This document shows positions 1 through 64,000 of a DNA stretch of 64,000 nucleotides, in pieces. This DNA comes from a virus, in IMG/VR virus record IMGVR_UViG_3300032236_001259, positions 6,940-70,939 of that record. One strand, written 5' to 3'. Numbering within the stretch: the stretch's first letter is position 1; each line of letters begins with the position of its first letter. A model generated the notes under the pieces. That model did not search any database, was not told the origin of the DNA, and saw nothing but the letters and a program-made list of their open reading frames with translations. The position numbers and the translations under genes were made by a program.

Positions 1-638
1 CAATCAATAGATTTTATATATCCAATTCTATAATCACCTTCTTCTTTAAATGTATTGAATAAGATATTATACTCACCATGTATGTTACGCAGATTATCTA
101 TTCCCTCCAAAGAAAAATGAGATGTAACTAAATTTACTATTTCATCGTAAATATATTTTTTCAATGTTTCTTCTGTATCAGAGTGCAAGTCTACTATAGG
201 ACCATTGTTTACCACCAACCTAACATCAACTGAGTCAATATCATATTCTTCCCAAGCATAATTTGTGTTGATATCTATATTTAAAGAATCAAACCATAAT
301 TCTTTTGATATCTTTAAAGGTATCTTACAATCTATATTACGACTTTCATCCTGATAATAATCATCATCACCTATAAAAGCATTCTTAGCAGGATCATAAA
401 AAACTTTTCCAGTAGTACTAAATTCTCCAGCAAAGCTACCATACTCCATGTAGTCAGCTACAAAAGCGCATAGTTTATTACCATACTCATCATCATAACC
501 TAAATCACCGTTGTCTATGTGAGCGTAATAACATCCGCTATCATTTCCCCCCTCCCAAGATACGGTTATCTCTTTACCCTCAGATGAAAGTTTTTTAAGC
601 CATTCATTCAATGAAAGTTTTTTAGTTTTCTCACTCAT
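1..638 (-). CDS. Hypothetical protein, DUF6878-like; runs off the window start
   Basis: ATG at 638 overlaps the upstream stop; reads MSEKTKKLSLNEW...SWEGGNDSG; the GGNDSG motif and position next to a DUF6915-like gene support the family call. Confidence 0.55.
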   Translation of the reverse strand, partial: MSEKTKKLSLNEWLKKLSSEGKEITVSWEGGNDSGCYYAHIDNGDLGYDDEYGNKLCAFVADYMEYGSFAGEFSTTGKVFYDPAKNAFIGDDDYYQDESRNIDCKIPLKISKELWFDSLNIDINTNYAWEEYDIDSVDVRLVVNNGPIVDLHSDTEETLKKYIYDEIVNLVTSHFSLEGIDNLRNIHGEYNILFNTFKEEGDYRIGYIKSID

Positions 639-1014
639 GTGTTTGTTCTTTTAATTGTGAAGATTCAATTTCTTTTATTATTTTTCGTGTCTCATCAGAC
701 TTCATCATCCATGGTTGTGCTTGAAGATTTTTTAACCATTCCTCAAGTGTCGGGATAAACCCACAATCTTCCAAGATATGATGATAAGCTATCTGTCTTA
801 CTTCAACCATCTTACCATCGGAGTTAGTAATATAATCCCCGAATACCTGTTCTGCCAGAAGCATCCCAAAAGAATTGTGAAGAATGCATCGATGTTTAAA
901 GTTAGGCAGATGCCCTTTTGTTGAATCGAACCATCTATGGATCTCGATATAGTCTTTGATTTCTCCTCCGTATTTCTTTACGGAACTTCGAGCGTGTAAT
1001 AATGGTGTACCCAT
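631..1014 (-). CDS. DUF6915-like His-rich phage protein
   Basis: HARSSVKKYGG...IHRWFDSTK...HRCILH...HHILEDCG pattern. Confidence 0.65.
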   Translation of the reverse strand: MGTPLLHARSSVKKYGGEIKDYIEIHRWFDSTKGHLPNFKHRCILHNSFGMLLAEQVFGDYITNSDGKMVEVRQIAYHHILEDCGFIPTLEEWLKNLQAQPWMMKSDETRKIIKEIESSQLKEQTHE

Positions 1015-1038
1015 TGTTTTGATTTTTAGAATTAAAAA

Positions 1039-1347
1039 TTATTTAAAATAGATAATGATCTTATCATTCTGTATTAGAACTTTTTTAGAGCTGAACTCCA
1101 AAGTTATATCTTTTGGAAATTCTATAGACTTAGATTTTATTTCTTTGTCTATAGTTTTTGTATGTTTCCTAGCTACTCCCATTTCTCTTCTTACATTTAA
1201 ATATTTTGCGGCAACTCCAGTGATGGGTCTCTTTAGAACTTTAGAAAGATAAGCAATGTTTTCCTCATGGCTTTTCTTATTTGTTGCAACTCTTTTTAAA
1301 ATTTCTATTTCTTTTTCTGAATAGAATCTGATTGTTTTGTTTGGCAT
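1039..1347 (-). CDS. Small basic hypothetical protein, possibly DNA-binding
   Basis: 102-aa Lys-rich ORF within the minus-strand gene run. Confidence 0.5.
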   Translation of the reverse strand: MPNKTIRFYSEKEIEILKRVATNKKSHEENIAYLSKVLKRPITGVAAKYLNVRREMGVARKHTKTIDKEIKSKSIEFPKDITLEFSSKKVLIQNDKIIIYFK

Positions 1348-1365
1348 GTTTTTTTATTTTTAATG

Positions 1366-1923
1366 TTAACTAATTTTTGCTATCATCATCATGGGACACG
1401 TATCAAAGTAATTCACTCTGATATATTTTCCGAACGTTCCTTTGATTACAAAATGATGTAACGGAGAATCCTTCTCAATCTCTTGTATAATTTTCTCCGA
1501 CCTACATTTAAAAAATTCATTTATGGTTTCATTAGAACCCACACCTCTAACACAGAAAGTCATAACAAATCTTTCGTTTTTAAACTTCCTTATATAATCG
1601 TAGCTTTTATGGATTGTACTAAAGAAATCGAAATCGTAAACAGAATTCTTATTTGTTTCAGCTGAAAGGATATCACCAAACTTATAATTAGTTTTAGTAT
1701 CATTATCTGATTCTAGTTTTAAACTAGATAGCTGATGTAGCATAACGCTATTACTGTTTTCCCAAATTTCTATATCAATAAATTTATTGGTTTTACACCA
1801 ACTTAGATACTGATTGATATCTGGCCCAGCCAGACCGACGATGCCCGTATCTTTGAAAAAAGAAAATATAAATTCTCTGGCCATCTTCTTTTTTAAAGCA
1901 CCTTCGTAAGTTTGTTTTTTCAT
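1366..1923 (-). CDS. Hypothetical protein, possibly divergent SAM-dependent methyltransferase-like fold
   Basis: IVGLAGPD followed by IEIWE and YDFDF strands; weak resemblance only. Confidence 0.35.
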   Translation of the reverse strand: MKKQTYEGALKKKMAREFIFSFFKDTGIVGLAGPDINQYLSWCKTNKFIDIEIWENSNSVMLHQLSSLKLESDNDTKTNYKFGDILSAETNKNSVYDFDFFSTIHKSYDYIRKFKNERFVMTFCVRGVGSNETINEFFKCRSEKIIQEIEKDSPLHHFVIKGTFGKYIRVNYFDTCPMMMIAKIS

Positions 1924-1938
1924 TTATTATATTTTAGG

Positions 1939-2349
1939 TTAAGAAGCTAAAGGATTTTCGTAATGTATAATCATGAACGGGCTGAGATCTATAATTTCAA
2001 ACCATGAATTTAATTTTATCTCACAATTATCAATGGATCTATTCCGATTACTATAATGTTTATTCGATATTTCAGATATAATTCGATGAATAACATATTT
2101 TATACTATGGCTATTCATAGCTCTATAAAAGAATCTACCATCTTTAGTTTTAATTGCTAATTTAAAATCGTGGAAATATAAAATAGTGTTTCTTTTTTTA
2201 TCTACCTTAACTTTTATTTCATAATTTCCAAATGATTTTGATTCTTTAAAAGCTTTTAAACCTTTTGTTATTTCATTCATGATATAATAATTTTTTAATT
2301 TATTTTTAATTTTTTGTATATAGATTTCATCCCGTAAATCATTAAACAT
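1939..2349 (-). CDS. Hypothetical protein
   Basis: ORF in operon-like run; true start may be internal. Confidence 0.5.
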   Translation of the reverse strand: MFNDLRDEIYIQKIKNKLKNYYIMNEITKGLKAFKESKSFGNYEIKVKVDKKRNTILYFHDFKLAIKTKDGRFFYRAMNSHSIKYVIHRIISEISNKHYSNRNRSIDNCEIKLNSWFEIIDLSPFMIIHYENPLAS

Positions 2350-2573
2350 TTTTGTCTACAACATCCATCATATATAACATATCTCCATGTACTATCAGAA
2401 GTTTTTACATGCCTACGTTTAACACTATCCCATCTTGTGTTATGAATATAGATTCTTAAACTTCTATTACAACATATACATTTCGCTCTTTCTTTAACCG
2501 GTGGTACTGGTAAAGGATTATTTATATTACTCACTGTTAACAGTTTAATTAACATTTCATCATTTTTTTTCAT
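2295..2573 (-). CDS. Small Cys-rich hypothetical protein
   Basis: CICC and CCRQKC motifs. Confidence 0.5.
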   Translation of the reverse strand: MKKNDEMLIKLLTVSNINNPLPVPPVKERAKCICCNRSLRIYIHNTRWDSVKRRHVKTSDSTWRYVIYDGCCRQKCLMIYGMKSIYKKLKIN

Positions 2574-2625
2574 AACTATTTATTTTATTGTAAACACGAA
2601 TTTTATGGCAAGAACATTATAAATT

Positions 2626-2892
2626 TTATTTGATGTTTTTTATATTTTTTCTTAGGTTATATTTTCTGATCAAAGTATACATTGTTTTTTCTGATATACC
2701 TGTGACGATACTAGTTTGAGTCCTAGTCCATTTTTTTTCATTAAAACATTTTTCTAATGTTCTAACTATCATTCTCTCAATATTCAAATCCTCATTTTCT
2801 ATTGGTACTATATTAGGGAATTTAATATTTAATTTCTCAATACCAATCTGTCTGAGTTTTTTTGGTTTATTTACTTTTAAAATACTATACAT
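2626..2892 (-). CDS. Fis-type helix-turn-helix protein
   Basis: C-terminal WTRTQTSIVTGISEKTMYTLIRKYNL matches the Fis/NtrC HTH pattern. Confidence 0.65.
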   Translation of the reverse strand: MYSILKVNKPKKLRQIGIEKLNIKFPNIVPIENEDLNIERMIVRTLEKCFNEKKWTRTQTSIVTGISEKTMYTLIRKYNLRKNIKNIK

Positions 2893-3079
2893 ATTTTTTT
2901 GTATTTAATTTTTTAAAGTCATAGTTTTCCATCAAATCTAACTCTCTTGAATTTATATTTCTATCTTGAGTGTTATGAATAGATATTGCCCTACTACTTA
3001 CTTTAAATTCATTTAACCATTGTTCTTCATTGATAGGATTATCAGGATAAACTGATTTTTGAATTTTAAGATTTTCCAT
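2885..3079 (-). CDS. Hypothetical protein
   Basis: 64-aa ORF coupled to its neighbour. Confidence 0.5.
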   Translation of the reverse strand: MENLKIQKSVYPDNPINEEQWLNEFKVSSRAISIHNTQDRNINSRELDLMENYDFKKLNTKKYV

Positions 3080-3086
3080 GATTCAA

Positions 3087-3668
3087 TTATTTTTGTATGT
3101 TCCAAATTTCAATTGGTAGATATTTTCGGCAAATGTCTGCTGTTAATTTTTGGTTTTCTTTATAAGTACTACAATAAGCAACAGCAGCATCATAAACAAT
3201 AGCACTAGCAGCAGCAGCGTCAGCAGAAGCAGCCCAAGCAGCAGCACCAGCAGCACCAGCAGCATAAGCAGCAGAATAAGCAGCAGCAGCAGCAGTAACA
3301 GCACGAGCGGCACCATTAGAAGCATAATAAGCAGCACGAGCGGCACCATCAGCAGCATCCCAAGAAGCACGACCAGCAGCACCACAAGCAGCGTCCAATT
3401 CTTCTCTACTAATCTTACCTTCTCCAAAAGCAATGGCTGCATCGACAGCTTTTAAGCTTCTTTCGTCTTTCATTAAGTGCCGAACCGTGTTAGCGCAGTG
3501 ACCTTTTGCTAAAGTTAGAAGCTGTATATCTTCGGGATTAGTTCTTTGGAATAGCCACAACGGCCAGTCACCTCTATTACAAGTAGAGTAAGCCTCCTCC
3601 CATGACTTGCCAGTTGCCCAGTATTTTGCATCTTCGCAAGCATTTAGTTTCTCTAATAGTTCTTTCAT
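3087..3668 (-). CDS. Ala-rich paralogue 1 (Imm5-like helical family)
   Basis: MKELL..L.AC.. / DERSLKAVDAAIAFGEG / Ala-rich core / NQKLTADICRKYLPIEIWN, shared by five copies. Confidence 0.75.
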   Translation of the reverse strand: MKELLEKLNACEDAKYWATGKSWEEAYSTCNRGDWPLWLFQRTNPEDIQLLTLAKGHCANTVRHLMKDERSLKAVDAAIAFGEGKISREELDAACGAAGRASWDAADGAARAAYYASNGAARAVTAAAAAYSAAYAAGAAGAAAWAASADAAAASAIVYDAAVAYCSTYKENQKLTADICRKYLPIEIWNIQK

Positions 3669-3678
3669 TTTATTAAAT

Positions 3679-4182
3679 TTAAAGATTTATATTCCAGATT
3701 TTAATTGGCAAATACTTTCTACAGATGTCTGCTGTTAGCTTTTGGTTTCCTTCTTCAGCAGCACTAGCATAATAAGCGGCAGCAGCAGCATCATAACCAT
3801 CAGCAGCATAATAAGCAGCAGAAGCAGCATCACGAGCAGCAGCCCCAGCAGCAGACCAAGCATAAGCAGCATAATCGGCAGCACGAGCAGCAGCAGCAGC
3901 AGCAATCTTTAATTCTTTTCTACTAATCCTACCTTCACCAAATGCTATTGCGGCATCAACGGCTTTTAAACTTCTTTCATCTGTCATTAGATGTCTAACT
4001 GTGTTAGCGCAGTGACCTTTAGCTAGTGTTAGAAGCTGTATATCTTTTGGATTAGTTCTTACAAATAACCACAGCGACCAGTCGCCTCTGTGACAAGTTG
4101 CGTATGCTTCTTCCCAGGATTTATCTCCTACCCAGTCTGTTGCTTCTTCGCAAGCAGCTAGTTTAATTAGTAGTTCTTTCAT
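3679..4182 (-). CDS. Ala-rich paralogue 2
   Basis: Same conserved arms, different Ala-rich core. Confidence 0.75.
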   Translation of the reverse strand: MKELLIKLAACEEATDWVGDKSWEEAYATCHRGDWSLWLFVRTNPKDIQLLTLAKGHCANTVRHLMTDERSLKAVDAAIAFGEGRISRKELKIAAAAAARAADYAAYAWSAAGAAARDAASAAYYAADGYDAAAAAYYASAAEEGNQKLTADICRKYLPIKIWNINL

Positions 4183-4188
4183 AACTTT

Positions 4189-4608
4189 TTATTTTACATT
4201 CCAAATTTCGATTGGTAGATATTTTCTACAGATGTCAGCAATTAGTTTTTGGTTTGCTTCCCAAGCAGCAGCAGCAGCCCAAGCAGCAACAGCAGCATCA
4301 GCAGCTGCATAAGCAGCACGAACAGCAGCATCATCCAATTCTTCTCTACTAATCCTACCTTCCCCAAACGCGATAGCAGCATCAACAGCTTTAATGCTTC
4401 TCTCGTCCGTCATTAAATGTCTTACCGTGTTAGCACAGTGACCTTTTGCTAAGGTTAGAAGCTGTATATCTTCGGGATTGGTTCTTTTAAATAGCCATAA
4501 CAACCAATCGCCTCGATGACAAGTAGAGTAAATTTCTTCCCATGACTTGTCAGCTGCCCAGTCTGTTGCTTCTTCGCAAGCATTTAGTTTAATTAGTAGT
4601 TCTTTCAT
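4189..4608 (-). CDS. Ala-rich paralogue 3
   Basis: Start reassigned to MKELLIK ATG at 4608 by alignment with paralogues; shortest core. Confidence 0.75.
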   Translation of the reverse strand: MKELLIKLNACEEATDWAADKSWEEIYSTCHRGDWLLWLFKRTNPEDIQLLTLAKGHCANTVRHLMTDERSIKAVDAAIAFGEGRISREELDDAAVRAAYAAADAAVAAWAAAAAWEANQKLIADICRKYLPIEIWNVK

Positions 4609-4618
4609 GATTATCAAT

Positions 4619-4867
4619 TTAGTTGGAATTAGGAGAGAATAATTTTTCTCTTTCTTTAAACAGCTCATAATTTTTTTCCATATCTTTCGCTTTATTAATA
4701 TCACCATCTGTAATTTTATTTATAATGTACATGTGAGCATACATTAAAATTTCATTTTCTTTTTCCTCGTCGGGTATAAGAATGTGATCATCGATAGCTT
4801 CTTTTAATCTAGTTAAAATATCTTCTCTTGACATTGATGCGGACATCAGTAAAAATAATTGATCCAT
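4619..4867 (-). CDS. Hypothetical protein
   Basis: 82-aa ORF. Confidence 0.55.
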   Translation of the reverse strand: MDQLFLLMSASMSREDILTRLKEAIDDHILIPDEEKENEILMYAHMYIINKITDGDINKAKDMEKNYELFKEREKLFSPNSN

Positions 4868-4889
4868 CTTTTTTGTTTTTAATTGTTAT

Positions 4890-4916
4890 AAAAAAGCCCC
4901 GCCAATAGGCAGGGCT
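4890..4916 (-). terminator. Intrinsic terminator
   Basis: AGCCC...GGGCT stem followed by a U tract on the minus strand, after the VWA gene. Confidence 0.65.
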
Positions 4917-4934
4917 AAAATTGATATCGAAAAG

Positions 4935-6269
4935 TTAATCTTGAAACTCGGATTTGACTACTCGATTAAGTAAATCAGATACACTCTTTGGCAATTGATT
5001 CATATCGTTAATTACTATATGGTAATTATATATATTTGCCATTGCATTATAAGCTAAGCCAATTCCAACTGTTACAAAACTATCTCTTTTACATTTTTCA
5101 ATTATTCTTTTTAGATCTTTAATGGCTGAATCACCACCATAATTCTCACCAGATGGTTCTCCATCACTGATAACTATAAAAAGAATATTATCATCAGTAA
5201 AAGATCTTATCTTTTCGTGAATAGATTCTATTACAGGTCCGTCATAGTTTTGCTGCCATTCACCCTGATCTTGATTATCAATTGTATATTCAAATACTTG
5301 ATTGTATTTGTCATGATAAATTCTTATTTCAGGATCGTAATCTCCACTATGACCATAAATATAAATCTTATCCTGAGGAAGTATTTCACTGAATGCTTTG
5401 TACAATATCTTCATCAGCTCATATTGATGTGTATCATAACTGCCCTGCATAGAACCGCTTTCATCTGCTAGTATGCAAACACTAAAAGGTCTAGTAGTTT
5501 GCCTTTTTTCTACTCGAAAATATACATGAGAGTTACCAGCGGGTACTTCTGCTATCTTATTCACATTCAATTTACCAGACTTGAGATTTTCTATCTTATC
5601 TTTTTCAGGATCAAAATTAATATCTAACATTTTAACTAAGTGACTAGCTCTAGTTGTTTCATGTTGGCTATACACAGTTGGATTAGAATTTTTATTTTTA
5701 ACCTTAAATGTAGTATTAGCTTTTAACTCACCCGAAACAGACTCAGATCTACCGTAAACGTAAAATCTTTTCTTAGTCTTAGATAATTCATCTTCAGCCT
5801 TCTCTTTATTTCTATCATCTTTATGAGATGTGTTATCAGATCCGATGTCGCCTTTATCAGATTTATCATCAGGTATATTTATCCAAAAATCAGTATTACA
5901 AATAACATCTTCATAATTCTTAAAAAGATTTTTTAGTTCATTTTCAATATCAATGATTTTATTTAATGCATTTTCAACTGATGAACTATTGATATTTAAT
6001 GTTTTTGTCTTTTTACCTAAAAATGATTTACCTTCTCCTATACTATGATCACAAAGAAAAATATTAATTATTTCTTTTGATTTGTTAATCGATAAGAGAA
6101 ATATCTTAATCAGCTTTTCATTATTGTAATAACTAAGAGGACTAATATATCCTTTTCTGTTTTTCCAATTAACATTATATGATGTTCTTATTTCTGGATG
6201 GTCATATAATACTTTTTCATAACCTCCAAAATAACTATTCTCCCAATTTGATACACTGAAATATTTCAT
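4935..6269 (-). CDS. VWA-domain protein (CobT-like MoxR partner)
   Basis: MIDAS motif ILADESGSM and VISDGEP. Confidence 0.85.
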   Translation of the reverse strand: MKYFSVSNWENSYFGGYEKVLYDHPEIRTSYNVNWKNRKGYISPLSYYNNEKLIKIFLLSINKSKEIINIFLCDHSIGEGKSFLGKKTKTLNINSSSVENALNKIIDIENELKNLFKNYEDVICNTDFWINIPDDKSDKGDIGSDNTSHKDDRNKEKAEDELSKTKKRFYVYGRSESVSGELKANTTFKVKNKNSNPTVYSQHETTRASHLVKMLDINFDPEKDKIENLKSGKLNVNKIAEVPAGNSHVYFRVEKRQTTRPFSVCILADESGSMQGSYDTHQYELMKILYKAFSEILPQDKIYIYGHSGDYDPEIRIYHDKYNQVFEYTIDNQDQGEWQQNYDGPVIESIHEKIRSFTDDNILFIVISDGEPSGENYGGDSAIKDLKRIIEKCKRDSFVTVGIGLAYNAMANIYNYHIVINDMNQLPKSVSDLLNRVVKSEFQD

Positions 6270-6275
6270 TGAAAA

Positions 6276-7235
6276 TTATTTAGCGGTTTCTAGAATATTT
6301 TCTAAAGATTTCATACCATCAGTTCCTCCGATACCTTTGCATATAGTATAGAAACTATCATACAAAGTAAAACCATCGTCAACCAATTCTGAGATCATTT
6401 TTAGATGTCTTATAGATAGATTAAAACTGATATTGAAACTATTGTGAGCTTCATTTATCTTGTTATACACATCTATCATTTTATCTAATACTACAGATAG
6501 TATATCAGGAGTATGAATTTTAATTGCTTCTTTAACCTGACTGCTTTCTAACGGATCAATCTCTATAATCATAAATCTATCCATCAAAGCGCGGTCTAAC
6601 TTGTGAGTACCAGTATACTGACCTCCAAGATTAGCAGTAGCAATGAATACACATTTCTCGTGGATCTTAATCGGAGTAACATCATCAAAGCAATATTCCA
6701 TAGGTAACTCTCTTCTAAAATCTAAGCAGGGGAATAATAAGTTATTCGCAGTGGCTGAGGCTCTAGACAATTCATCTAAAAGAATAATACCTGGTTGGGA
6801 AATAACTTCACTAAATCTGCTCTTTACAAATCTAGAAGTAGTTTTACCATCTTCCATTTTAATAACGTGTGTTCCGATCAAACTCATAATAGGATCACTC
6901 ATAGTTCCCATATCAAAGATTGTTAAAGGAAGATTAAGTTCATCGGCTACATTAGCTATCAACTCAGTCTTACCAACTCCAGTTGGTCCGAGTAATAAAG
7001 TGTTAACATTTCTCTTAATGTTACGCTCTAGTATGGCATAATTACCGGTACTAACTTTAAAATAACCATTCAAAGTTTTGAAATCTTCTTTCGTGGATAA
7101 TGAAGGCCTAGATTTCTTTCTTGGAGATACTGATTTTCTTTTTTCAGCCAAGACTCCGAATGTTTCGGAAACTTTAACGACATCTTCTTCTGATACTAAA
7201 GTGTTTAATACTTCTTTTTTTGTTGTTGCTAACAT
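6276..7235 (-). CDS. MoxR-family AAA+ ATPase (CobS/CbbQ-like)
   Basis: Walker A GPTGVGKT, Walker B ILLDELSRA, ATAN, LDRALMDRF. Confidence 0.9.
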   Translation of the reverse strand: MLATTKKEVLNTLVSEEDVVKVSETFGVLAEKRKSVSPRKKSRPSLSTKEDFKTLNGYFKVSTGNYAILERNIKRNVNTLLLGPTGVGKTELIANVADELNLPLTIFDMGTMSDPIMSLIGTHVIKMEDGKTTSRFVKSRFSEVISQPGIILLDELSRASATANNLLFPCLDFRRELPMEYCFDDVTPIKIHEKCVFIATANLGGQYTGTHKLDRALMDRFMIIEIDPLESSQVKEAIKIHTPDILSVVLDKMIDVYNKINEAHNSFNISFNLSIRHLKMISELVDDGFTLYDSFYTICKGIGGTDGMKSLENILETAK

Positions 7236-7277
7236 GTTTTTTAGTTTTAAATATTAATAAAAAATGATTGAAAAATT

Positions 7278-7304
7278 AAAAAGCCCTATCATTTGACAGG
7301 GCTT
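7278..7304 (-). terminator. Intrinsic terminator
   Basis: AAGCCCT/AGGGCTT stem plus U tract on the minus strand. Confidence 0.6.
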
Positions 7305-7313
7305 AAGATGTGA

Positions 7314-7535
7314 TTAGATAAGTTCTTGAAGTCGCAAGATTTCATTTCGTATTTGAGATTTAGAACTTCGTGTTGCTGGACTATTAAATTTTAAACTCTT
7401 ACCTTCAGCGTTGGTAACAGTGATATTAAATCCCGAAGGATCTTCGTTAATTTCTTTGATTAACGTTTGAACATTCTCGATTGGAGAATTGAATGAGTGG
7501 GTAGCATCGCTACGTTTAACCGTAAGAATTGACAT
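7314..7535 (-). CDS. Hypothetical protein
   Basis: 73-aa ORF followed by a terminator. Confidence 0.55.
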   Translation of the reverse strand: MSILTVKRSDATHSFNSPIENVQTLIKEINEDPSGFNITVTNAEGKSLKFNSPATRSSKSQIRNEILRLQELI

Positions 7536-7610
7536 ATATTATTGGTTTAAAAATGACTAAATTGGTATTTTTATTTATAAATTATAGATATTTATATATA
7601 AATTATTGAT

Positions 7611-8723
7611 ATGGTATCTTACAAACAGCAATTATTTATCTCCCTTATAGATGATATAACTCTCAATGAATCTTACTCATACAATGGTAAGATTAGTTTA
7701 TTAGAATTATTATTAGAAGTAGCTATGGATGATTCCATGGCAAAAAAACTAATAGATACTAAGAAAAGAAATAGCATATATTATCAAGGTGATGATAAAA
7801 TTAAGAAAGGTTGGCATGCCATAGAACCAATAAGATTAGCGACTAAAGAAGATGGTGCCAAATATTTATATGGATACGACGTGCCTAAAGATGGTAGTAA
7901 ACCTGAGTTACAATATTTCAAGTTAGATAAAATTGTTAACTGGAATATTCTTGGTAATAAGAATGCCGATTTAGCTAAAGAATATAACGAAAAAATACAA
8001 AAGTTTTTTGATAACCCTAAGATTCCTGTAGAAAGAAAAGAGAAATATAAAGAAAAATTACAGAAGCTAGGTATTAAAGTTAAGAACTTCTTTAAGAAAG
8101 CAGCGGTTGGAACTGCTATGGTAGGCTCTTTGATGATGCCTTTTAAAAGTGATATTAAAACTTTTTTGCGTAAACAATATCCAAATGTAGCTGAATTATA
8201 TTCTACTAGAAATTTATCGACAAGTGATTTTAAAGATTCCCAGATTAAAGCTATAGGAACGGTGATACATAATGCTATTCAAAGAAATCATAAAAAAAAT
8301 AAAGGATCGACCGAATATGTAGATTACCCTGAAGAAGTATCTAAATTTGTTACGCACAAAGAATATGACAAATTAGATTACGTGATGAAACAAGTAGGTT
8401 CAAATCCTTATTTAATGGTTGGTACAACTTTAGGGCGGTTCAAATATACTTTACAGAAAGATGGTTCATATTTAGTTACAGATATATATGACTTCTCTAA
8501 ATCTCCTAAAATAAAAACAACCAAAGATGATGTGAAAGATCTAATATATCCCCTAGCATTGCGGAAGATAATGAAAGATAATAATGTAGGTTATTATAAA
8601 GCTATAAGACACATGGCATATCTAGAACATCCGGATTCAGCCCCTGATTCTTCTAAATCTCATATAGCTATAATCGTTCCCGGTTCATATGTAACTGGTA
8701 CCGAAGGCGGTGGAGTTTCATAG
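7611..8723 (+). CDS. WYL-like domain protein, probably late-expressed
   Basis: SIYYQG...HAIEPIRL...YLYGYD...YFKLDKI resembles WYL; ATATTTATA motif at 7588; opposite strand to its neighbours. Confidence 0.55.
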   Translation: MVSYKQQLFISLIDDITLNESYSYNGKISLLELLLEVAMDDSMAKKLIDTKKRNSIYYQGDDKIKKGWHAIEPIRLATKEDGAKYLYGYDVPKDGSKPELQYFKLDKIVNWNILGNKNADLAKEYNEKIQKFFDNPKIPVERKEKYKEKLQKLGIKVKNFFKKAAVGTAMVGSLMMPFKSDIKTFLRKQYPNVAELYSTRNLSTSDFKDSQIKAIGTVIHNAIQRNHKKNKGSTEYVDYPEEVSKFVTHKEYDKLDYVMKQVGSNPYLMVGTTLGRFKYTLQKDGSYLVTDIYDFSKSPKIKTTKDDVKDLIYPLALRKIMKDNNVGYYKAIRHMAYLEHPDSAPDSSKSHIAIIVPGSYVTGTEGGGVS

Positions 8724-9036
8724 TTTGACCGATAAACAGAACAAAGAATAGTAATATTAGATACGGTTGTAATATAACGAATAGATATATATTAATCTCT
8801 TCGTATGACATCCCGCATTTCTTTGCGTAGTATAGCATACAATCGCAACACCATAAAAAGAATTCATTATTTTTATTACTAACACTTGGTAGTTTATTGA
8901 ATAATTCCTCTGAATTTTTATAGTTATGCTTTAAGTAATAATGAATGTTTTCCGATTGACTTGTATTTTTATGAACAATTGCACATAAGTATAATACAAA
9001 TACTAAAGAAATTATAATAAATAATATTCTTTTCAT
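8668..9036 (-). CDS. Membrane protein
   Basis: Hydrophobic segments at both ends. Confidence 0.55.
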   Translation of the reverse strand: MKRILFIIISLVFVLYLCAIVHKNTSQSENIHYYLKHNYKNSEELFNKLPSVSNKNNEFFLWCCDCMLYYAKKCGMSYEEINIYLFVILQPYLILLFFVLFIGQTMKLHRLRYQLHMNRERL

Positions 9037-9042
9037 AATTTT

Positions 9043-9288
9043 TTATTTAACTTTTTCTAATATTAAATATCTATCAAGATCGTTAGACGATAAAACGGTG
9101 TCACCGGCCCGGTAAGAAGAATCTAATTTCACAACCTCTACCTCAGATGAAGTATAAGTATCATATGTTAGACTAGAAACTTTTATTTTCTTAACTCTAA
9201 AATTTACATCTCTTGATGAACAAGATACTAATAATATTAACGGTGATACTAATAAAATTAATTTTTTCATTTTTTTATTTTTAGACAA
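9043..9288 (-). CDS. Putative lipoprotein
   Basis: MKKLILLVSPLILLVS-C lipobox-like signal. Confidence 0.55.
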   Translation of the reverse strand: MSKNKKMKKLILLVSPLILLVSCSSRDVNFRVKKIKVSSLTYDTYTSSEVEVVKLDSSYRAGDTVLSSNDLDRYLILEKVK

Positions 9289-9367
9289 TGATAAATTATA
9301 ATCGCATTTTTATTTGCAGATAATTTTTACAGGCAACTTCGATTTTTTGCGAAACACAGAGGACTTT

Positions 9368-11997
9368 TTATTCCGCTGATAGTTCCCAGATATCCATATC
9401 ATCCAACAAGGGCTCAGATAAATTTAAATGATCTACAATAAATGCTCCCAGTTTAATTTGTGTTTCTTCTTCTCTTAGATCAGGATTCCCAATTTTCCTA
9501 ACGATGTCTTTAGTTTCCAAACCTAGTACTCTTCGGCAAAATTTAATATCCTGTCCCAGATAAAACTTTTTTACTTCACCGCTTTGTTTGGTGTATTCTA
9601 AATTCCATTTAAACTCTGAGAAGTCACCATGATTGATTTCATTAAATGTTACTTTTACTTTCATTTTATTGTTTTTATTTGTTAAAGTATTTTATTAAAG
9701 AATTTCTTAAAGAAACAAAGACAACGGCAATACCTACCATAATCATTGCAGCTATTCCAATTGGGGGTATTAGAAGCGTAACTCTAGTTACTTTAATTAA
9801 CTTATTATACTTAATATCTGATTTTTCAAAAATGATTTCATTGAAAGAAAATGCAAAGATAAAGTTTACAATTACAAAAAGAATTATACTAATGATAATC
9901 CATGATAATGATAACATATACTATTTGTTTTTTGATTGGTTAATAATATCGTTTGGTTCATCCTTCAGTTCTTTAATGTGTAAAAACACAATACCCAATA
10001 AAGATAATAGTCCACATAATGCGGTCTTCCATAGTAAGGAATATTTAATATTCAATACTAAATGTATTACTGCTATTATGACGGCTTCTATAAAACTGTA
10101 GGCTAGAATTAGCAACGTGCAGATAAGAGAAATAACAAAGAGAATAATTAGTATTGCCCTAAGTGTTGATAAAAAATTTCTCATGGTGTGGTATTTTTAG
10201 GATGAACAAAACCCGTCTTATCATAAAGCTCAGCTAGCTTTAGATAAAAATAAGAATTCATAATATCTTGATATTCCGATTCGGGTGATACGCTCTTTAT
10301 TTTATCAATAATAGCATGCGCTTCCTTTTGTAGATCTTCGGCGATCAACGTTACATTTTGATTCATATATTTCTAATTTAAGTTTTTGTTTCTTTCCACA
10401 TTTGAAATATCTCCTCGGAAGTTTTTACGTTTTCGATAGAAGAATTATATTCCTCTCTGAAATAAAATTGAGCAAAGTCAATCATGTCCTCTTTGGTGTA
10501 GGATTTTGGGTCTTCCGATTTTTCTTTGAACAGACCGTAATCACGAAGGTGTATTGGTAATTCAAATCCCATAACTTTTTTTTAACTGTTATTCTAAATT
10601 TCTTTTAGCAAAAGCATGTCCATCCATAAAAGCTTCTGCAAGTTTATTATCAATATAAGATTTTATCATCCAGTAGCTTGCTAGATAACCAATGATCGCT
10701 ACCCAATATAAAATTATATATAGAGTAGTTGAATGTTCTTGTTTCATTGCGGACATAAATAAAATAATAGTTGTAAGTATTGATACAACTATTCCTAATA
10801 CTATTTTCATAATTTACTGATTAGATATTTAATAAATTTGATTCTTTCTTGTTTTCCTTTGTTGTCCATAGTCCACCAATAAGAGTATCCTTTATAAGCC
10901 TTGGACCAATAGAACTTAGAAAATATCGTAGGCTTATTGCTTTGAAAGTACTTACTAGCATCTTTGTATTGCTCTTTGGTTATTTCTGATTCAGAGAAAA
11001 GATACTTTAAAGTCATGCAGATGGATAGACTTAAATGAATCTGATCGTTTTCTATTCTATGAAGAACTTCTTCAAATATTTCTTTTCTGGTCATGTGTTT
11101 TTATTTTATTTAAAATGTCCGTTATCTCTTTGTAGTTTCCCATTGCTACAATGGGAGGCTTTAATTTATTGAAATGTCTATGACATATCATATCATAGTT
11201 CTTTGTTAAATAGTATTTCTTATTAAGAGTATCGGATAAATACAGAATAGGTTTTATACAGTACTTACAATTCTCCATATTGTTTTAAGGTTTTTGATTA
11301 ATAATATCTTTTGCTTGATCTAATGTCATTTCACTTTGTAAAAAGTCTCGACATGCTTTTAGAAGCTCAACTGAACTTTCATCAGACAGAACCACGTCTG
11401 AGTCAATCCATTTTGATATGACAGCGGTGATCTTTATTTTTACCATTTGCATGGTAGTACTTTCATCTTCTTTCATTATTAATTCTAGAAGTTGTAGTGC
11501 AGCTTCTCTTTGAACTAATGCTGTTTTAAGATCATCTAGTGATTCGATACTCATTTTTTTATGTTTTTGTTGTTAAGAATTTTTATTAAATCCCATTTAT
11601 TTATTGATCGAAGATACATTTCTTCTGACCAATCGAAAGAAGGGGTTTCTTTAAACCTGAGATAGCTTACAGCATCTCTTATATTATTATCATCCGACAA
11701 TAGAACTACCAATCCCTCCATTTTTTTAAATTCAAATCTATTAAAACATATACCAGGTTCTACAGTTCCATCTTGAAATTCTATGTTGCATAGAAATCCA
11801 CCGTCACGTAGGGCGGAAGATAATGCTTCACCGTTAGCGTTACAAATATCGTATCCGTGTCTTTTTTCAGCTTCTCCGTGTAAATAAAAGTAAGGGGCTC
11901 TATATCCCTTTATGACAGCATGATCTGAATTAATTGGGACAGCGTAAAATGTACTTTCTGAAAACATGATTTTTAAATTTAAAGTTTTACATTCCAA
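9368..11997 (-). other. Run of small early hypothetical genes, several with TM segments (9368-9664, 9675-9917, 9921-10184, 10181-10366, 10378-10572, 10589-10810, 10807-11094, 11072-11278, 11285-11554, 11551-11997)
   Basis: Tightly packed co-directional ORFs without recognisable motifs. Confidence 0.55.
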
Positions 11998-12497
11998 ATT
12001 TCAATTGGTAGATATTTTCTACAGATGTCTGCTGTTAGTTTTAAGTTTGCTTCATAAGCAATATCATCAGCAGCACCAGCAGCATAAGCAGCAGCATAAG
12101 CAGCATTAGCAGCAGCGTAACCATCAAAAGTATCAGCACCAGCAGCCCAAGCAGCAGCACCAGCATAATAATCAGCATGAGCAACAGCACGAGCAGCATC
12201 AAGAGCCTCCTTAGCAACAGCATCCAATTCTTCTATAGTAATCTTACCCTCTCCAAATGCGATAGCAGCATCAACAGCTTTTAAACTTCTTTCATCTGTC
12301 ATTAGATGTCTAACAGTATTAGCGCAATGACCCTTAGCTAATTTTAGAAGTTGCAAATCGCCTTTATTAGTTTTTGCAAATAACCATAATAACCAGTCAC
12401 CTCTATTACAAGTAGAGTAGTTTTCTTCCCATGACTTGTCAGCTGCCCAGTCTGTTGCTTCTTTGCAAGCACCTAGTTTGATTAGTAGTTCTTTCAT
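11979..12497 (-). CDS. Ala-rich paralogue 4
   Basis: Start at MKELLIK (12497); conserved arms as in paralogues 1-3. Confidence 0.75.
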   Translation of the reverse strand: MKELLIKLGACKEATDWAADKSWEENYSTCNRGDWLLWLFAKTNKGDLQLLKLAKGHCANTVRHLMTDERSLKAVDAAIAFGEGKITIEELDAVAKEALDAARAVAHADYYAGAAAWAAGADTFDGYAAANAAYAAAYAAGAADDIAYEANLKLTADICRKYLPIEIWNVKL

Positions 12498-12671
12498 AAC
12501 TTTTATTTCTTTTAATAACTGATTCGTTTTCCTACATAACATCCTTTACGGTGTTCTTTGTATTTGAATCCATAAACGCTTTTACTGTACTCACTCATGC
12601 AAGAACCAAACATTACACATACGATTGACAATAATAGTAACTTTTTCATTTGATTTTTATTTAGATATTAA

Positions 12672-12998
12672 TTAATCAGTTGTTACATTTTTGATTACGC
12701 TATCCCATAACTCTGCCTTAGCAGCATTCAGTTGAGAGTCTGTAGACAATTTTGTTACATAGACACCCTCGTTGTATCCAATATCAAAACCGACGGTGTA
12801 ACCTTCCTGCCTAATACAATCACTGTAAATACAGATACTCTGATACGTAAATAAAAATCCCATCAAAGAGATAAAAGAAAGAAATATAAGTTTCTCTTTA
12901 GTATATTCAGTAAAGAAAAGAATATAAACTATAGTAGCGATAGTAACTACTAGATAAAAGAAACTTAAGAATAAATAAACATACTTTTTCATAATCAT
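12672..12998 (-). CDS. Membrane protein
   Basis: Two N-terminal hydrophobic helices. Confidence 0.55.
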   Translation of the reverse strand: MIMKKYVYLFLSFFYLVVTIATIVYILFFTEYTKEKLIFLSFISLMGFLFTYQSICIYSDCIRQEGYTVGFDIGYNEGVYVTKLSTDSQLNAAKAELWDSVIKNVTTD

Positions 12999-13014
12999 TA
13001 ATTTTTATATTAAG

Positions 13015-13102
13015 TAGTCAGGACAGGATTTGAACCTGTATATATCGTTCCTCTTTTCTGTGTTTTCTTGAGACGATAGCCGTACCATTCCGCCACCTGA
13101 CT
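13015..13102 (-). ncRNA. tRNA-like element (pseudo-tRNA with Leu-like D region)
   Basis: Acceptor AGTCAGG/CCTGACT; T arm ACAGG-TTCAAAT-CCTGT; TGGCGGAATGGTA D region; non-canonical central stem TATCGT/ACGATA. Confidence 0.7.
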
Positions 13103-13250
13103 GTTGTTTAGTCTTTCCAAGTAATAATCATCTTGTCAGGAGATTTTTCCAACATTTCCATAGGATTGTTCCACACCATTTTAATACTAGGTGATGTAAG
13201 TTCTCCATTTGGACATTGAACTACTAATGGTAGTTTTCTCTTGTCTTCGC

Positions 13251-13577
13251 TTATCCTTTGAAGTTCTTTAATCGGTTATAGAACATTTCAACAAATTCAG
13301 ATGCTTCTCTTTCGTCGTGTCCAAGAATTATAGATGATTCTCTAGTATAATCTTTTAAATCTTGCACTAAATTAATCATATGCTCTTTTTCTATTTCAGC
13401 TTGCCATTTAGAAAATTCAATTAACATTTCTGTAGCATCTTCAGTATCTATTTTACCTGTGTTGCCCAATTCATATTCTGAGATAATTTTTTCAGCAGCA
13501 GCACGGTGAATAACTTTAACAGCTGCGCTAGCATTATCGGTAGCGGCAGAGCTCAAACCAATCAACGATTTGTTCAT
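13251..13577 (-). CDS. Hypothetical protein
   Basis: 108-aa ORF. Confidence 0.55.
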   Translation of the reverse strand: MNKSLIGLSSAATDNASAAVKVIHRAAAEKIISEYELGNTGKIDTEDATEMLIEFSKWQAEIEKEHMINLVQDLKDYTRESSIILGHDEREASEFVEMFYNRLKNFKG

Positions 13578-13634
13578 AACTAAAATAATTTAAAGATTAA
13601 TATTAATAAAGAAGAAATATAAAAGAAGAAACAA

Positions 13635-13913
13635 TCATAAAGAAGAATTATTATTAGAATCACTATCAGAATTATTCAAAAGATCATTAGCAGTATCAAG
13701 AGCAATAAAGCTTTCCATAAATACATTACAAGCATCTAGCATATCCGCCATCGGTTCATCTACATAAGGTGCTATATAATTATCTTCATTCCATTTATGA
13801 ACACACATTATGATTCTCTTCTGAATCTCTTCAAGAGGAATATCGGAATCCTCTCTGATTATAAGTTCTAATAAACCAATAGCAAGTACTCTTTGGATTT
13901 CAATAATAGACAT
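13635..13913 (-). CDS. Hypothetical protein, paralogue of 11285-11554
   Basis: Shared QR..A..LLELI..ED / KW / L.AC..F..S pattern. Confidence 0.6.
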   Translation of the reverse strand: MSIIEIQRVLAIGLLELIIREDSDIPLEEIQKRIIMCVHKWNEDNYIAPYVDEPMADMLDACNVFMESFIALDTANDLLNNSDSDSNNNSSL

Positions 13914-14122
13914 GTTATATTGTTTTAAAGTGTGGTAAAGAAATATAAGAAAGTATATAAAGAACGTGTTTATGTATCCGTGGTGTAATAAGGGCAGCGT
14001 GGTAAAATGTGGTAAATTGTGGAATATAATGTCTGTTTGTAATAGAATGTGGTGGAGGCGAAACGAGCAACGAAGTTGCGAGTTGAGACGCTAATCTGCG
14101 TTTTACGTTCATCTTTCACAAA

Positions 14123-14138
14123 CGTTTCACGTGGAACA
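14123..14138. promoter_or_regulatory. parS-like site
   Basis: CGTTTCACGTGGAACA, one mismatch from TGTTTCACGTGGAACA. Confidence 0.6.
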
Positions 14139-14296
14139 ATTATATAATTTATATTCACAAACTATTCGTCGATAAAATTTGTTCGTTCGTCGATAAATAC
14201 GAACCGTTTTTTAATAACAAAATAGATTTTTTCAGAAACACACAGGAATGTTTGGACCGTTCTCAAACGATACAAAAACATCATAAAAACACATTT

Positions 14297-14312
14297 TGTT
14301 TAACGTGAAACT
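14297..14312. promoter_or_regulatory. Second parS-like site
   Basis: TGTTTAACGTGAAACT, two mismatches from TGTTTCACGTGAAACA. Confidence 0.45.
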
Positions 14313-14347
14313 AAAAAAGCCCGGGAATTTTGATTTATCGTTAAACA

Positions 14348-14377
14348 AAAAGCCCCGAAGTAGACACTTCAGGGCTA
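14348..14377 (-). terminator. Intrinsic terminator ending the ncRNA transcript
   Basis: AGCCCTGAAG-TGTCTA-CTTCGGGGCT-TTTT on the minus strand. Confidence 0.7.
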
Positions 14378-14400
14378 ACAATTGCTAATCCCAAAACTAG

Positions 14401-14488
14401 CAGGGAAAGCGGGATTCGAACCCGCTACCCGTTTTATATCAGTGGAGCATACCAATATATCACAAACCTCTCCTTTAGAGTTTTCCCT
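14401..14488 (-). ncRNA. tRNA-like element
   Basis: Acceptor AGGGAAA/TTTCCCT; T arm GCGGG-TTCGAAT-CCCGC; D-like CTCT-AAAGG-AGAG; elongated non-canonical anticodon arm. Confidence 0.7.
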
Positions 14489-14489
14489 T

Positions 14490-15215
14490 ACCACCCATAT
14501 TAAAAAACACTGAATAGTAAAATGTAATCATGGCAACAGTAAGTTTATTTTTAAGGTTCATCAATTCACTATCTATGGATATTATAGCAAAGCTCTCCCT
14601 TATTTATCCTTCTTACGGGAATTAACCGGTATAGCCATTTGTCCGGTTGTGTATTTGATTACATTTACATCTCTATTATTATTGCGTACATATCAGCGGA
14701 GACGTACCCGCTTAACACATTCTACATTATAGGCAGAACCCAGTCTGGTCCTATTAGAGGTAGGAAGATTTATCGCTTTACTGCTTTGCCGACTTAAAGC
14801 GTGACAAGTTACTACGGCTTTTAGAGCATCTCGCTACCACGCGAGACTCTGCAGTTTATTCCTCTGACTCTACGAATTGCTACGAAGGCTGAGACAATAT
14901 GATACTTCAAAGGACTCATTCGGATATACTAAGGCTTTGGCTTTGCTGTTGTCAGCATTACCCACACAATACCTGCCTGTTCTTCCGAGACAAATCTTCT
15001 TTTGCCCTTATACCTCTCATACCATGAAGGCACATCAAGCTCTATCCGTGAACAGTTGACGGCTACTAACAGACCCGTTATCTGGGTGTAACTTAATACA
15101 CCCCCTCACGTCCGGCTTATCGGACATCCACGCACTTGGCTGGTTTCACTTACACTCAAAGAACTGGGATGAATAACAGCAATACACGCTTATGTGTACG
15201 TCTGTAACTTATTCG
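14490..15215 (-). ncRNA. Candidate large structured ncRNA (~725 nt)
   Basis: No credible ORF, raised GC, many local and long-range helices, flanked by tRNA-like elements. Confidence 0.55.
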
Positions 15216-15262
15216 TTCTTAGCCCACGACTCGAACGTGGCGTGTCCCATCTGATGCTAAGA
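15216..15262 (-). ncRNA. Minimal tRNA-like element (acceptor stem plus T arm)
   Basis: TCTTAGC-[15 nt containing GG]-CCACG-TTCGAGT-CGTGG-GCTAAGA. Confidence 0.6.
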
Positions 15263-15294
15263 TTTGAAATATGGATACGGCGGCGGGTTAATAA

Positions 15295-15852
15295 TTAATT
15301 GTTTAATAACGCTTTTGCTTTCTTCTGCTCTATGCGGCGAACCTTCGCAGCCTCCGCGTTGAGAGCAATACGAGCCTCTAACTGCTCATTGAATACACTT
15401 GATTTTGCGTCCTCTCTAACGAAGCGTGAAGCATATCTAACATTTCTCAACTGTGCTTTAGCCTGTGCAGCTATCTGTTCAGTAGTGAATGCTGTTTGAT
15501 CTTTGAACACGCCGTTCTTATCAGTCGACTTCATAAACTCCAATGCTGCATCCTTATCAGACATAGCAAAGTTTGACATGATGGTTTCACGTATGATACC
15601 AAAATCCAATCGGAAGTTAAGAAAGTCCTGTGAACATAACTTCTTTGCCAATGCTGTTGGTAATTCAAAATCCCCGATGGTTACCTTTGGTGCATCATAC
15701 TGTGAATTCATTACACCGAATGCGAAATGTAAAACTACACCGATTGCTCTCTTTAACGTTTCACCTTCAAACGTTTCTTCTATCGGTTTAATGAATATCG
15801 CTTTCTTACTAGATGAAAAATCATTCTCAATCTTAATAGATACTGTTTTCAT
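15295..15852 (-). CDS. Hypothetical protein with basic helical C-terminus
   Basis: 185-aa ORF between the triple promoter and the ncRNA cluster. Confidence 0.65.
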   Translation of the reverse strand: MKTVSIKIENDFSSSKKAIFIKPIEETFEGETLKRAIGVVLHFAFGVMNSQYDAPKVTIGDFELPTALAKKLCSQDFLNFRLDFGIIRETIMSNFAMSDKDAALEFMKSTDKNGVFKDQTAFTTEQIAAQAKAQLRNVRYASRFVREDAKSSVFNEQLEARIALNAEAAKVRRIEQKKAKALLNN

Positions 15853-15917
15853 AACTTTAAATGGTTGTTATGCCACCGTATGCCATATTTCAAAGAACTT
15901 ATCTATACTCATGTGTT

Positions 15918-16156
15918 GTTAGGGCTTATCCTAACCGCACAACAAAGATAAAGGTACATTCTGTTAACGTGGTGTTAATTTCATTCTCACTGTTAGGGCT
16001 TATCCTAACCGCAAAACAAAGATAAGGGTACATTCTGTTAACACTATGTTAAAACCTAAAAAGAACTAAATGTTAAACAAAGGTTAAAATTTGGTAGGGG
16101 GCTTATCCCCGACCGCAAAACAAAGATAAGGGTACATTTTGTTAATAAAAAGTTAA
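15918..16156 (-). repeat. Three ~50-bp repeats, each with a Bacteroidota -7 promoter and an ATAAGC-loop hairpin
   Basis: Units at 15918, 15992 and 16097; CAAAGATA (=TATCTTTG) at 15943, 16017 and 16121. Confidence 0.8.
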
Positions 16157-16258
16157 GACTTTTTGTACCTACGAAAACCGTCGTAGGCTGGGGATAGCGC
16201 AGCTTACTCTTCCTATCGCGCCCCATTTTACAGCCATCCTCAATATATACATATATAC

Positions 16259-16330
16259 GCCCCCCGCTACGCTCCCCCACATATTCGCTCCCATACTCGC
16301 CTCCCCATACTCACCCCATACTCACCCACT
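16259..16330. repeat. C-rich low-complexity tract with CCCATACTC repeats
   Basis: CCCATACTC at 16290, 16304 and 16315 plus degenerate copies. Confidence 0.7.
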
Positions 16331-16512
16331 ACAAAGCCACACCGTGCCCCCACATTGCGATCCCCGTTTCACCTACACACTTTTTTACCTTTAAAAAGCA
16401 CAACCCCCCTATAAAAAATTTCCAAAAATTTTACGCCCCTATTGGAATATTTATAATAAATCGGTGTATACAGATCGAATTTTATATAATACAAATTATT
16501 AAAATACAGACA

Positions 16513-16881
16513 TTGAGTGATCTTTTAAGCATAGATTGGTACTATCAGTCGCCTATTGACTTGGAGCATAAACAATATGTACTATTAGGGTATTTACAGA
16601 AAGTGGACAAATCTTTCATGGAGAAGAAGCTATCTCCACATCTGATGCATCTGCATAAGATAATCTACGAGCTTAATAAGTTTGAATCTGATATTAGCTC
16701 CTTCGTAAGAGCCCTGGAAAAGAACAGATATATTCATTTCACGGATCACTCTTTAAAAGGAATCGACAACAGCCATATAGAAACTATACGGTCTGTCGTC
16801 GATTTTAGTGTTCCTCAATTGAAAACTAGGATGGACCTAGGTTATAATATCCTTACTAAGAACAATCAGTTTTTGTACTGA
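16513..16881 (+). CDS. Hypothetical protein
   Basis: 122-aa ORF with TTG start; ATATTTATA motif at 16447. Confidence 0.55.
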   Translation: MSDLLSIDWYYQSPIDLEHKQYVLLGYLQKVDKSFMEKKLSPHLMHLHKIIYELNKFESDISSFVRALEKNRYIHFTDHSLKGIDNSHIETIRSVVDFSVPQLKTRMDLGYNILTKNNQFLY

Positions 16882-17285
16882 GCTCTTTTCTTATATTGGC
16901 TAGCTCTTCCCTCTTTTCGTGGTACTCGTCGCCTTGGGTGGCCTTGTGGCCCCTGATGTTGGCTATAGTGATTTCGTATTCTAATTCGCATATGCGCCTA
17001 ACTCTGGGGTCGGTGGACAATATCCACCATGAACTATTACTCATGCTTAGTCTGTTTTATCTCTATCGTTATGCCGGCAGAGCCGGATGATATTCGGTAC
17101 GAATTGTACCGGTTATCGTTAATCCAACCATAGTCTCTAAATCGGAATATAATGGCTAATTTGCCCTCGAAAATGCCATAGATGGCATTATCTGCGTAAT
17201 CTATAGTTGGGTGCGTTATTAGGCCTAATTTCCATGAATTTATGAACTCTTCTTCTAACTCTTCTGGTCTAATAAATATTAACAT
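16856..17285 (-). other. Two small hypothetical genes (16856-17044, 17037-17285)
   Basis: Translationally coupled ORFs downstream of the RNA ligase. Confidence 0.5.
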
Positions 17286-17287
17286 AT

Positions 17288-18433
17288 CTAGTGGCTGTCG
17301 CCCACGTCTTTTTTCTCTGAATAAATACTGTAGTCGGGGTTTATTACCTTGGCTACCTTTGATCTCTCCCCGGTGTGGTGCTTGATCACTATACCCTCTT
17401 CCGGTATCTTGGTGCCTGGGATGAAGTTATTCATCACAAATATGTCCTGTATAAACTGATTCCATTCTCCATAATAGAGTACTTTCACGTAGGGTAACTC
17501 AAGGATAATCTCGATTATAATCTTAGACATCGTAGGTGCTTCGTATTCACCGTTAATTTTAACGTCAAACCCCGCAAACTTAATATCTTTCAAACCATAG
17601 TCGTAGTTTTTTTGAATGCCCGCACCGTATATCTCTCCGTATAGTATTAATCCCTGGCCGATTACGGAAACCGATTCTCTACGGACCGCTTTCCACAGCT
17701 TTTCTTCGATCTTGTATTTGTCGGCTATTTCGTACCACACATTTGTGTCGTAAAACCCCTGTGAGTCCGAGCCCTTCTCTACGTTGTGAGATCCAACCAC
17801 AAATTCGTATTCGCTCCAATACCAAGATTCGGGTAAAAAATTAAACTTCTTGCTCACAAATATTTTTATTCTGTCTAGCAAAGAGACTTTCTTCTTTTTG
17901 ACTATACCGTACCTTGCGTTGGTACCGTGGATCTTACGAGTGATCTCAACCTCGTCCTCTTCGGTAAAAATTCCTGGAACATTCTTTATGTTCGGGAATT
18001 TGTAATAGATATGGAAGTTGGGATTCTCATCGTATCGAACTTTCTTACCTGAAGCTAGCTGAATTTGTTTTGCTGGTGGCTCGTATTTGAACACGCCTAA
18101 TATATTCATCACATCGCTGCCTTCTTTTAGTTTGTTGTTATTGCCGTAACTAAAAGGGATAATCAGACACTCTGAATATACGCCTTTTAATTTTATGGTT
18201 CTAACTCTGTTACCGCTCCTTAAATAATTAGTAACGTCTAGATCTTCTGCTAGCTTTTGAGGTATGACAGCGTCAGTGGTTGCACATATAACTAAGTCTC
18301 CGGCTTGGTAATTACCCTTCTGAGTTATACAGTTCCATCCGTTGATGACTGCGAGTTCTATTTTGTCTGCACCTTCTATTGGTTTTATTTCTTTTATTTC
18401 TGCTACGAAGCAGCAACTGTTTTGATTTTCCAT
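17288..18433 (-). CDS. ATP-dependent RNA ligase, DRB0094/Rnl5 family
   Basis: N-terminal IEGADKIELA OB-like domain; motif I KIHGTN; YGEIYG, FDV, EGIVIK, KVIN. Confidence 0.85.
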   Translation of the reverse strand: MENQNSCCFVAEIKEIKPIEGADKIELAVINGWNCITQKGNYQAGDLVICATTDAVIPQKLAEDLDVTNYLRSGNRVRTIKLKGVYSECLIIPFSYGNNNKLKEGSDVMNILGVFKYEPPAKQIQLASGKKVRYDENPNFHIYYKFPNIKNVPGIFTEEDEVEITRKIHGTNARYGIVKKKKVSLLDRIKIFVSKKFNFLPESWYWSEYEFVVGSHNVEKGSDSQGFYDTNVWYEIADKYKIEEKLWKAVRRESVSVIGQGLILYGEIYGAGIQKNYDYGLKDIKFAGFDVKINGEYEAPTMSKIIIEIILELPYVKVLYYGEWNQFIQDIFVMNNFIPGTKIPEEGIVIKHHTGERSKVAKVINPDYSIYSEKKDVGDSH

Positions 18434-18496
18434 TTTTAAAAGTTTATTCTGATAATATTTGGATTGATGCCGTATTAATCTTTTTTAATTGTTTTT

Positions 18497-18898
18497 TCAC
18501 AAAGATACTTCAAAGCGATTTTTCATTTTGTATAGGGTATCTTCAGGCACTCCGTGAATATTAATACCACTGTGTCTGTTCTCTACAATGACACTGAACA
18601 CTCTGTATCCATACTGCTCTGCTAATTTGTAATAGGCTTCCATCTCCCATTCTTGTGTAAACGTATTAGATACCACGATATTAGGAATTGCTAACGAATT
18701 CATTCTTCTTTCAACTTCGTTTCTGCACCATTCGTGCGCTTGTCTTAACTTTGTAGCATCGAAATTATAGTTGCCGTCTGTGTCGTAAAAGAATTTATCC
18801 GCTTCACATATAGCGCTCTCTTCTGAGACGATGTGCGCTAATGAGCTCTTACCGCTTCCAGGCAATCCCCTCAATATTATTAAATTTTTAGTATTCAT
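18497..18898 (-). CDS. P-loop kinase (AAA_33, polynucleotide kinase-like)
   Basis: LRGLPGSGKS, EAD, VVSNT, HGVP. Confidence 0.8.
   Translation of the reverse strand: MNTKNLIILRGLPGSGKSSLAHIVSEESAICEADKFFYDTDGNYNFDATKLRQAHEWCRNEVERRMNSLAIPNIVVSNTFTQEWEMEAYYKLAEQYGYRVFSVIVENRHSGINIHGVPEDTLYKMKNRFEVSL
18500..18507 (-). promoter_or_regulatory. Bacteroidota -7 promoter element
   Basis: TATCTTTG upstream of the RNA ligase. Confidence 0.5.
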
Positions 18899-19485
18899 CG
18901 CACGTTTGTTTTTTCGTTGTGGTGATCGACAAAAGCTATTTCTCTCTTGTCTAAGATATTTTTAACTTCGGCGAATTTGAAAGGCCTATACTCTCCAAAC
19001 AATCTATATGCGTTATCCACTCCTACGTCCATGCTCTTACCCCAAGGACTATGTTCTGCAGACGCGTGAGAGTGACCGTAGAGGTGCCAATAACCTTTGT
19101 GACTGCCTTCCCATATTCTGTGAGAATAGTGCGACATGAATATGTGTTGATTTTCTACAGTTACGTTTAGCGTATCGCCTGTAAAAGTAAAGTGATCTTT
19201 GTACAATTGTTGTTTTGGATCGTGGTTACCTTTGATCCAAAATAAATTCTTACATACAATTCTCGCTCTCCAATCAGGAGTCAAATCATGTCCACCGAAA
19301 CAAAAATCACCCAAAAAGAATAAATTATCGTCCTGTCCCACCATATTATTTATATTGTTCAACAGAGTATCATTCATCTTTTGAACAGAATCAAAAGTCC
19401 TGTATCCAGACTTCCACTTGCTAGTCTTACTACTCGCAATATTAGCGTGATTTAGGTGTAGATCTGAGGTGAAAAATGTATTCAT
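18895..19485 (-). CDS. Calcineurin-like metallophosphoesterase
   Basis: SDLH, LGDF, GNHD, HLYGHSH, DVGVD. Confidence 0.9.
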   Translation of the reverse strand: MNTFFTSDLHLNHANIASSKTSKWKSGYRTFDSVQKMNDTLLNNINNMVGQDDNLFFLGDFCFGGHDLTPDWRARIVCKNLFWIKGNHDPKQQLYKDHFTFTGDTLNVTVENQHIFMSHYSHRIWEGSHKGYWHLYGHSHASAEHSPWGKSMDVGVDNAYRLFGEYRPFKFAEVKNILDKREIAFVDHHNEKTNVR

Positions 19486-19561
19486 GTTATTTAATTTAAA
19501 AAGTAAAGATATAAATAATATTTTGACTTTTCAAACTTTTTTATTGCTTTTTATTTTCGGG

Positions 19562-19951
19562 CTAGGAAATATTGTGACCGCTGGTCGGCAAATCTCTATT
19601 ATCTATTAAATCCGACACTCTGAGCCCCATTGTATAGCTTTTATAGTTTATGATCTGAAAAACTTCTAAATTGTCGTAGTACCAATCAATGATGGCGTTT
19701 TTTGGTTGTTCTGTGTTTATGTCCAACACTATGTCACTAAAATTAAAGTAAAAATCACTTACTGTGACTATACCACCCACTTCATTTCCTACCCACCCAA
19801 TAAATTCCATTTCCTGCTTTTCGCAAAACATATCGACGTATTCTTGACACGCAGATTCGTATTTCTTTTTTAATTGTTCAATCTTTTTCATTTTGACGTA
19901 TTCTTGACACGCAGATTCGTATTTCTTTTTTAATTGTTCAATCTTTTTCAT
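19562..19951 (-). CDS. Hypothetical protein with duplicated N-terminus
   Basis: MKKIEQLKKKYESACQEYV occurs twice. Confidence 0.55.
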   Translation of the reverse strand: MKKIEQLKKKYESACQEYVKMKKIEQLKKKYESACQEYVDMFCEKQEMEFIGWVGNEVGGIVTVSDFYFNFSDIVLDINTEQPKNAIIDWYYDNLEVFQIINYKSYTMGLRVSDLIDNRDLPTSGHNIS

Positions 19952-19952
19952 T
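19835..19952. repeat. Exact 58-bp tandem duplication, 60-bp period
   Basis: 19835-19892 is identical to 19895-19952. Confidence 0.9.
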
Positions 19953-19961
19953 GTGTGTCTT

Positions 19962-21047
19962 TTAATTACTTAGTGGTGCTTTAATCGCGGGGTGTGATTG
20001 ATAATTTTCTAATGCAAAAAAGTCAGGTTTGAATTCATCTATTTTTTCTGCAAATGGTATGTTTACATCGTTTAAATACCAATACTCATCTTTACATAAT
20101 AATTTAGGTAAATCAAATGGAAATCTACTTAATTGTTCTTTAGCTTGTTCAATATGATTATTATACAAATGAACATCACCTAAGTTACCAATTAATTCTT
20201 CAGGAACCATATTTACTTCCTTAGCAATAATCTCAAGTAGCAAACCGTAGGATGCTATGTTGAATGGTAATCCTAAGAATGTATCCACTGAACGTTGGTT
20301 CCACATTAATGAGATTGCTCTGCGAGGTATTCCAAATCCATTATACTCAGCATTCCAATCACCACTAAAAGGCCATACATCACAAACATAACCTCTATCT
20401 TCAAATATTTTTTTCCTCTCATCTAAACTCAACTCTCTCGTATAAACTTGAAATCCATAATGACAAGGTGGTAATACCATTTGGTCTATCTCACCTACAT
20501 TCCAAGCATTAACCATTAAACGTCTTGAGTCTGGATTTGTTTTTAGTGCAGTAATTAAAAAGTCTATTTGGTCAAATTGTGATTGGTAAAATTCATCATG
20601 ACCTAACCATTTCCTCCATTGTGCACCATAAATCGGACCTAAATCACCCCACTTTTTAGCAAACTTATCATCTGTTTTGATTTTATCTATGAATTGATCC
20701 TTAGGTAAATTATAATCAGGATGATGTGCCATTGCATTATTTAATTCGATTTCACGCTTAGTTATTTTTTGATAATTAACGTACGCATCTCCATCCCAAA
20801 TATGACAATCGTTATCAACTAAGTATTTGATATTAGTATCACCTCGTAAGAACCATAATAGCTCTGTTACGATACCTTTGAAGTACATCTTCTTTGTGGT
20901 AAGAAGAGGAAAACCTTCAGACATCTTGTGTCTGATCTGTCTACCAAACACTGATAGAGTACCCGTACCGGTTCTGTCTCGTTTTTGAATACCGTTATCA
21001 AGAATGTCTTGAAGTAGGTCTGTGTATGTTTTATCTAAATTATTCAT
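19962..21047 (-). CDS. thyA: Thymidylate synthase
   Basis: DRTGTGT, ELLWFLRG, LGPIYGAQWR, LPPCH, QRSVDTFLGLPFNIASY, HLYNNH. Confidence 0.97.
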   Translation of the reverse strand: MNNLDKTYTDLLQDILDNGIQKRDRTGTGTLSVFGRQIRHKMSEGFPLLTTKKMYFKGIVTELLWFLRGDTNIKYLVDNDCHIWDGDAYVNYQKITKREIELNNAMAHHPDYNLPKDQFIDKIKTDDKFAKKWGDLGPIYGAQWRKWLGHDEFYQSQFDQIDFLITALKTNPDSRRLMVNAWNVGEIDQMVLPPCHYGFQVYTRELSLDERKKIFEDRGYVCDVWPFSGDWNAEYNGFGIPRRAISLMWNQRSVDTFLGLPFNIASYGLLLEIIAKEVNMVPEELIGNLGDVHLYNNHIEQAKEQLSRFPFDLPKLLCKDEYWYLNDVNIPFAEKIDEFKPDFFALENYQSHPAIKAPLSN

Positions 21048-21053
21048 GACTTT

Positions 21054-21644
21054 TTATTTTACATTCCAAATTTCTATTGGTAAGTATTTTCTACAGATGT
21101 CTGCTGTTAGCTTTTGATTTGATTCATAAGCAGCCAAAGCACCCTCAACATCCTCAGCATCAGCATTGGCAGACCAAGCAGCAGCACAAGCAGTATGAGC
21201 AGCCCAATTAGCAGCACGAGCAGCATCATAAGCAGCAGCATCAGCATCAGCAGCATTAGCATCAGCAGCATTAGCAGCCGAACAAGCAGCATCAGCACCC
21301 CAAGCAGCAGCATCCAATTCTTCTATAGTAATCTTCCCCTCACCAAAAGCGATAGCAGCATCGACAGCTTTTAAGCTTCTTTCGTCTGTCATTATATGTC
21401 TAACAGTATTTGCACAGTGACCCTTAGCTAGTGTTAACAGTTGTAGATCCTTTGGATTAGTTTTTGCAAATAGCCACAATAACCAATCTCCTCGATGACA
21501 GGTAGAGTAGACTTCTTCCCATGACTTATCAGCTACCCAGTCTTTTGCTTCTTCACAAGCATTTAGCTTAACTAAAAGAAGTTGAAATCTTTTTACTTTG
21601 TAAAAACGATATGCTCGTTTGAGCAGATTTAGTATTGTTTTCAT
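21054..21644 (-). CDS. Ala-rich paralogue 5 with N-terminal extension
   Basis: Same conserved arms as paralogues 1-4. Confidence 0.75.
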   Translation of the reverse strand: MKTILNLLKRAYRFYKVKRFQLLLVKLNACEEAKDWVADKSWEEVYSTCHRGDWLLWLFAKTNPKDLQLLTLAKGHCANTVRHIMTDERSLKAVDAAIAFGEGKITIEELDAAAWGADAACSAANAADANAADADAAAYDAARAANWAAHTACAAAWSANADAEDVEGALAAYESNQKLTADICRKYLPIEIWNVK

Positions 21645-21697
21645 AACTTTTATTTAATTTAAAATTTTTTGATATTTATATCTATAAAAATAGAATT

Positions 21698-21946
21698 ATG
21701 TCAATAGTAGATTTAAAATCTCAATTATCGAATAATAATCAGTCATATCCTAATATCGACTTAAGTAAGCTAAATTCTAATTTGGATAATTTTACAACTT
21801 CATATCCAAGTGTTAATATAGCTAATTTAAATTCAAATATACCCCATAATGTTCCAATATTTAATGATGCCTTAGATTTATCTAAAATTGTTACAAAATT
21901 GGAAAAACAAGGGACATCTATAAAACCTTTTGGAAAAATTCAGTAA
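21698..21946 (+). CDS. Small Asn/Ser-rich protein with internal repeats
   Basis: SYPNIDLSKLNSN / SYPSVNIANLNSN; ATATTTATA at 21672. Confidence 0.5.
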   Translation: MSIVDLKSQLSNNNQSYPNIDLSKLNSNLDNFTTSYPSVNIANLNSNIPHNVPIFNDALDLSKIVTKLEKQGTSIKPFGKIQ

Positions 21947-22093
21947 GTACTATCGCCCTTGGCCTCTATAGTTGCGTTCTTTTTTATCGCTTCTATTATA
22001 GACTTTTTTTGCCTTTCCGTTTTTCTTTTTTCCGAAAGTTACTTTCCTGCTATCATTTGATCCTTTATCTTTTGCCATGTTATAATTAGAATT

Positions 22094-22357
22094 TTAAATT
22101 AAAATATTTATTTCTGAAATATATGTTGATTTCGGTTTAACTCCTACTATTCTTCTTACCTCTTTTCCGTCTTTTTCTATAATTATCTGAGGCACTGATC
22201 TGATATTATATTGCTCTGCAATTGAGGAATTTTGATCAATATCTATCGTTGAAAATGATGCATTTTTGCTGAATTCTTCTGATAATTCATTGAAAGTGGG
22301 TGCTAAAATCTTACAAGGTTGGCACCATGATGCGGTAAAACGTATTATTTTAATCAT
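22094..22357 (-). CDS. Thioredoxin
   Basis: WCQPC active site and SVP cis-Pro motif. Confidence 0.93.
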   Translation of the reverse strand: MIKIIRFTASWCQPCKILAPTFNELSEEFSKNASFSTIDIDQNSSIAEQYNIRSVPQIIIEKDGKEVRRIVGVKPKSTYISEINILI

Positions 22358-22625
22358 TTTTATGTATTTTTTGATAGTTTTTAAGTAAATTTAATAGATT
22401 TTCCATCATTTCTATGTCATTTTTTAGTTCAGGATTGATGATTTCTAATGAATTTTCAGTTTCTTCTATATAACCTTCTATGGTTTCTTCATCAATATCT
22501 TCAAAATCTGATTCAAGAAACTCATACCAAACACATTCAACCAGATCCATTGTGAAGTTTTTTAACTCAATTTCTTCTAATTTATCTACTAAATCGCTTA
22601 TTTCTTGTTGAAAATCTGTATTCAT
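22350..22625 (-). CDS. Acidic hypothetical protein
   Basis: Very Glu/Asp-rich 91-aa ORF. Confidence 0.55.
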   Translation of the reverse strand: MNTDFQQEISDLVDKLEEIELKNFTMDLVECVWYEFLESDFEDIDEETIEGYIEETENSLEIINPELKNDIEMMENLLNLLKNYQKIHKND

Positions 22626-22626
22626 T

Positions 22627-23106
22627 TTATATGTTTTTATATTTTTTACCTAATTCTTCTATTATTTTTATAGCTTCGTAAGAATCGATCTCAAATCCTT
22701 CTCTTTTATTATTTACTCTTTTTCCTTGATTTTCTAAATAATTATGAATTTCTTTTTCTAATAATGGACCATTAGGACATTTATAAACAAAAACCGGATA
22801 CCATGGTGTTATAACTCCAGTAGATGAATTTATTTGTCTACATCTTTCGTATACCGTTTTTCTAGTATAACCTATTTTACAAATTCCCGGCAGTCCGGGA
22901 TTTACCAAAATATAAATATAATGTGGCTTATAAATACCATAAGTAGGATCTAACCAGGATTCTCCATAATAAATGACTTCTTCCCATTTTTCATCAATAG
23001 GTTTTAAACTGAATGCCTTTACCTGATCCATATTGTATGTAAAATCTTTTTCGGGATCCAATTTTCTATAAAATTTGGTTTCCTCTTCTAAAATTCTGTT
23101 TATCAT
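22627..23106 (-). CDS. T5orf172/GIY-YIG-like domain protein
   Basis: YIYILVNP.LPGICKIGYT...R...TGV..P...EKEIH...REGF. Confidence 0.8.
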   Translation of the reverse strand: MINRILEEETKFYRKLDPEKDFTYNMDQVKAFSLKPIDEKWEEVIYYGESWLDPTYGIYKPHYIYILVNPGLPGICKIGYTRKTVYERCRQINSSTGVITPWYPVFVYKCPNGPLLEKEIHNYLENQGKRVNNKREGFEIDSYEAIKIIEELGKKYKNI

Positions 23107-23147
23107 AAAGCAAAAGTAAAAATTAATTTTAAATCTGCAAATTTATT

Positions 23148-23711
23148 TTAACCATTTAACAACAAATCTCTATATCGATAATAAAATTTATCTAGTAGAA
23201 CATCTTTTAGATGTTCAAAACTCTTCTCTTTATGTAAAAAAGGAGCTTCTTTTACTACTACTGCCATCTCATTTGGAGATGTCACTTCAATCAATCCTGC
23301 ATAAGCAGGAATCATTGATGTAGTCAATAATCCTTTAGGAGCAGCATAAAAGAATTTATTAGGTTTTTTTATAAAATCTAAAGGATCGTTAGATTCTAAA
23401 AGTTGATGTTTATCTACTTTGTTGAAGTCGTCTTTAAAGTCACCCCTGGTGACCTTCACTTCGACTTCATACACATATCCGCTTTCTGAAACTGAGAAAA
23501 AATCACTTTCCCATTTGTATATATAAGCATTATTTATAACATATTTGTGGTTGATATATCTAAGCTGAAGAGAGCTTATGATGTCTTTAGAATTTAATTC
23601 ATCTATTGATTTAACTGAAGAAATATTCTTAACTGATTTTTTCTTCTTATGGGTGGGTTTTACTATATTTGAGTCTTTAAGAGACTTAAAATCTATTAAC
23701 AAATCAGACAT
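23148..23711 (-). CDS. PD-(D/E)XK nuclease-like protein (MmcB-like)
   Basis: ESDF...EVEVKVTRGDFKDD...FFYAAP...AGLI. Confidence 0.7.
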   Translation of the reverse strand: MSDLLIDFKSLKDSNIVKPTHKKKKSVKNISSVKSIDELNSKDIISSLQLRYINHKYVINNAYIYKWESDFFSVSESGYVYEVEVKVTRGDFKDDFNKVDKHQLLESNDPLDFIKKPNKFFYAAPKGLLTTSMIPAYAGLIEVTSPNEMAVVVKEAPFLHKEKSFEHLKDVLLDKFYYRYRDLLLNG

Positions 23712-23825
23712 AACATAAAATTTTTTGTAAAAATATTAAAAATAATTTGGATTGTATTATATTTTCTTTTATTTTTGTAATGTTAATTCATTATAAAAGT
23801 ATATCGCGTATACGCGACAACACTA

Positions 23826-23894
<69 letters not shown>

Positions 23895-23953
23895 GATATT
23901 TATATACTAATAATCAACTATATATAAACATATAATCAACTAATAATAAATAT

Positions 23954-24154
23954 ATGAAAAATAAAGAGTTAGCTCTTAATAAGCTAGAGCAAGTAGAAGG
24001 AGCGGTAAATAATTTGAAATCTTCCGCGTATAGAGGACAATACGATGATCTTGAACAAAGATTTGAAAGAGTTACGAATCTTTTAGAAGATCTTCGTAAT
24101 CTAATCAGTATAGAAAAAGAACAATTTTTAACAGGCCCTCATCAAGGGTTATAA
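23954..24154 (+). CDS. Small coiled-coil protein
   Basis: 66-aa ORF; ATATTTATA at 23896. Confidence 0.55.
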   Translation: MKNKELALNKLEQVEGAVNNLKSSAYRGQYDDLEQRFERVTNLLEDLRNLISIEKEQFLTGPHQGL

Positions 24155-24169
24155 AAAAAACAAATAGTT

Positions 24170-24862
24170 ATGAAAGCAGAACAATTACAACAAAACTTTG
24201 AAACTTTAATTGATTTTATCAATCAAAAATTTACTGGGAAAAGAAAAGAAAAACTATTAGATCTTTATGATAAATTAGCTGATAGAATTGCTACTGCACC
24301 GGCATCATCTAAAAAACAATATCATAATGCATTTCCGGGAGGATATGTTTTACACGTTTTGAATGTTATTTCAGCTACGGAAAAAATATCTAATCTATGG
24401 AAAGAATTAGGTCTAGAATTAGATTTTTCAGATGAAGAAATGTATTTCTCAGCATTAAATCATGATCTAGGAAAGATTGGAAGTTTAGAGGAAGATTATT
24501 ATATTCCTTGTACTGAAGAGTGGCAAAAGAAAAAAGGTCAGTTATATGTAACTAATCCCGAACTTCAATTTATGAAAGTTTCTGAACGATCAATATTCAT
24601 ACTTCAACAACATGGAATTTCTATTTCAGAGAAAGAATATTTAAGTATTAAACTCCATGATGGTCTATATGAGGAAGGAAATAAATCTTATTTCATATCT
24701 TTTAACGAAGGTTACGAATTAAAAACTTATTTGCCTTATATCTTACATCAGGCAGATCTTTTATGTTCTAAGATAGAATCAAAAAAAAGCGACAAACAGG
24801 TTAAAAATATAGAGATAGTAAAAACTAATAGTAAAGCTTTAAATAAATTTTTAAATGAATAG
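24170..24862 (+). CDS. HD-domain phosphohydrolase (YhaM-like HD)
   Basis: APAS...YHNAFPGG..LH, LNHDLGKIG, LHDG, LHQAD. Confidence 0.85.
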   Translation: MKAEQLQQNFETLIDFINQKFTGKRKEKLLDLYDKLADRIATAPASSKKQYHNAFPGGYVLHVLNVISATEKISNLWKELGLELDFSDEEMYFSALNHDLGKIGSLEEDYYIPCTEEWQKKKGQLYVTNPELQFMKVSERSIFILQQHGISISEKEYLSIKLHDGLYEEGNKSYFISFNEGYELKTYLPYILHQADLLCSKIESKKSDKQVKNIEIVKTNSKALNKFLNE

Positions 24863-25166
24863 TATGTTAATAGTTAATATTTTATTTTTTATAGCACTCG
24901 TAGCAGCTGCATTTGTGATTAAAAATCTACTTAAAAAAGTTGAAATGTATGAAGACGATATTCAACTTAAAGATGAGTTTTTAACTAAGTTTAAAACTAT
25001 GGTGGGCACATCTTCAGAAAAAATGTACGAGTTAGATCAAAAAGGAGTTTTTGAATCAGACGACGAGATAGGATTTATTTTCCAAGATATTAAAAATATA
25101 TCTATGGGATTGAATGCTTACTTTCAGAATTATATGAAAGAAGAAGATACCAATAAGAAAAAATAA
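24855..25166 (+). CDS. Membrane-anchored hypothetical protein
   Basis: N-terminal TM; FESDDEIG motif. Confidence 0.55.
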   Translation: MNSMLIVNILFFIALVAAAFVIKNLLKKVEMYEDDIQLKDEFLTKFKTMVGTSSEKMYELDQKGVFESDDEIGFIFQDIKNISMGLNAYFQNYMKEEDTNKKK

Positions 25167-25232
25167 TTAGTTACGTTAAAAAATAAACAGTTATGTATAA
25201 AATAATCAATAATAAAATTATAAGCAGAGTGT

Positions 25233-25988
25233 ATGCCGAGAAAGAAAAAATTAGAATCAGTTTTTGATGAAGAGATTTATACAAAGAATGGAAAATTAAG
25301 AAAACGTAAAAAAAAGAAATCAAGAGAGTATTTTGATAAATCTACAGAAGATGCTATTGTCGCGTACTTAGCTTCTTCCGATGAAGCTGAGCGTAATTTT
25401 CTTTACAATGAAAAAATCGATCATAGCTTTTACAAATTAGCCGAAAACATCATCCACACATTTAAGTTCTATTATACAGAACTAGACAACGTTGAAGATT
25501 TAAAACACGAAGTTGTCACTTTCCTTTTAGAAAAATTACATAGGTACGATCAGTCAAAAGGTAAAGCTTATTCGTATTTTGGTACGATAGCTAAAAGATA
25601 TCTAATAGTTTACAACGAAACTAATTTCAAAAAATTAAAAGCAAAAGCTGAATTAGAAGAAGTAGATGAAGATAGAAGAATAGTATCAGATTTATTAAGT
25701 AAAGACGATGCTAGTGAACTAACTTCATTTATAGATTCGTATGTAAAATATGTTGAAGAACATATGGAAAGATTATTCGTATCGGAGAATGAACAGACTA
25801 TTGTTATAGCTATAATGGAAATATTCAAAAGAAGAGAGAATCTAGAAGTATTCAATAAACAGCATTTTTACTTCTTTATAAGGGAGATCACCGGCCAATC
25901 GACACCGAACATCACCAAAGTAGTTAAAGAGCTTAAAAAGGTCTATAAACACCTTATGAACGTTATGTATCTGGAAGGTGAAATATAA
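25233..25988 (+). CDS. Late sigma factor, T4 gp55-like
   Basis: YKLAENII...EKLHRYDQSKGKAYSYFGTIAKRYL resembles gp55 region 2; precedes the structural genes. Confidence 0.65.
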   Translation: MPRKKKLESVFDEEIYTKNGKLRKRKKKKSREYFDKSTEDAIVAYLASSDEAERNFLYNEKIDHSFYKLAENIIHTFKFYYTELDNVEDLKHEVVTFLLEKLHRYDQSKGKAYSYFGTIAKRYLIVYNETNFKKLKAKAELEEVDEDRRIVSDLLSKDDASELTSFIDSYVKYVEEHMERLFVSENEQTIVIAIMEIFKRRENLEVFNKQHFYFFIREITGQSTPNITKVVKELKKVYKHLMNVMYLEGEI

Positions 25989-26023
25989 ATTGCTTAAAAC
26001 TATATTTATTAAAAAGGATAAAA

Positions 26024-26392
26024 ATGGCAGAATTTGATCAAATAATTTTTGGTAAAAAGAAGTTTTCAGACGTACTACAGGAGATTTACACTAGATCTAC
26101 TACTAAAGAAAAGCAGATTACGGAGCTAATTGAGCAATTAAAAGAGCTTATTCAAAATACCGGAGATGCGGTAATGATGGTTCCGCTTATAGCGAGTTAT
26201 ATGGATTTGAATCTAAAAAATGACGATTCATTAATCAAAATGGCAGCTATTGTACAAAAAGCCATGACTAGAGGTAAAGAAACGGGTGATTTTCTTTTAC
26301 CAGATAATGAAAAAGAAGAATTATTAAGGTTAGCTCAAGAAGCTACCGCTGAAAAATCTATTTCTAAAAATATAAAGTTACCATCAGCTTAA
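26024..26392 (+). CDS. Helical late protein of unknown function
   Basis: 122-aa ORF; late motif at 26002. Confidence 0.55.
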   Translation: MAEFDQIIFGKKKFSDVLQEIYTRSTTKEKQITELIEQLKELIQNTGDAVMMVPLIASYMDLNLKNDDSLIKMAAIVQKAMTRGKETGDFLLPDNEKEELLRLAQEATAEKSISKNIKLPSA

Positions 26393-27975
26393 TGGGTGAA
26401 AATTCAATTAAAGTCGGAACAGCGGCCATGTTCTCTGATAATTCATTCGACCTTCGATCATTTGAAGGGGGTATACATGATTCTATCATAGCTAGAGTTA
26501 CATTTATTCTTTTGGATGATAGCGATCAAGTTAGATTTAATTCATACGGTGGATGGAAAGCTTTAGGAACAATAGAATGCGTTCCTTATTTAAATGATTC
26601 GAAAACAACTACTAAAATAGTTGCAAAACCAATGAATGGACATTTTAGCAAATACCCAGTGTTAAATGAATTAGTTCTTATAAAGAAAGCGGTTAGTTAT
26701 ATATCTCAAGGTGGTCAAAACAATTATAATCCAGATTATTATTATACAGATATAATACATACATGGAATGCCATAGAGCATAATGCTACACCTGATTCTA
26801 ACTTACTTTCATCTACTATAGAAAATACAACTACTTACTCCGATTCAACTATAGGTCATACTGCAAAAAACAATATTCAAAATTCTGTATCTATAACTGG
26901 ACAATTTAATGAAAAAGGAAAAACTAGAAAATTAATATCACTCCCAGGAGATGTGACAATACAAGGTAGATCAGGACACAGTATAAGATTTGGTTCATCT
27001 ATTGATGGTTTTAATAGTCCAATAAAAGGAAATGATAGATCTCCATTAATAATGATCTCAAATAATCAACATGAGAGAGATAATAGTAACCCATCATTTG
27101 AAGATATCAATAAAGATGGGTCTTCATTATATATATTAAATGGTCATGATATAGGATTTGAAATTTCAAGTTTAAATTTTGATTCTCATAATATGGTTAT
27201 TAATGATAGTGTTAAAAGTAATTATATCGTTCCGACTAATCCTTCGGAAGTTCCTTTTACACAATCTCCTACTAAAACTGACAGTGTTGTAAATAAAGAT
27301 AAAGATTCGGTTCCATCTAATTTTCCTGTTTCTAATTCGACACCAACTAAAAATACTAATAATACAGACGATGATTTAGAAGAACTTCCAGCAAATGAGA
27401 GTCTTTTACCATTTGTTAAAGAAACAGAAAAAGATATAGTTAATATAAATAATACTTATAACGATTTTGATAATAACACCATACCTGATTCTAAATCAGT
27501 AGTTAATAACATATCTAGCACTAAACTTATTTTTAATAAAGTTCCATTTGAAATACAACAGAATAAGACATACTGCTTAGTTGCTTGCATATCTATGCTA
27601 TTAAGAAGTTTAAATATATCGAATGTAAATCAAGATAAAATAGGTTCATTAACAGATAAAACAGGAAATTTGAATTTATTTGATGTAGGAAAAGTCTATA
27701 ATTTATCATTTAAAAAAATTCCAATTAGCGGTGGAATTAAAGGATACCAGACTATATCTGAAAAATTGATATCTAATAATTCTCCTTTTATTTTAGAGAG
27801 AAAATCAATTGAACATCCTGATCTAGATAGTAAAAGTCATTTTGTGGTTGTTGTCGGTATCGATAGTGACGGCTCAATCATTACAAGAGATCCTAGAGGA
27901 AAAAATTTTAGTAATTATAAATTAAATGTATCAGATCTGAAACCTTCAGGTGGTACAATAAGAATATTTAAATAA
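26392..27975 (+). CDS. Baseplate hub (gp5-like) with C-terminal C39-like peptidase
   Basis: YPVLNELV and PGDVTIQGRSGHSIRFG; Q..YCLVAC...SHFVVVVG...DP catalytic pattern. Confidence 0.65.
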   Translation: MGENSIKVGTAAMFSDNSFDLRSFEGGIHDSIIARVTFILLDDSDQVRFNSYGGWKALGTIECVPYLNDSKTTTKIVAKPMNGHFSKYPVLNELVLIKKAVSYISQGGQNNYNPDYYYTDIIHTWNAIEHNATPDSNLLSSTIENTTTYSDSTIGHTAKNNIQNSVSITGQFNEKGKTRKLISLPGDVTIQGRSGHSIRFGSSIDGFNSPIKGNDRSPLIMISNNQHERDNSNPSFEDINKDGSSLYILNGHDIGFEISSLNFDSHNMVINDSVKSNYIVPTNPSEVPFTQSPTKTDSVVNKDKDSVPSNFPVSNSTPTKNTNNTDDDLEELPANESLLPFVKETEKDIVNINNTYNDFDNNTIPDSKSVVNNISSTKLIFNKVPFEIQQNKTYCLVACISMLLRSLNISNVNQDKIGSLTDKTGNLNLFDVGKVYNLSFKKIPISGGIKGYQTISEKLISNNSPFILERKSIEHPDLDSKSHFVVVVGIDSDGSIITRDPRGKNFSNYKLNVSDLKPSGGTIRIFK

Positions 27976-28445
27976 TGACATTTAAACAGTTTAATTCATA
28001 TGACAAAAATTATGTCATATTAACTTCAGATAGAATAGTCATCAATAGCAAAGGTGAAAATATATTTTTAGCGGCTAAACATGATATAGCTCTATCTGCT
28101 GTCGGGAGTGTGCATATAGATATTGGTATTTCTGGAAAACAAGATGCAAATAAAAATGTATTTGTTGTTAATTCTCCTAATATACAATTTGGATTGCCTC
28201 AAAAAGGTACAAACGAGCATGTAGCTAAGGCTGAATCTGTTGTAAATTTTATAGCTGATATATCTTCTATATTAAGTCTTTTTAGCAATCTATTAGAATC
28301 GGCACAAGCTATTGGTATGGGAACAGCTTCTGTACCCTCTGTAAACGCAGCTGGTAGCTATTTAAAAGGAGAGATAAATAGAATAAATAAAAAATATGGA
28401 ACAGAGTCTTCGCCTATTATTTCATCAATAACAAAAACCATATAA
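27975..28445 (+). CDS. Baseplate spike / gp5 C-terminal-like protein
   Basis: ILTSDRIVINSK beta-strand repeats; follows the hub gene. Confidence 0.5.
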   Translation: MTFKQFNSYDKNYVILTSDRIVINSKGENIFLAAKHDIALSAVGSVHIDIGISGKQDANKNVFVVNSPNIQFGLPQKGTNEHVAKAESVVNFIADISSILSLFSNLLESAQAIGMGTASVPSVNAAGSYLKGEINRINKKYGTESSPIISSITKTI

Positions 28446-29446
28446 TGGCATTAAATGAAGATAACATAAGTTCTATCAGACATACTAAAAATCAAAATAT
28501 CAATGATATTACTAATGCTGCAACAGTTGGAGAATCTTTAAATAATAGCACTTCAAATAATGTTAATTATTCGAATTCAAATGTAGCAAAAGTAAATAGC
28601 ACAAGTAATCTAGTTACAGATTTGAATCAGAACGTAACTACTGCTGTATCTGATCCTTTTGGTTCTGCTATTAATTTAGCTATAAATAAGATTAATAAAT
28701 TAGTACCAATTATAGAAAGTAAGATTGATACTTTAGAACAGGATATAATAAAAAAATCAGATAGTAAAGGTAGAGTTACTATTCAGGGAAACACTATAGT
28801 TATTACTGTAACTAAAGAAGATCAGTCTCAAGCTATTGCTTTAGAATCTAAAATTAGTACATCTGTAAATTCTATCAAAAATACAATAGTAAACTTGAAG
28901 AATTTATTAACTGTGTTTTCTTCAATAAATACCGCAATAAGTATTTTTACTACAATAATATCATTTCAAGAAAGTGCTATTATGTTAAATCCGGTTACTG
29001 GGCCTACCTACAATATACTAAAAAAAGGTATAAAAATTATCTTTTTAAAAGAAATGGTAAGTGCTTATAGTGTGTTTTTGAAATCTCAAATTGAAGCGAA
29101 TCAGAAAATTTTAGATAATTTAATCAATAAATTTTCCAATTTAAACATAACTATTAAAATCTCAGATCAAGCCAATATTGGTAGCTATATAAATGAAAGT
29201 CAAGCTCAATCTTTACTAGCAGACGACCTATTAAATACCGGTACTGGACAGCAAAATATTAAAAATATAACTTCAGATTACAATAATTATGTATTAAAAG
29301 TAGAAAAATACGGATCAAAAGAGATAATAGGGCGCGCATATGATAGAAATACTGGATTAATCGCGGCGGAAACCGCTCCAAGTTTGGTATCAACCCCAGA
29401 TCAACTCATAAATGAGTTAAAAACTATTTTAAACATACGATCATAA
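28445..29446 (+). CDS. Virion-associated helical protein
   Basis: Located in the baseplate operon. Confidence 0.5.
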   Translation: MALNEDNISSIRHTKNQNINDITNAATVGESLNNSTSNNVNYSNSNVAKVNSTSNLVTDLNQNVTTAVSDPFGSAINLAINKINKLVPIIESKIDTLEQDIIKKSDSKGRVTIQGNTIVITVTKEDQSQAIALESKISTSVNSIKNTIVNLKNLLTVFSSINTAISIFTTIISFQESAIMLNPVTGPTYNILKKGIKIIFLKEMVSAYSVFLKSQIEANQKILDNLINKFSNLNITIKISDQANIGSYINESQAQSLLADDLLNTGTGQQNIKNITSDYNNYVLKVEKYGSKEIIGRAYDRNTGLIAAETAPSLVSTPDQLINELKTILNIRS

Positions 29447-29474
29447 ATTTTATAACCTAATATTTATATAAAAT

Positions 29475-29888
29475 ATGAAACAAGAAGAATTACTGCTTTT
29501 TAATGAGCTTATAAAGGAAACAGTAAGAGCAACTGTCAAAGAAATTATTAAAGAAGAACTTTCTGATAATTTAAGAAAGGATATAAGAGATGTTAAATTG
29601 CTTTTAGCAAAATCTATTAAAGAATCGGTTGCTTTAAGAGAAAGTGGAGGTAATAACTACCAACCGATAGACAGATCTGAATTAAAAAATAAGATTAGGG
29701 AAGCAGTAGCAGGAGACGAATTTAGAGATTTGATGACTACTAAAAAAAGATCACCTATTCCTATGATGTCTCAGGAAACCGCAGTAAATGTTTCATTGAA
29801 TGGCACATTACCTGATTTTGATGCTCCGATACCATTTATAAAAAAAGATAGCATAGCTTGGAAAGAGATGCAAGAAAAATTAATGTAA
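29475..29888 (+). CDS. Hypothetical late protein
   Basis: LIKETVRATVKE motif; late motif at 29460. Confidence 0.55.
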   Translation: MKQEELLLFNELIKETVRATVKEIIKEELSDNLRKDIRDVKLLLAKSIKESVALRESGGNNYQPIDRSELKNKIREAVAGDEFRDLMTTKKRSPIPMMSQETAVNVSLNGTLPDFDAPIPFIKKDSIAWKEMQEKLM

Positions 29889-29889
29889 A

Positions 29890-30288
29890 ATGGCTAGTAG
29901 AGTTCAATATAATATTAATACATTAGATCTGGGTAAAACTAAAGGCATGGGAATAAAATTGCCTTTTAACAGATATAATATATTTGATATTAACTATACT
30001 ACAACAGATCAAATAAAGAGCAATTTATTGAACTTTATGTTGACTAATAAGGGAGAAAGACTATTTAATCCAAATTTTGGAGCAGATATTAGGAATCTTT
30101 TATTTGAACCAAATACGGATTTAAGTGAGTTTCAGGCATCATTAATAACTAATATTTCTAATAATTTTCCATCAATAACAATAAATTCATTGAATATTAT
30201 CCCAGATATTGATAATAGTAATGTAAAATTTATTTTGAATTATAGTGTAAATAACCAACAAGATAGTTTAGTAATACAGATAACATAA
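29890..30288 (+). CDS. Baseplate wedge protein, gp25/GPW family
   Basis: IKSNLLNFMLTNKGERLFNPNFG...LLFEP. Confidence 0.9.
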   Translation: MASRVQYNINTLDLGKTKGMGIKLPFNRYNIFDINYTTTDQIKSNLLNFMLTNKGERLFNPNFGADIRNLLFEPNTDLSEFQASLITNISNNFPSITINSLNIIPDIDNSNVKFILNYSVNNQQDSLVIQIT

Positions 30289-32180
30289 TGAATCAAGTTG
30301 ATATAAAATATATAAATAAAGATTTTTCTAGTTTTAAAGAAGCTTTAATAAACTACGCTAAAAATTATTTCCCTAATACGTACAACGATTTTAGCGATAG
30401 TAACCCAGGTAATATGTTTATTGAAATGGCATCATATGTAGGTGATGTCTTGTCTTTTTATATCGATAAACAGACACAAGAAAATTTCCTATTATACGCT
30501 CAAGACAAACAGAATCTTATTTCTATGGCGTATGCATTGGGATATACTCCGAAAGTTACTTCTACAGCAATTGTATCATTAGATGTTTATCAACAGATTC
30601 CCGCTGCTATAAGCGGTGGAATTGCAACTCCAGATTTCAACTATGCATTGGTTATAGGGAAAGAGACTATGATAAAATCATTGACAAATTCTAATGTTGT
30701 ATTTGTAACAGAAGATATTGTTGATTTTAGTTTTTCATCTTCGGCTGACCCCACTACCGTTAGTGTATATCAAATTAATAACATAACAAATCAACCTGAC
30801 TATTATCTATTAAAAAAGAGCGTTCAAGCAATAGCTGGAACAATAAAGACTGCGACATTTACATTTGGGAATCCAATTAAATTTAATTCAGTAACATTAC
30901 CAGATACTAATGTTGTTGAAATTTTAAATATAACTGATAGTAATGGTGATAAATGGTATGAAGTACCTTATTTAGCGCAATCTACAGTATTTGAACAGGT
31001 TCAGAATAATGAATTAAATGATCCTTTTCTTTCTCAATATTCGGATAGTACGCCTTATTTACTTAAATTATTGAAGGTATCTAAGAGGTTTATCACTCGA
31101 TTTAACCCAGATAATACTTTATCAATAGAATTTGGTTCAGGAGTCGTATCAGGGCCGGATGAAGAAATAATCCCTAATTCGAATAATGTTGGTATGGGAA
31201 TAGCTAATTCCATTACAAAATTAACAACAGCATTCGATCCTTCTAACTTTTTATACACACAGGATTACGGTTTAGCACCATCTAATACTACATTAACTGT
31301 AAATTATTTAGTAGGAGGCGGTGTTCAAACAAATGTTCCTTCTAATACTATAAGTCAAATATATCAAATTACATCTACTCCAGTAACGTTAAATCCTACT
31401 GCTTTAAATCAAAATTTGATTAGTTATGTTCTAGGAACTGTTAGCTTTAATAATCCTCAACCTTCATCTGGAGGAGGAAGTGGAGATTCTGATGAAGATA
31501 TAAGATTAAAAACCATAGCTAATTTTCCTACTCAATTGCGTAATGTAACCAAAGAGGATTATATAATACGTGCTTTGAGCATGCCGGCAAAATTTGGAAC
31601 TATAGCTAAAGCCTATATTGTTCAAGATCTGGCTCTCAGTAATGCTCCAAATGATTTGCAGGATTATGTCAGCAATAATCCCTTTGCATTGAGTTTATAT
31701 ATTTTATCTTATGATGCTAATAAAAGACTAACAAATTCTTCTCTAGCAATTAAAGAAAATTTAAGAAATTATCTTTCTGAATATAGAATGATAACTGATG
31801 CTGTAAATATAAAAGACGCTTATTATATCAATATTGGTGTTAATTTTGATATAATAGTCCTCCCTTCGTATAATAGTAGAGAAGTATTAGCTTCAGCTCT
31901 TTCTGCAGTTCAAGATTACTTTAATATTGATAAATGGCAGATAAATCAACCTATTATTATATCAGATATTTATAACACGATATCACAAATTAAAGGTGTT
32001 CAAAGCGTAAAAACAATTAATATAATAAACAAATATGGTTCCGGAACTGATTATTCTATTTACGGATATGACATTCAAGGAGCCACGATGAATAATATAA
32101 TTTATCCAAGTTTAGATCCGTCTATATTTGAGGTTAGATACCCAAATACGGATATATACGGAAGAGTAGTTACTTATTAA
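30288..32180 (+). CDS. Baseplate wedge subunit, gp6/baseplate J-like
   Basis: KDFSSFK...DFSDSNPG..FIEMASYVGD..SFY; GG.GDSDEDIR; R.VTKEDY. Confidence 0.88.
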   Translation: MNQVDIKYINKDFSSFKEALINYAKNYFPNTYNDFSDSNPGNMFIEMASYVGDVLSFYIDKQTQENFLLYAQDKQNLISMAYALGYTPKVTSTAIVSLDVYQQIPAAISGGIATPDFNYALVIGKETMIKSLTNSNVVFVTEDIVDFSFSSSADPTTVSVYQINNITNQPDYYLLKKSVQAIAGTIKTATFTFGNPIKFNSVTLPDTNVVEILNITDSNGDKWYEVPYLAQSTVFEQVQNNELNDPFLSQYSDSTPYLLKLLKVSKRFITRFNPDNTLSIEFGSGVVSGPDEEIIPNSNNVGMGIANSITKLTTAFDPSNFLYTQDYGLAPSNTTLTVNYLVGGGVQTNVPSNTISQIYQITSTPVTLNPTALNQNLISYVLGTVSFNNPQPSSGGGSGDSDEDIRLKTIANFPTQLRNVTKEDYIIRALSMPAKFGTIAKAYIVQDLALSNAPNDLQDYVSNNPFALSLYILSYDANKRLTNSSLAIKENLRNYLSEYRMITDAVNIKDAYYINIGVNFDIIVLPSYNSREVLASALSAVQDYFNIDKWQINQPIIISDIYNTISQIKGVQSVKTINIINKYGSGTDYSIYGYDIQGATMNNIIYPSLDPSIFEVRYPNTDIYGRVVTY

Positions 32181-32190
32181 AATTAAAAAT

Positions 32191-32793
32191 ATGTTAAAAT
32201 TAGAATCTTTAAAAGGACATGTTCCTGATAGCGTTATCGCTCAAATTTCAGGAATTCAAGACAAATTTGAAATCAATTCACCTTTGCGTTTAGCTCATTT
32301 TTTAGCACAATGTGGACATGAATCTGGTAATTTTAAATTAGTAAATGAAAATTTAAATTACGGTGCAAAAGGGCTCCGCGGTATTTTTTCTAAATATTTC
32401 CCAGATGACGCAAAAGCTGCAGCATATGAGCGTAAACCTGAAAAAATTGCTAATTTAGTTTACGGAAATAGAATGGGAAATGGCCCAGAAGCAAGCGGTG
32501 ATGGTTGGAAATTCCACGGACGTGGCTTTATTCAGCTTACTGGACATGACAATTATAAAGCTTTTTCTGATTCAATCGGAGAAGATTGTGTTGCTAACCC
32601 AGATTTAGTTGCTACTAAATATCCATTGGCTTCGGCAGCATGGTTTTTCCATAAAAACGGTTTACATAAATTAGCTGATGGTGGTGCTACAGATGCTGTT
32701 GTAACTACTATTACTAAAAGAGTAAATGGCGGAACTATCGGATTGGAGCAAAGAATAAAAGAATTTAAAAATTTCAATAATTTATTATCTTAA
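32191..32793 (+). CDS. GH19 chitinase-like endolysin
   Basis: AHFLAQCGHES, ENLNY, GRGFIQLTG..NY, VNGG..GL..R. Confidence 0.92.
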   Translation: MLKLESLKGHVPDSVIAQISGIQDKFEINSPLRLAHFLAQCGHESGNFKLVNENLNYGAKGLRGIFSKYFPDDAKAAAYERKPEKIANLVYGNRMGNGPEASGDGWKFHGRGFIQLTGHDNYKAFSDSIGEDCVANPDLVATKYPLASAAWFFHKNGLHKLADGGATDAVVTTITKRVNGGTIGLEQRIKEFKNFNNLLS

Positions 32794-33506
32794 TGGATTA
32801 TCAAAAACAATATGATAATTTGATAAAATCTAGATTTATTTTAAAAGATCAAAGATATCAAGAAAAAAAAGAGGGTATATATTATGAGGGTCATCATATA
32901 TTACCTAAAGCAAAAGGAGGTGGTGGTACTAGCTCTAGAGGATTAAAACATCATAATATCGTTCTTTTAACAGCTCGCGAGCATTTTTTGGCTCACTGGT
33001 TATTATGGAGAATACATAGAGATAGATCGTCAGCTTTATCTTTTCATAAGATGTTGTCTACCAATAAAAATCAAAATCGTATAATTTCATCTAGAGGATA
33101 CGAGGAGGCTCGATTGGCTTTTTCTGAAACTAATAAAGGTAATCAGTATGGAAAAGGAAAAACTAGATTTGTTACCGAAGAAGAAAAACAACATCATTCT
33201 AATTTGATGAAAGGTCGTTATATCGGTGATAAAAATCCATTTTACGGTAAATTTCATACTTTGGAGACTAAAGAAAAGATTTCTATTTCCCGTAAAAATA
33301 TGAAAAATGAACAGATATCTACATATAAAGGAATAAGAGTTGTTATTAAAGATGGAATAATTATTGGTGAATTTAAAAATTCTAAAGAAGTAGCTGAATT
33401 TATTGGTTGTTCTATTCCAAATGTAAGACACGTATTAAGTGGCAGTCAAAAAACCGCTAAGGGGTATATAATTATGTATAAAAATAAAATAAATGGCTGT
33501 ATATAA
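32793..33506 (+). mobile_element. Free-standing HNH homing endonuclease with NUMOD3-like DNA-binding motif
   Basis: EGHHILPK..GG...NIVLLTAREHF.AH; NPFYGKFHTLETKEKIS. Confidence 0.85.
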
Positions 33507-34617
33507 AATATTTGCTGAAAAAGATACTACCCTATACTCAGATTATAATAGTTTAAATTCTGGGATGGATCCTATTTTAGAATTGTCTAAGAATGCAAGT
33601 TTATTGTATGCTACACAATCCTCAGCGGATAGGATACTTATAAAATTTTCAGACGCTGATATAAATTATACATTGAATAATTATATATCGAATAGATATT
33701 TTAATGCATCATTAAAATTATATTTAGCCAATGCCACAGGATTACCAACTGGTTATACAATAGAAGCAAAACCTATTTATGGACCATGGGATATGGGGAC
33801 GGGAAGATATGCTGACCGCCCCATAACAACAGATGGTGCTTCTTGGGTTTATAGAGGACCTTCTTCTACTTATTTTGAAAATATATCCTTTACAGGATCT
33901 TGGATAGTATCGGCATTTCCTGCAGGAGTTACAGCATCGTTTACATCGATTAATCCGGGTGGAGGGAATTGGTATACAGCCTCCGCTTCCACTCAGTCGT
34001 TTAATATTTATGCGAATAAAGATATAAACATAGATGTTAGTAATATCATTTATATGTATGTAAGCCAATCTATTCCAAATGATGGCATACTATTAAAAAC
34101 TGCTGATAATTTAGAATTTAACCCAGCATACAACTATACTTTAAATTATTTTTCAAGAGATACAAATACTATTTATGCTCCAGTATTGGAATTTAAATGG
34201 GATGATTCTTCTTTTAATCCTACGGGAAGTGCCATATCACCGGTTACGTCTCAAGATATAAGAGTATCTTTATCTAATAATAAGGGTGAATTTAATGAAA
34301 ATGAAATCTATAGGTTTAGATTGAATGTAAGAGATCAATTTCCTGTAAGATTTTTTAATACTTCTTCATTATATACCAATTCATTATATTTACCAAGTTC
34401 ATCTTATTATGCCATAAAAGATGTTAAATCGGATACAACAGTTGTTGATTTCGATTATAATTATACTAAGATAAGCGCGGATAATAAAGGTAATTATTTT
34501 GACATATATATGAACGGGTTAGAACCGGAAAGATATTATAAATTATTAATAAAAACAGTCATCAGCGGATCAACATTGGTTTTTGATAATGAATACTTTT
34601 TTAAAGTTTTAGAATAA
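33493..34617 (+). CDS. Virion structural protein (beta-sandwich)
   Basis: KDTTLYS...RILIKF...P.LEFKWDD; in the baseplate cluster. Confidence 0.6.
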   Translation: MAVYKIFAEKDTTLYSDYNSLNSGMDPILELSKNASLLYATQSSADRILIKFSDADINYTLNNYISNRYFNASLKLYLANATGLPTGYTIEAKPIYGPWDMGTGRYADRPITTDGASWVYRGPSSTYFENISFTGSWIVSAFPAGVTASFTSINPGGGNWYTASASTQSFNIYANKDINIDVSNIIYMYVSQSIPNDGILLKTADNLEFNPAYNYTLNYFSRDTNTIYAPVLEFKWDDSSFNPTGSAISPVTSQDIRVSLSNNKGEFNENEIYRFRLNVRDQFPVRFFNTSSLYTNSLYLPSSSYYAIKDVKSDTTVVDFDYNYTKISADNKGNYFDIYMNGLEPERYYKLLIKTVISGSTLVFDNEYFFKVLE

Positions 34618-34958
34618 TGGCTGAAATAGTTCAAATACAAAGAAAAATTTTTGGTAAGAATACATTTAAAAATGTTGTTGATATAAATTTTAATCAACTA
34701 ATACCAAAAGAATCTACTGCTGCGGTACAACCACCAGCTACAGTTGAAACATTTTTTCAAGATTACAATACATTATTTTATGATATTCCTGCTAGTGGTT
34801 CTAATAATTCACATTTAGAACTGATTAATAAAAGTAGTGATTATCTAGGAATAAGTTTTATAGATTTACAAAATGAAATAAATAATTTAAGATCAGAGAA
34901 TGTGGCTTTAAAAAATCAAATTTATACGTTGACAAACCCAAGTACAGGTAGTATATGA
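34617..34958 (+). CDS. Structural-cluster protein
   Basis: Coupled ORF with C-terminal coiled coil. Confidence 0.55.
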   Translation: MAEIVQIQRKIFGKNTFKNVVDINFNQLIPKESTAAVQPPATVETFFQDYNTLFYDIPASGSNNSHLELINKSSDYLGISFIDLQNEINNLRSENVALKNQIYTLTNPSTGSI

Positions 34959-37900
34959 TTCTTTCAGAAAATTTAATAAATACAAATTTAAGTAAATACG
35001 ATGTTCTAGACGAAGCTTTAATAGCTTCTAAAGAATTTGTAAGAATATTTGGATTACCTCAAGATTACGTAGAAGCCCATTTATATTCTAGTGATGGAAG
35101 ACTTCTAGATTCTAATTATAATTTTACAGGGTATACCATACCGGGGAATCTTAAAGGTGAGACAACTACTACCACAGAACAATTATCATTTACTCCGGGA
35201 AATTATATTGAAAGTTTGGGGTATATAGTTGGAACATATGATATCCAATTTAATATATTAAGAAAGCAGATTTTCAATACTAATCAGCCTATATTTTTTA
35301 TAAAAGAAATTTCTTCTGATAGGACTGAATTAGTTATTATTTCTAATGATATATCTAGCGCAGATGTTGAAAATGGCGTATTGAATTTCATAAATGAAAT
35401 GCAATCTTCTCCTTACTATAAGGATTTTTTATTGAATTTCGGAGATGATAAATTAGTTAATGCGGTTAATATTGCATTAGATAAAAATACAGATCCGTAT
35501 AATATTCTTGTAAAATTATATAATCCTCTTCCTTCTGAATTTAGTCTTAAATCAACATTATGGTTTGTTGAAGAGTTATCTACACCAATTGTTTTTCAGG
35601 TAGAGTTATTTCCAGCTATAAAAGAAAATCCAGTACCTAAATTAAGATCTGCTAATTTTGATATAAATGTTGATCAGAATTCTATAAAACCATCAAATTA
35701 TTATAATTCGGTACAATTATTATCTAATAATTCCTTGTCTTCATATAGAGAATTATTAAATTCTTTAAATAATCCAGGTATTCAAATCAATGTTGATTAC
35801 AGTGATTATTCTAATTTTATACATTTTTCTTCGGCAAAACAGAGATTAATAAATTTTTATTATAAAGTTAAAAAAATAGAAACGTATAATAGTGATATAG
35901 CTTCTATAAAGTCTATACCTAACTATAATGTATCTGTTAATACTAGTCAAAGTGCTTATAATTTAGAACAAAATATAAATAATATCATACAAAATTTCGA
36001 TGGTTATGAAAATTATTTGTATTTTAATTCAGGATCTAGCGCATGGCCAAAATCTAATTCTTTACCTCCTTATACTCTTTATAGTTCAACTTCTACACAA
36101 GTAATAAATTGGTTAGGATCAGATGATTACAATTCTAATAATTACGGTGGTCAATTATATTCTGCTTCTTTCTATGATAGACAGAATCCTGATAATTTAG
36201 TTTATACTGTACCTGAATTTATAATAGAGGACATTTCAAATGAACAATATGCATTGTTTTTAGAAATGATAGGACAGCATTTTGATAACATTTGGATTTA
36301 TATAAAGACTATAACTGATCAATATAATACGGCAAATAGTACATCTCAAGGTATATCTAAAGACCTGGTTTACTATGCTTTAAGATCATTGGGTATTAAG
36401 ATTTATAATTCTAAATCCGATGATAATATTTTTAAATATTTAATAGGATCCAGCGTTAGTGGAAGTTATATTCTTTCTGGTTCACAGTATGAAACATTAA
36501 TAAGTGCATCTGTTTTAGCTGTACCTGGGCAAGATATACAAAAAGAACAACTAAAAAGGATTTATCATAATTTGCCTTTATTGTTAAAATCAAAAGGTAC
36601 TGCTAATGGTATTAGGGCATTAATAAATACATTTGGTATTCCGTCATCTATTTTAGATATCAATGAATTTGGAGGATCTGATAAGACCAATAAAAACATT
36701 GAATATACCTATGATAGATTTTCATATGCATTATATAACTCTGGTTCAAATATATCAGTAGGATGGTATCCTCAATATGATTATACATCATCCTCTTATA
36801 CAACATATGCTCCAGACAGCATAGAATTAAGATTTAATCCCGATAAATCTACTTATTATACAACTCAATCTATTTTTGAATTATCTCCTAGTGGTTCTAC
36901 TAATAGAAACATGGGTGTATTAATAAAACCAGATACAACAAAAGGTTTTCCTTATAGTATAGTAACTACTTATTTATCAGGATCTGCTGGATTTGCAACA
37001 TCAAGTTTAAGTGCTCCTCTTTATTATACATCATCTACAGGAGAAATGTATTGGTGGAACATCATGGTATCCAGGAATTCTCATTATAATTTAAGTCAGA
37101 CTGGTTCAAATCAATCGTATATTACTTATGTTAAAAATAGAGTTGATACTAGAATAGGTCATCAATTGTCTTCTAGTATTAATATAATCGGATCTACCAG
37201 TTCTAGTTATAACTTAGCTTGGAATAGTTTTAGTCAGTCATTATATGTTGGGGGTTCAGGTAAATCTAATTTAGGGGATTTTAAATCCAATTACAGTTTC
37301 CAAGGTAAACTTCAAGAATTTAGATTATGGTATAGCCCATTAAGTGAATCTGCTTTTAATTATCATACTTTAAATCCTATATCTATAGAAGGAAATACAC
37401 CGAGTGTAAACTATTCTTATCTTGATTATAGGTTCCCATTAGGTAATGATTTATATACTTATAATCATTATTCAAACGCTACTGTAAATTCTTATGATGA
37501 TAATTATAAATTAAGATTAAATTCAAATGGAATAGCCATACATACTGCTAGTTTCAGCGGATTTCCGAATAAAAACAACTATGTTTATAATGAAGAAGAA
37601 TATGTAACTGATTCTCCTAATTCGGTATATTCTAATAATGTCAATCAAAAGGTTAGAATTATCAGTAATTTTATAACTGGTAGCGCATTATCTCCTTTTA
37701 TCAGATTAGAAGATGATAGTAAAAATGATCTTACAAAAGATTTACATTATGCGGATGTTTCTTTTTCTCCTCAAAATCAAATTAATAATGATATTATTGC
37801 TGAATACGGAGGAACTGTAGATATTGATAATTTAATAGGAGATCCTAGAGATAGCTATAAATCATCATACCCTACTTTAATATCTCAAAATCAACAATAT

Positions 37901-40288
37901 TATTCTAAATTTCTTAATAGATATAATTTAAAAGATTTTATAAAATTAATCCAATATTTTGATAATTCTTTATTTAAGATGGTATCAGATTTTGTTCCAG
38001 CGAGAACAAATCTACAAACTGGATTAACCATAAAATCTCCGATCTTAGAAAGACCGAAAGCAAAAATCGGTTATGTTGAACCAACTATTAATTATAACTA
38101 TTTTAGTAGTGAAATACCTATTCATAACGTAGCTTCAGGTGATAGTAATTATACAAGTAGCTATAGTGATGGTAGAGATTTTTATAATGGTGAACTTAGT
38201 GGTTCTCTTATAAATATTCATAATGAAATTCTATATAAAAATTACAATAAATACTTATATTTTACCTCTAGTTTAAATACTAATTTATTTGAACATTCTG
38301 ATTTTAACGTAACATTGAATAATGTATCAGCGAGCGCTGTTTCTAAAATATTTAAAGCTATCAATATATATCAACCTGGAGTTTTAGAAGATGTTGAAAT
38401 ACAAGATTCTTTATATTCGGATCCTATATTTACTAGACCTAGATATACCGGTGTTAAATCTACAAGCAAATCGTATAATATTTACACACCAGGTGATAGC
38501 TCATATGGACAAAATGCTGCGATAGATTATAACACTACTCAATTTGCATGGATTAATCAGGTAGCAGATCATAATTTAGATTTTTATGATAAAACAAAAG
38601 TAAATATTAAATTTTTAATTGATGCTTCTGGTTCTACAAGAGAATTATCAAGGAAAAATGATAATCTTTTTGCTGTTCAAAATATATTTAAAAACGGAGA
38701 TTCGGGTAGCATTTCATTATTAGATCCTTATAATCCATCAAATCAGATATCATTAGAAGGAGAAAAAATAATTTGGCAAAGTGGTATAAACTATTCACCT
38801 TTATTATTCAGGGAATCTAATGAACCTCTTTATTATAATTACACATCATCTATAATTACTCCAGCTTATCCAACTTTAACTGCTACGCAGACAAGTGATT
38901 GGGAATACTCGACTATTATATATTCAGATGGAAATCCAGGACAATATAATAGACAAATAGATCTTGATATCGGATTAACACCTAAAGGATACAATTTAAC
39001 ATATGGGATAAATCAATTATCATCTGGTCAATTCGCATTGACTCATCTGTCTCCTTTTAGTAGCTGGCAGTATGCTTCACCTTCACAAGTTGGAGCAATA
39101 AATAATGGTTCTACTGTTAGTTCGACACATGGTGATAGTCTTACTGAAGTAATAAATTTATCTGATACTAATCAATTTGTTTATAAAGTTAATCCAAGTT
39201 ATCTGAATTTTTCAGATTCCATAATTACGGATGATACAATTAGTAAATATACACAAGTTTCAGATGGTTCCTGGGCTTATATTGTTCCGAGAAATTCTTC
39301 GCATTATAACATTGATATAAATATACCGTTTAATATAAGCATTGATGAATCACGTGCCGACGGTGCAACTGTTATTCAAGCGATAGCAGTATTAGAAAAA
39401 AGTACGGATACTGGAAATACCTGGAGTTATCTTGAACAATCTACTTTTTCACATGTTGAAAAAGGATCTTTAGGACAACAAGGGTGGGATCCTCATGTTA
39501 GTATGATATTTTTAGATGGCAATTCTTTTAATGGTGGAAATGACTCTCCTTTAAGGGTATATTGTACAATATCTCTAAGCGATCAAACTTTTAATGCAGG
39601 TGATTGTATAAGGGTTAGTTTCTTCATAATAAGAAGAAGGAATTTTTTACCTACAGATTATGTTAATACTGCTAGAATATCTTTTAAAAATAGATTTTCA
39701 TATCCTCCTACAGAAAATATATTATCTGGTACTTTTAGTATTACTGATAATAATCCAAGCGATGTTGTTTATAATGTAAATACTGGTTCCGTTTATACAG
39801 ACTCGTCAGTATTTACTGTTACAGGAACTAATAATAATATTTTACAATTAACAAGTAATGCCACAACAATTCTTTGGAATAAAGTTGTATTTGTACCAAA
39901 AGAACCGCAAAGTGAATTATATTCATCTGTTAAATATCCTTTTTATGTTCATCCTGGAGACATTATAAGACTGGAAAATTATTATACTTATAATCCTACT
40001 ATTTATAACGTATTATCAGTTAATAATGTAGCGGGTTTAATTCAAATAGAATTAGATAAATCCATACCTACGAATATAATAAATTTGGGAGTATCGTCTA
40101 GATTTGCTATTTTTAGAAAAGAAAACGATGAAACAAATATTTATTTTTCTTTTATTAAAATTAATGGGTCTACTTCTTCCGGTATTATCATACCATGGAA
40201 TTTGGATAAAGACATAAAAAATAATGTATCAAACATAATAGGACCGTTGAAACCTAAACTTCTTTCAACTGTTCTTACAATAACATAA
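34955..40288 (+). CDS. Large baseplate/tail protein with LamG-like segment
   Basis: 1777 aa; KSKGT..GIRALIN.FG; FQGKLQEFRLWYSPLS. Confidence 0.7.
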   Translation: MILSENLINTNLSKYDVLDEALIASKEFVRIFGLPQDYVEAHLYSSDGRLLDSNYNFTGYTIPGNLKGETTTTTEQLSFTPGNYIESLGYIVGTYDIQFNILRKQIFNTNQPIFFIKEISSDRTELVIISNDISSADVENGVLNFINEMQSSPYYKDFLLNFGDDKLVNAVNIALDKNTDPYNILVKLYNPLPSEFSLKSTLWFVEELSTPIVFQVELFPAIKENPVPKLRSANFDINVDQNSIKPSNYYNSVQLLSNNSLSSYRELLNSLNNPGIQINVDYSDYSNFIHFSSAKQRLINFYYKVKKIETYNSDIASIKSIPNYNVSVNTSQSAYNLEQNINNIIQNFDGYENYLYFNSGSSAWPKSNSLPPYTLYSSTSTQVINWLGSDDYNSNNYGGQLYSASFYDRQNPDNLVYTVPEFIIEDISNEQYALFLEMIGQHFDNIWIYIKTITDQYNTANSTSQGISKDLVYYALRSLGIKIYNSKSDDNIFKYLIGSSVSGSYILSGSQYETLISASVLAVPGQDIQKEQLKRIYHNLPLLLKSKGTANGIRALINTFGIPSSILDINEFGGSDKTNKNIEYTYDRFSYALYNSGSNISVGWYPQYDYTSSSYTTYAPDSIELRFNPDKSTYYTTQSIFELSPSGSTNRNMGVLIKPDTTKGFPYSIVTTYLSGSAGFATSSLSAPLYYTSSTGEMYWWNIMVSRNSHYNLSQTGSNQSYITYVKNRVDTRIGHQLSSSINIIGSTSSSYNLAWNSFSQSLYVGGSGKSNLGDFKSNYSFQGKLQEFRLWYSPLSESAFNYHTLNPISIEGNTPSVNYSYLDYRFPLGNDLYTYNHYSNATVNSYDDNYKLRLNSNGIAIHTASFSGFPNKNNYVYNEEEYVTDSPNSVYSNNVNQKVRIISNFITGSALSPFIRLEDDSKNDLTKDLHYADVSFSPQNQINNDIIAEYGGTVDIDNLIGDPRDSYKSSYPTLISQNQQYYSKFLNRYNLKDFIKLIQYFDNSLFKMVSDFVPARTNLQTGLTIKSPILERPKAKIGYVEPTINYNYFSSEIPIHNVASGDSNYTSSYSDGRDFYNGELSGSLINIHNEILYKNYNKYLYFTSSLNTNLFEHSDFNVTLNNVSASAVSKIFKAINIYQPGVLEDVEIQDSLYSDPIFTRPRYTGVKSTSKSYNIYTPGDSSYGQNAAIDYNTTQFAWINQVADHNLDFYDKTKVNIKFLIDASGSTRELSRKNDNLFAVQNIFKNGDSGSISLLDPYNPSNQISLEGEKIIWQSGINYSPLLFRESNEPLYYNYTSSIITPAYPTLTATQTSDWEYSTIIYSDGNPGQYNRQIDLDIGLTPKGYNLTYGINQLSSGQFALTHLSPFSSWQYASPSQVGAINNGSTVSSTHGDSLTEVINLSDTNQFVYKVNPSYLNFSDSIITDDTISKYTQVSDGSWAYIVPRNSSHYNIDINIPFNISIDESRADGATVIQAIAVLEKSTDTGNTWSYLEQSTFSHVEKGSLGQQGWDPHVSMIFLDGNSFNGGNDSPLRVYCTISLSDQTFNAGDCIRVSFFIIRRRNFLPTDYVNTARISFKNRFSYPPTENILSGTFSITDNNPSDVVYNVNTGSVYTDSSVFTVTGTNNNILQLTSNATTILWNKVVFVPKEPQSELYSSVKYPFYVHPGDIIRLENYYTYNPTIYNVLSVNNVAGLIQIELDKSIPTNIINLGVSSRFAIFRKENDETNIYFSFIKINGSTSSGIIIPWNLDKDIKNNVSNIIGPLKPKLLSTVLTIT

Positions 40289-40330
40289 AAAGTTAAAAAT
40301 TTAATATTTATATATACAAAATAGTAAAAA

Positions 40331-40990
40331 ATGGGATTTTTAGATAACACAGTAGTGACAATCGACGCCGTATTAACCAAAAAAGGCCGCGAATTATTGG
40401 CAAGAAATGATGGTTCTTTTCAAATTACTCAATTTGCTCTAGCAGATGATGAGATAGATTATACTCTTTATAATCCATCGCATCCGTCAGGCTCTGCTTT
40501 TTATGGAGAATCTATAGAAAATATGCCATTATTAGAAGCGTTCCCAGATGAAAATCAAATAATGAGGTATAAATTGATAACTTTACCTATAGGAACAAGT
40601 AAATTACCAGTAATTAATGTCGGATATAATAGTATCTCATTAAAACAAGCTGCTTCTTTAGTTATCACTCCTCAAACGTTAAATTATCTTGGAGCTAGTT
40701 CTACATTTGAACCAAGTGGATATACTGTTACTATTGGAGATGCTAGGTTACTAGGAACATTTACCGGTATAGGTATAGATACAAGTAACATAAATACATC
40801 TGACTTAACTACAGTATCTGGAACACAGATAAGTAAAACAGTTATTGGTACATCATTCACATTGGTAGGAACTACTGTTAATACTTTGTTTGGCACAAGC
40901 CTTACAACTTTAAGCACTACTATAACAGTTCAAGGACGTGATTCAGGTGCTAGAATTACAATTCCATTTAATTTAACTAAGAATCAATAA
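40331..40990 (+). CDS. Virion (baseplate/tail) protein
   Basis: DAVLTKKGRELLA...ITQFALADDEIDY. Confidence 0.7.
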   Translation: MGFLDNTVVTIDAVLTKKGRELLARNDGSFQITQFALADDEIDYTLYNPSHPSGSAFYGESIENMPLLEAFPDENQIMRYKLITLPIGTSKLPVINVGYNSISLKQAASLVITPQTLNYLGASSTFEPSGYTVTIGDARLLGTFTGIGIDTSNINTSDLTTVSGTQISKTVIGTSFTLVGTTVNTLFGTSLTTLSTTITVQGRDSGARITIPFNLTKNQ

Positions 40991-41001
40991 AAAATTAAAA
41001 A

Positions 41002-42048
41002 ATGTCATTTGTACAATTTGCTCAGGATGATTTGGTGGTAAGTACACAGTTAATAACAGCTCCTTTATGGTCAGGTAATTCATATACACTATCTGGTTCA
41101 TTTTATACTTCAAGTGCCCAAGAAACTTCAATTAGTGGTAAAACATATTTAAATGTTTATAACTTACCTATTAATAGTTCTGGGTCAGCTACTCAATTTT
41201 CTGTAGCTTATGGTCATATTTCAGGTAGTGGATCTGCTTTATTTAATGCTCTAGTTAATGAAAAAAGCCCTACTAGAGATGTATATGGACAGTTTAGAAA
41301 TTTAGTCTACGGAAATGATGGTGCACATGAAGGACCGTTTAATTTTGGTGGCAGTAATGGTCTTTCAAGAGATATTTTTGTAATCAATGTAAATAGATCA
41401 AGATATAAAGAAAGTATCAATCCTGGTACATGGCAGTTGCAATTAAAAAATGGTTCAAATATTATCAACTTAACAGATGATAGTAATACCAATTCTACTA
41501 CTACAAATTTTATTGGTAGTAATATTTACTATAACATTGTTAGTGGTTCTTTAGGATATACATATAATAGCACATCTGTTCAAACAAATAGTGGTAGCTA
41601 CGGATTGTTTTTTCCTAATATGGGATTAATAATTTTAAATCCAAGAGCATTAAGTTTATCTACCGCTAATGGTGGTATCGGATTATCAGTTGATGAAACA
41701 GCAGCTACATCTTATACTGCCGGGTATAATATAAATAACTCCACTTTATTTACAGTTATATCTGCAAGTAGCGCAGGTTTCTCAGCTAATAGCAGAGAAA
41801 CGGTATCTTCAACATATTTCTTTGTTAACGCAAAAAGTACTCAATTAAACTATACAACGAATCCATCTATTACAGATAGTAATGGTAATTTATTATTTCC
41901 AGTTTTAGTTAATAATCCCCAGACATATCCAACAACTGTTGGATTATACAACAATAATGGTGATCTATTAGCTGTTGGTAAATTAAGCAAACCATTAGCA
42001 AAAGACTTTACAAAACAATTAACTTGTAGAGTTAAATTGGAATTCTAA
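41002..42048 (+). CDS. Virion (baseplate/tail-fibre attachment-like) protein
   Basis: C-terminal TTVGLYNNNGDLLAVGKLSKPL. Confidence 0.65.
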   Translation: MSFVQFAQDDLVVSTQLITAPLWSGNSYTLSGSFYTSSAQETSISGKTYLNVYNLPINSSGSATQFSVAYGHISGSGSALFNALVNEKSPTRDVYGQFRNLVYGNDGAHEGPFNFGGSNGLSRDIFVINVNRSRYKESINPGTWQLQLKNGSNIINLTDDSNTNSTTTNFIGSNIYYNIVSGSLGYTYNSTSVQTNSGSYGLFFPNMGLIILNPRALSLSTANGGIGLSVDETAATSYTAGYNINNSTLFTVISASSAGFSANSRETVSSTYFFVNAKSTQLNYTTNPSITDSNGNLLFPVLVNNPQTYPTTVGLYNNNGDLLAVGKLSKPLAKDFTKQLTCRVKLEF

Positions 42049-42065
42049 ATAGTTTATGATAAATC

Positions 42066-43499
42066 ATGTCAGCATATAAAAGGATAAATAATTCAGACGT
42101 CATAGTAAGTCCATATATAGCCAATAAGCAATGGAACTTCAAAGCGTGTGAGTTTTCCCAAAACGCTATTCAAATATATTTTGGTACCAATTTAACGAGT
42201 TCATTTTCTATAGATAATGATCCGATATCAAATGGTTTTTATGAAAGACTGGTTTATGATTCCATGAATCACCTTTATTACCAAAATTTTAGTGGATCTC
42301 TATTAAATAATAATTTAAATTTACAATCTAATAATTACCAAAGTTCTAGCATTTATAGACTTTCCGGTTCTTATTATGATTATAGTAAAACGGGGTATAT
42401 ATCTAAATATTTTCCTACCAGTTCAAATAGTCAAATAACTGTAGTTTCTATACCAAAAAGTTTATTTGGAACTGCAGTAGATCCTGGTACATTTAATTTA
42501 ACTTTTCCCACTACTAGTATATCAGATGACGGTAACCAAAATTTATATGATACGGCCAGCGTTTTAGTTGGTAATATATTTTATGAACACGGTATAGCTG
42601 TAATAGGTCACCCTGATTTTCAGGGATTATTTCCTAAACCACCTTTAGCGGTAAATAATACTTTAGTAGTCACCAACAATAATCTTTCTCAATCTATTAA
42701 TATTGTAAATAACGATATAAATAGAAGCGGAACCCTACTTACATCTTCCATTCAATTATCAGGAAGTACTGATCAAATACCATATTGGAATAATAATGGA
42801 GATGGTACTTTAACTGTTAATACAGTTAATCCTGGAACATATGAAATCTATTACACAATACAATCTTATATAAGTGGTTCTTGTCCATTATATTTGAAAA
42901 GCAATTTAGCTAAAGTTAAAGTTTTGGTAAATCGCCCTACAACGACGACTACTACAACTACTACTACTAGTACAACAACTACTACGACTACTTTAGCTCC
43001 GACAAGTACAACTACTACGACGACTACAACTACAGCGGCGCCAACAAGTACAACAACTACTAGTACAACAACTACTACGACTACTTTAGCTCCGACAACT
43101 ACTACTAGTACAACAACAACAACTACTACGTTACCGGCTAATTATAATATAACTATTGTTGATAGAATAGCTTCTAATAATAGTAATGTTTCCGGAGCAA
43201 TCGGATATAGTACTGATAAAGGATCTACATGGACATATCTTACAGGAACATTTGGATATAATGCTAACTATATTACAGGTTCAGGTGGCGGTTTAACAAT
43301 ACCATATAGTAGTTCATTGTGGATAGCGGTTGTGGACGCAACTTATTCAAATGTAACATTTGATGCTAATACTTATCCTGTAAATCATTATACTGGATAT
43401 TGCGGAACAAGAGTTCCAGTTAAAATAAATGCAGTAACTTCAAGTCTAAAAATATATGTAAATATAGATGATACTTCAGGTGTATTAAGCAGTTGTTAA
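42066..43499 (+). CDS. Virion protein with Ig-like domain and mucin-like Thr tract
   Basis: N-half paralogous to 41002-42048; 64-aa T/S/P tract. Confidence 0.7.
   Translation: MSAYKRINNSDVIVSPYIANKQWNFKACEFSQNAIQIYFGTNLTSSFSIDNDPISNGFYERLVYDSMNHLYYQNFSGSLLNNNLNLQSNNYQSSSIYRLSGSYYDYSKTGYISKYFPTSSNSQITVVSIPKSLFGTAVDPGTFNLTFPTTSISDDGNQNLYDTASVLVGNIFYEHGIAVIGHPDFQGLFPKPPLAVNNTLVVTNNNLSQSINIVNNDINRSGTLLTSSIQLSGSTDQIPYWNNNGDGTLTVNTVNPGTYEIYYTIQSYISGSCPLYLKSNLAKVKVLVNRPTTTTTTTTTTSTTTTTTTLAPTSTTTTTTTTTAAPTSTTTTSTTTTTTTLAPTTTTSTTTTTTTLPANYNITIVDRIASNNSNVSGAIGYSTDKGSTWTYLTGTFGYNANYITGSGGGLTIPYSSSLWIAVVDATYSNVTFDANTYPVNHYTGYCGTRVPVKINAVTSSLKIYVNIDDTSGVLSSC
42939..43130 (+). repeat. Poly-Thr mucin-like repeat
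   Basis: (T)n-LAP/AAP blocks encoded by mixed ACN codons. Confidence 0.9.
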
Positions 43500-43520
43500 A
43501 AATATAATAAATAATATGTT

Positions 43521-44480
43521 ATGAAAAATTTACGTTATGTTTGCGTTCAACCACGCATAAAATATTATGCTTGGCAAGTAGAAGTTATGATAAATAACTT
43601 TATTAAAAACGGAATCAATCCAAATAACATGGATATTCTTGTTGGTTATAATCCAAATGACGGTACTTCATCACCGGAAAATGTAGAAATTTGGAATAAA
43701 CTAGCTTCGCATTACAACTATGTTCGTTTTTTCTTTTATCAAGATACGAGACAAGATCCTCAATATATTTCGTCTTTACGACCTAATATTTTAAAACAAC
43801 ATTTTAAGGCATATCCTGAATTACAAACAGAAGTTATATTCTATCACGATTGTGATATATTATTCACTAATAAAATTGATTTTAGTGAATTTTTAAATGA
43901 TGATATATGGTATTTAAGCGATACGAATTCATATATTAATTACGATTATATAAAATCTAAAGGTTTTGATGTGTATGATAAAATGTGTAAAATAGTAGAA
44001 ATTGATCCTCTAATTCCAAAATTAATGAATCCTAATTCAGGTGGTGCTCAATACCTAATGAAAAACGTAAATGAAATGTTTTGGGATAAAGTAGAACACG
44101 ATAGTGAACAATTATTCTATCAAATTACGCAATTGAATAATGAAAAGATAGAAAACGATCCTACATATCATGAACTTCAAATTTGGTGTGCTGATATGTG
44201 GGCCGTATTATGGAATGGTTGGTTACACGGCCATGAAACTAAAGTTATACCTGAAATGAATTTTAGTTGGGCCACTGATTCTATTGATATATGGAATCAA
44301 AAACCAATTTATCATAATGCAGGTATTACCGAAAATGATGTTTCTAATGGTATGTTTTATAAATCACTGTATATAAATGAATTTCCATATAACTTAGATG
44401 TAAATTGGAATAAAACAAAAAATTGTTATAACTACGTTAAAGAAATACAAGAAACCGAAAAAATATCATGTCTAATTTAA
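43521..44480 (+). CDS. GT-A glycosyltransferase, HPAT/SRGT (GT95/96)-like
   Basis: YYAWQ; YISSLRP; FYHDCDILF (DxD); GGAQY; WCADMWAV; IYHNAG. Confidence 0.55.
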   Translation: MKNLRYVCVQPRIKYYAWQVEVMINNFIKNGINPNNMDILVGYNPNDGTSSPENVEIWNKLASHYNYVRFFFYQDTRQDPQYISSLRPNILKQHFKAYPELQTEVIFYHDCDILFTNKIDFSEFLNDDIWYLSDTNSYINYDYIKSKGFDVYDKMCKIVEIDPLIPKLMNPNSGGAQYLMKNVNEMFWDKVEHDSEQLFYQITQLNNEKIENDPTYHELQIWCADMWAVLWNGWLHGHETKVIPEMNFSWATDSIDIWNQKPIYHNAGITENDVSNGMFYKSLYINEFPYNLDVNWNKTKNCYNYVKEIQETEKISCLI

Positions 44481-45130
44481 AAGTAGTAATTAACAATAGA
44501 AATAGACTTTCAACCACTAAAAAATTAGTTGAGGATTTATTAGATAGAAATACAAATTTTATCTGGATAATAGATAATGATTCTACTTATCCGCCTCTTC
44601 TAGATTGGTATAATAAAATACCAAAAGAAGTTTCAGTATTTAAATATTATAACGTAGGTCATTTAGCTTTATTTTCTACCGGATTAATAAATAGTATAGA
44701 AGAAGAATGGTGCTTTTATACTGACTCTGATATTGAGTTAAATCCTAAAATGCCAGTCGATTACCAGCAGCAAATGTTAGATATTGCAATACAATTAAAC
44801 TGTAAAAAAATTGGTTTAGCTCTAAGCGTATCTGATATTCCTGATCATTATAGATTTAAACAGCAAGTTCTAAGAAATGAAGATAAATGGTGGCAGGAAG
44901 AAGTTTCACCTAATATTTTTAAAGCGGATACAGACACAACTTTTAGTTTAATTAAAAAAGTAGATCAATTTCAAAGTTATAGAATAGCCGGAGATTTTAC
45001 ATGTAAACATATACCATGGTATTTTAATATTGATAATTTAGATGAAGAAGAAACATATTACTTAAATAATTGTGAAGACCATTTAGTTACACAATATAGT
45101 AAACAGCATAAGTATAAAAAAGAAATGTAA
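44468..45130 (+). CDS. Glycosyltransferase, GT2-like
   Basis: VINNRNR, IIDNDST, YTDSD. Confidence 0.8.
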   Translation: MSNLKVVINNRNRLSTTKKLVEDLLDRNTNFIWIIDNDSTYPPLLDWYNKIPKEVSVFKYYNVGHLALFSTGLINSIEEEWCFYTDSDIELNPKMPVDYQQQMLDIAIQLNCKKIGLALSVSDIPDHYRFKQQVLRNEDKWWQEEVSPNIFKADTDTTFSLIKKVDQFQSYRIAGDFTCKHIPWYFNIDNLDEEETYYLNNCEDHLVTQYSKQHKYKKEM

Positions 45131-45924
45131 TGAAAAAAGTTAGTTTTGTATGCACAACGTATAGACGTTTCTCATGCGTTCAAAGAATATTGTCTCAATA
45201 TTATGCTCAAACATATCCTAATAAAGAATTAATAATATTTAATACCGATGAAGACTATCCTTATAAATTAGGATTCGGTGATCCCAATATCATTGTTGTA
45301 AATAATAATATTAACTATCAAACAGCATCTGAATATGAAAATAGAGGCCAAATATGTAGAGATGCTATAACTCACGCTACAGGTGATTATTTTATGCTGG
45401 GAGACGATGATGACATTTATTTGCCATGGCACATACAGCAAGCTGTAGATGGAATAGAAGCAAATGGTAAAGATGCATGGAAGCCAGAAATGAGTTTCTT
45501 TGCTAATCAGAAAGAAGTGAAAATGGTAATGAATACCTTAGAAGCATCGGTTATCGTAAAAATGGACAGAATACGTCAAATTGGATTTAGATCCGATTTA
45601 ACGGGATACGAGGGTTTAAGTTGGTATACCAAACTAAGAGATGAAAATCAATTAGATGAACACAATAAAAATTATGTTCCGTCATATTGTTTCAATTGGT
45701 CGGATCCACATGAGATATCAGGACATAAACAAAGCGGAGACATAAATAATCCTAATAATTTTGAAAATCATAAAGCAGCATCGCAAGATTATGTTAAAGG
45801 TTTATTGAAATATAAGAGTTTAGGTGACACATATAACAAATATTATGATTACTTACGTCATCATAAAGACGAGTTTAATCAAGAATATTATGAAAAATAC
45901 GCTATTCAATATTTATATACATGA
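45130..45924 (+). CDS. Glycosyltransferase family 2
   Basis: VCTTYRR, QTYPNKELII, ATGDYFMLGDDDD. Confidence 0.88.
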   Translation: MKKVSFVCTTYRRFSCVQRILSQYYAQTYPNKELIIFNTDEDYPYKLGFGDPNIIVVNNNINYQTASEYENRGQICRDAITHATGDYFMLGDDDDIYLPWHIQQAVDGIEANGKDAWKPEMSFFANQKEVKMVMNTLEASVIVKMDRIRQIGFRSDLTGYEGLSWYTKLRDENQLDEHNKNYVPSYCFNWSDPHEISGHKQSGDINNPNNFENHKAASQDYVKGLLKYKSLGDTYNKYYDYLRHHKDEFNQEYYEKYAIQYLYT

Positions 45925-46220
45925 GTCAAAGTTCAGATTTTTCATTATCGTTTAAAAATAAACATTTAATTTACGAAAGAACAGTTAAATGTACTATAAA
46001 AGATCATGAGATGGGTTTTAGTTATAATCCATCATTACAGGTATCAAGCAGCAGTGCTCAATTATTTGGATATGCTACCGGTTCGTCTTTTATGCCTTAT
46101 GCGACTACAGTTGGATTATACAATGATGCAAATCAATTACTCGCAGTAGCCAAGTTTAGTCAACCTTTACCGATTTCTAGTAAAACGGATACGAATATTA
46201 TTATAAGAATGGATATTTAA
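45921..46220 (+). CDS. C-terminal module of a virion protein (paralogous to the end of 41002-42048)
   Basis: PYATTVGLYNDANQLLAVAKFSQPL; late motif at 45909. Confidence 0.65.
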   Translation: MSQSSDFSLSFKNKHLIYERTVKCTIKDHEMGFSYNPSLQVSSSSAQLFGYATGSSFMPYATTVGLYNDANQLLAVAKFSQPLPISSKTDTNIIIRMDI

Positions 46221-46225
46221 AAATT

Positions 46226-46660
46226 ATGTGGTTATATCAAAATCAAGTTATCGAAAATATCGAACAGTTTCCTAAAGAAACATTCGGTTTCATTTACAGG
46301 ATTACTCGTATTTCTGATGGGAAATTTTATATCGGACGTAAAAATTTATATTCAGAAAGAACAAAAGCTTTGACAAAAAAAGAATTGTCTGAGCATACCG
46401 GTAAAGGTAAAAAGCCTACTAAAAAGAAAGTCATCGCAGAAAGCGATTGGGACTCGTATTTTGGATCCGAACCCAATCTGAAGGAGTGTGTTAAGGAACT
46501 AGGAAAAGAGGCCTTTAAAAGGGAGATATTGCAGTTATGTAACCATAAGAAACAAATGACGTACCAAGAACTCAGGTATCAGATTATAGAAGGATGTTTG
46601 GAATCTGAAAATTGCTGGAATAATAATATTTTAGGTAAATTTTGGAAAAAAGATATTTAA
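46226..46660 (+). CDS. GIY-YIG nuclease (T4 endonuclease II-like)
   Basis: GFIYRIT...FYIGRK...YFGS...FKREIL...E...N. Confidence 0.75.
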   Translation: MWLYQNQVIENIEQFPKETFGFIYRITRISDGKFYIGRKNLYSERTKALTKKELSEHTGKGKKPTKKKVIAESDWDSYFGSEPNLKECVKELGKEAFKREILQLCNHKKQMTYQELRYQIIEGCLESENCWNNNILGKFWKKDI

Positions 46661-46663
46661 TTA

Positions 46664-46671
46664 TATCTTTG
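46664..46671 (+). promoter_or_regulatory. Bacteroidota -7 promoter, probably leaderless transcript
   Basis: TATCTTTG 4 nt before the primase ATG, with TTTG at 46641. Confidence 0.6.
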
Positions 46672-46675
46672 CTCA

Positions 46676-47620
46676 ATGAGTAATATTTTATCTGGATTCT
46701 TAGATACTATTTTAGGACCTTCTGAAAAAGGTTCCTCTAATAACATGAAATACAGATGCATTAATCCATCTTGTCCATCTCATGATAAGAACAAAAAGAA
46801 ATTAGAAATTCAGATAGAAACGGATAGTGAAGGTAATAATCCTTATAATTGTTGGGTATGTGGTCAAATTAAAGGTAAAACAATACGGTCTTTATTATGG
46901 AAAATAAAAGCACCTAAAGAAAAATTCGATCAGTTATCAAAAATAATAGTTAAATCAAATTTTGAAGATCAAGATGTTACTACGTTTAATGGTGTTCTAC
47001 CACCAGAATATAAATTTCTTTTGGACGTTAAGCCAAATGATATTCTAGCTAAGCATGCTAAATTATACTTAAAGAAAAGAGGAATAACTGAAGATGATAT
47101 TATAAAATATCAAATAGGTTATTGTGAAGAGGGAAATTATGCAGAACGCATTATATTACCTTCCTACGATTCTAAAGGTAATATTGATTTCTTTGTGGGT
47201 CGTTCTTTTGATCCGGAAATAAAACTTAAATACAAATATCCTCAAGCATCTAGAGATATTATTCCTTTTGAAATGTTTATAAATTGGAACGTTCCTATTG
47301 TTTTATGCGAAGGTGGATTTGATATGTTAGCTATAAAAAGAAATGTGATTCCTCTTTTGGGAAAGTCTATAACTCCTAAATTAATGAAAAAATTAATAGA
47401 ATCAAAGATAAAAAAGGTGTATATTGCACTCGATGATGATGCCATAACTATGGCATTAAAACATTGTGAGACTTTAATGGCCATGGGTAAAAAGGTATTT
47501 TTAGTAGAAATGAATCAAAAAGATCCTTCTGAAATGGGATTTGAAGCTTTTTTAGAATTAATACAAAAAACAGAACCATTGACTCAAACTAGATTATTAA
47601 CATATAAACTATCATTATAA
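46676..47620 (+). CDS. DNA primase (DnaG/gp61-like)
   Basis: Zn finger C..C / CWVC; YLKKRGI; TOPRIM CEGGFD and ALDDD. Confidence 0.9.
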   Translation: MSNILSGFLDTILGPSEKGSSNNMKYRCINPSCPSHDKNKKKLEIQIETDSEGNNPYNCWVCGQIKGKTIRSLLWKIKAPKEKFDQLSKIIVKSNFEDQDVTTFNGVLPPEYKFLLDVKPNDILAKHAKLYLKKRGITEDDIIKYQIGYCEEGNYAERIILPSYDSKGNIDFFVGRSFDPEIKLKYKYPQASRDIIPFEMFINWNVPIVLCEGGFDMLAIKRNVIPLLGKSITPKLMKKLIESKIKKVYIALDDDAITMALKHCETLMAMGKKVFLVEMNQKDPSEMGFEAFLELIQKTEPLTQTRLLTYKLSL

Positions 47621-48168
47621 TGGAAAATCCGTCTAATTTTCTGATTCAACTGAACGAAGCTCAGTATCAGACCCCAGACCTTTCAAAGAAAGGTGTAGTA
47701 AATGCAGCAAATAAAATCTATGTAGGTTTAATGGATGAAGGTATGTCGGCACTTGACGTGGCGACCATGATCAAATTCGTTGAGGAAACTGGTAAACAAT
47801 TAAAAGAAATTACAGATGATAATGGTAAAAATTCTTTTGTTGATCTAGTTCGAGAAGAAATTATTAAAAATTCAAATGATGGTAAATCTTGTACTACTAA
47901 GTATGGTACTAAATTTGAACTTTTTGAAGCTGGTTCTAAATTTGATTTTGCTTCTTGTGGGGATCCTATCTGGAATCGTTTAAATACTGAAATGGAAACT
48001 TTAAAAGCCAAGATGAAAGAGCGGGAGTCTTTCTTAAAAACAATCAAGAAATCTACAAAAATGAACATAATAGATCCCGACACTCAAGAATATTTTGAAG
48101 ATCATACAATATACGAAGCGGTAAAAAGTTCTACATCTACGTATAAACAAACATTGATTACCGGATAG
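47620..48168 (+). CDS. Hypothetical protein
   Basis: 182-aa ORF coupled to the primase. Confidence 0.6.
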   Translation: MENPSNFLIQLNEAQYQTPDLSKKGVVNAANKIYVGLMDEGMSALDVATMIKFVEETGKQLKEITDDNGKNSFVDLVREEIIKNSNDGKSCTTKYGTKFELFEAGSKFDFASCGDPIWNRLNTEMETLKAKMKERESFLKTIKKSTKMNIIDPDTQEYFEDHTIYEAVKSSTSTYKQTLITG

Positions 48169-48197
48169 CAGATATTTATATACGTATTTAAATTATT

Positions 48198-50822
48198 ATG
48201 TATAAAAAATTCCCTTGCTATTACCCAGGCGATTTTAACCCGCCTACTAAATTTCATATTAATACTGTCGAATGGTTGTTAAATAGACCTGAGATAGGGC
48301 ATGTTTATGTAGTCCTAGGTAATCACGATAAAAACCAATTATATCAGGATAAAAAGGCGAAATTATGGGAAATGCTAATAAAATCGTCTTTTTCTCCTAA
48401 TGTATCTGTAATAAAATCAGTTAAACACCATCAGATAAAGGAGATAAAAAACCATATTGGAAAGAAAAAAGAAACTCCTTTTTATATTGCATTAGACGAA
48501 GGATTAGCAAAAAGTCTAGAATTGCAAAAACATTTTGATGAATTTCCAAATTATTCAATGGAAATCATACCTTCTCAATTTAAGAAATCATCTGATAGCA
48601 TGATTAAAGCCGTTGTAGATGATGATAAAAGAAAAGTAAAATCTCTATTACCAGACACTTTTAATGATCAAAGTGTTAAAGATTATATTGAGATTTTGAA
48701 GAATCAGGATGATCCCGAATCACCTCAAGAACGCTCCCCATATATTGATTACAAACAAAAATATATAAATAAATTTAACGACGGATTCTGGAGTAATGTT
48801 TTTGAACACGTGGCAAATAGCATTTCTATAAACGAATCATTAGACGAAGACATAAAAGCAGGAACTTTTACAGCATATCATAGAACTCAGATAGATGATC
48901 CAAAAAAGTTTAATCTAGGATTTAAAACGGGTGGAGGTGCTGGGGCCATGTATGGCCCAGGTATATATTTAACTTATGAATTAAAAGATCAGTTGAAAGA
49001 TGGAATGAAAGCATATGGTCCAACCATAGTAGAATATGAAATAAAAAATAATAATAAGTTTTTAATATTTGATAAAGATCAAGCTAAAAAAGTATTTGGT
49101 AGCGATATATCTTTAATAGGTCAATTGAAAAAAATATTGAGTGGAAATTTTTTAAAATTTTATAAAGATAATAAAGAAGAAATAGATAAATTGAATAGTT
49201 TGTTTAGAGGAAATAAATATGATTATAGTTCTGAAATAGCTTATCCTATATCAAAAATACCCAACATAGAAAAATATGTAGATGGTATGATATTTACTGG
49301 AAGACAAGATGCTAGAGTTCTAGCTTTATATAATACTAATATAGGTAATCCTATTAGATATAGCAAGGACGATGCTAAGTCTTGGAATAGCATGAAAAAT
49401 AAATCTTCCTATAAAATAGGAAGAGACGAGAGAGGCGATTCAAAAAAGTTAAATTTTTTGAATATCGCTAATAGAGGAGATTTTAAAGATTTATCAAATG
49501 AAGAAAAGAAAAAATATGTAGAAAAAATAATAGAAAAGGGCTATGTCTTACCCGACAAACAATTCGAATATGTACCAGACGATTTAAAGAAAAAATATAT
49601 AGAAAGAGTAATAGAAAATGGCTATCCCTTACCCGACAAACAATTCGAATATGCATCAGACGATCTAAAGAAAAAATATGTAGAAAAAAGAATAGAAAAT
49701 GGCAATCCCTTACCCGACAAAGAATTCGAATATGCATCAGACAATTTAAAGAAAAAATATATAGAAAGAGTAATAGAAAAGGGCTATGGCTTATCCGACA
49801 AACAATTCAAATATGCATCCGACGATCTAAAGAAATATTATATAGAAAAAAGAATAGAAAATGGCTATGAATTATCCGACAAACAATTCTATTCTTTATC
49901 AGACGATCTAAAGAAAAAATATGTAGAAAAAAGAATAGAAAATGGCTATCCCTTACCCGACAAACAATTCGAATATGTACCAGACGATCTAAAGAAAAAA
50001 TATGTAGAAAAAATAATAGAAAGGGGCTATGTCTTATTCGACAAACAATTCGAATATGTACCAGACGATTTAAAGAAAAAATATATAGAAAGAGTAATAG
50101 AAAATGGCTATCCCTTACCCGACAAACAATTCGAATATGTACCAGACGATCTAAAGAAAAAATATATAGAAAGAGTAATAGAAAATGGCAATCCCTTACC
50201 CGACAAACAAAAAGAATGGGCTGAGAAACATAATATAGAATTAAACGAATCGTTTAATTTCTCACAAATTTCAGATGATGAGAAAAAATTGATGTATAAG
50301 ATATTTAGCGATGCTTATAAAGCAACTACAGGTACATCTTGGGATGAAGAAAAATTCATGAGTAGAGCTAAGAATTGGGATTTTTATGGTGACGAAAAAG
50401 GGTATGTTGCAGTAAGAAGACAGTATTCAGGATATTCAAAATTAGTAGGTGTAGCAGGTAATTCTAAAAGTATATTAAATGGTCTTAATGAATTGGAGAA
50501 AGAAAACATACCAGTATGGGGTATGGTTTCTAAAGAAATACAAAAAATCATGAATAAAAAAGGTTATAAAACTCCAAATGCAATAGTTATGAATGTACTA
50601 TTAAGGTTAATACCGAAAAGTGTATTTGGTGGAGCTGATTATAAGATAAATCTTGATGGTAGTATAACTTTAGATTACGAAGATACTGGAAAAGCTACTA
50701 AATATTTTGTAGGAAATGATAGATATTTTGATGAATTGAAAAAACAAATAGCATCAGGTGCGCTAGATAAAATAGAAGGTATTAATAAAAAAACAATAGA
50801 AAATATAAAAAATTTCTTTTAA
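48198..50822 (+). CDS. Multidomain protein: nucleotidyltransferase-like, ADP-ribosyltransferase-like, 27-aa repeats, unknown C-terminal domain
   Basis: YPGDFNPPTKFH (degenerate HIGH); AYHRT...YGPGIYLT; nine repeats. Confidence 0.6.
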   Translation: MYKKFPCYYPGDFNPPTKFHINTVEWLLNRPEIGHVYVVLGNHDKNQLYQDKKAKLWEMLIKSSFSPNVSVIKSVKHHQIKEIKNHIGKKKETPFYIALDEGLAKSLELQKHFDEFPNYSMEIIPSQFKKSSDSMIKAVVDDDKRKVKSLLPDTFNDQSVKDYIEILKNQDDPESPQERSPYIDYKQKYINKFNDGFWSNVFEHVANSISINESLDEDIKAGTFTAYHRTQIDDPKKFNLGFKTGGGAGAMYGPGIYLTYELKDQLKDGMKAYGPTIVEYEIKNNNKFLIFDKDQAKKVFGSDISLIGQLKKILSGNFLKFYKDNKEEIDKLNSLFRGNKYDYSSEIAYPISKIPNIEKYVDGMIFTGRQDARVLALYNTNIGNPIRYSKDDAKSWNSMKNKSSYKIGRDERGDSKKLNFLNIANRGDFKDLSNEEKKKYVEKIIEKGYVLPDKQFEYVPDDLKKKYIERVIENGYPLPDKQFEYASDDLKKKYVEKRIENGNPLPDKEFEYASDNLKKKYIERVIEKGYGLSDKQFKYASDDLKKYYIEKRIENGYELSDKQFYSLSDDLKKKYVEKRIENGYPLPDKQFEYVPDDLKKKYVEKIIERGYVLFDKQFEYVPDDLKKKYIERVIENGYPLPDKQFEYVPDDLKKKYIERVIENGNPLPDKQKEWAEKHNIELNESFNFSQISDDEKKLMYKIFSDAYKATTGTSWDEEKFMSRAKNWDFYGDEKGYVAVRRQYSGYSKLVGVAGNSKSILNGLNELEKENIPVWGMVSKEIQKIMNKKGYKTPNAIVMNVLLRLIPKSVFGGADYKINLDGSITLDYEDTGKATKYFVGNDRYFDELKKQIASGALDKIEGINKKTIENIKNFF
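49491..50219 (+). repeat. Nine tandem 81-bp (27-aa) coding repeats
   Basis: Consensus VPDDLKKKYIERVIENGYPLPDKQFEY. Confidence 0.92.
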
Positions 50823-50845
50823 TTAAAAAACTTATAAAATAAAAA

Positions 50846-51442
50846 ATGAAATTTACAGAATTATTAAAAGAATTACTATCCGAGTGCGATTGCAATGCTC
50901 CAAATTTATCTGAAGGTATGCAATACCATATAGATAATAAAATATCAATATCAGAAAATATATATCGCCCTTCATCTATAAAATATTTTGAGCTTTTTAA
51001 AGAAGCCAAAGAACTAAGTAAAAAAGGCCTTATTGAATTAACTGAAGAAGAAAATAAAATGCTGCTTAATACTGATCTTGGAGAATTCGGAATATACGAA
51101 GGAATTAAAGTACCTTTAGATTTCCCTATGAGTCAGGAACAATTGCTAGAGGCTAAAGCATCTAAGAAGAAACAACCTGCATTAAATCATCCTCATAGAG
51201 GTGGGTCAAAGAAATTCTACGTTTTTGTGCGTAAACCCGGGGGTGGTATTAAGAAAGTTTCATTTGGTGATACAACCGGATTGAAGGCTAAAATTAATGA
51301 TCCAAAGGCTCGTAAATCTTTTGCCGCTAGACATAAATGTGCTCAGGCTAAGGATAAAACCATGGCAAACTACTGGAGCTGCAGGCTTCCAAGATATGCA
51401 AAAATGTTAGGTATTAAATCAAATTTCACAGGATATTGGTAA
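50846..51442 (+). CDS. Putative internal head protein with conserved T4-like basic C-domain
   Basis: MKFTELLKE leader; KKVSFG...ARKSFAARHKC...YWSC. Confidence 0.6.
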   Translation: MKFTELLKELLSECDCNAPNLSEGMQYHIDNKISISENIYRPSSIKYFELFKEAKELSKKGLIELTEEENKMLLNTDLGEFGIYEGIKVPLDFPMSQEQLLEAKASKKKQPALNHPHRGGSKKFYVFVRKPGGGIKKVSFGDTTGLKAKINDPKARKSFAARHKCAQAKDKTMANYWSCRLPRYAKMLGIKSNFTGYW

Positions 51443-51446
51443 TATT

Positions 51447-51863
51447 ATGATAAAGTTAAGTAAATTATTATTAGAAATAGGAGACAATCCATACAAATTT
51501 TCTGCTCCTAGCATAGATGACGATGGAAATATTTTCTATAAATTTAGTACACCAGAACATAATTATTCAGTTGCTATTCAAGACAAAGAAGATGATAAAT
51601 ATGAATTGAATTTTAATACAGAAGAGGAAATGGGTGTAAATACTAATGAACAAGTTTCTATAAGAGTTCTTTCAACTGTAAAAGCTATTGCATTGGATTT
51701 TATAGAAAAAAATTCTCCAGAAGAATTATTATTTAGACCGATTAAAGGAGAAGATAAAAGAGAAAGAGTTTATAGATTATATATAAATAAAGAGATGCAT
51801 AATGTTCCAGATTATACTCTAATAGATAAATTTAATCTTTTTAGATTAGTAAAAAATAAATGA
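51447..51863 (+). CDS. Putative internal head protein
   Basis: MIKLSKLLLE leader. Confidence 0.55.
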   Translation: MIKLSKLLLEIGDNPYKFSAPSIDDDGNIFYKFSTPEHNYSVAIQDKEDDKYELNFNTEEEMGVNTNEQVSIRVLSTVKAIALDFIEKNSPEELLFRPIKGEDKRERVYRLYINKEMHNVPDYTLIDKFNLFRLVKNK

Positions 51864-52120
51864 TTAAACCATATACCGAAACATATTCAGATGGTTGGTA
51901 TGAAAGAGTTTTTAAAGCCGACGTTGAATCAGATGAATTAAAATGGCATAGAGATCAAGAAGATCGCTATATAGAGCCTGTAGGTTTCACCGATTGGATG
52001 ATTCAGGTTGAAAATGAATTGCCCATAAAAATACAAGGAACCTTATTTATTGGGAAATACCTATGGCATCGAGCAATTAAAGGTACCGGAGATTTAAAAA
52101 TAAGAATTAAAAAGATATGA
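51860..52120 (+). CDS. Cupin-like small protein
   Basis: WHRDQEDR ... WHRAIKG metal-binding pattern. Confidence 0.5.
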   Translation: MIKPYTETYSDGWYERVFKADVESDELKWHRDQEDRYIEPVGFTDWMIQVENELPIKIQGTLFIGKYLWHRAIKGTGDLKIRIKKI

Positions 52121-52272
52121 TAAAATTTATTGATATAATAAAAGAAATCAAAGATAAAATCATAAAATGTAAAAAATGCAAATGGGAATGGAAATTATCC
52201 GAGGGTGGTAAAGATCCATATGTTTGTCATAAATGCGGACACGACAATACAAAATATTATAAAAAACTATGA
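52117..52272 (+). CDS. 51-aa zinc-ribbon protein (not in the ORF track)
   Basis: MIKFIDIIKE...CKKC.W.W...CHKCG; coupled to neighbours at both ends. Confidence 0.6.
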   Translation: MIKFIDIIKEIKDKIIKCKKCKWEWKLSEGGKDPYVCHKCGHDNTKYYKKL

Positions 52273-52850
52273 TAAAATTTATTGATTTATTAAGAGAATT
52301 AGATGTTAAAGCGTTTGATAATGGTGATGATGAATATAACTATGATGATTATGATAAACATCATAAAATAACTCCTGAAACCATTAAAAAAATAAAATCT
52401 ACAGATAGAATAGTTTTAGGAACTGAGGATAAACTTGATTTTAATAGATCATTTCCACCATCAAGAATAGGAAGGAAACCTATAGGTTTATGGTATGGTT
52501 TTGGAACTGCATGGATAGATTTTATTAGGGCTGAGATGCCCGAAAGAGAAACACAGCATGTTTTTAAAATAGAAATAGAATATAATTCAATAGATATAAT
52601 TGATGTAGATAGAGAAAAAATGTTTTTATGGTTTTCAAAAAGATATAAAGATCCAGAAAAAGAAGGTAAATATGGTAATCATAAAATAGATTGGCCAGAA
52701 GTAACTAAAAAATATAAAGGAATAGAATTCCCAAAGTATTTTGATAAATTTAGATCTGATCCAGAACACTCGTGGTATAATACATGGGATGTAGAATGCG
52801 GTTGCATATGGGATACTTCTATTATAAAAAATGTAATTAAATTACAATAA
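52269..52850 (+). CDS. Putative internal head protein, possibly ART-like fold
   Basis: MIKFIDLLRE leader; KPIGLWY...YKGI...WDVECGCIW. Confidence 0.5.
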   Translation: MIKFIDLLRELDVKAFDNGDDEYNYDDYDKHHKITPETIKKIKSTDRIVLGTEDKLDFNRSFPPSRIGRKPIGLWYGFGTAWIDFIRAEMPERETQHVFKIEIEYNSIDIIDVDREKMFLWFSKRYKDPEKEGKYGNHKIDWPEVTKKYKGIEFPKYFDKFRSDPEHSWYNTWDVECGCIWDTSIIKNVIKLQ

Positions 52851-52860
52851 AAACATAGTT

Positions 52861-53436
52861 ATGGCAGAGACGCTACTGAAAAAAGAATTTAGAGAAAGAG
52901 ATGTTAACCGTTTAAGAAACATCTTAACCAAAAAACACGGTAATGCTACCGGTATTCAAGTTGGATATCAAAAGAAAGAAGAAGATTACAAAGAAGGTGA
53001 TGTTTGGGAAGAAAATGGTAAAATGTGGACTATTAAGAAAGGATTAAAACAGACTGTTACTAAATTAGATGACATAAAAAAAGCAATTAGAATGCCTTTA
53101 GTTTGTCCTAATTGCGGTCATCCTATGAAAAATAGATTGGATAAAAAAATGTATCCAATACATGATATGTGTTTTGATTGTGTTGTGAAAATGGAAACCA
53201 AATTGAAGATCGAAGGAAGATACGAAGAGTATGCTAAAAATATGGTTACTAAAAATATCATAACATATATCGAAGAAGCTGAACAGTTTATCGATGATTT
53301 CATAAAATCAGGAGGACCAACTTATGTTACCGAACAAGGTGATGTTGAAGATTGGGAAGGCGGAATGGATAAACAAAAAATATCCAATGAAATGAAAAAA
53401 GGTTTACAGGAACTAAAAGAAAAGCTAGAAAAATAG
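52861..53436 (+). CDS. Zn-finger-containing late protein
   Basis: CPNC ... CFDC. Confidence 0.6.
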   Translation: MAETLLKKEFRERDVNRLRNILTKKHGNATGIQVGYQKKEEDYKEGDVWEENGKMWTIKKGLKQTVTKLDDIKKAIRMPLVCPNCGHPMKNRLDKKMYPIHDMCFDCVVKMETKLKIEGRYEEYAKNMVTKNIITYIEEAEQFIDDFIKSGGPTYVTEQGDVEDWEGGMDKQKISNEMKKGLQELKEKLEK

Positions 53437-53470
53437 ATATTTATAGATATAACTTTTTAAAATAAATACA

Positions 53471-54133
53471 ATGAACTTAAAGTCTATTCTAAAAAACTCA
53501 ATTTTAACTGAAGCTAAAGAAATAAAAGCAAAAGTTAAACCGTCTTCTGGTCTTACAAAGAAGCAAAAATCATCAGTAGCTAAAAAAGCCAAAGCGGGTA
53601 AAGATATAGGCCACGGTGGATTTGAAAAATTAGCAAAAAAAGCTGCAAAAGAATACGGTAGTAAAGAATCCGGTAGAAAAGTAGCCGCTGCAGCAATGTG
53701 GAAAAACATTAAAAGAAAGTCTATAAAAGAAAATCATGGCGGTGACTATACCGCTAGCATGCTAAGACATGAATTGAGCCAGATTATTAGATTATCAGCT
53801 TTTATTCACGATCAAATGGAAGACGGAAAAGAAGTTGCTCCATGGATTTTTGATCATTTAACTCGCGCAAACGAACTTATTACTCAAGTTGGAACCCATG
53901 TAATGGGTGAAGAAGAAAGCGGATCCAGTTCTACATGGGAAGATGAAACTTCTACTCCAGAAAAAATAATGAAAATCGAGCCTGTATTAGAAAGAAAACT
54001 AACAAAATCCGAAAAAAGTAAAGAAGAGGAAATAATAAAAGCAATAGCAAAAAAGAAAGGCGGTAAAGATAAATTAAAAGGAAAAGATTATGCTATAGCT
54101 ACAGCTCAAGCTAAAAAATCAGCTAAAAAATAA
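53471..54133 (+). CDS. Basic putative internal head protein
   Basis: Lys-rich modules separated by xxE sites (LTE, IKE, VLE); late motif at 53437. Confidence 0.55.
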   Translation: MNLKSILKNSILTEAKEIKAKVKPSSGLTKKQKSSVAKKAKAGKDIGHGGFEKLAKKAAKEYGSKESGRKVAAAAMWKNIKRKSIKENHGGDYTASMLRHELSQIIRLSAFIHDQMEDGKEVAPWIFDHLTRANELITQVGTHVMGEEESGSSSTWEDETSTPEKIMKIEPVLERKLTKSEKSKEEEIIKAIAKKKGGKDKLKGKDYAIATAQAKKSAKK

Positions 54134-54408
54134 TGAAATTTAAAGATATATTAAAAGAAGTTTTAACTGAAAAAGTAAAAGCTGAAAAATTAAAAACAGG
54201 CCAGAAAGTTCCTGGTAAGTATCTTACCAAGGACAAATCGGCAATGAAGAAGGAGATTTCAAGAGTCAAAAAACTTAAATCAAACGATCCTTCAGCTTAT
54301 GGCAAATGGGAAGCTGATTATGAAGATAAAGATAAAACTAAAAAGTATAAGACTAAAAAATCAGCAGCAACAATAGCATTTCAGAAAAAATATAGTAAAA
54401 AGAAATAA
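54133..54408 (+). CDS. Basic putative internal head protein
   Basis: MKFKDILKE leader. Confidence 0.55.
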   Translation: MKFKDILKEVLTEKVKAEKLKTGQKVPGKYLTKDKSAMKKEISRVKKLKSNDPSAYGKWEADYEDKDKTKKYKTKKSAATIAFQKKYSKKK

Positions 54409-54409
54409 A

Positions 54410-54664
54410 ATGGTAAAATTTTCAAAACTTATAGAAAATAAAGAAAAAGAAGAAGCTCATGTTTCTTTTGAATTTGCCGAAGGTTTTAAACCAGCAAAAA
54501 AAGTTCCTAAAGGTGGTGCCATGTGCGCCAACTGTGCTAAATGGAACGATGAAAAAAAAGTTTGTGAAGGGCCTTATTACATAAAATGGCACGGTAACGG
54601 AGAAATACCCGCATCAGCAACAGAATATGTTTGTGTTTGGTGGGTTCCAGAAAAACATAAATAA
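54410..54664 (+). CDS. HiPIP-like four-Cys protein
   Basis: CANC...C...CVWW; MVKFSKLIE leader. Confidence 0.45.
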   Translation: MVKFSKLIENKEKEEAHVSFEFAEGFKPAKKVPKGGAMCANCAKWNDEKKVCEGPYYIKWHGNGEIPASATEYVCVWWVPEKHK

Positions 54665-54780
54665 TGATAAAACATAAACATCACATAATACCTAAACATT
54701 CAGGTGGTGATTATATAAAAGGTAGAAATCCAAAATATTCACAAGGAAATATTAATAATTTAAAACAATATAGAAAATGA
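54664..54780 (+). pseudogene. HNH homing endonuclease remnant
   Basis: 38-aa ORF MIKHKHHIIPKHSGG-DYIKGR lacking the rest of the HNH motif. Confidence 0.5.
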
Positions 54781-55055
54781 AATTTATTAATATAATAAAG
54801 GAAATATTATTGGAAATAAAAAAAGATTCATCTGTGGATAAAGCAATTGAAAATAAAGCTAAGAAAACAGGAGTATCAAAGAAAATATTAAAATCCGTAT
54901 ACTCAAGAGGTGCGCATGCTTGGAAATCGGGCCACAGGCCAGGGGTACCTCAACACCAATGGGCAATGGGAAGAGTCAATTCATTCTTAACAGGAAAGGG
55001 TGGAGCTAGAAAAGCCGATTCTGATCTCTGGAAAAAGACCAAAAAGAAAAAATGA
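54777..55055 (+). CDS. Basic putative internal head protein (DUF5824-like)
   Basis: MKFINIIKE leader; VYSRGAHAW.SGHRPG...QWAMGRVNSF. Confidence 0.55.
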   Translation: MKFINIIKEILLEIKKDSSVDKAIENKAKKTGVSKKILKSVYSRGAHAWKSGHRPGVPQHQWAMGRVNSFLTGKGGARKADSDLWKKTKKKK

Positions 55056-55663
55056 CATCAATAGAAGTTGCAATTGCGATAGGAACCGCAGTATTATCAT
55101 CTATAGTTGGACCAATAGCGGTTCATTATGTGACATTGCTTACAGATAAAAAGAAAAAAGAGACTTTAGATCAGTATATTGAATCAAATGAATTGGTTAA
55201 TGAAAAAATTGAATCGGTAAGAAATGATATTAATGCTGATAGAATATGGATTCTTCAATTTCATAACGGAGGTCATTTTTATCCAACTGGAAAGTCTATA
55301 CAAAAGTTCAGCATGGTATATGAAGTTCTTAGAACTGGAGTGATACCGTGTCAGCACCAATTTCAAAACATTCCAGTAAGTTTATTTAGCAAAGGAATAA
55401 ATACTTTATGTAAAGGTAAAGTAATATGCATCAAAGATACCTCGGTTGAAGAAAAACAATATGAAGGTATAACATCAGTTGTACCAGGTGCTAACGTTAA
55501 AAGCACATATATTTTTCCAATTTACGATATAAAAAACAATTTCATTGCAATAGTTGGTATAGATTTTACAGACAAGGTTGTAGATCTTGATATTTCCCAA
55601 TTAACTGATATCGAAATAGATATATCCGCAATAGGTGGAGTTCTTCACGATTATTTAAGTTAA
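55052..55663 (+). CDS. Putative holin, T4 gpT-like (TM plus GAF domain)
   Basis: N-terminal TM then ADRIWILQFHNG...YIFPI...IVGIDF GAF-like pattern. Confidence 0.5.
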   Translation: MTSIEVAIAIGTAVLSSIVGPIAVHYVTLLTDKKKKETLDQYIESNELVNEKIESVRNDINADRIWILQFHNGGHFYPTGKSIQKFSMVYEVLRTGVIPCQHQFQNIPVSLFSKGINTLCKGKVICIKDTSVEEKQYEGITSVVPGANVKSTYIFPIYDIKNNFIAIVGIDFTDKVVDLDISQLTDIEIDISAIGGVLHDYLS

Positions 55664-55685
55664 AAAATTATATATTTATTTATAT

Positions 55686-56252
55686 ATGAAAACTAATTTT
55701 TACGAAATATTTAGAGATAAATTGGCTGAAGAGGAAGTAAAAACTCCTATTTATTCTGAATCCGATTTAGAAAAAATACTTGATAAACCAAATAATAAGG
55801 TAACTAAAGTATTGAATTATTTGATGTCGGGTACTGATAAATTCAATGAGGAATCTAAAAAAAGATTAAGAGAAGTAATTTCTGATCTACGATGCATTTC
55901 ATATAAACCTACTACATTTAGAGTTGTTATACCAAATGGTAATTTTTTCGATTTAAAATACGATCCTACACCTTTACAATTAAAATATCCAGAAGATTTT
56001 AAAGCTAAAGATTACTTTTATGTAACGGTTAGTGGTAAAAAATTTGATTTAGCAAATCAATCAGAAATAGATAGTGCTATAGAATATATTAATATTCTTT
56101 TAAGAACATCACCGGTGGGTAAACCGCCTGAATCAGAGAAAGAACCTAAAACAGGCCCAGAAGCTCCGGTAGAAGAACCGGGAGCAGAAAAACCTGAAGG
56201 AGAAGAAGCACCAGAAGAAACGCCAGAACAAACACCAGAAGAAACAAAATAA
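55686..56252 (+). CDS. Hypothetical late protein with acidic Pro/Glu tail
   Basis: 188-aa ORF; late motif at 55672. Confidence 0.55.
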   Translation: MKTNFYEIFRDKLAEEEVKTPIYSESDLEKILDKPNNKVTKVLNYLMSGTDKFNEESKKRLREVISDLRCISYKPTTFRVVIPNGNFFDLKYDPTPLQLKYPEDFKAKDYFYVTVSGKKFDLANQSEIDSAIEYINILLRTSPVGKPPESEKEPKTGPEAPVEEPGAEKPEGEEAPEETPEQTPEETK

Positions 56253-56686
56253 TGGAATTAGATAGATATAAAAAAATTAAGAGAAACGTAGAAATATCAG
56301 GGCATAATATAGTGCCTTTTCTTGCTAGTATATGTGATTATTTTGAAAGTAATGGGATAGAAATATCACCTTTACCCAAAGTAAACATATCTGCAACTGA
56401 AGAATATATGACTGATCCTTTTGGAAAAACTGCTTTTTATGATCCTTTAGAAAATTCTATAACTTTATTTGTAGCAGGTAGACATATTAAAGATATTTTA
56501 CGTAGCTTTGCTCACGAACTTATTCATCATAATCAATTTCTTACCGGAATGTTTGATGAAAGACATTTATCCGGTTTAGATGATCCTAGATATGCCGAAA
56601 AAGATGAACATCTTAAAAAAATGGAAGAAGATGCTTATCTTAGAGGTAATATGATGTTTAGATCTTGGGAAGATTCTATAAAATAA
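56252..56686 (+). CDS. Zincin-like metallopeptidase
   Basis: SFAHELIHHNQ (HExxH) and MEEDAY. Confidence 0.75.
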   Translation: MELDRYKKIKRNVEISGHNIVPFLASICDYFESNGIEISPLPKVNISATEEYMTDPFGKTAFYDPLENSITLFVAGRHIKDILRSFAHELIHHNQFLTGMFDERHLSGLDDPRYAEKDEHLKKMEEDAYLRGNMMFRSWEDSIK

Positions 56687-57045
56687 TTTATATGAAAAAA
56701 ACAATTATTAAAATAATTTTACTTATTTTTGTCTTAGGTGGTGTTTATTATTTTCTTAATGTTAATGGATTTTCTTTTAATAAAAAAGAATTTAAACAAC
56801 AAATTGATAGTTTAAACAGTCAAATAAATTTAAGAGACGACACTATTAAGATGAAAGAACAAGAAATTAATGTATTTGAAAATGTTATTGAAAATTCACA
56901 GAAATCAATAGATAAAAATAATAACAAAATAAATGAGATTCACGAAACCTACAAAATACAAGTTCAGAACATTGATAGTTATGATGTTCTTAACCTTGAA
57001 AAGTTTTTCTCAGATCGTTACGCAGACTCAACAGATACCAAATAA
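56665..57045 (+). CDS. Membrane-anchored coiled-coil protein (spanin-like?)
   Basis: N-terminal TM plus coiled coil; overlaps the next gene. Confidence 0.4.
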   Translation: MGRFYKIIYMKKTIIKIILLIFVLGGVYYFLNVNGFSFNKKEFKQQIDSLNSQINLRDDTIKMKEQEINVFENVIENSQKSIDKNNNKINEIHETYKIQVQNIDSYDVLNLEKFFSDRYADSTDTK

Positions 57046-57373
57046 CGATACTGTAAAGATTCATATCAACGTTGCTAAAAAAATAGCAAAGGATTTACTG
57101 TATCTTGATGCCTTAAAACAAGAAAGACTTTTATTATTGGAAAATATTGATACCATTACGTTTCAAAAAGTAATGAAAGATTCTATCATATCTAAAAAAG
57201 ACGATCAGATAGGATTATATAAAGCTAATATAGAACTTTATAAAGAAAAAGAAAGTTTATATTCAAAATCTTTAAATTTATTACAAGCGGATTTAGCTAA
57301 ACAGAAGATAAGAAATAAATTAAGTTTTTTATCTATAGCAGCTTTAGCGATATATATCTTTGTTCATAAATAA
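56933..57373 (+). CDS. Secreted/membrane coiled-coil protein (spanin partner-like?)
   Basis: Signal-like N-terminus, C-terminal hydrophobic segment, overlapping frame. Confidence 0.4.
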   Translation: MRFTKPTKYKFRTLIVMMFLTLKSFSQIVTQTQQIPNNDTVKIHINVAKKIAKDLLYLDALKQERLLLLENIDTITFQKVMKDSIISKKDDQIGLYKANIELYKEKESLYSKSLNLLQADLAKQKIRNKLSFLSIAALAIYIFVHK

Positions 57374-58950
57374 TGGAAGGAACTCCGGTATCTCTTAAAG
57401 ACATAATAAGAGACGAATACATAAAATGTGCTAAAGACCCTATATACTTTTTAAAAAAGTATGTATATATACAGACTAGTAATGGTAGGATGCTTTTTAA
57501 TCCATATCTGTTCCAAGATAAATTGCTATTTTTATTAAATAAACACGATAGAACTATAATTCTTAAATCTAGACAATTAGGTATCACAACTCTTTGTGCT
57601 GCATATAGTTTATGGTTAATGATTTTTAGTAAAGATCAATCTATATTAGCTCTTGCTCCAACTCAAGAGAAAGCTAAAAATATCGTAGATAAAGTAAGAT
57701 TCGCTTACGCCGAATTGCCTAGCTGGCTTAAAGTACCATCATCTGAAGACAATAAATTAAGTTTAATATTAAACAACGGATCAAAAATTAAAGCTGCTTC
57801 TGGAGCATCTGAGAGCGCACGTGGTTATACCGCTAACGTTCTTATATTAGATGAGGCTGCATTTATAGATAACGCTGAAGATTTGTGGGGATCTGCCCAA
57901 CAAACATTAGCAACCGGCGGTAGAGCTATTGTGTTATCTACACCAAATGGTATTGGACAATGGTTTCATCAGATATGGAATTCATCTGAAATGCAGGATA
58001 ATGATTTTATTCCTATTAAATTACCATGGAATGTTCACCCTGATAGAAATCAAGAATGGAGAGATAAACAAGATAAGGAACTAGGTAAAAGAATGGCTGC
58101 TCAGGAGTGCGATTGCTCATTCCTAAGCTCAGGTGATACTTATTTTGAGAATGAACATCTAGAATACTATGAAAGTAATATTGTAGATCCAATAGCTACA
58201 GAAGGACCTAAAAATGATCTCTGGATATGGTCTCACCCTATACCAGAACGCAATTATATGGCCGTAGTTGATACCGCTAAAGGAGATGGATCTGATAGTT
58301 CAACTATTCAGATAATTGACACATATAGCGGCGCACAGGCTGCAGAATATAAAGGCGATGCCGATACAAATTCTTTATCTAAAATGGCTATAGCGTTAGC
58401 TGTTAAATACAATTTAGCATTGTTAATAGTTGAAAATACTGGTTTAGGACATGCTACGATTAGTGCTATTTTAGAGATAGGATACAATAATATTTATTAT
58501 TCACCCAAAGGGGATACATTAAATGTGAGTCAATACATGACTCAGTTTTATGAATACGATATATCAAGAATGACACCAGGCTTTACTACTTCTACTAAAA
58601 CAAGACCAGAAGTTTTATTAGCAATGAAGAATTATGTAAGAGATCATTCTATACAAATATTCTCAAGAAGAACTGTTAATGAGATGAGAACTTTTGTATG
58701 GAAAAATGCAAAACCACAAGCTCAAACCGGTTATAATGATGATTTAGTAATGGCATACGCAATTGGATTATATTTAAGAGATAGTGCTATTCAATATCGC
58801 TCTCAAGGTATAGATATGCAACGTGCTGTATTAAATAATATTTCAAAATCATCAACTTTCTTACCAGTAGGAGGATTTAATCAAGGAAAACCTAATCCAT
58901 ACCAGATGAATGTTAATGGTCAGATGGAAGATATTACTTGGTTAATATAA
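57373..58950 (+). CDS. terL: Terminase large subunit (gp17-like)
   Basis: KSRQLGITT, ILDEAAF, LSTPNG, VDTAKG.G.D.S, DDLVMA. Confidence 0.95.
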   Translation: MEGTPVSLKDIIRDEYIKCAKDPIYFLKKYVYIQTSNGRMLFNPYLFQDKLLFLLNKHDRTIILKSRQLGITTLCAAYSLWLMIFSKDQSILALAPTQEKAKNIVDKVRFAYAELPSWLKVPSSEDNKLSLILNNGSKIKAASGASESARGYTANVLILDEAAFIDNAEDLWGSAQQTLATGGRAIVLSTPNGIGQWFHQIWNSSEMQDNDFIPIKLPWNVHPDRNQEWRDKQDKELGKRMAAQECDCSFLSSGDTYFENEHLEYYESNIVDPIATEGPKNDLWIWSHPIPERNYMAVVDTAKGDGSDSSTIQIIDTYSGAQAAEYKGDADTNSLSKMAIALAVKYNLALLIVENTGLGHATISAILEIGYNNIYYSPKGDTLNVSQYMTQFYEYDISRMTPGFTTSTKTRPEVLLAMKNYVRDHSIQIFSRRTVNEMRTFVWKNAKPQAQTGYNDDLVMAYAIGLYLRDSAIQYRSQGIDMQRAVLNNISKSSTFLPVGGFNQGKPNPYQMNVNGQMEDITWLI

Positions 58951-59036
58951 TAATATGATATTTATATATATTAATAACGTATTTTTATATATACAAAAAA
59001 TAAAAATAATTAATAAAATTTAAATTACCGATATAC

Positions 59037-62000
59037 ATGGCAGTAGATAAGTCACTTTTTCCTCGATTGAAACGTTTATTCTCCACTGACGTTATTATAA
59101 GAAACGTAGGAGGTAAACAATTGCGTGTAATGGATGTGGAAAGAATACAGTCATTCGGACAACTTCAGACTAATTCTTTAGTAGATAGATTTACTCGTTT
59201 ACACAAGTCTGGACAAAGAATGCAGTTTAACCCTACGTTAAACTATCAAACTTTACGTTTACAATTATACGCCGATTACGAAGCTATGGATACCGATGGT
59301 ATTATAGCTAACGTTTTAGATATTCTATGTGAAGAATCTACTTTAAAAGGAGAATCTGATGAGGTTTTAACTATTAGAAGTTCAAACGAAAACATACAAA
59401 GAATTCTATATAACTTATTTTATGAAGTTTTAAATATAGAATTTAATTTACCTATGTGGATTCGATCAATGTGTTTACATGAAAATACCATCATTCCTCT
59501 GTTAGATGGTACTGAAATGTCTATAAAAGACTTATCTGATAAATTTAATAGCAAAGATTCCGGCGATATTTGGGTGTATTCAGTACAGGAAGGAACCAAT
59601 CAAGTAGTTCCAGGTAAAATCAAATGGTGTGGACTAACTAGAGAAAAAACTACCATAGTCAGAGTCACTTTAGACGACGGTACGTATTTAGACACTACTC
59701 CAGATCATAAGTTTATTATGAGAGACGGAACTAAAGTGCAAGCTTGTGATTTAAAAGAAGGGAACAGTTTAATGCCTTTTTATACCAAAAAAAGTTCCAA
59801 AACCGCCGATGGCATGGAAGGATATGAAAAGATATACAATCCGATGTCTGATAAATACAATATTACTCATAGACTGATAGCACATGAATGTCATGTCAGA
59901 AATATAAAAGAAGAAGTTAAAGAAGGTGGAAGATATGATACTCACCATATAGATTTCAACAAGAGAAACAATGCTCCTACTAATCTGGTAAGATTAAAAT
60001 ACGAAGATCATCTCAAATTGCATACTGACCTATGTAAAGAAGTATTATGGGGAAATCCTGAAATAATTGAAAAAAGAAAATCATCTATACAAAAATGGCT
60101 TACGTCTGATAAAAGAAAATCTGATATGAGTTCTGCGATGAAAGGTATTTACCCAGAAGCCTTTAAATCTTATAATGATAGCCCAGAACATAAAAAACAT
60201 AATTCTAAAAGAGCGGAAAGCATTAAAAAATCTTGGGAAACAGGAAAAATAAAAATAGTAAAGATTGGTCTAGACGCAGAATGTATAGCATATATATCTC
60301 AATATATACAGAATAAAGACCGATATGTAACTATAACTGAATTATTAGAATATCTAAAGAATGATAAAACATTTGAATCTTTATATGCAAATGCCAATAC
60401 AGAGTATACGAGAGATTTTAAAAAGACCTTTTACATCACCGCTTTCAGCACATTGATAGAAAGAGCAACAGGTATGAAATATCATCGTTTTGTAGCGTCT
60501 ATTGTCAGCAAAGCGGTAAATGACGATAATTATAAAAGACAAGATGGTATATATGCGGAAAAAGCATTAACTAACCATAAAGTAGTTAGTGTGGTGTATA
60601 TGAATGAACTATCAGATACATATTGTATGGAAGTAGAAGGACCTTCAGGTGAACAAGATAGACATAATTTTGCAGTATGTAGCAATAATGTAGACGGTAC
60701 ATATAGCAGAAATGGTGTATTCGTATCAAACTGTAAATATGGGGATTTCTTTTTGAAATTAGATATAGCAGAAAAATTCGGAGTTTATAGCTGTAGACCA
60801 TTATCTGTTTACGATATGATTAGAGAAGAAGGTCAAGACCCAAATAATCCGTCATATATAAGATTTGTCTACGATCCGGTATCAGTAGCGGGTGGTACAA
60901 CAGCAACAAAAAATAAAGAATATTTTGAAAATTTTGAAATAGCACACTTTAGATTATTGACTGATACTAACTATCTGCCTTTTGGCAGATCTTATATCGA
61001 ACCTGCTCGTAAATACTTTAAACAGTATATTCTTATGATGGATGCGATGTTATTACATCGTATTATGAGAGCTCCTGAAAAGCGTGTATTTTATATAAAT
61101 GTAGGAAATATCCCACCTAATGAAGTTAATGCATTTGTTCAACAAACTGTTAACTCAATGAAGAAAACTCCATTTATGGATCAGAATACGGGGGACTATA
61201 ACCTTAAGTTTAATGTTCAAAACATGCTAGAGGATTTTTATATCCCAGTTCGTCCAGGAGACAATACTACAAAAATTGATACCACAAAAGGATTAGAATA
61301 TGCAGGTATAGAAGACGTTGAATTTTTAAGAGATTTAATGTTAGGGGCTTTAAAAGTACCTAAATCATTTTTGAACTATTCCGATGAATTGAATGGTAAA
61401 TCTACTATCAGTGCTTTAGATGTTCGTTTTAGCCGTTCTATTGAAAGGCTTCAGAGAATCATTTTAAGTGAACTTGAAAAAATAGCTTTAATTCATTTGT
61501 ATGTTCAGGGATTCGAAGATTCCGAACTAGTTAATTTTGAATTAAAACTAAATAACCCTTCAATTATTTATGAGCAAGAAAAGATTGCTTTAATGAAGGA
61601 AAAGGTAGCTTTAGCCGGAGATATAATGGAAAAGAAATTATTTTCTAGTGATTATATTGGGGATAAGATATTCCAAATGAGTCAAGAGCAGATATTAGAA
61701 CAAAGAGAATTGATAGCACAAGATGCGCAAAGAGCATTTAGATATAATCAAATTCAAACAGAAGGTAACGATCCTAGCATTTCTGGAGAATCTTATGGTA
61801 CGCCACATGATTTGGCTTCGATTTATAAAAATAATGCTAGTGGAAAAGAAGATGTACCAGATGATTATGATGAGATTTCAGATGTTAATAAGCAATTAAA
61901 AATGGGAAGACCGAAAGAAAAAGCTTCTATCTATAAAACAGATAAATCCGCATTTGGTAGAGATCCATTAGGATCTTCAGGAATGAAAAAAGACGGCGAT

Positions 62001-62159
62001 GATGGTAAATTGACTTATAAAAATAAACCTAGCGCATACGCTTTAGAATCTATGAAGAGGGTAAAAGACAGTAAAAAGAAGAAATTAATGATTTTTGAGC
62101 AAAAAAATGAAGAACCTGACCTTTTAAATGAAGAAAAAGTAATCGGAGATAATATTTAA
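59037..62159 (+). CDS. Portal protein (gp20-like) containing an intein
   Basis: DAMLLHRIMRAPEKRVFYINVGN, MLEDFYIP, ALKVPKSFL, DVRFSRSIERLQ. Confidence 0.92.
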   Translation: MAVDKSLFPRLKRLFSTDVIIRNVGGKQLRVMDVERIQSFGQLQTNSLVDRFTRLHKSGQRMQFNPTLNYQTLRLQLYADYEAMDTDGIIANVLDILCEESTLKGESDEVLTIRSSNENIQRILYNLFYEVLNIEFNLPMWIRSMCLHENTIIPLLDGTEMSIKDLSDKFNSKDSGDIWVYSVQEGTNQVVPGKIKWCGLTREKTTIVRVTLDDGTYLDTTPDHKFIMRDGTKVQACDLKEGNSLMPFYTKKSSKTADGMEGYEKIYNPMSDKYNITHRLIAHECHVRNIKEEVKEGGRYDTHHIDFNKRNNAPTNLVRLKYEDHLKLHTDLCKEVLWGNPEIIEKRKSSIQKWLTSDKRKSDMSSAMKGIYPEAFKSYNDSPEHKKHNSKRAESIKKSWETGKIKIVKIGLDAECIAYISQYIQNKDRYVTITELLEYLKNDKTFESLYANANTEYTRDFKKTFYITAFSTLIERATGMKYHRFVASIVSKAVNDDNYKRQDGIYAEKALTNHKVVSVVYMNELSDTYCMEVEGPSGEQDRHNFAVCSNNVDGTYSRNGVFVSNCKYGDFFLKLDIAEKFGVYSCRPLSVYDMIREEGQDPNNPSYIRFVYDPVSVAGGTTATKNKEYFENFEIAHFRLLTDTNYLPFGRSYIEPARKYFKQYILMMDAMLLHRIMRAPEKRVFYINVGNIPPNEVNAFVQQTVNSMKKTPFMDQNTGDYNLKFNVQNMLEDFYIPVRPGDNTTKIDTTKGLEYAGIEDVEFLRDLMLGALKVPKSFLNYSDELNGKSTISALDVRFSRSIERLQRIILSELEKIALIHLYVQGFEDSELVNFELKLNNPSIIYEQEKIALMKEKVALAGDIMEKKLFSSDYIGDKIFQMSQEQILEQRELIAQDAQRAFRYNQIQTEGNDPSISGESYGTPHDLASIYKNNASGKEDVPDDYDEISDVNKQLKMGRPKEKASIYKTDKSAFGRDPLGSSGMKKDGDDGKLTYKNKPSAYALESMKRVKDSKKKKLMIFEQKNEEPDLLNEEKVIGDNI
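59472..60731 (+). mobile_element. 420-aa intein with HNH endonuclease
   Basis: CLHENT start; TTPDHKF block B; HHIDFNKRNN; ends FVSN with Cys +1. Confidence 0.88.
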
Positions 62160-62185
62160 TAATATTTATAGAAGACTATAATAAA

Positions 62186-63028
62186 ATGAATTTGAAACAC
62201 AATAAAATTCGGAATACTGGTATCCTATTTGAGCTATTAGTGCGTCAGATAACTACGGATACTCTCAATAACAAGGAATCTATAGCTGTAGATATCCTTA
62301 AAAAGCATTATAATAGTAATCAATTGGCTAAAGAGTTTAAAATATATAAAACTTTGGCAAATGCTAAGAATTTATCTGAGGCTAAAGCCAATATAGTTAT
62401 CAATGCTGCTATTGAGGCATACAGGAAATTAAATAAATCTCAATTAAAAACTGAGAAATATAATTTAATTTCTGATATTAAGAAAAATTATAATTTAAAT
62501 GAATTTTTCAAAGCTAAAGTTGAAAATTATAAAACTCTAGCTTCGATATACATGCTTTTTGAGATGGATCGTTCCAAAGATCCTAACCCAGAAGAAGATG
62601 TGAAATATAGATTTTCTATTATGGAAGATATTTGTACTCCGGAACATAAAGAAGAGAAAGATGCCATAATAGAAGAGTACAATTCATACGATAAAGGAAC
62701 CAAGGCCTTGGTCTACAAATTGTTAATTCAAAAATTTAACGATAAATACTCCAACTTAGACGATAATCAAAAGAACTTACTAAAAGAATACATAAGTAAT
62801 ATATCAACTTCAGAAAAGCTGAAAGAATATATGAATAATGAGTTTGTAAAAGTAAGAGAAAAAATTATTAAATACTCTAAAAAACTTAATGACGAAGTTA
62901 GAAAGGTTAAACTTTCTGAAGTTTTAAATTTTATAGAAGAGATTCCTTCTAATCGTCAAATCTGTGAGAAAGACATACACAATTTGTTGTATTACTATGA
63001 GCTCATAAAAGAATTTAAATCATTATAG
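62186..63028 (+). CDS. Conserved-looking head-cluster protein
   Basis: KHNKIRNTGILFELL start; follows the portal; late motif at 62162. Confidence 0.6.
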   Translation: MNLKHNKIRNTGILFELLVRQITTDTLNNKESIAVDILKKHYNSNQLAKEFKIYKTLANAKNLSEAKANIVINAAIEAYRKLNKSQLKTEKYNLISDIKKNYNLNEFFKAKVENYKTLASIYMLFEMDRSKDPNPEEDVKYRFSIMEDICTPEHKEEKDAIIEEYNSYDKGTKALVYKLLIQKFNDKYSNLDDNQKNLLKEYISNISTSEKLKEYMNNEFVKVREKIIKYSKKLNDEVRKVKLSEVLNFIEEIPSNRQICEKDIHNLLYYYELIKEFKSL

Positions 63029-63033
63029 TAAAA

Positions 63034-64000
63034 ATGAAATTGATTAAGGAAAATACTGAAAAACATAATTATCAGATTTCATTTAAATCTCATAGAACTT
63101 CAAAACAGCCATCTGTTTTGATTAATTTTATGAGAGAATTAACAATAGAAGAAGCAAAAAAAATAAATGCCAGTGTAGGAAAACTTGTAGTTTTTAAACC
63201 ACGCGAAGAAATACCCGAAGATCCAAAGGATATATATTTATCAAAAATATATTTTTATAAAGTTGAATCTTTTGTTTTAAAATATTCTATTCTCACAAAA
63301 AGCCAATACGAGTTATCCAAACGAGGAAATGATTATAAAGATAAATCAGACAAAGATTTATTTAATATTAGGCCAGTTACTGTAGATGAAATTATAAAAA
63401 TCATAAAAAGAGAACCTTTTGAAGATTATGGTGATCTTATAGCAGACTATATTCAATATATCTCTCTAGAGACAAATATAAAAGATCTTGAAAAGAATAA
63501 AAATAGAATAGAGGTAAAACAAAAAGAAAAAAAATCAAATCAAATGTTTACCGGTAAATCCGATAAAGAACCAGATGAAAAAGAACCGGATACAAAAGGA
63601 TTTCAAAAACAAAAATCAATAGAGAAAGATAGTCCTAAAAAAATAGCAGCCGAGATAGCTTATGATTATGATCTTGATAAATATATTAATTCTATAATAA
63701 AAAGATATAACGAATGGAAAGATCCCTTATCTCCCACTTATGGCAAAGATTCAGCAAAGGTTTCTTTTTTTGATAGTTTAAATAAAATGTTAGATTTATT
63801 TGATAAATTCAAAACAAGCGATGAGGTTAAAGAAGAAATTATAGTTTATTTAATAGGTAACAGATTACAAGATAAACAACCCGGTCTATTTAAATTGATT
63901 AAATCTGAATATGATAAAAGATTTAAAATGAACATAACAGAATCTAAAAGAAAAATAAAAGAAATGTCCGGAACCGGTGGTACCGGAGGTAGTGTAGCAG
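63034..64000 (+). CDS. Partial late gene running off the window end
   Basis: ATG at 63034, MKLIKE..., frame open to the end. Confidence 0.6.
   Translation, partial: MKLIKENTEKHNYQISFKSHRTSKQPSVLINFMRELTIEEAKKINASVGKLVVFKPREEIPEDPKDIYLSKIYFYKVESFVLKYSILTKSQYELSKRGNDYKDKSDKDLFNIRPVTVDEIIKIIKREPFEDYGDLIADYIQYISLETNIKDLEKNKNRIEVKQKEKKSNQMFTGKSDKEPDEKEPDTKGFQKQKSIEKDSPKKIAAEIAYDYDLDKYINSIIKRYNEWKDPLSPTYGKDSAKVSFFDSLNKMLDLFDKFKTSDEVKEEIIVYLIGNRLQDKQPGLFKLIKSEYDKRFKMNITESKRKIKEMSGTGGTGGSVA

What the first reader, a model, noticed from the sequence alone, without database searches (positions are those of the whole stretch)
14348..15262. Candidate novel ~725-nt structured RNA punctuated by two tRNA-like processing elements
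Seen: 14490-15215 has no credible ORF and higher GC than its surroundings. It contains nested helices: 14517-14530/14656-14668 (13 bp with one bulge), 14756-14762/15011-15017 plus 14764-14771/14992-14999 (long-range), 14774-14780/14795-14801, 14823-14850, 14944-14957, 15084-15103, 15110-15125 and 15183-15198. On the minus strand it is directly preceded by a 46-nt acceptor+T-arm mini-tRNA, directly followed by an 88-nt tRNA-like element, and then a terminator. Established: RNase P and 3'-end nucleases recognise the acceptor/T-arm stack (mitochondrial tRNA punctuation, mascRNA), and large phage RNAs such as GOLLD and ROOL occur near tRNAs. Inference: host tRNA-processing enzymes excise a large, possibly undescribed RNA from an early transcript.
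Basis: partly seen in the sequence, partly recalled or inferred. Interest (0 to 1): 0.88.

Follow-up and report, generated by a model that had tools for sequence, protein, structure and literature searches.

The report
New tRNA-like-bracketed large phage RNA
The gene-free stretch is a conserved, folded non-coding RNA of about 0.73 kb from uncultured freshwater phages, held between two tRNA-shaped elements that lack an anticodon; it matches no catalogued RNA family and its job is unknown.

Summary
Observation confirmed. Window 14402-15262 (minus strand) has no ORF under any stop-codon reading and no Rfam family at threshold.

Seven metagenome contigs, found through the upstream 185-aa gene, carry the same collinear unit:
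- a 46-50-nt acceptor/T-arm mini tRNA-like element;
- a roughly 0.73-kb RNA;
- a cloverleaf tRNA-like element without an anticodon loop.

The RNA is better conserved than the neighbouring gene: 85-91% against 69% nucleotide identity between two lineages. The alignment folds better than column-shuffled controls (z -5.6) and has more compensatory pairs, 52 against 33.8 +/- 4.6. G-U pairs fit only the minus strand.

It is not GOLLD or ROOL by covariance model. However, it shares their niche (a phage tRNA/RNA-repair island) and GOLLD's layout of a conserved 3' half and a variable 5' half.

Excision by RNase P and 3' nucleases at the tRNA-like borders is plausible but untested; no RNA data were available. 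A single-sequence fold is no better than shuffles, and the long-range helices are weakly supported.

A sequence look-up found no look-alike elsewhere in this scan. Analogous but unrelated new phage RNAs were noted before.

The parts
15918..16131 (-). Three tandem promoter repeats. Each has a TATCTTTG box (fits TAnnTTTG, recalled as the Bacteroidota -7 consensus) followed within about 10 nt by a hairpin with the hexaloop AUAAGC (15918-15935, 15992-16009, 16097-16110). Probable start of the transcript that carries the RNA.
   Evidence: Sequence read. The hairpin scan found 5 AUAAGC hairpins on the minus strand, all within 15108-16110. The same promoter layout is present in L086, L088 and L082.
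15295..15852 (-). 185-aa protein gene of unknown function. It lies directly upstream (32 nt) of the mini tRNA-like element and is co-inherited with the RNA in all 8 loci.
   Evidence: ORF. No Pfam or PHROG family. AF2 model with pLDDT 86.2 but no fold match at E<=0.001. Small family: 31 clusters among 1.8 billion representatives.
15217..15262 (-). 5' mini tRNA-like element: a 7-bp acceptor stem (UCUUAGC/GCUAAGA), a 15-nt linker and a T arm (CCACG-UUCGAGU-CGUGG). It has no D arm and no anticodon arm.
   Evidence: Descriptor hit and fold. Present in 7 of 7 homologous loci; the descriptor itself hit it in 5 of those 7, missing L087 and L088. Compensatory changes in the acceptor and T stems (helices 1 and 3). 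In L084 it is replaced by a different sequence with the same architecture.
14825..15216 (-). Variable 5' domain of the large RNA. It holds hexaloop hairpins at 15182-15199 (AUAAGC), 15108-15127 (AUAAGC) and 15084-15103 (UUAAGU). It also holds invariant blocks at 15144-15164 and 15057-15067, a long irregular arm at 14860-15059, and a hairpin at 14825-14849 with the conserved loop RUGGUA.
   Evidence: Alignment A2. Helices 7, 9, 10 and 13-21. Hexaloops. The hairpin 14825-14849 keeps its fold with different stems in 4 lineages and in variant contigs of runs X2-X4.
14521..14824 (-). Conserved 3' core of the large RNA: 70-82% identical between the window and the other lineages, and 95-100% between lineages A and B. 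It holds covariation-supported hairpins at 14729-14754, 14669-14703, 14624-14648 and 14565-14591. There are two candidate pseudoknots: 14634-14638 with 14530-14534, and 14662-14665 with 14521-14524.
   Evidence: identity; 66 pairs, 96.7% paired, 12 with changes on both sides against 2.0 +/- 1.2 in shuffles and 0-2 when slid; 7 stem changes between L087 and L088, all pair-preserving. Short stacks such as the pseudoknots are near chance level on their own.
14489..14520 (-). A/U-rich tail between the core and the 3' tRNA-like element. In lineages A and B this position holds an 8-bp G+C-rich hairpin followed by a U run (terminator-like); no such site was found here in the window.
   Evidence: Alignment, terminator scan of L088 and of the window.
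14402..14488 (-). 3' tRNA-like element: 7-bp acceptor stem, D arm with GG in its loop, T arm with loop UUCGAAU, and a 13-bp central arm in place of an anticodon arm. No CCA is encoded.
   Evidence: Descriptor hit and fold. ARAGORN and the Rfam tRNA model do not call it. All 6 homologous loci that reach this far have a counterpart; the descriptor hit 4 of these and missed L085 and L086, whose insert exceeds its spacing limit. The counterparts have 4 of 7 acceptor pairs and 2 of 5 T pairs changed on both sides (read). Their central arms are of different length, including a 124-nt insert in L085 and L086.
14351..14376 (-). Intrinsic terminator (11-bp stem, U run) that closes the unit.
   Evidence: A look-alike terminator lies after an extra 74-aa ORF in L088.

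Best explanation
This is the gene for a previously uncatalogued large structured RNA of uncultured freshwater phages. The promoter type (a recalled motif) suggests Bacteroidota hosts.

Proposed mechanism:
1. A leftward transcript starts at the repeated promoters near 15940-16130.
2. It runs through a 185-aa ORF and continues without a terminator into about 860 nt of non-coding RNA: a mini acceptor/T-arm element, a roughly 725-nt multi-hairpin RNA with a variable 5' domain and a strongly conserved 3' core, and an anticodon-less cloverleaf.
3. It ends at the terminator at 14351-14376.
4. The two tRNA-shaped elements act as handles for the host's tRNA-processing enzymes. RNase P cuts at the 5' side of each element, and RNase Z or exonucleases trim at the 3' side. 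The large RNA is thereby cut away from the mRNA and released with defined ends near 15216 and 14489.
5. The released RNA then works as a folded RNA or RNA-protein particle, in the same genomic niche as GOLLD and ROOL.
6. Its lineage-specific hexaloop hairpins recur at the 5' end of the same transcript. I read them as binding sites for a phage factor, with the co-inherited 185-aa protein as first candidate.

Shown here: conservation, strand, local fold, the tRNA-like shape of both borders, and absence from Rfam.

Inferred: transcription as one unit, cleavage at the borders, one molecule rather than several, and any partner.
For: Homologues: nhmmer finds the non-coding stretch in 7 of 7 metagenome loci that encode a relative of the 185-aa protein. 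E-values are 3.7e-48 to 2.5e-54 in 6 loci, and 1.1e-5 in L082, which is cut by the contig end. Each locus has a gap of about 0.9-1.1 kb without ORFs of 50 aa or more on the gene's strand.

Selection: between lineages A and B the gene is 69% identical at the DNA level. The RNA is 85-91% identical and its 3' half 95-100%. The window against the others gives 55-58% for the gene and about 70% for the 3' half.

Structure:
- RNAalifold gives 260 pairs with 93.7% of cells paired. 52 pairs change on both sides, against 11.6 +/- 2.9 in partner shuffles and 9-15 when slid.
- Refolding 25 column-shuffled alignments gives energy -321.3 +/- 8.7 against -369.8 observed, and 33.8 +/- 4.6 compensatory pairs against 52.
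- Curated 3' core: 12 of 66 pairs are compensatory, against 2.0 +/- 1.2.
- L087 and L088 differ at 17 positions in the 3' half. Seven of these lie in one stem and all preserve pairing.

Strand: 268 G-U cells on the minus-strand RNA would become mismatches on the other strand, where only 34 would be G-U. Consensus energy is -369.8 against -314.7. Variant contigs from three further runs change 14831 and 14843 so that pairing survives only as G-U on the minus strand.

Borders: both tRNA-like elements are kept in every lineage with compensatory stem changes. The mini element is swapped for a same-shaped cassette in L084.

No terminator-like site was found between the ORF and the mini element.

Hexaloops:
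- In the window, 5 AUAAGC hairpins lie on the minus strand, all within 15108-16110.
- In the lineage A loci L085 and L086, UUUGGU occurs once in the leader and twice in the RNA.
- L082 has UUUAGU in its leader.

Niche: an RNA ligase, an AAA_33 kinase and a metallophosphoesterase lie 2-4 kb upstream. Of 6 related-phage loci scanned, 4 carry tRNA genes near the ligase gene, up to 25 in one locus, and one of these also a tmRNA.
Against: - The single-sequence MFE is not better than shuffles: z -1.07, with 2 of 20 shuffles as good.
- Only about three independent lineages exist, and most compensatory changes come from one deep split. The window-to-others alignment of the 5' half is only about 50% identical.
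- Within lineages A and B alone the signal is modest: energy z about -2.7, and 9 compensatory pairs against 5.6 +/- 2.2.
- In a strict enumeration, short covarying stacks are barely above chance: 27 against 18.1 +/- 5.3. The pseudoknots and every helix that joins the 5' and 3' halves are therefore unproven.
- The 27-pair helix that RNAalifold draws between the two halves has 1 compensatory pair and 9 pairs with broken cells (helix 8).
- In lineages A and B a terminator-like hairpin precedes the 3' tRNA-like element.
- No CCA is encoded.
- No transcript data of any kind were available.
- The 185-aa protein has no recognisable RNA-binding fold.
Confidence: 0.55

Rival explanations
1. The stretch is not one RNA but a small cluster of separately made or separately cut stable RNAs. 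At the least there would be a 5'-domain RNA and a 3'-core RNA, plus the two tRNA-like RNAs. This would resemble the small stable RNAs in the T4 tRNA cluster, or the pairs of roughly 200-nt RNAs this scan noted among the tRNAs of other freshwater phages.
For: - Conservation is mosaic. L085 and L088 are 100% identical in the 3' half but 83% in the 5' half, while their neighbouring genes are 69.6% identical.
- No helix joining the halves has convincing covariation (helix 8).
- A terminator-like hairpin lies inside the unit in lineages A and B.
Against: - The parts are collinear in the same order in all 8 loci.
- tRNA-like elements sit only at the two ends. The descriptor finds none inside, and no tRNA-family hit at E<=10 lies inside 14490-15215.
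- The sigma-70 consensus scan gave no excess of promoter-like sites in the region: 12 found against 10.6 +/- 3.4 in shuffles. That scan does not cover other promoter types.
Confidence: 0.25
2. It is a very divergent GOLLD RNA, or another known large ornate RNA, that the Rfam model is too narrow to detect.
For: [quoted passage not shown] Freshwater origin.
Against: - The GOLLD model RF02032 scored 12 candidates in the whole 70.9-kb record, none at E<=10.
- cmscan at E<=10 on the window region, on 6 homologous loci and on two short sub-windows lists no GOLLD, ROOL, OLE, group I/II intron or RNase P match.
- Here the tRNA-like elements are at the ends, not in a linker.
Confidence: 0.08
3. The conserved stretch acts in cis or as DNA: a 3' UTR that controls the 185-aa gene, a replication or packaging site, or the decayed remnant of a tRNA array.
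For: - It lies in the slot where related phages carry tRNA arrays.
- It directly follows an ORF without a terminator.
- Part of the 3' core is invariant, so it says nothing about pairing (37 of 66 pairs never vary).
Against: - It is more conserved than the coding gene beside it, which decay would not give.
- Compensatory and strand-specific G-U changes argue for an RNA fold.
- No repeats or tRNA remnants lie inside.
Confidence: 0.07

Closest known systems
GOLLD RNA (Rfam RF02032)
   Same: Large (about 0.8 kb) phage-encoded RNA of unknown function. It has a conserved 3' region and a variable 5' region, is found in lake metagenomes and near tRNA islands, and is sometimes covalently linked to tRNAs (passages read).
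   Different: No match to the covariance model at E<=10. The tRNA-shaped elements here lack anticodons and sit at both ends rather than in a linker. Multimer formation is untested.
ROOL RNA (Rfam RF03087)
   Same: Large ornate phage or prophage RNA near tRNA islands, with multiple pseudoknots.
   Different: No cmscan hit. The dedicated search found nothing, but its controls rang nowhere, so that call alone is uninformative.
MALAT1/MEN-beta with mascRNA/menRNA (Rfam RF01684)
   Same: A long non-coding RNA is directly followed by a small anticodon-less tRNA-like element. RNase P cleavage at that element makes the long RNA's 3' end (abstracts listed: PMC8457004, PMC11693755, PMC4824109). The 3' element of lineages A and B even aligns weakly to this model (21.3 bits).
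   Different: That score is below the gathering score of 42.5, with E 2.5: analogy, not homology. mascRNA is eukaryotic and nuclear. Here a second element also marks the 5' end, and cleavage is untested.
Phage T4 tRNA-cluster stable RNAs (species 1/rnaC and species 2/rnaD); recalled, not looked up
   Same: Non-tRNA stable RNAs of unknown function, co-transcribed with phage tRNAs and matured by the host tRNA-processing enzymes. They lie in a T4-like genome region that also encodes RNA ligase and polynucleotide kinase.
   Different: Those RNAs are about 120-140 nt, not 725 nt. No sequence comparison was made here.
Canonical tRNA (Rfam RF00005)
   Same: Both border elements have a 7-bp acceptor stem stacked on a 5-bp T stem with a UUCRANN loop. 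The 3' element also has a D arm with GG in its loop.
   Different: There is no 7-nt anticodon loop on a 5-bp stem. The mini element lacks two arms. Neither ARAGORN nor the Rfam tRNA model calls them.

Membership tests
GOLLD (RF02032) | Match to the family covariance model (conserved 3' domain) | tested here: not met
   12 candidates in the 70.9-kb record were scored, none at E<=10. No GOLLD row.
GOLLD (RF02032) | About 800 nt, conserved 3' half, variable 5' half, phage-borne, next to tRNAs | tested here: met
   (3' half 70-100% identical, 5' half 48-85%). (tRNA niche). This is a resemblance only.
ROOL (RF03087) | Match to the family covariance model | tested here: not met
   No ROOL row. One search found nothing, but its controls were silent.
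Canonical tRNA (RF00005) | Acceptor stem plus T arm with T loop | tested here: met
   for both border elements in the window. Present in the homologues by alignment and folds.
Canonical tRNA (RF00005) | Anticodon arm (5-bp stem, 7-nt loop) and detection by tRNA finders | tested here: not met
   ARAGORN calls none at these sites in the window or in 7 loci. The Rfam tRNA model at gathering hits only 13015-13102. Central arm: 13 bp in the window, 3-nt loop in A and B, 124-nt insert in L085 and L086.
mascRNA-menRNA (RF01684) | Match to the family model at gathering score | tested here: not met
   21.3 bits against 42.5, E 2.5, in 3 of 6 loci. No hit in the window.
mascRNA-type processing signal | RNase P cleavage 5' of the tRNA-like element releases the upstream long RNA | not testable with these tools
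   No RNA run holds the stretch. Only contigs could be laid.
tmRNA (RF00023) | tRNA-like domain formed by the 5' and 3' ends around a tag reading frame | tested here: not met
   Only a 17-nt local T-arm match: 15.8 bits against 47. ARAGORN finds no tmRNA.
Group I/II introns, RNase P RNA, OLE | Match to any Rfam model of these classes | tested here: not met
   No such row at E<=10. group-II-D1D4-1 (RF01998) gave 0 matches in the own record.
Bacterial Y RNA with Ro60 | tRNA-like module plus a neighbouring Ro60 (TROVE) gene | tested here: inconclusive
   No TROVE domain among the 20 neighbouring ORFs scanned and no Y-RNA row. I did not check which Y-RNA models Rfam 15 holds. The lead came from the listing of PMC4201824 (abstract only).

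The most novel reading that the evidence does not exclude
The unit is a self-contained phage RNA machine of a new class.
- One transcript carries a protein gene and a roughly 0.73-kb RNA.
- Two anticodon-less tRNA mimics make the host's own tRNA-processing enzymes cut the RNA free.
- The freed RNA is then bound, through its lineage-specific hexaloop hairpins, by the co-inherited 185-aa protein, or it self-assembles as GOLLD and ROOL do.
- The same protein feeds back on identical hairpins at the 5' end of its own mRNA.

This would be the first bacterial-virus counterpart of the MALAT1-mascRNA design, used on both ends of an RNA.
Probability: 0.15. Interest if true: 0.85.

Novelty: new variant of a known kind. 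Interest (0 to 1): 0.66.

Why it matters
Large ornate phage RNAs such as GOLLD and ROOL are abundant, form cages, and still have no known function. Each further, unrelated family in the same tRNA/RNA-repair niche narrows what that niche selects for.

This family adds three testable handles:
- two conserved tRNA mimics that should define the RNA's ends through RNase P and RNase Z;
- a natural swap of one mimic for another of the same shape (L084);
- hexaloop hairpins that change in step between the RNA and the leader of a co-inherited protein gene, which points to a specific partner.

If the border cleavage holds, it shows that phages use tRNA punctuation to mature a large non-tRNA RNA.

Tried and rejected
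**Searches for more homologues that found nothing usable**
- blastn (distant mode) of the region against GenBank phages: no match.
- blastn, nhmmer and an nhmmer profile against 80 loci around RNA-ligase relatives: 0 hits.
- Covariance model R1 of the 3' core against those 80 loci: only a 14.6-bit hit in L078, which lies in coding DNA.
- R1 against 30 whole related phage records: only 10-12-bit fragments.
- Seven DNA pattern scans:
  - (viral contigs): 0 hits.
  - (viral contigs): 2 hits, both in coding DNA and taken as chance.
  - (genome contigs): 0 hits.
  - (genome contigs): 2 hits, in a Pirellulales MAG and an Archaeoglobus MAG. No nhmmer match; taken as chance.

**The 185-aa protein family**
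- Absent from viral contigs by pattern search.
- Absent from 50 related phage records (that call had no positive control).
- Absent from GenBank phages by tblastn with 4 family members.
These would be the best extra sequences for covariation.

**Expression**
No RNA holder was listed for the stretch. Only DNA contigs could be laid.

**Protein function**
No Pfam or PHROG family, no usable Atlas hit, and no fold match at E<=0.001 in PDB or BFVD.

**Readings rejected**
- Coding under another genetic code.
- A small conserved ORF.
- tmRNA.
- A common minihelix class in related phages: only 1 of 225 descriptor hits in 80 loci is short.
- Loop-receptor complementarity for the hexaloops: checked by eye only, not consistent across lineages.
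- I considered a covariance model of the mini element and dropped it, because MAFFT could not align the L084 cassette in register.

**Papers and supplements**
Supplements were not opened. The supplements of 10.1101/2024.12.08.627333 may list GOLLD variants that I could not compare.
Full report
**What the window is**

The window is part of a 70.9-kb IMG/VR virus record estimated to be 43% complete. The flagged stretch lies in a block of leftward genes. Two to four kb upstream on the same strand lie:
- an RNA ligase (17288-18433; phrog_968 E 2.4e-56; Pfam RNA_ligase);
- an AAA_33 kinase (18497-18898);
- a metallophosphoesterase (18895-19485).

Together these form an RNA-repair set.

The ligase gave 254 confirmed relatives in viral contigs, of which 80 loci were kept. 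I scanned six of these for tRNAs:
- L023: 25 tRNA genes
- L022: 12
- L012: 5
- L015: 3 plus a predicted tmRNA
- L078: none
- L002: none

The finding therefore lies in what is the tRNA island of this phage group.

**Checking the observation**

- All six frames of 14380-15300 contain all three stop codons, and the longest open stretch is 72 codons.
- GC content is higher than in the downstream DNA but equal to that of the upstream gene.
- ARAGORN finds one tRNA in the window (13014-13102) and nothing at the two flagged borders.
- I wrote a descriptor: a 7-bp acceptor stem, a 5-bp T stem and a T loop T[TG]CRANN. It hits exactly three places in 128 kb of sequence (both strands), all on the minus strand: 15217-15262, 14402-14488 and 13016-13102.
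- A strong terminator follows at 14376..14351.
- Folding the 726 nt alone is unremarkable: z -1.07 on the minus strand and -1.37 on the plus strand.

**Known families**

- Rfam 15 at gathering thresholds finds only the tRNA at 13015-13102.
- At E<=10 the region gives 12 sub-threshold rows. The only one with a small E-value is a 17-nt T-arm match to tmRNA.
- Shorter sub-windows and six homologous loci give nothing better. The best is a 21.3-bit, E 2.5 alignment of the homologues' 3' element to mascRNA-menRNA.
- Dedicated searches of the whole record with GOLLD (RF02032; 12 candidates scored) and ROOL (RF03087) found nothing at E<=10. The ROOL call had silent controls.

**Finding relatives**

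The region has no blastn match in GenBank phages and none in the 80 ligase loci.

The 185-aa gene just upstream (15295-15852) has five relatives in the 5.8-billion-protein collection. An alignment of the six proteins found no locus in viral contigs. It found 7 loci in metagenome contigs, at 45-50% protein identity.

In all 7 loci nhmmer finds the non-coding stretch downstream of the gene. E-values are 3.7e-48 to 2.5e-54 in six loci, and 1.1e-5 in L082, which ends early. Each locus has a gap of about 0.9-1.1 kb without ORFs of 50 aa or more on the gene's strand.

The eight sequences fall into three lineages:
- the window;
- lineage A (L082-L086);
- lineage B (L087, L088).

The order of parts is the same in all: mini tRNA-like element, variable 5' domain, conserved 3' core, A/U-rich tail, cloverleaf tRNA-like element.

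Further pattern scans, a covariance model of the core and protein searches found no other member. The family is therefore rare in what I could reach. The protein family has 31 clusters among 1.8 billion representatives.

Contigs from four sequencing runs hold the stretch or near relatives. Three of the runs are labelled freshwater metagenomes, and none is an RNA run.

**Is it under selection, and as RNA?**

Conservation:

| Comparison | Gene (nt identity) | RNA | RNA 3' half |
|---|---|---|---|
| Lineage A vs B | 69% | 85-91% | 95-100% |
| Window vs others | 55-58% | not given | about 70% |

Substitutions show no codon periodicity.

Structure:
- The RNAalifold consensus has 260 pairs, with 93.7% of cells paired.
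- 52 pairs change on both sides. Partner shuffles give 11.6 +/- 2.9, and sliding the partners gives 9-15.
- That structure was derived from the same alignment. I therefore refolded 25 column-shuffled alignments. Energy was -321.3 +/- 8.7 against -369.8 observed (z -5.6), and compensatory pairs were 33.8 +/- 4.6 against 52.
- In the well-aligned 3' core, a curated set of 66 pairs is 96.7% paired, with 12 compensatory pairs against 2.0 +/- 1.2.

The cleanest single case is L087 against L088. They differ at 17 positions in the 3' half. Seven of these lie in the stem at window 14565-14591. They form three double changes and one wobble, and none is disruptive.

The hairpin at 14825-14849 keeps a RUGGUA loop on different stems in the window, L083/L084, L085 and L087. 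Variant contigs of runs X2-X4 alter it by six substitutions and nearby indels, so that a 9-bp stem replaces a 6+4-bp stem. Two of those changes pair only as G-U on the minus strand (read).

Overall, 268 G-U cells fit the minus-strand RNA, against 34 on the opposite strand.

**Limits of the structural evidence**

- There are only about three lineages.
- The 5' half of the window aligns at about 50% identity.
- Within A and B alone the signal is modest.
- A strict enumeration of short perfect stacks is barely above shuffled alignments: 27 against 18.1 +/- 5.3 with at least two compensatory pairs, and 2 against 1.0 +/- 1.15 for at least three in at least 5 bp.
- The candidate pseudoknots therefore remain candidates.
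- The long helix that RNAalifold draws between the two halves has one compensatory pair and nine pairs with broken cells.
- Nothing shown here proves that the 725 nt are one molecule.

**The borders**

The mini element has these parts:

| Lineage | Acceptor stem | T arm | Between them |
|---|---|---|---|
| Window | UCUUAGC/GCUAAGA | CCACG-UUCGAGU-CGUGG | 15-nt linker |
| Lineage A | UCCUAGU/ACUAGGA | AGCCG-UUCGAAU-CGGCU | linker with a 4-5-bp hairpin |

Lineage B has the same acceptor stem as lineage A. Its T stem needs two G-U pairs, so the descriptor did not call it.

L084 is otherwise 97-99% identical to L083. It carries a different sequence of the same three-part shape, with T loop UGCGAAC. 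This is a natural swap that argues for selection on shape.

The 3' element is a four-armed cloverleaf with GG in its D loop and a canonical T loop. Its central arm differs between lineages:
- 13 bp with a 7-nt loop in the window;
- a short stem with a 3-nt loop in A and B;
- interrupted by a 124-nt hairpin-forming insert in L085 and L086.

Between the window and A/B, 4 of 7 acceptor pairs and 2 of 5 T pairs differ on both sides (read). Neither element encodes CCA.

Such minihelices are unusual in this phage group. Of 225 descriptor hits in 901 kb of related loci, one has fewer than 30 nt between the acceptor strand and the T stem.

**Transcription signals**

Upstream of the 185-aa gene the window has three repeats. 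Each carries TATCTTTG, which fits TAnnTTTG (recalled as the Bacteroidota -7 box). Each is followed within about 10 nt by a hairpin with the loop AUAAGC. L086, L088 and L082 have the same layout with two repeats.

No terminator-like site was found between the gene's stop and the mini element, 32 nt downstream. I therefore infer one transcript running from these promoters to the terminator at 14351-14376.

In L088, a look-alike of that terminator lies after an extra 74-aa ORF. A second, terminator-like hairpin with a U run lies between the RNA body and the 3' element. Read-through there is an assumption.

**Hexaloop hairpins**

| Lineage | Leader hairpins | Hairpins in the RNA 5' domain |
|---|---|---|
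| Window | AUAAGC, three times | AUAAGC twice, UUAAGU once |
| A | UUUGGU once in L085 and L086; UUUAGU on a 3-bp stem in L082 | UUUGGU twice |
| B | UUAAAU on a 3-bp stem (read by eye) | UCAAAU, UUAAGU |

In the window, AUAAGC hairpins with at least 4 bp occur 8 times in 128 kb. Five are on the minus strand and all lie within 15108-16110.

Loops thus change together within a lineage while stems differ. That fits a shared, lineage-specific binding partner. The fast-evolving 185-aa protein that sits between the two sets of hairpins is the obvious candidate. However, its confident model (pLDDT 86.2) matches no known fold. This step is inference only.

**Comparison with what is known**

In size, niche and the conserved-3'/variable-5' layout the RNA resembles GOLLD as described in the passages I read. 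It fails the GOLLD model, so I do not file it there.

The design, a long RNA ended by an anticodon-less tRNA mimic, works like MALAT1-mascRNA (abstracts listed). The weak model match is below threshold, so this is analogy.

Small stable RNAs matured with phage T4 tRNAs are a recalled precedent for non-tRNA RNAs in a phage tRNA operon.

Earlier notes of this scan:
- Other uncatalogued large RNAs next to phage tRNAs in other genomes are described.
- A sequence look-up found no look-alike of this one outside its own genome.
I checked both.

**Verdict**

This is a real, conserved, minus-strand structured RNA locus of a new family. It is bracketed by two conserved tRNA mimics. Release by tRNA-processing enzymes and action as a particle with a phage partner is the best current reading, but both are untested. 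I class it as a new variant of a known kind (large phage RNAs of tRNA islands), with interest 0.66.

Noticed in passing
window 13015-13102 (-): ARAGORN calls a tRNA-Ser (anticodon aga), and Rfam tRNA scores 48.1 bits with a 20-nt insertion after the anticodon stem. It shares the acceptor/T-arm descriptor with the two border elements.
   Followed up: partly
window 17288-19485 (-): RNA-repair set: RNA ligase (Pfam RNA_ligase and PHA02142 OB domain), AAA_33 kinase and metallophosphoesterase. It lies 2-4 kb upstream of the RNA on the same strand.
   Followed up: partly
window about 16180-16300 (-); L086 1770-1880; L088 270-370; L082 3290-3390: A non-coding block upstream of the promoter repeats is conserved between lineages by eye. 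It holds an AT-rich TATATA run, then a conserved stretch ending in a hairpin around CGACGGUUUUCGUAG. Function unknown.
   Followed up: no
L084 819-863: The mini tRNA-like element is replaced by an unrelated sequence of the same architecture: acceptor UUCCCUU/AAGGGAG, a small hairpin, and a T arm with loop UGCGAAC. The flanks are 97-99% identical to L083.
   Followed up: yes
L085 about 1720-1845; L086 about 3480-3600: A 124-nt insert that can form a long hairpin sits in the loop of the central arm of the 3' tRNA-like element. Its last bases repeat the bases before the insertion point (UAACA).
   Followed up: partly
L015 1333-1807: ARAGORN predicts a 475-nt phage-encoded tmRNA with a 25-residue tag, among tRNA genes beside the RNA-ligase gene of a related, complete 158-kb phage record.
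   Followed up: no
L035 2136-2187: The only other minihelix-type descriptor hit among 225 hits in 80 related loci. It is A/T-rich and may be chance.
   Followed up: no
L088 2445-2470 and window 14351-14376: The two terminators look alike in sequence. In lineages A and B a 74-aa ORF (no relative in the window by eye) lies between the 3' tRNA-like element and the terminator.
   Followed up: partly
run X1, record 2 (laid on window 14688-14819 and 15144-15162): The sample that holds the window's phage also holds a 1084-nt contig of a second, lineage A-like version of the RNA. Its loose ends match lineage A sequence by eye. At least two versions therefore co-occur.
   Followed up: partly
window 15144-15164 and about 15895-15905 (-): The invariant block GUUCUUUGAGUGUAAGUGAAA of the RNA shares AGUUCUUUGA with the leader just upstream of the 185-aa start codon, in the window and in lineages A and B. 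Meaning unknown.
   Followed up: no

Follow-up and report, generated by a model that had tools for sequence, protein, structure and literature searches.

Hairpins of the boxB type have a GNRA-like pentaloop and are paired with boxA, and sponge RNAs of the CsrA/RsmA type present GGA in hairpin loops. tRNA-like processing signals are represented by MALAT1 mascRNA, plant mitochondrial t-elements and mitochondrial tRNA punctuation. The hexaloop r(UUAAGU) was reportedly the subject of a 2001 NMR paper. In the part of PMC4105743 that concerns them, U-turn hexaloops follow a rule that comprises a U1:U6 pair, U-turn positions 2–4 and a looped-out position 5, with C2 tolerated. The corresponding passages of PMC2632901 describe the 16S rRNA hexaloops UUAAGU, UUAAAU and UCAAUU as having their penultimate base outside the helix, UUAAGU-type hexaloops as recurrent and well-ordered in rRNA, and hexaloops of the U-turn class as making loop–loop tertiary contacts in natural hammerheads. 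Phage and prophage RNAs such as GOLLD and ROOL, found near tRNA islands, self-assemble via kissing loops and A-minor contacts in the account of PMC12286853 drawn on here. In the ANTAR system, as outlined in the motif description of PMC8934654, hexaloop hairpins occur in leaders, a sponge RNA carries the same motif, and the loops follow an A1/G4 rule.

The locus analysed here lies in a window of 64,000 nt (the whole stretch of phage DNA studied, whose positions are used throughout) from a genome record of 70,939 nt, and the elements of its cassette are on the minus strand. Sequence comparison identifies in it what appears to be a large folded RNA of a freshwater phage, previously undescribed, that would be made together with a small protein.

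Hexaloop hairpins behind tandem promoters

All six of the minus-strand hairpins that a sequence-only reading of the window had described are in place, the five with an ATAAGC loop being recovered by an exact scan. Three belong to leaders: hairpin A with the core GGGG-ATAAGC-CCCC (16110-16097; in full GGUcGGGG-AUAAGC-CCCCuACC, 16114-16093), and hairpins B (16009-15992) and C (15935-15918), both GTTAGG-ATAAGC-CCTAAC, or GUUAGG-AUAAGC-CCUAAC as RNA. The others lie within the non-coding RNA (ncRNA) considered below, and are HP1, UACAC-AUAAGC-GUGUA (15183..15198), which has counterparts in relatives; HP2, GUCCG-AUAAGC-CGGAC (15110..15125); and HP3, GGGUGUA-UUAAGU-UACACCC (15084..15103), which has a variant loop and forms helix 10 of the consensus structure with three compensatory pairs. 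HP2 and HP3 are a tandem pair 6 nt apart.

The hairpins are not a chance occurrence, and they are confined to one strand. Across the 70,939-nt genome there are five stem-ATAAGC-stem hairpins, all on the minus strand within window positions 15110-16110, whereas 200 dinucleotide-preserving shuffles averaged 0.415 for both strands together and never exceeded 3; the comparison with shuffled sequence proposed as a check in the earlier reading thus came out in its favour. At least four Watson–Crick flanking pairs accompany 5 of the 26 minus-strand occurrences of ATAAGC in the whole genome and none of the 36 on the plus strand. A degenerate scan for WTWRRY loops on stems of five or more pairs, two or more of them G-C, gave 14 matches, five of them in the hairpin locus, versus 4.0 ± 2.0 in shuffles (maximum 11). 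The three leader copies, being tandem repeats of which two have one stem in common, are not independent; four different stems then remain beneath the AUAAGC loop, in agreement with the earlier reading.

Each leader hairpin follows one of three tandem Bacteroidota-type promoters of the form TTAACA-N11-TATCTTTG. Repeat A (16095..16156) has a single TTAACA and its −7 box TATCTTTG at 16128-16121, and repeats B (15991..16052) and C (15917..15978) have TTAACA-N5-TTAACA, with the −7 box at 16024-16017 and 15950-15943 respectively. Promoter and hairpin together make up 62-nt tandem repeats that are 100/90/68% identical, and the gap from the end of each box to its hairpin is 7–13 nt, which is consistent with the suggestion that three copies are the first structure transcribed, insofar as the predicted start sites are correct. 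Upstream of the promoters is a conserved block (16139..16258; blastn, alignment A3) that comprises an AT-rich stretch, a segment containing UAAGC and, at 16187-16168, the hairpin CCUACGA-CGGUUU-UCGUAGG; the block shows 74–78% identity to four of the relatives' loci (L001, L004, L005 and L007; blastn). G-rich 11-nt repeats occur at 16243-16327, with the AT-rich stretch and inverted repeats close by.

A large structured RNA between tRNA-like elements

Downstream of the protein gene is an ORF-free segment of ~730 nt (14489..15216), recognized as a large conserved structured RNA by blastn, alignment A2 and covariation. A coding reading was rejected, TAA, TAG and TGA being present in all six frames. 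Its most conserved core (14822-14534) shows 74–76% identity over about 290 nt in all six loci that reach that far (blastn). Of the 230 pairs in the consensus structure, in which 94% of cells are paired, 54 are changed on both sides, compared to 12.5 ± 2.9 after shuffling (0/500 shuffles reached 54) and 9–17 in slid controls, the latter comparison favouring the consensus structure since it was built from the alignment also used for pair counting.

Rfam gave no ncRNA match at the gathering score in the window, at E up to 10 on 13900-16600 (the GOLLD, ROOL and OLE models included), or at E up to 0.1 in the seven relatives; a plus-strand match to the aspC motif was ignored, scoring 32 bits where the gathering score is 100. 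Among GenBank phages there was no DNA match. Three DNA runs yielded only short contig pieces, none of which reaches over the hairpins, and no RNA run was listed as containing the locus. Two of four invariant ncRNA motifs used to scan IMG/VR gave nothing, and blastn, nhmmer and reading showed the matches to the other two (L008-L013) to be coding or unrelated DNA, L008-L010 sharing only about 58 nt at 79% identity, beneath ORFs. A description of the structured RNA was not found in the literature searched; it might be among the 10,006 candidate RNAs of viruses catalogued in PMC10690425.

The RNA is bracketed by two tRNA-like elements. Element 1 (15217..15262), supported by covariation and by the relatives' folds, has the closing stem UCUUAGC/GCUAAGA and a T-arm mimic, CCACG-UUCGAGU-CGUGG (15240-15224); its helices 1–3 carry two compensatory pairs each, and relatives with other sequence fold alike. 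Element 2 (14402..14488) is cloverleaf-like, with an acceptor stem AGGGAA(A)/UUUCCCU, a T-arm GCGGG-UUCGAAU-CCCGC (14425-14409) and a counterpart of 64–72 nt in relatives. In both, a T-arm with a 5-bp stem and a 7-nt loop (U[UG]CRANN) is stacked on an acceptor-like closing stem, and compensatory changes are found in helices 1–3 and 37–39. Only three T-arm-like hairpins occur in the genome, those of the two brackets and of a real tRNA-Ser (13014-13102), which is the only tRNA called by ARAGORN or the Rfam tRNA model; neither bracket, here or in the relatives, received a tRNA call, and the Rfam tmRNA model covers the T-arm at 14409-14425 and no more. After element 2 comes an intrinsic terminator (14341..14376; terminator scan) that combines an 11-bp stem with a U tract, and in relatives a hairpin plus U-run is located ahead of element 2.

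Beyond what the sequence-only reading had noted are the known class to which the loops can be assigned, the size, conservation and structure of the ncRNA, and its tRNA-like brackets.

Loop changes by lineage and the accompanying protein

Each of the seven metagenome loci in which a homologue of the protein is encoded has the cassette conserved, and in these no ORF of at least 60 aa with an ATG start was present for about 880–1130 nt after the protein gene. Non-conservation in relatives, together with a frequency no higher than random, had been named as grounds for discarding the motif; instead, the relatives keep hexaloop hairpins in both leader and ncRNA, with different stems and with loops changed by lineage, being UUUGGU/UUUAGU or UUAAGU/UCAAAU where the window has AUAAGC. 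Thus, HP1 has the stems UACAC/GUGUA, UCCG/CGGA and CUACG/CGUAG across lineages, appearing in relatives as UCCG-UUUGGU-CGGA and CUACG-UCAAAU-CGUAG, and the HP3 stems are GGGUGUA/UACACCC, AUCCUA/UAGGGU and UCAGCCUA/UAGGUUGA. The pair L006/L007 has UCAAAU loops, and its HP2 and HP3 loops are exactly UUAAGU. In the group L002-L005, HP2 is ambiguous, with an 8-nt loop in the fold, and some of the relatives' leader stems have only 3 bp and some of their second-promoter leaders have 8–9-nt loops instead of a hexaloop.

Loop changes go together within each genome, leader with ncRNA, which bears out the link that had been drawn between the promoter leaders and the ncRNA. In a loop table read by eye from alignments and RNAfold output, the mean Hamming distance was 0.89 within a genome versus 2.67 for the same position between genomes, and loops matched as tightly within genomes in 2/216 permutations with three lineages and 16/13,824 with four, for a sample of four lineages that is effectively three, two of them being close. 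The hairpins lie on the transcribed strand with the loop kept and the stems varying, as proposed for an RNA motif, and G-U pairs in the relatives' stems likewise favour an RNA on the minus strand.

In composition, the loops fit a known class, that of the U-turn hexaloops, which includes UUAAGU of 16S rRNA and UUUAAU of the neomycin riboswitch. UNR occupies positions 2–4 (U2, R4) in AUAAGC, UUAAGU, UUUGGU, UUUAGU and UUAAAU, and UCAAAU has C2; positions 1 and 6 are only U..U or A..C, and position 5 is always a purine.

The protein gene (15295..15852), taken from the ORF list and supported by homologues, encodes an orphan basic protein of 185 aa and pI 9.3; pI is about 9–9.7 in 31 of the 32 family members. 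In an AF2 model (pLDDT 86), a beta-beta-alpha-beta unit is predicted at the N-terminus and a long helical hairpin at the C-terminus. The protein matched no Pfam or PHROG family, Pfam scans of 31 family members revealed no family in common, Foldseek returned nothing at E ≤ 0.001 in PDB or BFVD, the ESM Atlas gave no usable match, and the best Z in the wide VIA-align search was 5.1, on generic helices; hence, family, PHROG and fold searches gave no match to known RNA-binding domains, folds or families. Relatives were found neither in GenBank phages nor in IMG/VR, and a 27-residue match in a Treponema MAG (L014), the only one among the genome contigs searched, was treated as spurious. The protein gene and the RNA travel together, and flanking genes differ between loci. 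This phage also has genes for an RNA ligase, a kinase and a phosphatase as a set 1.2 kb upstream of the cassette; a link of RNA repair to the cassette was discarded, the set being upstream only in this phage, and the upstream genes of L001 and L005 had no tblastn match in this genome.

What the hexaloops may bind

The hairpins with their changed stems, the within-genome loop matching, the structured RNA and the tRNA-like brackets are observed, and from them we tentatively propose, at somewhat short of an even chance, that the hexaloops are recognition knobs on one transcript for one co-evolving, lineage-specific partner, most likely the co-encoded protein. The hairpins, capped by a putative U-turn-type hexaloop of the 16S rRNA (UUAAGU) class, would belong to one transcript of about 1.7 kb started at the three tandem host-type promoters, at predicted positions, so that its 5' end would bear one to three knobs. 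This transcript would encode the 185-aa protein and then run into the ~730-nt RNA, the 5' domain of which would carry three further knobs, and RNase P and RNase Z probably cut the structured RNA out at the tRNA-like brackets. All knobs would be read by one lineage-specific partner, the 185-aa protein being the candidate, and the freed RNA with its three sites and the mRNA leader with one to three would bind this common factor, which might yield a ribonucleoprotein and also tie the RNA to its own operon by titration or feedback.

The basic charge of the protein is weak evidence for it as the partner, and a protein is not required, since U-turn hexaloops are also widespread as stable caps and as modules for RNA–RNA docking. 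RNA–RNA assembly is the main rival, on the unlikely side in our estimation and to be taken seriously: the hexaloops would be tertiary or quaternary contact modules, with receptors in their own RNA or in other copies, that aid folding or oligomer formation in a GOLLD/ROOL-like manner, and, through the leaders, the 5' end of the mRNA would dock at the same receptor. The RNA is indeed large, phage-encoded, extremely conserved in its core and situated by tRNA-like elements and a tRNA gene, and a shared receptor fits the within-genome loop changes; moreover, GOLLD and ROOL self-assemble in the account given by PMC12286853, and U-turn-class hexaloops form loop–loop contacts in the hammerheads covered by PMC2632901. 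Against this, the loops are without a Watson–Crick complement in the window transcript, and no alignment column showed a complement, scored as Watson–Crick pairs only, that changes alongside the loop. This lack of a cis complementary site changing with the loops points to a protein or trans partner. Were the loop simply a favoured stable cap with no shared partner, the leaders could shield the mRNA 5' end from 5'-end-dependent RNases, the ncRNA hairpins would be ordinary peripheral helices and the within-genome likeness would reflect chance or local mutational history. We judge this improbable, because AUAAGC occurs on at least three unrelated stems at places where relatives have UUUGGU or UUAAGU, which would require repeated double substitutions to one sequence, even though the hairpins stand at the very start of the predicted transcripts, the leader copies are tandem duplicates, few lineages are sampled, and UUAAGU-type loops are recurrent and well-ordered in rRNA in the passages cited from PMC2632901.

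Processive antitermination or attenuation appears distinctly unlikely. Here the leaders would either load a factor on RNA polymerase, in the manner of lambda N/boxB or HK022 put, or stabilise an ANTAR-like anti-terminator, so that transcription reads through the ORF and the structured RNA and also through the terminator-like hairpin before the relatives' tRNA-like element 2; the copies in the ncRNA would titrate that factor much as EutX titrates EutV. The hairpins do directly follow promoters, relatives do have a hairpin and U-run before element 2, and the ANTAR precedent of leader hexaloops with a sponge RNA is at hand in PMC8934654, but the 6-nt U-turn-type loop is not a GNRA-like pentaloop, no boxA was seen at the locus, the terminator scan found no terminator-like sites at the leaders or at HP2/HP3, none overlaps any leader hairpin, and none is placed so as to be overridden. 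The boxB-like role suggested from the sequence is thereby disfavoured, as is a sponge in its closest precedent, the ANTAR form: the A1/G4 rule fails, and the ANTAR domain PF03861 was not found in the 70.9-kb record, possibly incomplete, in six frames at E up to 1. A CsrA/RsmA-type sponge was rejected, GGA being absent from all hairpin loops. Pairing of the loops with an RNA in trans, such as host tRNA anticodon loops, strikes us as very improbable. Loop positions 1–5, as UUAAG and UUUGG, would pair with CUUAA and CCAAA, the putative positions 34–38 in the anticodon loops of tRNA-Lys(CUU) and tRNA-Trp(CCA), and U-turn loops, offering positions 3–5 (the YUNR motif of antisense RNAs), are suited to fast pairing; tRNA-like elements surround the cassette, and the ligase, kinase and phosphatase genes are 1.2 kb away on its upstream side. 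Yet the main window loop AUAAGC fits worse, and the RNA-repair genes are not beside the cassette in L001 or L005. Scarcely credible, finally, is the DNA hairpin signal that had been offered as an alternative, with cruciform or single-stranded hairpins serving replication, packaging or a hairpin-promoter polymerase: inverted repeats near the AT-rich stretch and the G-rich 11-nt repeats (16243-16327) would suit it, but every copy has one orientation, with the gene, the asymmetric loop is conserved and the arms are not, the relatives' G-U stem pairs would be A-C mismatches on the opposite strand, and three copies are within a covarying RNA structure.

Returning to the recognition-knob proposal, a bolder form of it, which we think possible though rather improbable, would make the cassette a new class of large ornate phage RNA, excised by tRNA mimics from the 3' part of an mRNA, that forms a particle with a basic protein or with its own copies through U-turn hexaloop contacts co-evolved by lineage, the particle sensing or controlling its own production via the hexaloops at the mRNA 5' end. 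GOLLD/ROOL-type phage RNAs are among the least understood RNAs, and the cassette would be an unrelated further example with three handles: a dedicated protein gene always accompanying the RNA, tRNA-like brackets that suggest a release route for such RNAs from longer transcripts, and a small repeated loop motif whose sequence is in step between mRNA leader and RNA. The in-step loops allow a simple test of binding partners by swapping loop and protein between lineages and, if the proposal is true, the 16S-type U-turn hexaloop would be reused as a programmable recognition element.

Compared with lambda N/boxB, the locus is alike in having a hairpin just after the promoter, a loop kept on variable stems and a small basic protein nearby, and differs in that its loops are all of 6 nt and none GNRA-like, boxA is not seen and copies also occur inside a structured RNA. 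ANTAR (EutV) targets with the EutX/Rli55 sponge, as PMC8934654 describes them, resemble it in variable-stem hexaloops, in their presence in leaders and a separate RNA and in a tandem pair such as HP2/HP3; however, the window loops have A1 but A4, the relatives' loops have U1, and no intrinsic terminator overlaps the second hairpin in the phage. MALAT1 mascRNA, t-elements and tRNA punctuation share the flanking of a long non-coding RNA by acceptor and T-arm mimics, whereas the phage elements come from a phage of a Bacteroidota-type host, fail tRNA detection and have only predicted cleavage. Like GOLLD and ROOL in the account of PMC12286853, the RNA is phage-encoded, several hundred nt long, elaborately structured and adjoined by tRNA or tRNA-like genes; unlike them, it follows a conserved protein gene in the 3' portion of an mRNA and is bracketed by tRNA mimics and not real tRNA arrays. 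With the 16S rRNA and neomycin-riboswitch hexaloops it shares a length of 6 nt, a possible non-canonical 1/6 pair, UNR at positions 2–4 and a purine as the fifth base; the loop is exactly UUAAGU in HP3 of the window and in both HP2 and HP3 of L006/L007, and the UCAAAU of L006/L007 matches the tolerated U-to-C change at position 2. AUAAGC and the relatives' UUUGGU are absent from the loops listed in the cited parts of the U-turn papers, their three-dimensional fold being predicted from the sequence. In contrast to the 16S rRNA hexaloops, the phage loop recurs four to six times per transcript and changes by lineage.

Layout and conservation of the cassette

On the minus strand, a conserved upstream block (16258–16139), recognised by its similarity to relatives, runs into three promoter–hairpin repeats (16156–15917) delineated by repeat and promoter scans and folds, followed by the 185-aa ORF (15852–15295), a stretch without an open frame (15294 to about 14380; TAA, TAG and TGA occur in each frame) and a predicted strong intrinsic terminator (14376–14351). 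The G+C content of the ORF-free stretch is ~0.45 versus 0.31 for the genome (a 70,939-nt record at 31% G+C, of which the window makes up 64 kb). Homologues of the 185-aa protein are encoded in seven metagenome contigs (L001–L007; 7 of 491 pattern matches), and in all seven the layout is the same as far as each reaches: upstream block, tandem TTAACA/TAnCTTTG promoters, gene, and then about 880–1130 nt lacking any ORF of 60 aa. Nucleotide identity in the RNA that follows is 74–76% over ~290 nt (window 14822–14534) in all six contigs extending there, the proteins being only 45–50% identical. The flanking genes vary: a 74-aa gene that comes after the RNA in relatives sits ~6.8 kb farther along in this phage, and for the genes upstream of the cassette in L001 and L005 tblastn gave no match in this genome. 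Since its layout is kept while the flanking genes differ, the cassette is a unit.

The leader exists in three copies, tandem repeats of 62 nt (100/90/68% identical), each with a TTAACA site, a −7 box and a hairpin, and the motif TTAACA-N(9–14)-TAnnTTTG occurs three times genome-wide, always at this locus. The TAnnTTTG −7 box, typical of promoters read by the principal sigma factor in Bacteroidota, is the only host clue. Further upstream, G-rich 11-nt tandem repeats (16280–16327) adjoin an AT-rich TATATATGTATATAT stretch (16243–16258) that is kept in relatives, after which a hairpin, CCUACGA-CGGUUU-UCGUAGG (16187–16168), lies within the conserved block; the region 16139–16327 could be origin-like, regulatory or another RNA.

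The 185-aa protein has five close homologues and belongs to a family of 31 clusters among 1.84 billion representatives, with members of about 180–240 aa (save a few repeat-protein or fragment hits) and a pI of about 9–9.7 in 31 of 32. Its predicted model is confident (pLDDT 86), and fold and family searches with model and sequence returned no known match. Neither the protein nor the DNA of the locus has a match among GenBank phages, where relatives of the neighbouring RNA ligase are only 25–28% identical. That ligase (17288–18433, with a PHA02142 OB-fold), an AAA_33 kinase-like protein (18497–18898) and a metallophosphoesterase (18895–19485) are adjacent minus-strand genes (17288–19485) resembling an RNA-repair set, ~1.2 kb upstream of the cassette here but not in L001 or L005.

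The structured RNA and its tRNA-like brackets

The RNA of the cassette is structured. RNAalifold on the seven-sequence alignment gave 230 pairs, with 94.0% of cells pairing versus 89.2% in shuffles; 54 pairs had changes on both sides versus 12.5 ± 2.9 in shuffles (none of 500 attained 54) and 9–17 when partners were slid by 1–3 columns, counts that refer to a structure taken from the same alignment and to four lineages in total. Rfam returned no family for it at gathering score across the whole window, at E up to 10 in region 13900–16600, or at E up to 0.1 in the relatives' loci. A 1,084-nt contig from a sample that is possibly this phage's source (run X1) carries a second, diverged copy (matching window 14688–14819 and 15144–15162, with 12 mismatches and 6 gaps across 132 nt), which indicates that related phages co-occur there. 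Three IMG/VR contigs of 7–150 kb (L008–L010), apparently of a large virus, have in common a ~58-nt stretch, placed in a short interval that separates ORFs or lies beneath them, resembling the segment AGCCRUAAUA...GAGUAAAGCGAUAAAUCUUC of the RNA; the likeness is probably due to chance, or the stretch may conceivably be a distant module.

tRNA-like elements bracket the RNA. The first 46 nt 3′ of the ORF (15262–15217) form a closing stem around a T-arm mimic, CCACG-UUCGAGU-CGUGG, a three-way element that relatives rebuild from other sequence, even L003, in which the whole segment has been exchanged. The far-end element (14488–14402) folds as a cloverleaf in which the T-arm (GCGGG-UUCGAAU-CCCGC) is perfect, the D-like arm has 4 bp and the anticodon-like arm is over-long; its counterpart in relatives is shorter, with a 3-nt anticodon-like loop. 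In L004 (positions 1717–1840), and at the equivalent place in L005, this loop bears a ~124-nt insertion flanked by duplicated TAACA; each promoter of the cassette is likewise preceded by TTAACA as a direct repeat. Neither ARAGORN nor Rfam called any bracketing element a tRNA, in the window or in relatives, and when the genome was scanned for hairpins resembling a T-arm (5 bp, three or more of them G-C, loop U[UG]CRANN), there were exactly three, the two brackets and the real tRNA-Ser. The latter (13014–13102, minus strand, 89 nt; Rfam tRNA 48 bits) has the ARAGORN anticodon AGA, and a wobble-position A is unusual in bacterial serine tRNA. By analogy with tRNA-like processing signals such as mascRNA and t-elements, we infer that the brackets would be cleaved by RNase P and RNase Z, freeing an RNA of ~730 nt.

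Hexaloop hairpins within and between genomes

All six minus-strand hairpins reported in the sequence-only reading were found, three in the leaders and three (HP1, 15198–15183; HP2, 15125–15110; HP3, 15103–15084) shortly after the first bracket. Genome-wide, at least four Watson–Crick pairs flank 5 of 26 ATAAGC words on the minus strand and 0 of 36 on the plus strand; all five fall within 15110–16110, whereas 200 dinucleotide shuffles averaged 0.415 and never exceeded 3. Relaxing the loop to WTWRRY on stems of five or more pairs gave 14 hits versus 4.0 ± 2.0 in shuffles, five of them at the locus; the other nine, scattered and mostly within genes, are taken as background. The loop is indeed identical under different stems, and in leader copy A the stem is rebuilt with the loop unchanged. 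What had been termed covariation is the pattern normally left when selection acts on the loop of a hairpin and not on its stem. Outside the window, two identical plus-strand ACTGT-ATTAGC-ACAGT hairpins 2.4 kb apart (genome 721–736 and 3093–3108; window −6218 and −3846) suggest a repeated element.

In relatives, counterparts of HP1–HP3 keep 6-nt loops on different stems, and each lineage has a hexaloop hairpin behind at least one promoter leader. The loops, read from alignments and RNAfold output, are AUAAGC in the three leaders, HP1 and HP2 of the window, with UUAAGU in HP3; in L001/L003 the leader and HP2 have UUUAGU, and HP1 and HP3 UUUGGU; in L004/L005 UUUGGU occupies the leader, HP1 and HP3, and UUUAGU HP2; and in L006/L007 the leader has UUAAAU, HP1 UCAAAU, and HP2 and HP3 UUAAGU. 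Loops differ on average at 0.89 positions within a genome versus 2.67 at the same position between genomes, permutations being as tight in 2 of 216 cases (three lineages) and 16 of 13,824 (four lineages), in a comparison whose weak points are an HP2 that folds with an 8-nt loop in the L002–L005 group, several relatives' leader stems of only 3 bp, and some second-promoter leaders with 8–9-nt loops. A second motif is common to leader and RNA: the 9-mer GUUCUUUGA occurs on the minus strand only in the 5′ UTR (15898–15890, ~46 nt upstream of the start codon) and at the start of a 21-nt invariant block of the RNA (15164–15156), a pair also present in L001–L005 and, with a one-base variant in the UTR, in L006/L007.

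Candidate partners of the loops and comparison with known RNAs

A matched loop change across unrelated hairpins of one genome points to one partner reading them all, since a loop serving only as a stable cap would have no reason to vary in concert. The transcript contains no complementary site that varies along with the loops, which favours a protein, and the basic 185-aa protein that travels with them is the obvious candidate. The main rival, docking of the hexaloops into non-Watson–Crick RNA receptors on the same molecule or on another copy of it, as in GOLLD and ROOL (PMC12286853), accounts for the same evidence.

The other readings fare less well. Antitermination of the boxB type, put forward in the sequence-only reading, or of the ANTAR type ranks low: the loop form is unsuited and terminators are missing, and for ANTAR the A1/G4 rule as given in PMC8934654 does not hold and the phage has no ANTAR domain. 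A DNA hairpin signal, also suggested there, is unlikely given that the hairpins share one orientation, that their asymmetric loop is conserved and that stems in relatives contain G-U pairs.

Literature searches and Rfam scans yielded no description of the RNA or the cassette; a catalogue of candidate RNAs from viruses, published in 2023 (PMC10690425), could include the RNA. We rate it as a large structured phage RNA adjoining tRNA-like genes, accompanied by a dedicated protein, tRNA-mimic brackets and a lineage-specific hexaloop motif. The cassette loops follow W-U-W-R-R-Y, with only U..U or A..C at positions 1 and 6, UNR (or CNR) at positions 2–4 and a purine at position 5. In the neomycin-riboswitch hexaloop UUUAAU, U1 pairs with U6, U2-U3-A4 make the U-turn and A5 is looped out, C being tolerated at position 2 (PMC4105743); 16S rRNA hexaloops, among them UUAAGU, UUAAAU and UCAAUU, place the penultimate base outside the helix, and loops of this type make loop–loop tertiary contacts in natural hammerheads (PMC2632901). 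Because the cassette loops fit this U-turn class by sequence, the recurrent loop is a known structural module, presumably with the same three-dimensional fold as its counterparts in 16S rRNA and the neomycin riboswitch.
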